Source of the DNA: a virus
Lineage: Duplodnaviria; Heunggongvirae; Uroviricota; Caudoviricetes
DNA: 4,182 nucleotides
Virus record (IMG/VR): IMGVR_UViG_2534681774_000009
Strand: one strand, 5' to 3'
Part shown: positions 1-4,182 of the stretch, in pieces
Layout of the letters: each line of letters opens with the position of its first letter
Numbering within the stretch: position 1 is the stretch's first letter
The notes under the pieces: generated by a model
What the model saw: the letters and a program-made list of their open reading frames with translations, nothing else
Database searches by the model: none
Told to the model about the DNA's origin: nothing
Translations under genes and position numbers: made by a program

Positions 1-93
1 GAACGCACACGACTGGAAGCATGGGAACGCTACAGCGTTCTGGTCAGCCGTGTGGATACGGCAAATCCTGAATGGCCACAAAAGCCTGAATAA
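1..93 (+). CDS. Tail fibre assembly protein (Tfa family), 3' end only; gene continues upstream of the window
   Basis: Frame 1 is open from position 1 to a TAA at 91-93 and translates [30 protein letters not shown]. This has the same C-terminal pattern (L..W..Y...V...DT....P..PE) as the minus-strand Tfa at 122-655 and as the lambda Tfa C-terminus recalled from memory. It is absent from the ORF track because no start codon lies inside the window. Confidence 0.7.
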
Positions 94-98
94 AAATT

Positions 99-118
99 AA
101 GGCCCGCTATCGGGCCTT
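99..118. terminator. Hairpin between the two converging tfa genes; likely intrinsic terminator, best oriented for the minus strand
   Basis: AAGGCCCG (99-106), loop CTAT, CGGGCCTT (111-118) forms a perfect 8-bp GC-rich stem. On the minus strand it is followed by AATTTTTATTC (complement of 91-98), a T-run. On the plus strand the downstream sequence GTCTCATT is only weakly T-rich. Confidence 0.55.
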
Positions 119-121
119 GTC

Positions 122-655
122 TCATTCAGGTTGTTCGGGAAATGTTACTGGCAGGCTGGAGGTGTCTGTAGATTCGACTTTCTGCGCATAGAGCATCCAC
201 TCAGTTAATTTTTGTTTATTCTCGTCGGAAATGATGCCCAGCCGTAGCTGTGAGTCCCATAGCTGGGTTTTATCCCTGACAAGTTGCAACAGGCTTTGCT
301 TTTCATTCTCTGCCTGCTGCCTCTGTTCCTCCTCGGTATAAGTTCGCTTTATCACTACGCCATCTTTGAACATCCATTTACCCGAAATATCAGCCCGGCG
401 ATTTGCTGTAATATCTGGAACCTCAACGACGCTTGCGCCTTCTGGATTAATTGCTGAAACATCCTTTTCAATACAAATAATAACGTCGTTGTGGTCATAG
501 ACCATTTTCAACGTATCAGGCTGAAAGTTCTTTTGTTCCTCATACCAGTTTTTCCCATCCTCTGTATAAAGCCATTTGATGTTAAATTGTTTCGTTAGCT
601 GGTATTGCTCTTTTGTTTTAGGGTTGCCAGCAGTAATATTTTTTAAGTGCATCAT
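122..655 (-). CDS. tfa: Tail fibre assembly protein (Tfa family)
   Basis: The 177-aa ORF starts MMHLKN and ends ...LTEWMLYAQKVESTDTSSLPVTFPEQPE, with an internal VPDITANRRADISGKWMFKDG segment typical of enterobacterial prophage Tfa proteins. A GGGGAG Shine-Dalgarno (complement of 665-670) sits 9 nt upstream of the ATG at 653-655. Only 2 nt separate it from the stop of the upstream fibre ORF, consistent with translational coupling. Confidence 0.85.
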   Translation of the reverse strand: MMHLKNITAGNPKTKEQYQLTKQFNIKWLYTEDGKNWYEEQKNFQPDTLKMVYDHNDVIICIEKDVSAINPEGASVVEVPDITANRRADISGKWMFKDGVVIKRTYTEEEQRQQAENEKQSLLQLVRDKTQLWDSQLRLGIISDENKQKLTEWMLYAQKVESTDTSSLPVTFPEQPE

Positions 656-657
656 AA

Positions 658-1806
658 TTAAGTACTCCCCGCGTTATACCACGTTCCATTAATGCAATAC
701 TGAATTGGCCTTGCCTGAGTTGTATCAATTAATTCATCACGATTCCCGTTAACTGAACCCGTAACGACATAACCTGACCTGTCAGACCAGCCGGGACCAT
801 TCCATGTCTGAACAGATGACAGACCGCCCAGGCGAATACCTGTAATAAACCTTGAGTTACATTCTGCCTGCGTATATGCACCAACATCCCCCGCAGAGGG
901 TTTGCGGGTTGTGGTGTAAAACTCTGACCAGTCAGCTTCAAAGCCATAACCATCACGCGCTGAACGATAAAAGATACCGCCGTTCTTATAATTCACGCGG
1001 AACTGTACAGCAGGGCAACTCCCCGCATTCATATTGAAGTGGAGGATTAATGTCGATGCGCCACTGATATTTGCGTTATAGACCCCGCTATTCCAGTTCC
1101 AACCAACAGCTTTATCATTTCCGACAGCGCTTCCTGTTTGCCCTAGAGCAAACGCACCTACATGACTTGCTTTTAATGTGATATCGGAGGAACCATCAAA
1201 AGCCACGCCACTTATTTTTCTGGCAGTTTGTAACTTTGTAGCCGTAGATGCATTACCGTTCAAACTACCATTGATGCCGCCATTAACATTGAGTCCATTA
1301 CCGATCGTAACAGCACCATTGGCGTTGTTAATGATAAGCGGCCTTAACCTATTATAGGTTCCTAGGCTGTTACCCGAATCGGTCAACATGAAGCATGTGC
1401 TTGAACCATCGTTTCGGATAAAGAATCCATAGTTGCCATAGGCAATGCGCAGACCATTCGCCGATTTGGAAATAATCTCGCCAGCGAATTTCGCATAGGA
1501 ACCAGTCCTCAAGACTAACTCTTCCTGAGCATCAGTTGTTCCTGTGCATAAGCGATAAACGTTATTCTCTATTGTTTCATGCCATATGCTTGCACCTGTG
1601 CTGGAGCGGAAACGTCGCAGATACATTTTTGCATCGTCAACAACTGACGTGAGCATGTCATGTTTATACTCACTTTGCGGCACGCCATTGCTATTGATTC
1701 CACCCCGAAGAACAGTGCCACCCGGCATAGGTAAAAATGCCATCTTCACCGAAGATCCAATCACCTGAATTAGTACCATTACCGGTTTCTTTATTCGGCG
1801 CAGCAC
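658..1806 (-). CDS. stf: Side tail fibre protein, C-terminal (distal) segment; the annotated start is probably not the real N-terminus
   Basis: Contains NGNASTATKLQTARKISGVAFDGSSDITL (a tail-fibre motif) and ends ...RPIQYCINGTWYNAGST, resembling the C-termini of Stf-type fibres as I recall them. It lies immediately upstream of tfa. Its first ~21 codons overlap ORF 1691-2611 in another frame (see findings). Confidence 0.75.
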   Translation of the reverse strand: MLRRIKKPVMVLIQVIGSSVKMAFLPMPGGTVLRGGINSNGVPQSEYKHDMLTSVVDDAKMYLRRFRSSTGASIWHETIENNVYRLCTGTTDAQEELVLRTGSYAKFAGEIISKSANGLRIAYGNYGFFIRNDGSSTCFMLTDSGNSLGTYNRLRPLIINNANGAVTIGNGLNVNGGINGSLNGNASTATKLQTARKISGVAFDGSSDITLKASHVGAFALGQTGSAVGNDKAVGWNWNSGVYNANISGASTLILHFNMNAGSCPAVQFRVNYKNGGIFYRSARDGYGFEADWSEFYTTTRKPSAGDVGAYTQAECNSRFITGIRLGGLSSVQTWNGPGWSDRSGYVVTGSVNGNRDELIDTTQARPIQYCINGTWYNAGST

Positions 1807-2611
1807 AATTTATCCGGATGCCTGGTCGTCTGTTAGGGTTATCGACACCATCTTTAAATATGTACCCATCAGTTAGTGTTGTGCCGTCATTTTTCGTATA
1901 TGTAAAGCGGATATGACGGCTTGTATGGCTACTAAAAATAAGATCGCTTTTAGTGGTAAGTAATGGAGCTGTCAGACCTCCTAATAATGTGCCTCCGGGT
2001 AGAGACAGCGCGCCAATGTTCTCTGGTGTCAACGAAATATCAGTAGTGCCATCGAAGGTTACTCCGTTGATTGTTCTGGCGGTCTGTAATTTAGTTGCTG
2101 TTGCAGCATTACCATTGAGGTTTCCAGAGCTATAGAAACCACGACCATTGCTAAAATCAATAATTATGTCGACAGCTATACATTCAGCTTTAGGGTTGGT
2201 TGCCCCCCATTTGTATGTGGTTTGTCCAACAATATAATCCGTTGTAGGGACAACAACAGAAAGCCCCTCCTCCACAAGAACGCATACTGGAAATGCTCCG
2301 CCTTCAATATAAAAAACTGAGCTAACTTCATCGTCTTTATTGCTCATCGCAATAGAATGAATCGCCCGTTCTGCATCCTGATAATGCCAGAACATCCCGT
2401 ATGCGTACCGCCCTCTGTCACTCCAACCAGCAGGCATCACAAAACCATTGAATTCGCAGTTGTTCATGCGATGTGCAGCTTGGCGCGGCGCAGTGGAAAT
2501 AATAACCCGAGAAGCAAGTTCACCATTGCTCGTTGCAGATCTCTTGATGACTACAGGATAGAATTTACCCTCTTCAGCTCCAGAAGGAGCATTGACTCTG
2601 GTGAATTTCAT
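1691..2611 (-). CDS. stf: Side tail fibre protein, middle segment
   Basis: The 306-aa ORF contains NLNGNAATATKLQTARTINGVTFDGTTDISL followed by LSLPGGTLLGGL. It is in the same frame as ORF 2627-3205, separated only by a TAG at 2627-2629 and five codons. The ATG at 2609-2611 is preceded by AAAAAAGGG with essentially zero spacing, a poor independent ribosome-binding site. Confidence 0.65.
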   Translation of the reverse strand: MKFTRVNAPSGAEEGKFYPVVIKRSATSNGELASRVIISTAPRQAAHRMNNCEFNGFVMPAGWSDRGRYAYGMFWHYQDAERAIHSIAMSNKDDEVSSVFYIEGGAFPVCVLVEEGLSVVVPTTDYIVGQTTYKWGATNPKAECIAVDIIIDFSNGRGFYSSGNLNGNAATATKLQTARTINGVTFDGTTDISLTPENIGALSLPGGTLLGGLTAPLLTTKSDLIFSSHTSRHIRFTYTKNDGTTLTDGYIFKDGVDNPNRRPGIRINCAAPNKETGNGTNSGDWIFGEDGIFTYAGWHCSSGWNQ

Positions 2612-2626
2612 CCCTTTTTTAAAGGT

Positions 2627-3205
2627 CTACTTCGGCTTTGCTGTAAACATCAATATTTTTTCTGTTAACGCTGCATCAGTTGGTTCTAATGCTCGGCATT
2701 TGCTATCTCCGGTAATCAGAAAGTTACCGTCAATGTCTAATCCGGCATATTTATTGGTGTTGGTATCAGATTGTAGATGTAACGTCAGCCATGAGCGGTT
2801 GCCACTCCTTATCTCTGAATAAATTCTGAAACGACTCCTCTGTACCCCAGCTGAATTATTCAGATAACCACTTACAATCCCTGACGCGGCTAAATCAGCG
2901 TCTGTTGAGTTAACAAGATTGATACCCTTAAATTGGGGGACGTCCGCAACACCTAATCCAAGATTAGTACGCCCTCCAGAGACGCTGGATGCACCTAATC
3001 CCCCATGAGTAATTGGTAAAATACCTTTTATGCCCAGAAGAGCATTTGATGAACCATCAAAGTCGATGGCGTTATCACTTTGGAGGTCAACTTGAAGCGA
3101 CCTTTTGGTTTTCAATTTCGTCGCGGTGTCGGCGTTCCCTGTCAGCGCCCCGGTGATCCCGCCGTTGAAAGTCTGGCATGCACTCCATGTGTTAGCCGTA
3201 CTCAA
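2627..3205 (-). CDS. stf: Side tail fibre protein, proximal variable segment (silent-copy S'v-like); frame is open upstream to 3283 through the crossover site
   Basis: The 192-aa ORF has GNADTATKLKTKR...IDFDGSS and ILPITHGGLGASSVSGGRTNLGLG near its N-terminus. The track start is a TTG at 3203-3205 with no convincing Shine-Dalgarno. The same frame stays open for 26 more codons upstream (EVSGVIISILNLGLRELGTSGEKIPL), crossing the recombination site, as expected for a cassette that must be fused to a constant 5' part by inversion. Confidence 0.65.
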   Translation of the reverse strand: MSTANTWSACQTFNGGITGALTGNADTATKLKTKRSLQVDLQSDNAIDFDGSSNALLGIKGILPITHGGLGASSVSGGRTNLGLGVADVPQFKGINLVNSTDADLAASGIVSGYLNNSAGVQRSRFRIYSEIRSGNRSWLTLHLQSDTNTNKYAGLDIDGNFLITGDSKCRALEPTDAALTEKILMFTAKPK

Positions 3206-3235
3206 CAGGGGGATCTTTTCACCGCTGGTACCGAG

Positions 3236-3252
3236 TTCTCTTAAACCAAGGT

Positions 3253-3261
<9 letters not shown>
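3236..3261. other. Site-specific recombination crossover site for a serine invertase (hix/gix/cix/pix-like)
   Basis: TTCTCTTAAACC-AA-GGTTTAGGATTG is an imperfect 26-bp dyad with the AAACC-NN-GGTTT core. It matches 19 of 26 positions of hixL (TTCTTGAAAACCAAGGTTTTTGATAA, from memory) and has the same central AA at 3248-3249. It sits exactly between the fibre cassette and the invertase gene and contains the invertase stop codon (3253-3255). Confidence 0.7.

Positions 3262-4182
<921 letters not shown>

Follow-up and report, generated by a model that had tools for sequence, protein, structure and literature searches.

Two tail-fibre assembly (Tfa) genes converge on a single hairpin at the left end of a 4182-bp stretch of phage DNA (hereafter the window; it is the entire draft contig AIHE01000055.1 of assembly GCA_000250295.2), and this raises the question of which kind of locus they mark and whether it still works. 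The original prediction saw in positions 1-655 the hallmark of an invertible host-range segment of the G/C/P type, and this reading is borne out by comparison with known systems, since the layout and the spacings are those shared by the C segment of P1 and the G segment of Mu. We put at about 0.92 the probability that the source is a P1-like (Punavirus-type) plasmid prophage and that this region forms the middle of its invertible C segment, with the switch most likely locked. Judged from its sequence, the window as a whole is the right half of a P1-type C segment. The features are as follows.

1-93, plus strand: 3' end of U (last 30 codons and the TAA stop at 91-93), the contig beginning within the gene; from translation and Pfam
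99-118, unstranded: shared hairpin with an 8-bp stem and the loop CTAT; from folding, a terminator scan and conservation
122-655, minus strand: U', a complete tail-fibre assembly gene of 177 aa encoding the chaperone of the alternative tip; from the ORF list, Pfam, PHROG and PDB
658-3248, minus strand: Sv', a silent second version of the 3' part of gene S that extends from the point of crossover to a TAA stop at 658-660; from comparison with relatives
3107-3258, unstranded: right-hand arm of the inverted repeat flanking the invertible segment (152 nt, 95% complementary, 5909 nt between the arms)
3236-3261, unstranded: crossover site with its central AA at 3248-3249, identical to the annotated cixL of P1
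3253-3767, minus strand: cin DNA invertase gene without codons 1-16; from Pfam (Resolvase and HTH_7) and alignment to P1 Cin
3724-3767, unstranded: remnant of the Cin recombinational enhancer, 44 of 72 bp; from the P1 annotation mapped to the window
3765-4182, minus strand: one end of IS100 (IS21 family), running off the contig; 99.8% identical over 418 bp to the IS100 of the closest complete relative
3834-4182, minus strand: 3' part of istB; from Pfam (IstB_IS21, E=3.5e-43) and matches to annotated istB genes

The plus-strand gene that is cut by the left end of the contig is, as had been predicted, a tfa homologue. Its fragment matches the end of the Pfam Caudo_TAP profile (PF02413; positions 99-131 of 131, E=1.7e-07, 31.9 bits), lies at the position of U in both P1 and Mu, and agrees with the C-terminus of P1 U at 30/30 residues, with U of the closest complete plasmid at 29/30 and with Mu U at 28/30. 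The complete minus-strand Tfa gene expected opposite it is likewise there: the 177-aa translation of U' matches Caudo_TAP with E=2e-36 (125.5 bits), and in these profile searches both translations exceed the curated cut-off of 22.1 bits. Further support for the identity of U' comes from its match to PHROG 136, 'tail fiber assembly protein' (E=1.9e-74), from 95% identity to P1 U' and from a match to the solved structure of Mu U (5YVQ_B, E=1.2e-63). The claim that the two Tfa C-termini are homologous yet diverged also stands. Overall, U and U' are 59% identical, with 88 identities over the first 120 aligned columns and 16 in the 57 columns of the C-terminal part, and this divergence in the C-terminal third fits a role in tip-specific recognition. 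Sv' follows U' on the minus strand, the two cassettes lie tail to tail, and the tip of Sv' (window about 658-1158) matches the Mu S' structure 8JU3 with E=3.6e-105.

Between the two genes we found the single hairpin of the original prediction, a G+C-rich 8-bp stem closing a 4-nt loop (AAGGCCCG/CTAT/CGGGCCTT). The 51-nt region that contains it folds with -22.6 kcal/mol on the plus strand (z -5.6) and -27.3 kcal/mol on the minus strand (z -7.5), and on neither strand did any of 200 shuffled sequences fold as well. A consensus terminator scan detects the hairpin on the minus strand, where it is followed by AATTTTTATT; this T-run would end the U' transcript and has no comparable counterpart on the plus strand. 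The predicted fold and the T-run give the element the clear appearance of an intrinsic terminator for the U' strand. That it might also serve the U strand, and so act as a bidirectional terminator, is an assumption, because a proper T-run follows it on the U' strand only. The hairpin is conserved in the equivalent position in P1, in Mu and in 13 other loci, and neither it nor the convergent gene pair is a product of chance. No Rfam family of structured RNA was found in the window at gathering thresholds, and we rejected an outer 7-bp stem (85-91/125-131) as an RNA element: both genes end in ...CCT GAA T(AA/GA) and converge, so the pairing is a by-product of two homologous gene ends.

If these two cassettes belong to a switch, then a crossover site should be found at each end of the segment. 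The site at 3236-3261 is the sole cix-like match in the window at up to three mismatches, where none is expected by chance, and it lies at the segment boundary beside the invertase gene, as in the other members of the family. Core-motif near-matches in the window are at chance level, with four found and 2.3 expected; one of these four, a two-mismatch match at 846-859, was considered as a crossover site and dismissed for this reason. The partner site would lie to the left of the contig and was sought in the closest complete relative, plasmid NZ_CP066033.1 (L001), which is 97.7% identical over window positions 1-3770. The genes there run in the order Sc-Sv (a 1239-aa fibre gene, plus strand), U (plus), U' (minus), Sv' (minus) and cin (minus). 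At 6046-6071 the plasmid carries an inverted site identical to P1 cixR, about 2.95 kb to the left of the point equivalent to window position 1, within the constant part of the plus-strand fibre gene S and at the outer end of the left repeat arm. This left arm, off our contig, is found there at 6046-6197, so that 152-nt inverted repeats of 95% identity bracket about 5.9 kb. The plasmid has exactly two crossover sites. Of the two outcomes that the original prediction had named as fatal to it, neither was observed. Sv, the partner of Sv', is also present in this relative and off the contig here; from such relatives we infer that the left half of the segment (Sc, cixR, Sv and most of U) exists in the source strain too. 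That the contig stops on the left inside U presumably reflects the repetition of U sequence in other prophages, and that it stops on the right inside IS100 presumably reflects a multi-copy element.

Further clues to the identity of the locus come from comparison with the best-known switches. In the P1 genome (NC_005856.1), U lies at 4066-4593, U' at 4622-5155, Sv' at 5158-6715, cixL at 6706-6725 and cin at 6720-7280. The window reproduces this arrangement closely, with the U stop codon, a 28-nt spacer that holds the hairpin, U', a 2-nt gap and then Sv', and adds to the protein identities given above an identical cixL and an invertase whose retained residues 17-186 are identical to P1 Cin at 170 of 170 positions. 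It differs from P1 in the length of Sv' (about 866 codons against about 519, some 350 longer), which goes with an extra ~1.9 kb (about 1160-3100) that is absent from P1 and present in many P1-like plasmids, and in two kinds of damage considered below, an IS100 interruption of cin and its enhancer and three frameshifts in Sv'. In Mu, U (2566-3093), U' (3122-3655) and S' (3658-4615) are followed by the boundary of the G segment; here too positions 1-1156 of the window are about 95% identical at the DNA level, with equal coordinates within the segment, and the structures of Mu U and of the Mu S' tip both match window proteins. Mu nevertheless differs from the window in carrying gix where the window has a cix site, in the hairpin loop (ATAG against CTAT), in an invertase gene that points away from the segment and in having short inverted repeats.

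Two other placements within the same family deserve to be weighed against the P1 C segment. The contig might come from a different switch altogether, such as Mu G, the P segment of e14/Rac-type elements or that of a P2-like prophage. Its left part would allow this, as BLAST against phage records shows positions 1-1156 to be about 95% identical to the G segments of Mu, D108 and P88 as well as to the C segments of P1, P7 and D6, and the exact U' is found in Mu-like, P2-like and lambdoid prophages too. The rest of the window does not: the crossover site is cixL and not gix, the invertase is that of P1 at every retained residue and is transcribed towards the segment as in P1 and not away from it as in Mu, and positions 1278-3767, which link the long Sv' to cin, are matched only by P1-like plasmids of 90-143 kb and by Punavirus records. 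Taken whole and compared at the DNA level, the window is matched best by E. coli plasmids of this same 90-143 kb class and by Punavirus records, and because of these matches we assign the window to the right half of a P1-like plasmid's C segment and regard an origin in another switch as very unlikely. The remaining placement is a multiple-inversion region like Min of p15B, in which the three minus-strand ORFs at 658-3205 would be separate, exchangeable fibre ends. Min resembles the window in its P1-like plasmid host, its Cin-like invertase and its invertible cargo of tail-fibre 3' ends; the P1 record itself annotates p15B homology around the region, and the three successive ORFs each carry a GNAxTATKL-type motif. 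For p15B, Sandmeier et al. in 1990 reportedly described a cluster of six crossover sites. The window has one and the closest complete relative exactly two, short of the more than two sites that mark a Min region, and with core near-matches no more frequent than chance this points to a two-site switch of the C type and not to a Min-type cluster. In four relatives, moreover, the three ORFs are a single frame of 866 codons, split in the window by 1-bp indels, and a Min-type region is the most improbable of the readings that we considered.

For a P1-type C segment, the mechanism is established knowledge of the Gin/Cin/Pin/Hin family, here applied to the anatomy of the window and its relatives. The constant 5' part of the fibre gene S, Sc, would lie outside the segment, with the cassettes Sv-U and Sv'-U' tail to tail inside it. 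The serine invertase Cin would pair the 26-bp cix site at the Sc/Sv junction with its inverted counterpart beside cin, and a Fis-bound enhancer in the 5' end of cin would assist strand exchange at the central dinucleotide, so that the segment inverts. Each inversion would fuse Sc and its late promoter in frame to either Sv-U or Sv'-U'; the chaperone gene that follows (U or U') would be co-transcribed and its product would fold the matching tip. The central hairpin would end whichever operon is being read and block transcription into the antisense cassette, and the virions would carry one of two receptor specificities. According to published work, the C segment of P1 specifies two alternative C-termini of the fibre that differ in adsorption and host range (PMC10999674).

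The orientation of the window is that of the P1 reference, C(+): Sv'-U' adjoins cin and is silent, whilst U is in the expressed position. Both orientations exist among relatives, as distinct from the source strain itself. In NZ_CP047013.1, the sequence of window positions 1179-3259 lies within the expressed fibre gene, joined to Sc and not to cin, the match stopping exactly at the crossover site and giving way to the constant part. Amongst near-identical P2-like prophages, the exact U' is found on the invertase side in one locus (L008) and on the side of the full-length fibre gene in two others (L011 and L013).

Is the switch still functional in the strain from which the contig came? The invertase is not intact, its codons 1-16 (MLIGYVRVSTNEQNTA) having been replaced by IS100, and cin belongs to the family here by descent. 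The Pfam Resolvase match of the ORF begins at profile position 18, and the first 9-10 codons of the listed ORF (3253-3795) derive from IS100. By homology with Gin, whose catalytic serine is Ser9, the lost segment should include that of Cin. The match to cin extends as far as 3767 and identity to IS100 begins at 3765, positions 3765-3767 being common to both, which places the insertion point at cin codon 16/17; the other end of the element and any target duplication are off the contig, and a further listed ORF, 3834-4127, is an internally started part of istB. The enhancer is not intact either, since only the first 44 of its 72 bp are contiguous and the remainder has been displaced by IS100. 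We searched 5,426 complete E. coli genomes and found the junction between cin and IS100 in none of them. This would fit a private event as well as an artefact; in principle, a misjoin is conceivable in a contig whose end lies in a multi-copy insertion sequence.

A second kind of damage affects the silent cassette. The Sv' frame of L001, followed from within cixL, stays open for 866 codons, whilst in the window stops interrupt it on the way to the crossover site. Three 1-bp indels (at about 1729, 2621-2623 and 2662) divide Sv' into the ORFs 2627-3205, 1691-2611 and 658-1806. As these frames are joined in the relatives and split here by single-base changes, the three listed ORFs are fragments of Sv', and we rejected the idea that they are separate cassettes given the one continuous frame in the four relatives compared. 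None of those relatives has the indels, which are private to the window. Two of the three fall in short homopolymer runs of a draft assembly and could be sequencing errors; we infer that the indels are real. The broken invertase, enhancer and Sv' frame are secondary lesions of a C segment and not the marks of a different kind of locus.

Taken together, these lesions suggest that the switch is most likely locked in a C(+)-like orientation with its unused half decaying. Because IS100 cuts both the invertase gene and the enhancer, the segment probably no longer inverts in the source strain. It might still do so if a related invertase (Pin, Gin or another Cin) were supplied in trans by a second prophage, since complementation occurs among Gin, Cin, Pin and Hin and, in other genomes, resolvase-family invertase genes adjoin the same U/U' pair in Mu-like, P2-like, lambdoid and P1-like elements. 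An invertase from elsewhere would nevertheless have to work with a cis-acting enhancer cut to 44 of 72 bp, and by analogy with the enhancers of Hin and Gin the cut should remove one of the two Fis sites. The three frameshifts in Sv' are also what would be expected if the alternative state is not under selection, and the assembled contig runs without a break through cixL and on into cin, which is weak evidence for one dominant orientation. We therefore consider inversion in trans improbable and favour a switch that is locked.

How new is such a locus? The feature itself is textbook and already known, being the P1 C segment itself and no new example of its type, so what the prediction took for a hallmark is a known locus recognised again. 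Nor is a disabled switch new, since truncated cin genes and damaged C segments have already been published for other P1-like plasmids (PMC6906374). The plasmids pSvP1, pTZ20_1P and pJIE250-3 resemble the source of the window in being P1-like and in having a damaged cin; their truncated or altered cin genes and modified C segments have been read as loss of the tail-tip switch, and in them rearrangements mediated by insertion sequences (IS26 in pTZ20_1P) surround a partial or truncated cin, whilst the C segment is deleted or much altered (PMC6906374). The window differs from them in having an IS100 insertion at cin codon 16/17 and a right half of the segment that is otherwise intact. It would thus represent one more natural phage-plasmid host-range switch disabled by an insertion sequence, of some relevance to predicting, for P1-like plasmids in pathogenic E. 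coli, the host range or the ability to transduce. Beyond correct annotation its importance is small, and a suitable label would be: right half of P1-type C segment, comprising U (partial), U', an Sv' pseudogene, cixL and an IS100-truncated cin.

The long form of Sv' may be of interest to those who engineer P1 tail fibres. Pfam matches in Sv' are to Gp34_trimer and gp37_C, whilst its middle module (about 1691-2611) gave no Pfam or PDB sequence match. It is possible, although we hold the idea only tentatively and think it rather unlikely, that this module adds a side domain or a further receptor-binding domain, through which the alternative fibre would have a host range undescribed for P1; were this true, the IS100 in cin and the frameshifts would be a snapshot of such a switch locking whilst its unused half decays. 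The motif GNAxTATKL(Q/K)T occurs three times in Sv', once in each of the ORFs 658-1806, 1691-2611 and 2627-3205.

A second inverted repeat, of 307 nt and 92% identity, is common to Sv and Sv' within the segment and lies at 1179-1485 in the window and at 7219-7525 and 10179-10485 in L001. Its position coincides with the breakpoints (1179, 1278 and 1295) at which sister plasmids differ in their fibre tips, and it looks like a hotspot of homologous recombination that swaps tips.

The loop of the central hairpin comes in two forms. It reads CTAT in the window (107-110), in P1 and in most loci, and ATAG, its reverse complement, in Mu (3107-3110), L001 (9107-9110) and L014 (about 10546-10549), where the loop alone is flipped, with stem and flanks unflipped. 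Loci L008, L009 and L015 combine an ATAG loop with one stem mismatch.

Finally, elements of the P2-like, Mu-like, lambdoid and P1-like types (loci L008-L017) all encode the identical 177-aa U'. Its gene is always convergent with a U gene, and a resolvase-family gene lies nearby in most of these loci; the U/U' pair moves as a unit between unrelated phage types.

Follow-up and report, generated by a model that had tools for sequence, protein, structure and literature searches.

The window, i.e., the whole stretch of DNA considered here, is the complete 4182-bp contig AIHE01000055.1 in the draft assembly GCA_000250295.2 of Escherichia coli DEC12E. Its sequence is that of the cin-proximal half of a phage-P1-type invertible C-segment, from a P1-like phage-plasmid (Table 1). 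At the left end, the contig breaks off within a U-type assembly gene that belongs to the segment's other half, and only the last codons of this gene are present. A hairpin sits between this gene and the convergent U′ assembly gene. It is terminator-like by consensus match only, and it is plausible that it serves as a terminator for the expressed fiber operon in either orientation. The intact U′ gene has a DNA identity of 93–95% to U′ of P1 and Mu. Beyond it lies the Sv′-type fiber cassette, where the draft annotation has separate fiber ORFs of 192, 306, and 242 aa, followed by a crossover site, the remainder of cin, and one end of an IS100.

Table 1. Coordinates of the features in the 4182-bp window.
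Feature	Position	Strand	Remarks
Convergent tail-fiber assembly gene (U type), 3′ end, 30 codons	1..93	+	Called gene, PF02413 Caudo_TAP
GC-rich hairpin AAGGCCCGATAGCGGGCCTT and T-run	99..118	-	8-pair stem, 6 GC pairs, tail AATTTTTATT
U′-type tail-fiber assembly/chaperone gene, intact, 177 aa	122..655	-	Caudo_TAP E=2e-36, profile 2-131/131
Sv′-type variable tail-fiber cassette	658..3258	-	866 sense codons once three single-base indels are repaired
Cassette as assembled, three ORFs	3205..2627, 2611..1691, 1806..658	-	
Two-frame overlap, 116 nt	1691..1806	-	Results from the frameshift at 1729
Extra base, T on the minus strand (A on the plus strand)	1729	-	ACCTATG vs. ACCATG in relatives
T5 run (plus-strand A5)	1733..1737	-	Same length in relatives; not the lesion
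Second private indel, +1 base	2621..2623	-	Plus-strand AAA vs. AA; adjoins a T6 run
Third private indel, -1 base	2662..2663	-	Plus-strand CTG vs. CTTG; 1-2 nt from a T6 run
cix crossover site	3235..3258	-	Identical to P1 cixL; overlaps the cin stop codon
cin DNA-invertase gene, nucleotide 47 to stop	3253..3767	-	Residues 17-186 identical to P1 Cin
IS100 (IS21 family) right end and 3′ part of istB	3768..4182	-	IstB_IS21 profile match; contig ends inside

Two of the fiber ORFs overlap by 116 nt in adjacent minus-strand frames, which had been reported in a preliminary description of this DNA and is readily seen in the sequence. One of them (1691–2611) encodes 306 aa. The other (658–1806) encodes 382 aa from a GTG or 361 aa from the ATG at 1741–1743. 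The core idea of the preliminary description was that both belong to one fiber sequence in a silent cassette, interrupted by a one-base frameshift, and this agrees with the continuity of the sequence in its relatives. Pairwise alignment to three of them located exactly three indels within the fiber (1729, 2621–2623, and 2662/3). The contig has ACCTATG, TTTTTTAAAGG, and TTTTTTCTGTT at these positions, and the relatives have ACCATG, AAGG, and CTTG; read on the plus strand, the first of these differences is CATAGG in the contig vs. CATGG in the relatives. The indels at 2621 and 2662/3 are 41 nt apart and of opposite sign, so that 41 nt are read out of frame and a TAG at 2627–2629 is exposed. The ORFs on either side (3205..2627 and 2611..1691) share one frame, and the gap between them is only apparent, arising from the two indels. 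Relatives read TDAALTRKNIDVYSKAEVDLKKGMKFTRV across this upstream break (2621–2663). In them, the ATG at 2609–2611 with which the 306-aa ORF "starts" codes for an internal Met (KKGMKFTRV). That this start is an artifact made by the indels at 2621 and 2662/3 had been overlooked. Across the overlap site, the relatives read ...GDWIFGEDGIFTMPGGTVLRGG....

Once the three indels are repaired, 866 codons lie in one open frame, which begins within the cix site and ends at the stop at 658. Six relatives align to this frame without gaps, and its protein matches residues 402–1101 of the 1431-aa Sc-fused fiber WP_212483571.1 at 97% identity and with 0 gaps. As assembled, the three ORFs match successive, colinear stretches of the tail-fiber profile phrog_454. 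In a profile search, the repaired protein matched Gp34_trimer (E=2e-22), and gp37_C fell just under its cut-off. These family matches are colinear with full-length fibers, as expected of a tail fiber. With the ORFs colinear on phrog_454 and continuous in every relative, the overlap is more than chance. It is very probable indeed that ORFs 3205..2627, 2611..1691, and 1806..658 are fragments of one Sv′ cassette and that no mechanism lies behind the overlap. This confidence covers either origin of the indels, and the likelihood given below for genuine mutations is a sub-case of it rather than an addition to it.

The break had been placed in the A5/T5 run itself. Dropping one base of the A5 at 1733–1737 does join the frames (computed as ...GEDGILPMPGGT...), but the run is unchanged with respect to the relatives, and the base that differs is at 1729, 4 nt away. 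The fused reading was held to look like genuine fiber sequence, and the relatives indeed have one continuous protein here. The true reading, however, is GEDGIFTMPGGT and not GEDGILPMPGGT, from which the proposed fusion departs by two residues (ILP vs. IFT). The element LSLPGGTLLGGL, which had been offered in support of the fusion, holds a substitution private to the contig, and the relatives have LSLSGGTLLGGL (LSLSGG) in its place.

The continuity of the cassette is general among its relatives. The closest of them, plasmid NZ_CP066033.1, is 97.7% identical over window positions 1–3770 and annotates a single 832-aa CDS where the window splits into three ORFs. In NZ_CP047013.1, the cassette is located at the other segment end and is fused to Sc as a 1431-aa tail fiber. 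By megablast, 20/20 complete E. coli genomes and 26/26 PLSDB plasmids have one base fewer than the query across 1640–1820, the counts taking in genomes and plasmids that contain this stretch. A gap-tolerant exact pattern matched one IMG/VR and two JGI/ENA metagenome contigs, all in the no-insertion form, and gave 0 matches over the GTDB species representatives. The reading at the site is likewise GEDGIFTMPGGTVLRGG / GIFTMPGG in ~24 database proteins of the same 90% clusters. The extra base at 1729 was found in none of these 20 genomes, 26 plasmids, 3 contigs, and ~24 proteins, and an exact-protein look-up placed the 306-aa ORF on AIHE01000055.1 alone. Whether homologs are continuous across the overlap was a check put forward in the preliminary description, and all of those examined read straight through (GEDGIFTMPGGTVLRGG). 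Among the genomes, plasmids, and proteins examined, there is no homolog with an end at 1691 and none with its start at the Met of 1741–1743.

Complete plasmids were found with the cassette adjoining the recombinase gene and also with the cassette fused to Sc. The dN/dS of the repaired window vs. its nearest relative is 0.16, and the cassette is therefore a working gene in the family, where it is actively inverted. Similar DNA is present in P1-like phage-plasmids of E. coli, E. fergusonii, and E. albertii, as well as in P1, P7, and D6. The fiber tip and U′ also resemble the DNA of Mu and D108.

A motif, NGNA(A/S)TATKLQTAR..(F)DG, is repeated at cassette residues ~40–52, 382–394, and 666–678. 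Similarity to differing relatives stops at or beside this repeated motif, including at window positions ~1179–1290, and different C-terminal tips are joined at it in different plasmids. The repeated motif looks like a point of module exchange. The other cassette of the same segment has ~300 nt in common with this one at 90% identity. Database records often show this long fiber gene broken up by indels. The same fiber is split elsewhere in other assemblies, as in P0028/P0020 (98,316-bp contig), with ...SNGELCFSGYYFH..., and further splits occur in P0003/P0011 and P0009 (...SEYKT, and MLRRIKKPAMVLIQ then GDWIFGEDGIFTMPGG). The accession prefixes STL/SPW/SQT/STO among these split-fiber records are presumably those of a long-read sequencing series.

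Could the overlap be a switch? A slippage-dependent switch was one of three origins offered for it. The T5/A5 at 1733–1737 would let the ribosome or the RNA polymerase slip, so that both a truncated and a full-length fiber are made. The T5 run is 4 nt upstream of the lesion, and loss of one T restores the frame. No relative, however, is frameshifted at the site, and there would be nothing conserved to decode. The T5 of the window has the same length in six aligned relatives, in which it encodes part of G-I-F-T, and all of the proteins read GIFT. A +1 shift would be required, and in the zero frame ATTTTTA does not have the form of an X XXY YYZ heptamer. Appreciable transcriptional slippage is known from runs of ~8–9 or more, and five Ts are far below a slippage-prone length. 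Two further breaks exist upstream, and the cassette has neither a promoter nor an N-terminal part in its present orientation. Every homolog is in one frame across the site, unlike at a programmed ribosomal frameshift. There is also no run-length polymorphism, and the lesion is outside the run, unlike at a homopolymer contingency locus. We regard the slippage switch as extremely improbable, a judgment that is shared jointly by its version with run length as an on/off state. Real decay and sequencing error, the other two origins offered, both stay live.

The same region could also be read as two separate genes, one for a 306-aa protein and another for a 361/382-aa receptor-binding protein started at 1741–1743 or 1806. 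The draft annotation does split the ORFs (192, 306, and 242 aa), and an ATG exists at 1741–1743. In the relatives, however, that ATG is not in the reading frame and the region lies inside a single protein, and the ATG at 2609–2611 is an internal Met. Neither start is preceded by a convincing Shine-Dalgarno sequence at proper spacing, and the out-of-frame tails, ..TYAGWHCSSGWNQ and MAFLP.., are without counterpart in any homolog. Separate genes can practically be dismissed. A mosaic or recombination junction at the overlap was considered as well and rejected because the relatives are colinear and gap-free there.

The invertase gene next to the cassette has its own lesion. The IS100 starts at 3768 and cuts cin at nucleotide 46/47, such that the first 46 nt of cin are displaced. 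The IS100 part (415 nt) is 100% identical to the IS100 copy in NZ_CP066033.1. A single gap in the IS100 alignment was evaluated as a further indel and rejected, as the gap is the cin/IS100 junction itself. The missing 15 cin codons encode MLIGY[V/I]RVSTN[E/D]QNT. The catalytic nucleophile of serine invertases is a serine within this missing N-terminal stretch. The Resolvase profile is matched at positions 18–144 only in the remainder of cin, in which an HTH_7 domain is also present and no amino-acid change was found vs. P1 Cin. The enhancer annotated in P1 (cin nt 19–90) is split by the IS100, and only its distal part adjoins the segment. The annotated 180-aa "recombinase" (WP_000349552.1) opens with 10 IS-derived codons. 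The cin::IS100 junction is spanned by no plasmid or complete E. coli genome record in the collections searched.

An IS100 copy in NZ_CP066033.1 (12188–14058 of locus L001 from that plasmid) is ~3 kb from an intact cin, and its orientation is opposite to that of the window copy. A second insertion could account for the arrangement in DEC12E, as could an inversion of the lydA-darA region mediated by IS100.

Other hallmarks of an inversion segment are in place. A serine invertase gene adjoins the segment, though it is truncated by IS100. A crossover site is located at the boundary, with the fiber frame open through cix, and the join at the crossover site reads IQYLGLRELGTSGEK in the Sc-fused relative. 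Two convergent gene sets are present, with Sv′ and U′ on the minus strand and the Caudo_TAP 3′ end (1–93) on the plus strand. The window holds one cix-like site, and the second site is present in relatives. What the locus lacks is an intact cis-acting enhancer within the 5′ region of cin. It belongs by descent to the P1 C-segment / Mu G-segment class, although its switch is probably dead.

The cassette is on the cin side of cix. From the P1 annotation and the contig orientation, we infer that it is silent, parked without a promoter next to cin. The segment, of which the far end and the Sc gene lie outside the contig, is probably locked with the cassette silent because the IS100 has taken away the catalytic N-terminus of Cin and interrupted the cis-acting enhancer. 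In the Gin/Hin/Cin family, Fis-dependent enhancers act in cis. A host invertase acting in trans would be expected to invert this segment poorly.

We propose the following course of events. In the relatives, Cin flips the segment so that the cassette alternates between fusion to Sc and a parked position. The Sc-fused state gives an expressed fiber of ~1430 aa, and the parked state is promoterless, next to cin. In DEC12E, the cassette is in the parked position, and its frame is broken by three indels (+1 at 1729, +1 at 2621, and -1 at 2662/3) that none of the other sequences examined has, the first of which causes the 116-nt overlap. No phenotype is expected of the indels because the cassette is presumably unexpressed in its present orientation.

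The feature is of a known and ordinary kind, either a pseudogene or a sequencing error. On balance, we lean toward the latter, i.e., a base-calling or assembly error in a 2012 draft, over genuine mutations in a silent copy. Each of the three indels is 1–4 nt from a run of at least five identical bases, and in each case the run is unchanged (p ~2e-4 for random placement). Also on the side of error, two of the indels, 41 nt apart, have opposite signs. The A at 1729 was inserted ahead of the A5 run with three intervening bases, and the indels at 2621 and 2662/3 are +1 and -1 changes of 2-nt runs that flank T6 runs. The preliminary description had suggested a homopolymer sequencing error. An origin by error is still live, but the run itself would not have been miscounted. 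Flow-based (454 / Ion Torrent) errors are similar in that they are single-base indels 1–4 nt from runs of at least five, with the runs intact. Huse et al. described extension and incomplete-extension errors of adjacent bases. The operational definition of carry-forward allows at most two intervening bases (PMC2323236), and the 1729 insertion, with three, falls outside it. Flow-based errors thus differ from what is seen here in that the 1729 insertion is three bases before its run, not ≤2. A flow-based consensus error also requires a miscall that is systematic across reads. The internal repeats of the C-segment (1179–1485 and 3108–3259) were examined as a source of misassembly and rejected, as they include none of the three indels.

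Genuine pseudogenizing mutations approach an even chance without reaching it. Under this explanation, Sv′ is unexpressed, was permanently locked in the silent position after IS100 destroyed cin and the enhancer, and is decaying neutrally. The state of the locus fits it, with a silent copy beside a broken switch: cin has lost its catalytic N-terminus, the enhancer annotated in P1 at cin nt 19–90 is split, and the cassette is on the cin side of cix. No error is present in the 415 nt of IS100 in the contig, and the assembly is therefore not generally poor. The substitutions private to the contig copy also point this way, with five nonsynonymous vs. three synonymous over the 1981 nt that five or more relatives cover. 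Numbered by codon of the repaired cassette, the five are R28C (~3177), Q292H (~2383), A363V (~2171), S421P (~1998), and Y622C (~1394). S421P falls in the conserved LSLSGG motif, and two of the five changes are to Cys. All five amino-acid states are absent from ~30 related sequences. The private ratio of 5:3 is closer to the neutral expectation than to the dN/dS of the family, which suggests relaxed constraint on the contig copy or else consensus errors.

Other observations weigh against genuine mutation. The ratio of indels to substitutions in E. coli is roughly 1:10. Three indels to eight private substitutions is several-fold over this ratio (Poisson ~0.05). No indel alters a long run, yet all of them adjoin one. 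The remainder of cin is without amino-acid change, by which the lock looks recent, and the overall dN/dS is only 0.16. An unchanged cin remainder and a low overall dN/dS leave little time for neutral decay. Base-calling or assembly error is thus the origin that we favor, with modest confidence.

The main consequence is for annotation, in which one frameshifted Sv′ cassette should stand in place of the three "hypothetical / side tail fiber domain" ORFs, and an IS100-truncated cin in place of the 180-aa "recombinase" gene. If the lesions are errors, they illustrate how flow-type indel errors can mimic overlapping genes. If they are real, the plasmid-prophage has lost its host-range alternation together with one of its two receptor specificities. 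A lesion in a parked fiber cassette is an already known kind of thing, and real lesions would make this a small, unsurprising example of prophage decay. It is somewhat less likely than not that all of the indels are real and that a host-range switch was caught just after being frozen by IS100, its now permanently unexpressed cassette gathering frameshifts and unusual amino-acid changes while the expressed partner was kept. If true, the contig would record a moment in the natural loss of an invertible host-range module.

The best known counterpart of this locus is the C-segment of P1, a host-range inversion switch with sister systems in Mu (G/gin) and e14 (P/pin). The P1 annotation (NC_005856) runs cin, cixL, Sv′, and U′, followed by convergent U, Sv, cixR, and the constant Sc part. 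The contig has the same order of cin, cixL over the cin stop, promoterless Sv′, U′, and convergent U. Its cix is identical to P1 cixL, residues 17–186 of Cin are identical, and U′ plus the fiber tip (window positions 1–1156) are 93.5% identical to P1 DNA. The contig differs from P1 in the length of Sv′, which is ~2.6 kb vs. 1.56 kb, owing to an extra middle module of ~1.9 kb that is common to a subset of P1-like plasmids. It also differs in that cin and the enhancer are interrupted by IS100 and the cassette has three frameshifting indels. The P1-like phage-plasmids NZ_CP066033.1 and NZ_CP047013.1 and the Punavirus MH422554.1 are closer still, with a DNA identity of 97–98.5% in the cassette and the same module order. 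Unlike in the contig, the cassette in these phage-plasmids is one open frame, both orientations are found, and cin is intact.

Follow-up and report, generated by a model that had tools for sequence, protein, structure and literature searches.

The stretch of DNA analyzed here (the window) corresponds to a complete contig, AIHE01000055.1 (4182 bp), from the draft assembly of E. coli DEC12E (GCA_000250295.2), and its nearest relatives are E. coli P1-like phage-plasmids of ~90-140 kb. Read from right to left, the minus strand carries the end of an IS100 element, a truncated cin, cixL, a split Sv' fibre cassette and tfa'. The end of IS100 (IS21-family), with the 3' part of istB, was located at 3761-4182 (minus strand); the contig extends 421 nt into this multicopy IS and ends inside the element. 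The adjoining cin-type serine invertase remnant (3253-3767, minus strand), with matches to Resolvase and HTH_7, comprises residues 17-186 as judged from an alignment with P1 Cin. Next to it, a cix crossover site at 3236-3261, whose sequence matches P1 cixL exactly and whose crossover point is 3248/3249, forms the outer end of a 152-nt inverted-repeat arm at 3108-3259, the partner arm of which lies outside the window and is present in the relative NZ_CP066033 (152 nt, 95%). The silent Sv'-type fibre cassette spans 658-3248 (minus strand), and is one gene in relatives and three ORFs here. It is followed by an intact gene for the tfa' (U'-like) assembly chaperone at 122-655 (minus strand; 177 aa; PF02413, E=2e-36), which is equal in length to its CDS in NZ_CP066033. 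At the left edge, the contig begins inside a U-like tail-fibre assembly gene, the 3' end of which (1-92, plus strand; Caudo_TAP; aligned with the tfa of NZ_CP066033) is convergent and belongs to the expressed cassette.

Gene order and homology identify the fibre stretch as the silent Sv' cassette in the C-segment of a P1-like phage-plasmid. Features of P1/Mu-type segments found here include two convergent cassettes, each with a chaperone and the silent one without its own start, as well as a serine invertase gene that adjoins the segment, although truncated here by IS100, and a 26-bp crossover site at the segment boundary, in the inverted-repeat arm. While these defining features are present, inversion in DEC12E itself seems doubtful, as neither cin nor the enhancer is intact. 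No credible start is present in the fibre frame, which stays open across cix as far as 3283; the cassette proper begins at the cix crossover, and TTG 3205 is no genuine start. Lacking a start codon, such a cassette would depend for its expression on a Cin-mediated inversion that joins it to the constant part of gene S. The cassette is silent in NZ_CP066033 but is in the expressed position in pDEC12A-1 and NZ_CP047013. A search of the window for extra crossover sites yielded a single cix-like 26-mer only, and a multiple-inversion system of the p15B Min type was rejected, there being no additional crossover site inside the segment.

The window shares with the P1 C-segment, whose Sv' is equivalent to S' in the Mu G-segment, the order U, U', Sv', cixL, cin, which in P1 is headed by S(c+v); moreover, the cixL sites are identical over 31 nt and cin shows ~98% DNA identity. 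Unlike that of P1, the cassette of the window is ~1 kb longer (~863 vs 519 codons), contains extra internal modules, which some 45 P1-like plasmids and contigs also carry, has undergone three frameshifts and lies beside an IS100-truncated cin. The insertion of IS100 is in the 5' end of cin, where, in the alignment with P1 Cin, the first 16 codons (MLIGYVRVSTNEQNTA) are missing, including the Ser9 position. Ser9 is the catalytic residue of the Gin/Cin/Hin invertases. The exact junction is ambiguous, with 7 nt (TGTAAAG, 3761-3767) common to cin and the IS100 end, and it is located inside a stretch (window ~3724-3795) with a match to the inversion enhancer annotated in P1. Since IS100 has removed 16 cin codons and split the enhancer-matching region, the cassette can probably no longer leave the silent position and would be free of selection.

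Within the cassette, the plus-strand CTA at 2627-2629 (TAG on the minus strand) ends ORF 2627-3205 (192 aa, ...LMFTAKPK*), and the plus-strand CAT at 2609-2611 represents the ATG of ORF 1691-2611 (306 aa, MKFTRVNAPSG...). The gap from TAG to ATG is 15 nt, in the same frame, and reads TFKKG. A preliminary description of this DNA had reported a TAG in frame between these two ORFs, and both the sequence and the ORFs confirm it at 2627-2629 (minus strand). The same description had found the downstream ATG to be without a properly spaced Shine-Dalgarno, which is also correct; the coding strand just 5' of ATG 2611 reads ...GTAGACCTTTAAAAAAGGGATG, and its sole purine-rich stretch, AAGGG, abuts the ATG with a spacing of 0-1 nt. 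A second break, placed near 1735, is real as well, with ORFs 1691-2611 and 658-1806 overlapping in different frames around 1729.

To locate the lesions, the window was aligned with NZ_CP066033 (L001), NZ_CP047013 (L002) and NZ_CP128959 (L003), and three single-base indels were found to be private to the window. In the full-length alignment with L001, these were the only true indels over window positions 1-3767, and all of them are in the cassette. The first is a 1-nt deletion at 2663-2664 (minus strand; AACAG vs AACAAG in relatives), located 1 nt upstream of an A6 run. The second is a 1-nt insertion at 2621-2623 (minus strand; TTT vs TT in relatives) directly before an A6 run, where the coding strand reads CCTTTAAAAAA in the window vs CCTTAAAAAA in relatives. 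The third is a 1-nt insertion at 1729 (minus strand; ACCTATG vs ACCATG in relatives), 3 nt after a T5 run, which shifts the frame such that ORF 1691-2611 ends at the TAG at 1691-1693.

The deletion, 35 nt upstream of the TAG at 2627-2629, and the insertion, 4 nt downstream of it, are 41 nt apart and cancel each other. It is because of this cancelling frameshift pair, and not because of a nonsense substitution, that the two upstream ORFs share a frame. Between the deletion and the insertion 14 codons are shifted, turning the relatives' RKNIDVYSKAEVDL into EKILMFTAKPK*TF in the window; viewed more widely, the junction reads ...ALTRKNIDVYSKAEVDLKKGMKFTRVN... in relatives vs ...ALTEKILMFTAKPK*TFKKGMKFTRVN... 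in the window. The TAG is invariant in every relative, where it is out of frame and is read GA-A GTA G-AC, i.e., Glu-Val-Asp (E V D); it is the deletion that brings it into frame (2627-2629, minus strand). A point nonsense mutation was ruled out, as the TAG triplet is unchanged in all relatives. During translation, the deletion at 2663/2664 would shift the frame and the ribosome would meet the normally out-of-frame TAG, while the insertion at 2621-2623 would restore the frame 4 nt past the TAG and the insertion at 1729 would shift it again.

Removing the three lesions yields an 874-residue open frame plus a stop (875 codons, from 3283 to 658), and editing the indels against intact orthologues restores the frame, as is the case for frameshift pseudogenes and for frameshifts in draft sequences. 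There is very little doubt that these ORFs represent a single fibre cassette broken by three private single-base indels, and no observation speaks against one gene. The preliminary description had proposed one long fibre gene of about 875 codons, extending from the crossover site to tfa and interrupted twice; the long gene is recovered once three bases are repaired, and the breaks at the junction and near 1735 are both real, but the lesions number three rather than two. The single in-frame TAG, which had been put forward as the cause of the split, has to be abandoned as the mechanism, as this TAG is invariant in relatives and out of frame there, the lesion being a deletion/insertion pair. The description had also called for a check of population variation at 2627-2629, where none exists, the triplet being the same in all relatives. 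A search for homologues with a read-through translation had also been suggested; homologues that are continuous across the junction do exist, but replacing the stop alone would not restore the protein.

More than 40 records and contigs of relatives were found, all of which read through, with pEA36_1 and CP042632 carrying one-base deletions of their own. The junction was present in 20 complete E. coli genome records and in 27 PLSDB plasmids (overlapping sets); none of these records reaches 99% identity, and the best value, 98.4%, corresponds to exactly the two gaps. When a pattern search that accepted either form was used, 2 IMG/VR contigs and 3 metagenome contigs were recovered, all with the intact AA/TT form. 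The extra T at 1729 was absent in all IMG/VR and metagenome contigs that cover this third site, and the extra base was likewise absent in the 3 records recovered with a 1690-1780 query. Among ~15 billion proteins, the 192-aa and 306-aa products were found on the DEC12E contig only.

In annotated relatives the cassette is a single CDS, which encodes 832 aa in NZ_CP066033 (silent) and, when fused to Sc, 1431 aa in NZ_CP047013 and 1439 aa in pDEC12A-1. The intact allele in pDEC12A-1 (NZ_CP077480), NZ_CP066033 and NZ_CP047013 shows 97.7-99% DNA identity to the window over the cassette. These three have the same modules and the same junction linker as the window; unlike the window, they have no indels and carry a single CDS, and NZ_CP066033 has an intact cin. 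In a comparison over a common 1.7-kb stretch, 8 of 9 relatives were without private indels, although they had as many as 11 private substitutions; for the window, the counts were 7 private substitutions and 3 private indels. Four of these 7 substitutions are non-synonymous, including an R to C change in the conserved WSARQTF motif.

The junction was also examined in more distant homologues. Fibres at 60-66% identity, which belong to other types of phage (among them a lambdoid Stf-like gene and proteins whose N-terminus resembles P2 gpH), read through the linker NI(D/N)VYSK(A/G)EVD(K/L)KKGM(R/K) with no stop. The codon at 2609-2611 (minus strand) corresponds to the Met of the conserved linker ...VYSKAEVDLKKGM(K/R)..., upstream of which homologous ORFs are open for 130-1131 codons. 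In addition, phrog_6578 matches residues 47-356 of the intact homologue as one stretch across the junction, which is at residue 165. Because the distant frames and phrog_6578 run across the junction, the Met at 2609-2611 is an internal residue of the linker between fibre modules and not a gene start. Three database proteins that start at this Met (P0092, P0095 and P0100) were considered as separate genes and rejected, as their frames are open upstream for 1131, 130 and 545 codons, respectively, with fibre sequence throughout. P0100, P0095 and P0092 (L005, L006 and L007, ~4001 each) are truncated gene calls or pseudogene remnants. Among the matches of the 60-66% search, P0046 and P0058 fuse fibre sequence to an unrelated protein; the name "short-chain fatty acid transporter" is given to P0045 and P0054, and "phage terminase large subunit family protein" to P0091. 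These oddities are probably draft-assembly artefacts or the result of name propagation.

With regard to the origin of the three indels, the odds are roughly even between decay of a real cassette and errors in the draft sequence, each being given somewhat under an even chance and the rest falling to a mixture of the two. If the indels arose as errors of sequencing or consensus calling in the 2012 draft, the real DEC12E plasmid would carry an intact cassette. All three indels are within 4 nt of a homopolymer of at least 5 bases, as are 6.6% of cassette positions (P ~3e-4, with the thresholds for distance and run length chosen post hoc). Two of them cancel within 41 nt (chance P ~0.05), which would suit consensus error, and the three-indel configuration is unique among all public sequences checked. 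The short contig, which ends 421 nt into the IS, might also fit reads of ~400 nt. On the other hand, a consensus with three errors in 2.6 kb would greatly exceed the usual rate and would imply an implausibly poor assembly. The remaining 1.6 kb, which includes cin, tfa' and istB, is free of indels (3 in the cassette vs 0 in the rest, a difference that is not significant, P ~0.2). Moreover, long runs keep their length in the window, and run-length miscalling is the commonest homopolymer error.

Just as plausibly, the indels are real, and a cassette that was locked silent by IS100 in cin escapes selection and decays. The loss of Cin residues 1-16 and the position of the IS junction in the enhancer-matching stretch are consistent with such decay, as are the 7 private substitutions, of which 4 are non-synonymous. 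Relatives with working arrangements are without private indels, and independent frameshifts have occurred in the same A6 runs of pEA36_1 and CP042632, both of which also point to decay. However, the proximity to homopolymers and the cancelling pair would be unexpected for random neutral indels, and in principle the segment could be inverted in trans by an invertase from elsewhere in the cell. Trans action is established for the Gin/Cin/Pin/Hin invertases. Exact lookup of four repaired or half-repaired versions of the protein found none of them in the 15-billion-protein collection.

The two relatives with deletions of their own are E. albertii pEA36_1 (NZ_CP117591, L009 ~2540-2620) and E. coli CP042632 (L008 ~2500-2620), in each of which an A6 run has independently been reduced to A5. 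Like the window, both have single-base deletions in the same 45-nt stretch; unlike in the window, the deletions are inside the A6 runs, are independent and are not accompanied by a compensating insertion. Evidently, the A6-flanked junction stretch is prone to such single-base changes, or to such errors. With the linker hit in three independent records (DEC12E, E. albertii pEA36_1 and CP042632), one could propose that this 45-nt linker, with its two A6 tracts and hidden TAG, is a recurrent mutational off-switch for the fibre cassette; this proposal is considered very improbable. If it were true, truncation at the module boundary would be repeated and possibly selected, and would silence or shorten the fibre instead of being noise.

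The alternative raised in the preliminary description, that a genuine boundary separates two fibre genes and that the second is translated by coupling or reinitiation at ATG 2611, is refuted by the one continuous ORF in all intact relatives and retains hardly any probability. It would be in line with a stop and an ATG 15 nt apart on one strand, and E. albertii pEA36_1 does have an annotated 192-aa CDS that ends at the same TAG as in the window, but this plasmid reaches the TAG via its own A6-run deletion. Coupling would call for a conserved in-frame stop and start, and no intact relative has an in-frame stop here. The missing Shine-Dalgarno and the internal position of the Met in distant homologues argue against a boundary as well, as does the upstream ORF (2627-3205), which has no real start and a frame that is open through cix. 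Programmed recoding, in which amber read-through or suppression, or frameshifting on the A-rich tracts, would produce a full-length fibre, could draw on the A6 tracts that flank the TAG on both sides, but it is the least credible reading, given that relatives need no recoding (their TAG is conserved but out of frame, in E V D), that read-through would yield 14 scrambled residues for the RKNIDVYSKAEVDL linker and translation would still stop after the 1729 shift, that inspection of the sequence in the relatives' frame shows no canonical X XXY YYZ slippery heptamer at the tracts, and that the cassette is in the silent position.

The reading of one cassette broken by three indels has consequences for annotation, as one cassette is the source of both GenBank entries, EHX41183.1 (192 aa) and EHX41182.1 (306 aa), which are fragments not to be treated as separate genes or family seeds. 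It also illustrates that same-frame ORFs split by one stop can come from cancelling frameshifts, and that checking variation at the stop alone is misleading here. If the lesions are real, the window would show, on a small scale, how a phase-variable host-range cassette decays once an IS has knocked out its invertase. The window holds a disrupted copy of a known kind of element; it represents no new biology, and its value is that of an annotation correction.

The C-terminal 167 residues of the intact homologue (666-832) match the solved receptor-binding domain of Mu S' (8ju3), and residues 554-634 match Mu S and the trimerisation region of T4 gp34. In the third ORF, Pfam searches identified the T4 gp34 C-terminal trimerisation domain (1330-1512, minus strand; E=4e-22) and a weak gp37_C match (862-1143, minus strand), and no family was matched in the two upstream ORFs (2627-3205 and 1691-2611). 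No structure in the PDB covers the junction module, and monomer models of trimeric fibres are unreliable. Because all three lesions precede the regions that match 8ju3 and gp34, no ORF of the three, as written, could give a working fibre with a Mu S'-like tip.

The left part of the window (1-1156), which includes the fibre tip, tfa' and the tfa end, is ~95% identical to the S'/U'/U region of Mu, D108 and P1. Identity to NZ_CP066033 is ~95% over this part vs ~99% over 1250-3767. Based on these values, the cassette is best described as a mosaic whose parts meet within the conserved region 1179-1485; misassembly of a chimera across the repeat located there is a conceivable source of the same pattern. 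The repeat is part of a 307-nt internal inverted repeat (92%) that links the two cassettes (L001 2219-2525/5179-5485; window 1179-1485) and that spans the Gp34_trimer-like region and the GNASTATKLQTAR motif. In NZ_CP066033 and pDEC12A-1, both of which are 97,453 bp, the cix-proximal cassette parts are swapped and the inner part is kept, which implies that exchange has taken place both at cix and at the internal repeat. A search for a cix-like core inside the 307-nt repeat of L001 found none, and because this repeat is without a cix-like site, homologous recombination is the likelier cause of the exchange. Along the cassette, the motif GNAxTATKLxTxR followed by ...FDG occurs three times (3101-3139, 2075-2113 and 1219-1257, minus strand), once per module, and the fibre looks like three stacked modules with the Mu S'-like tip at the end.
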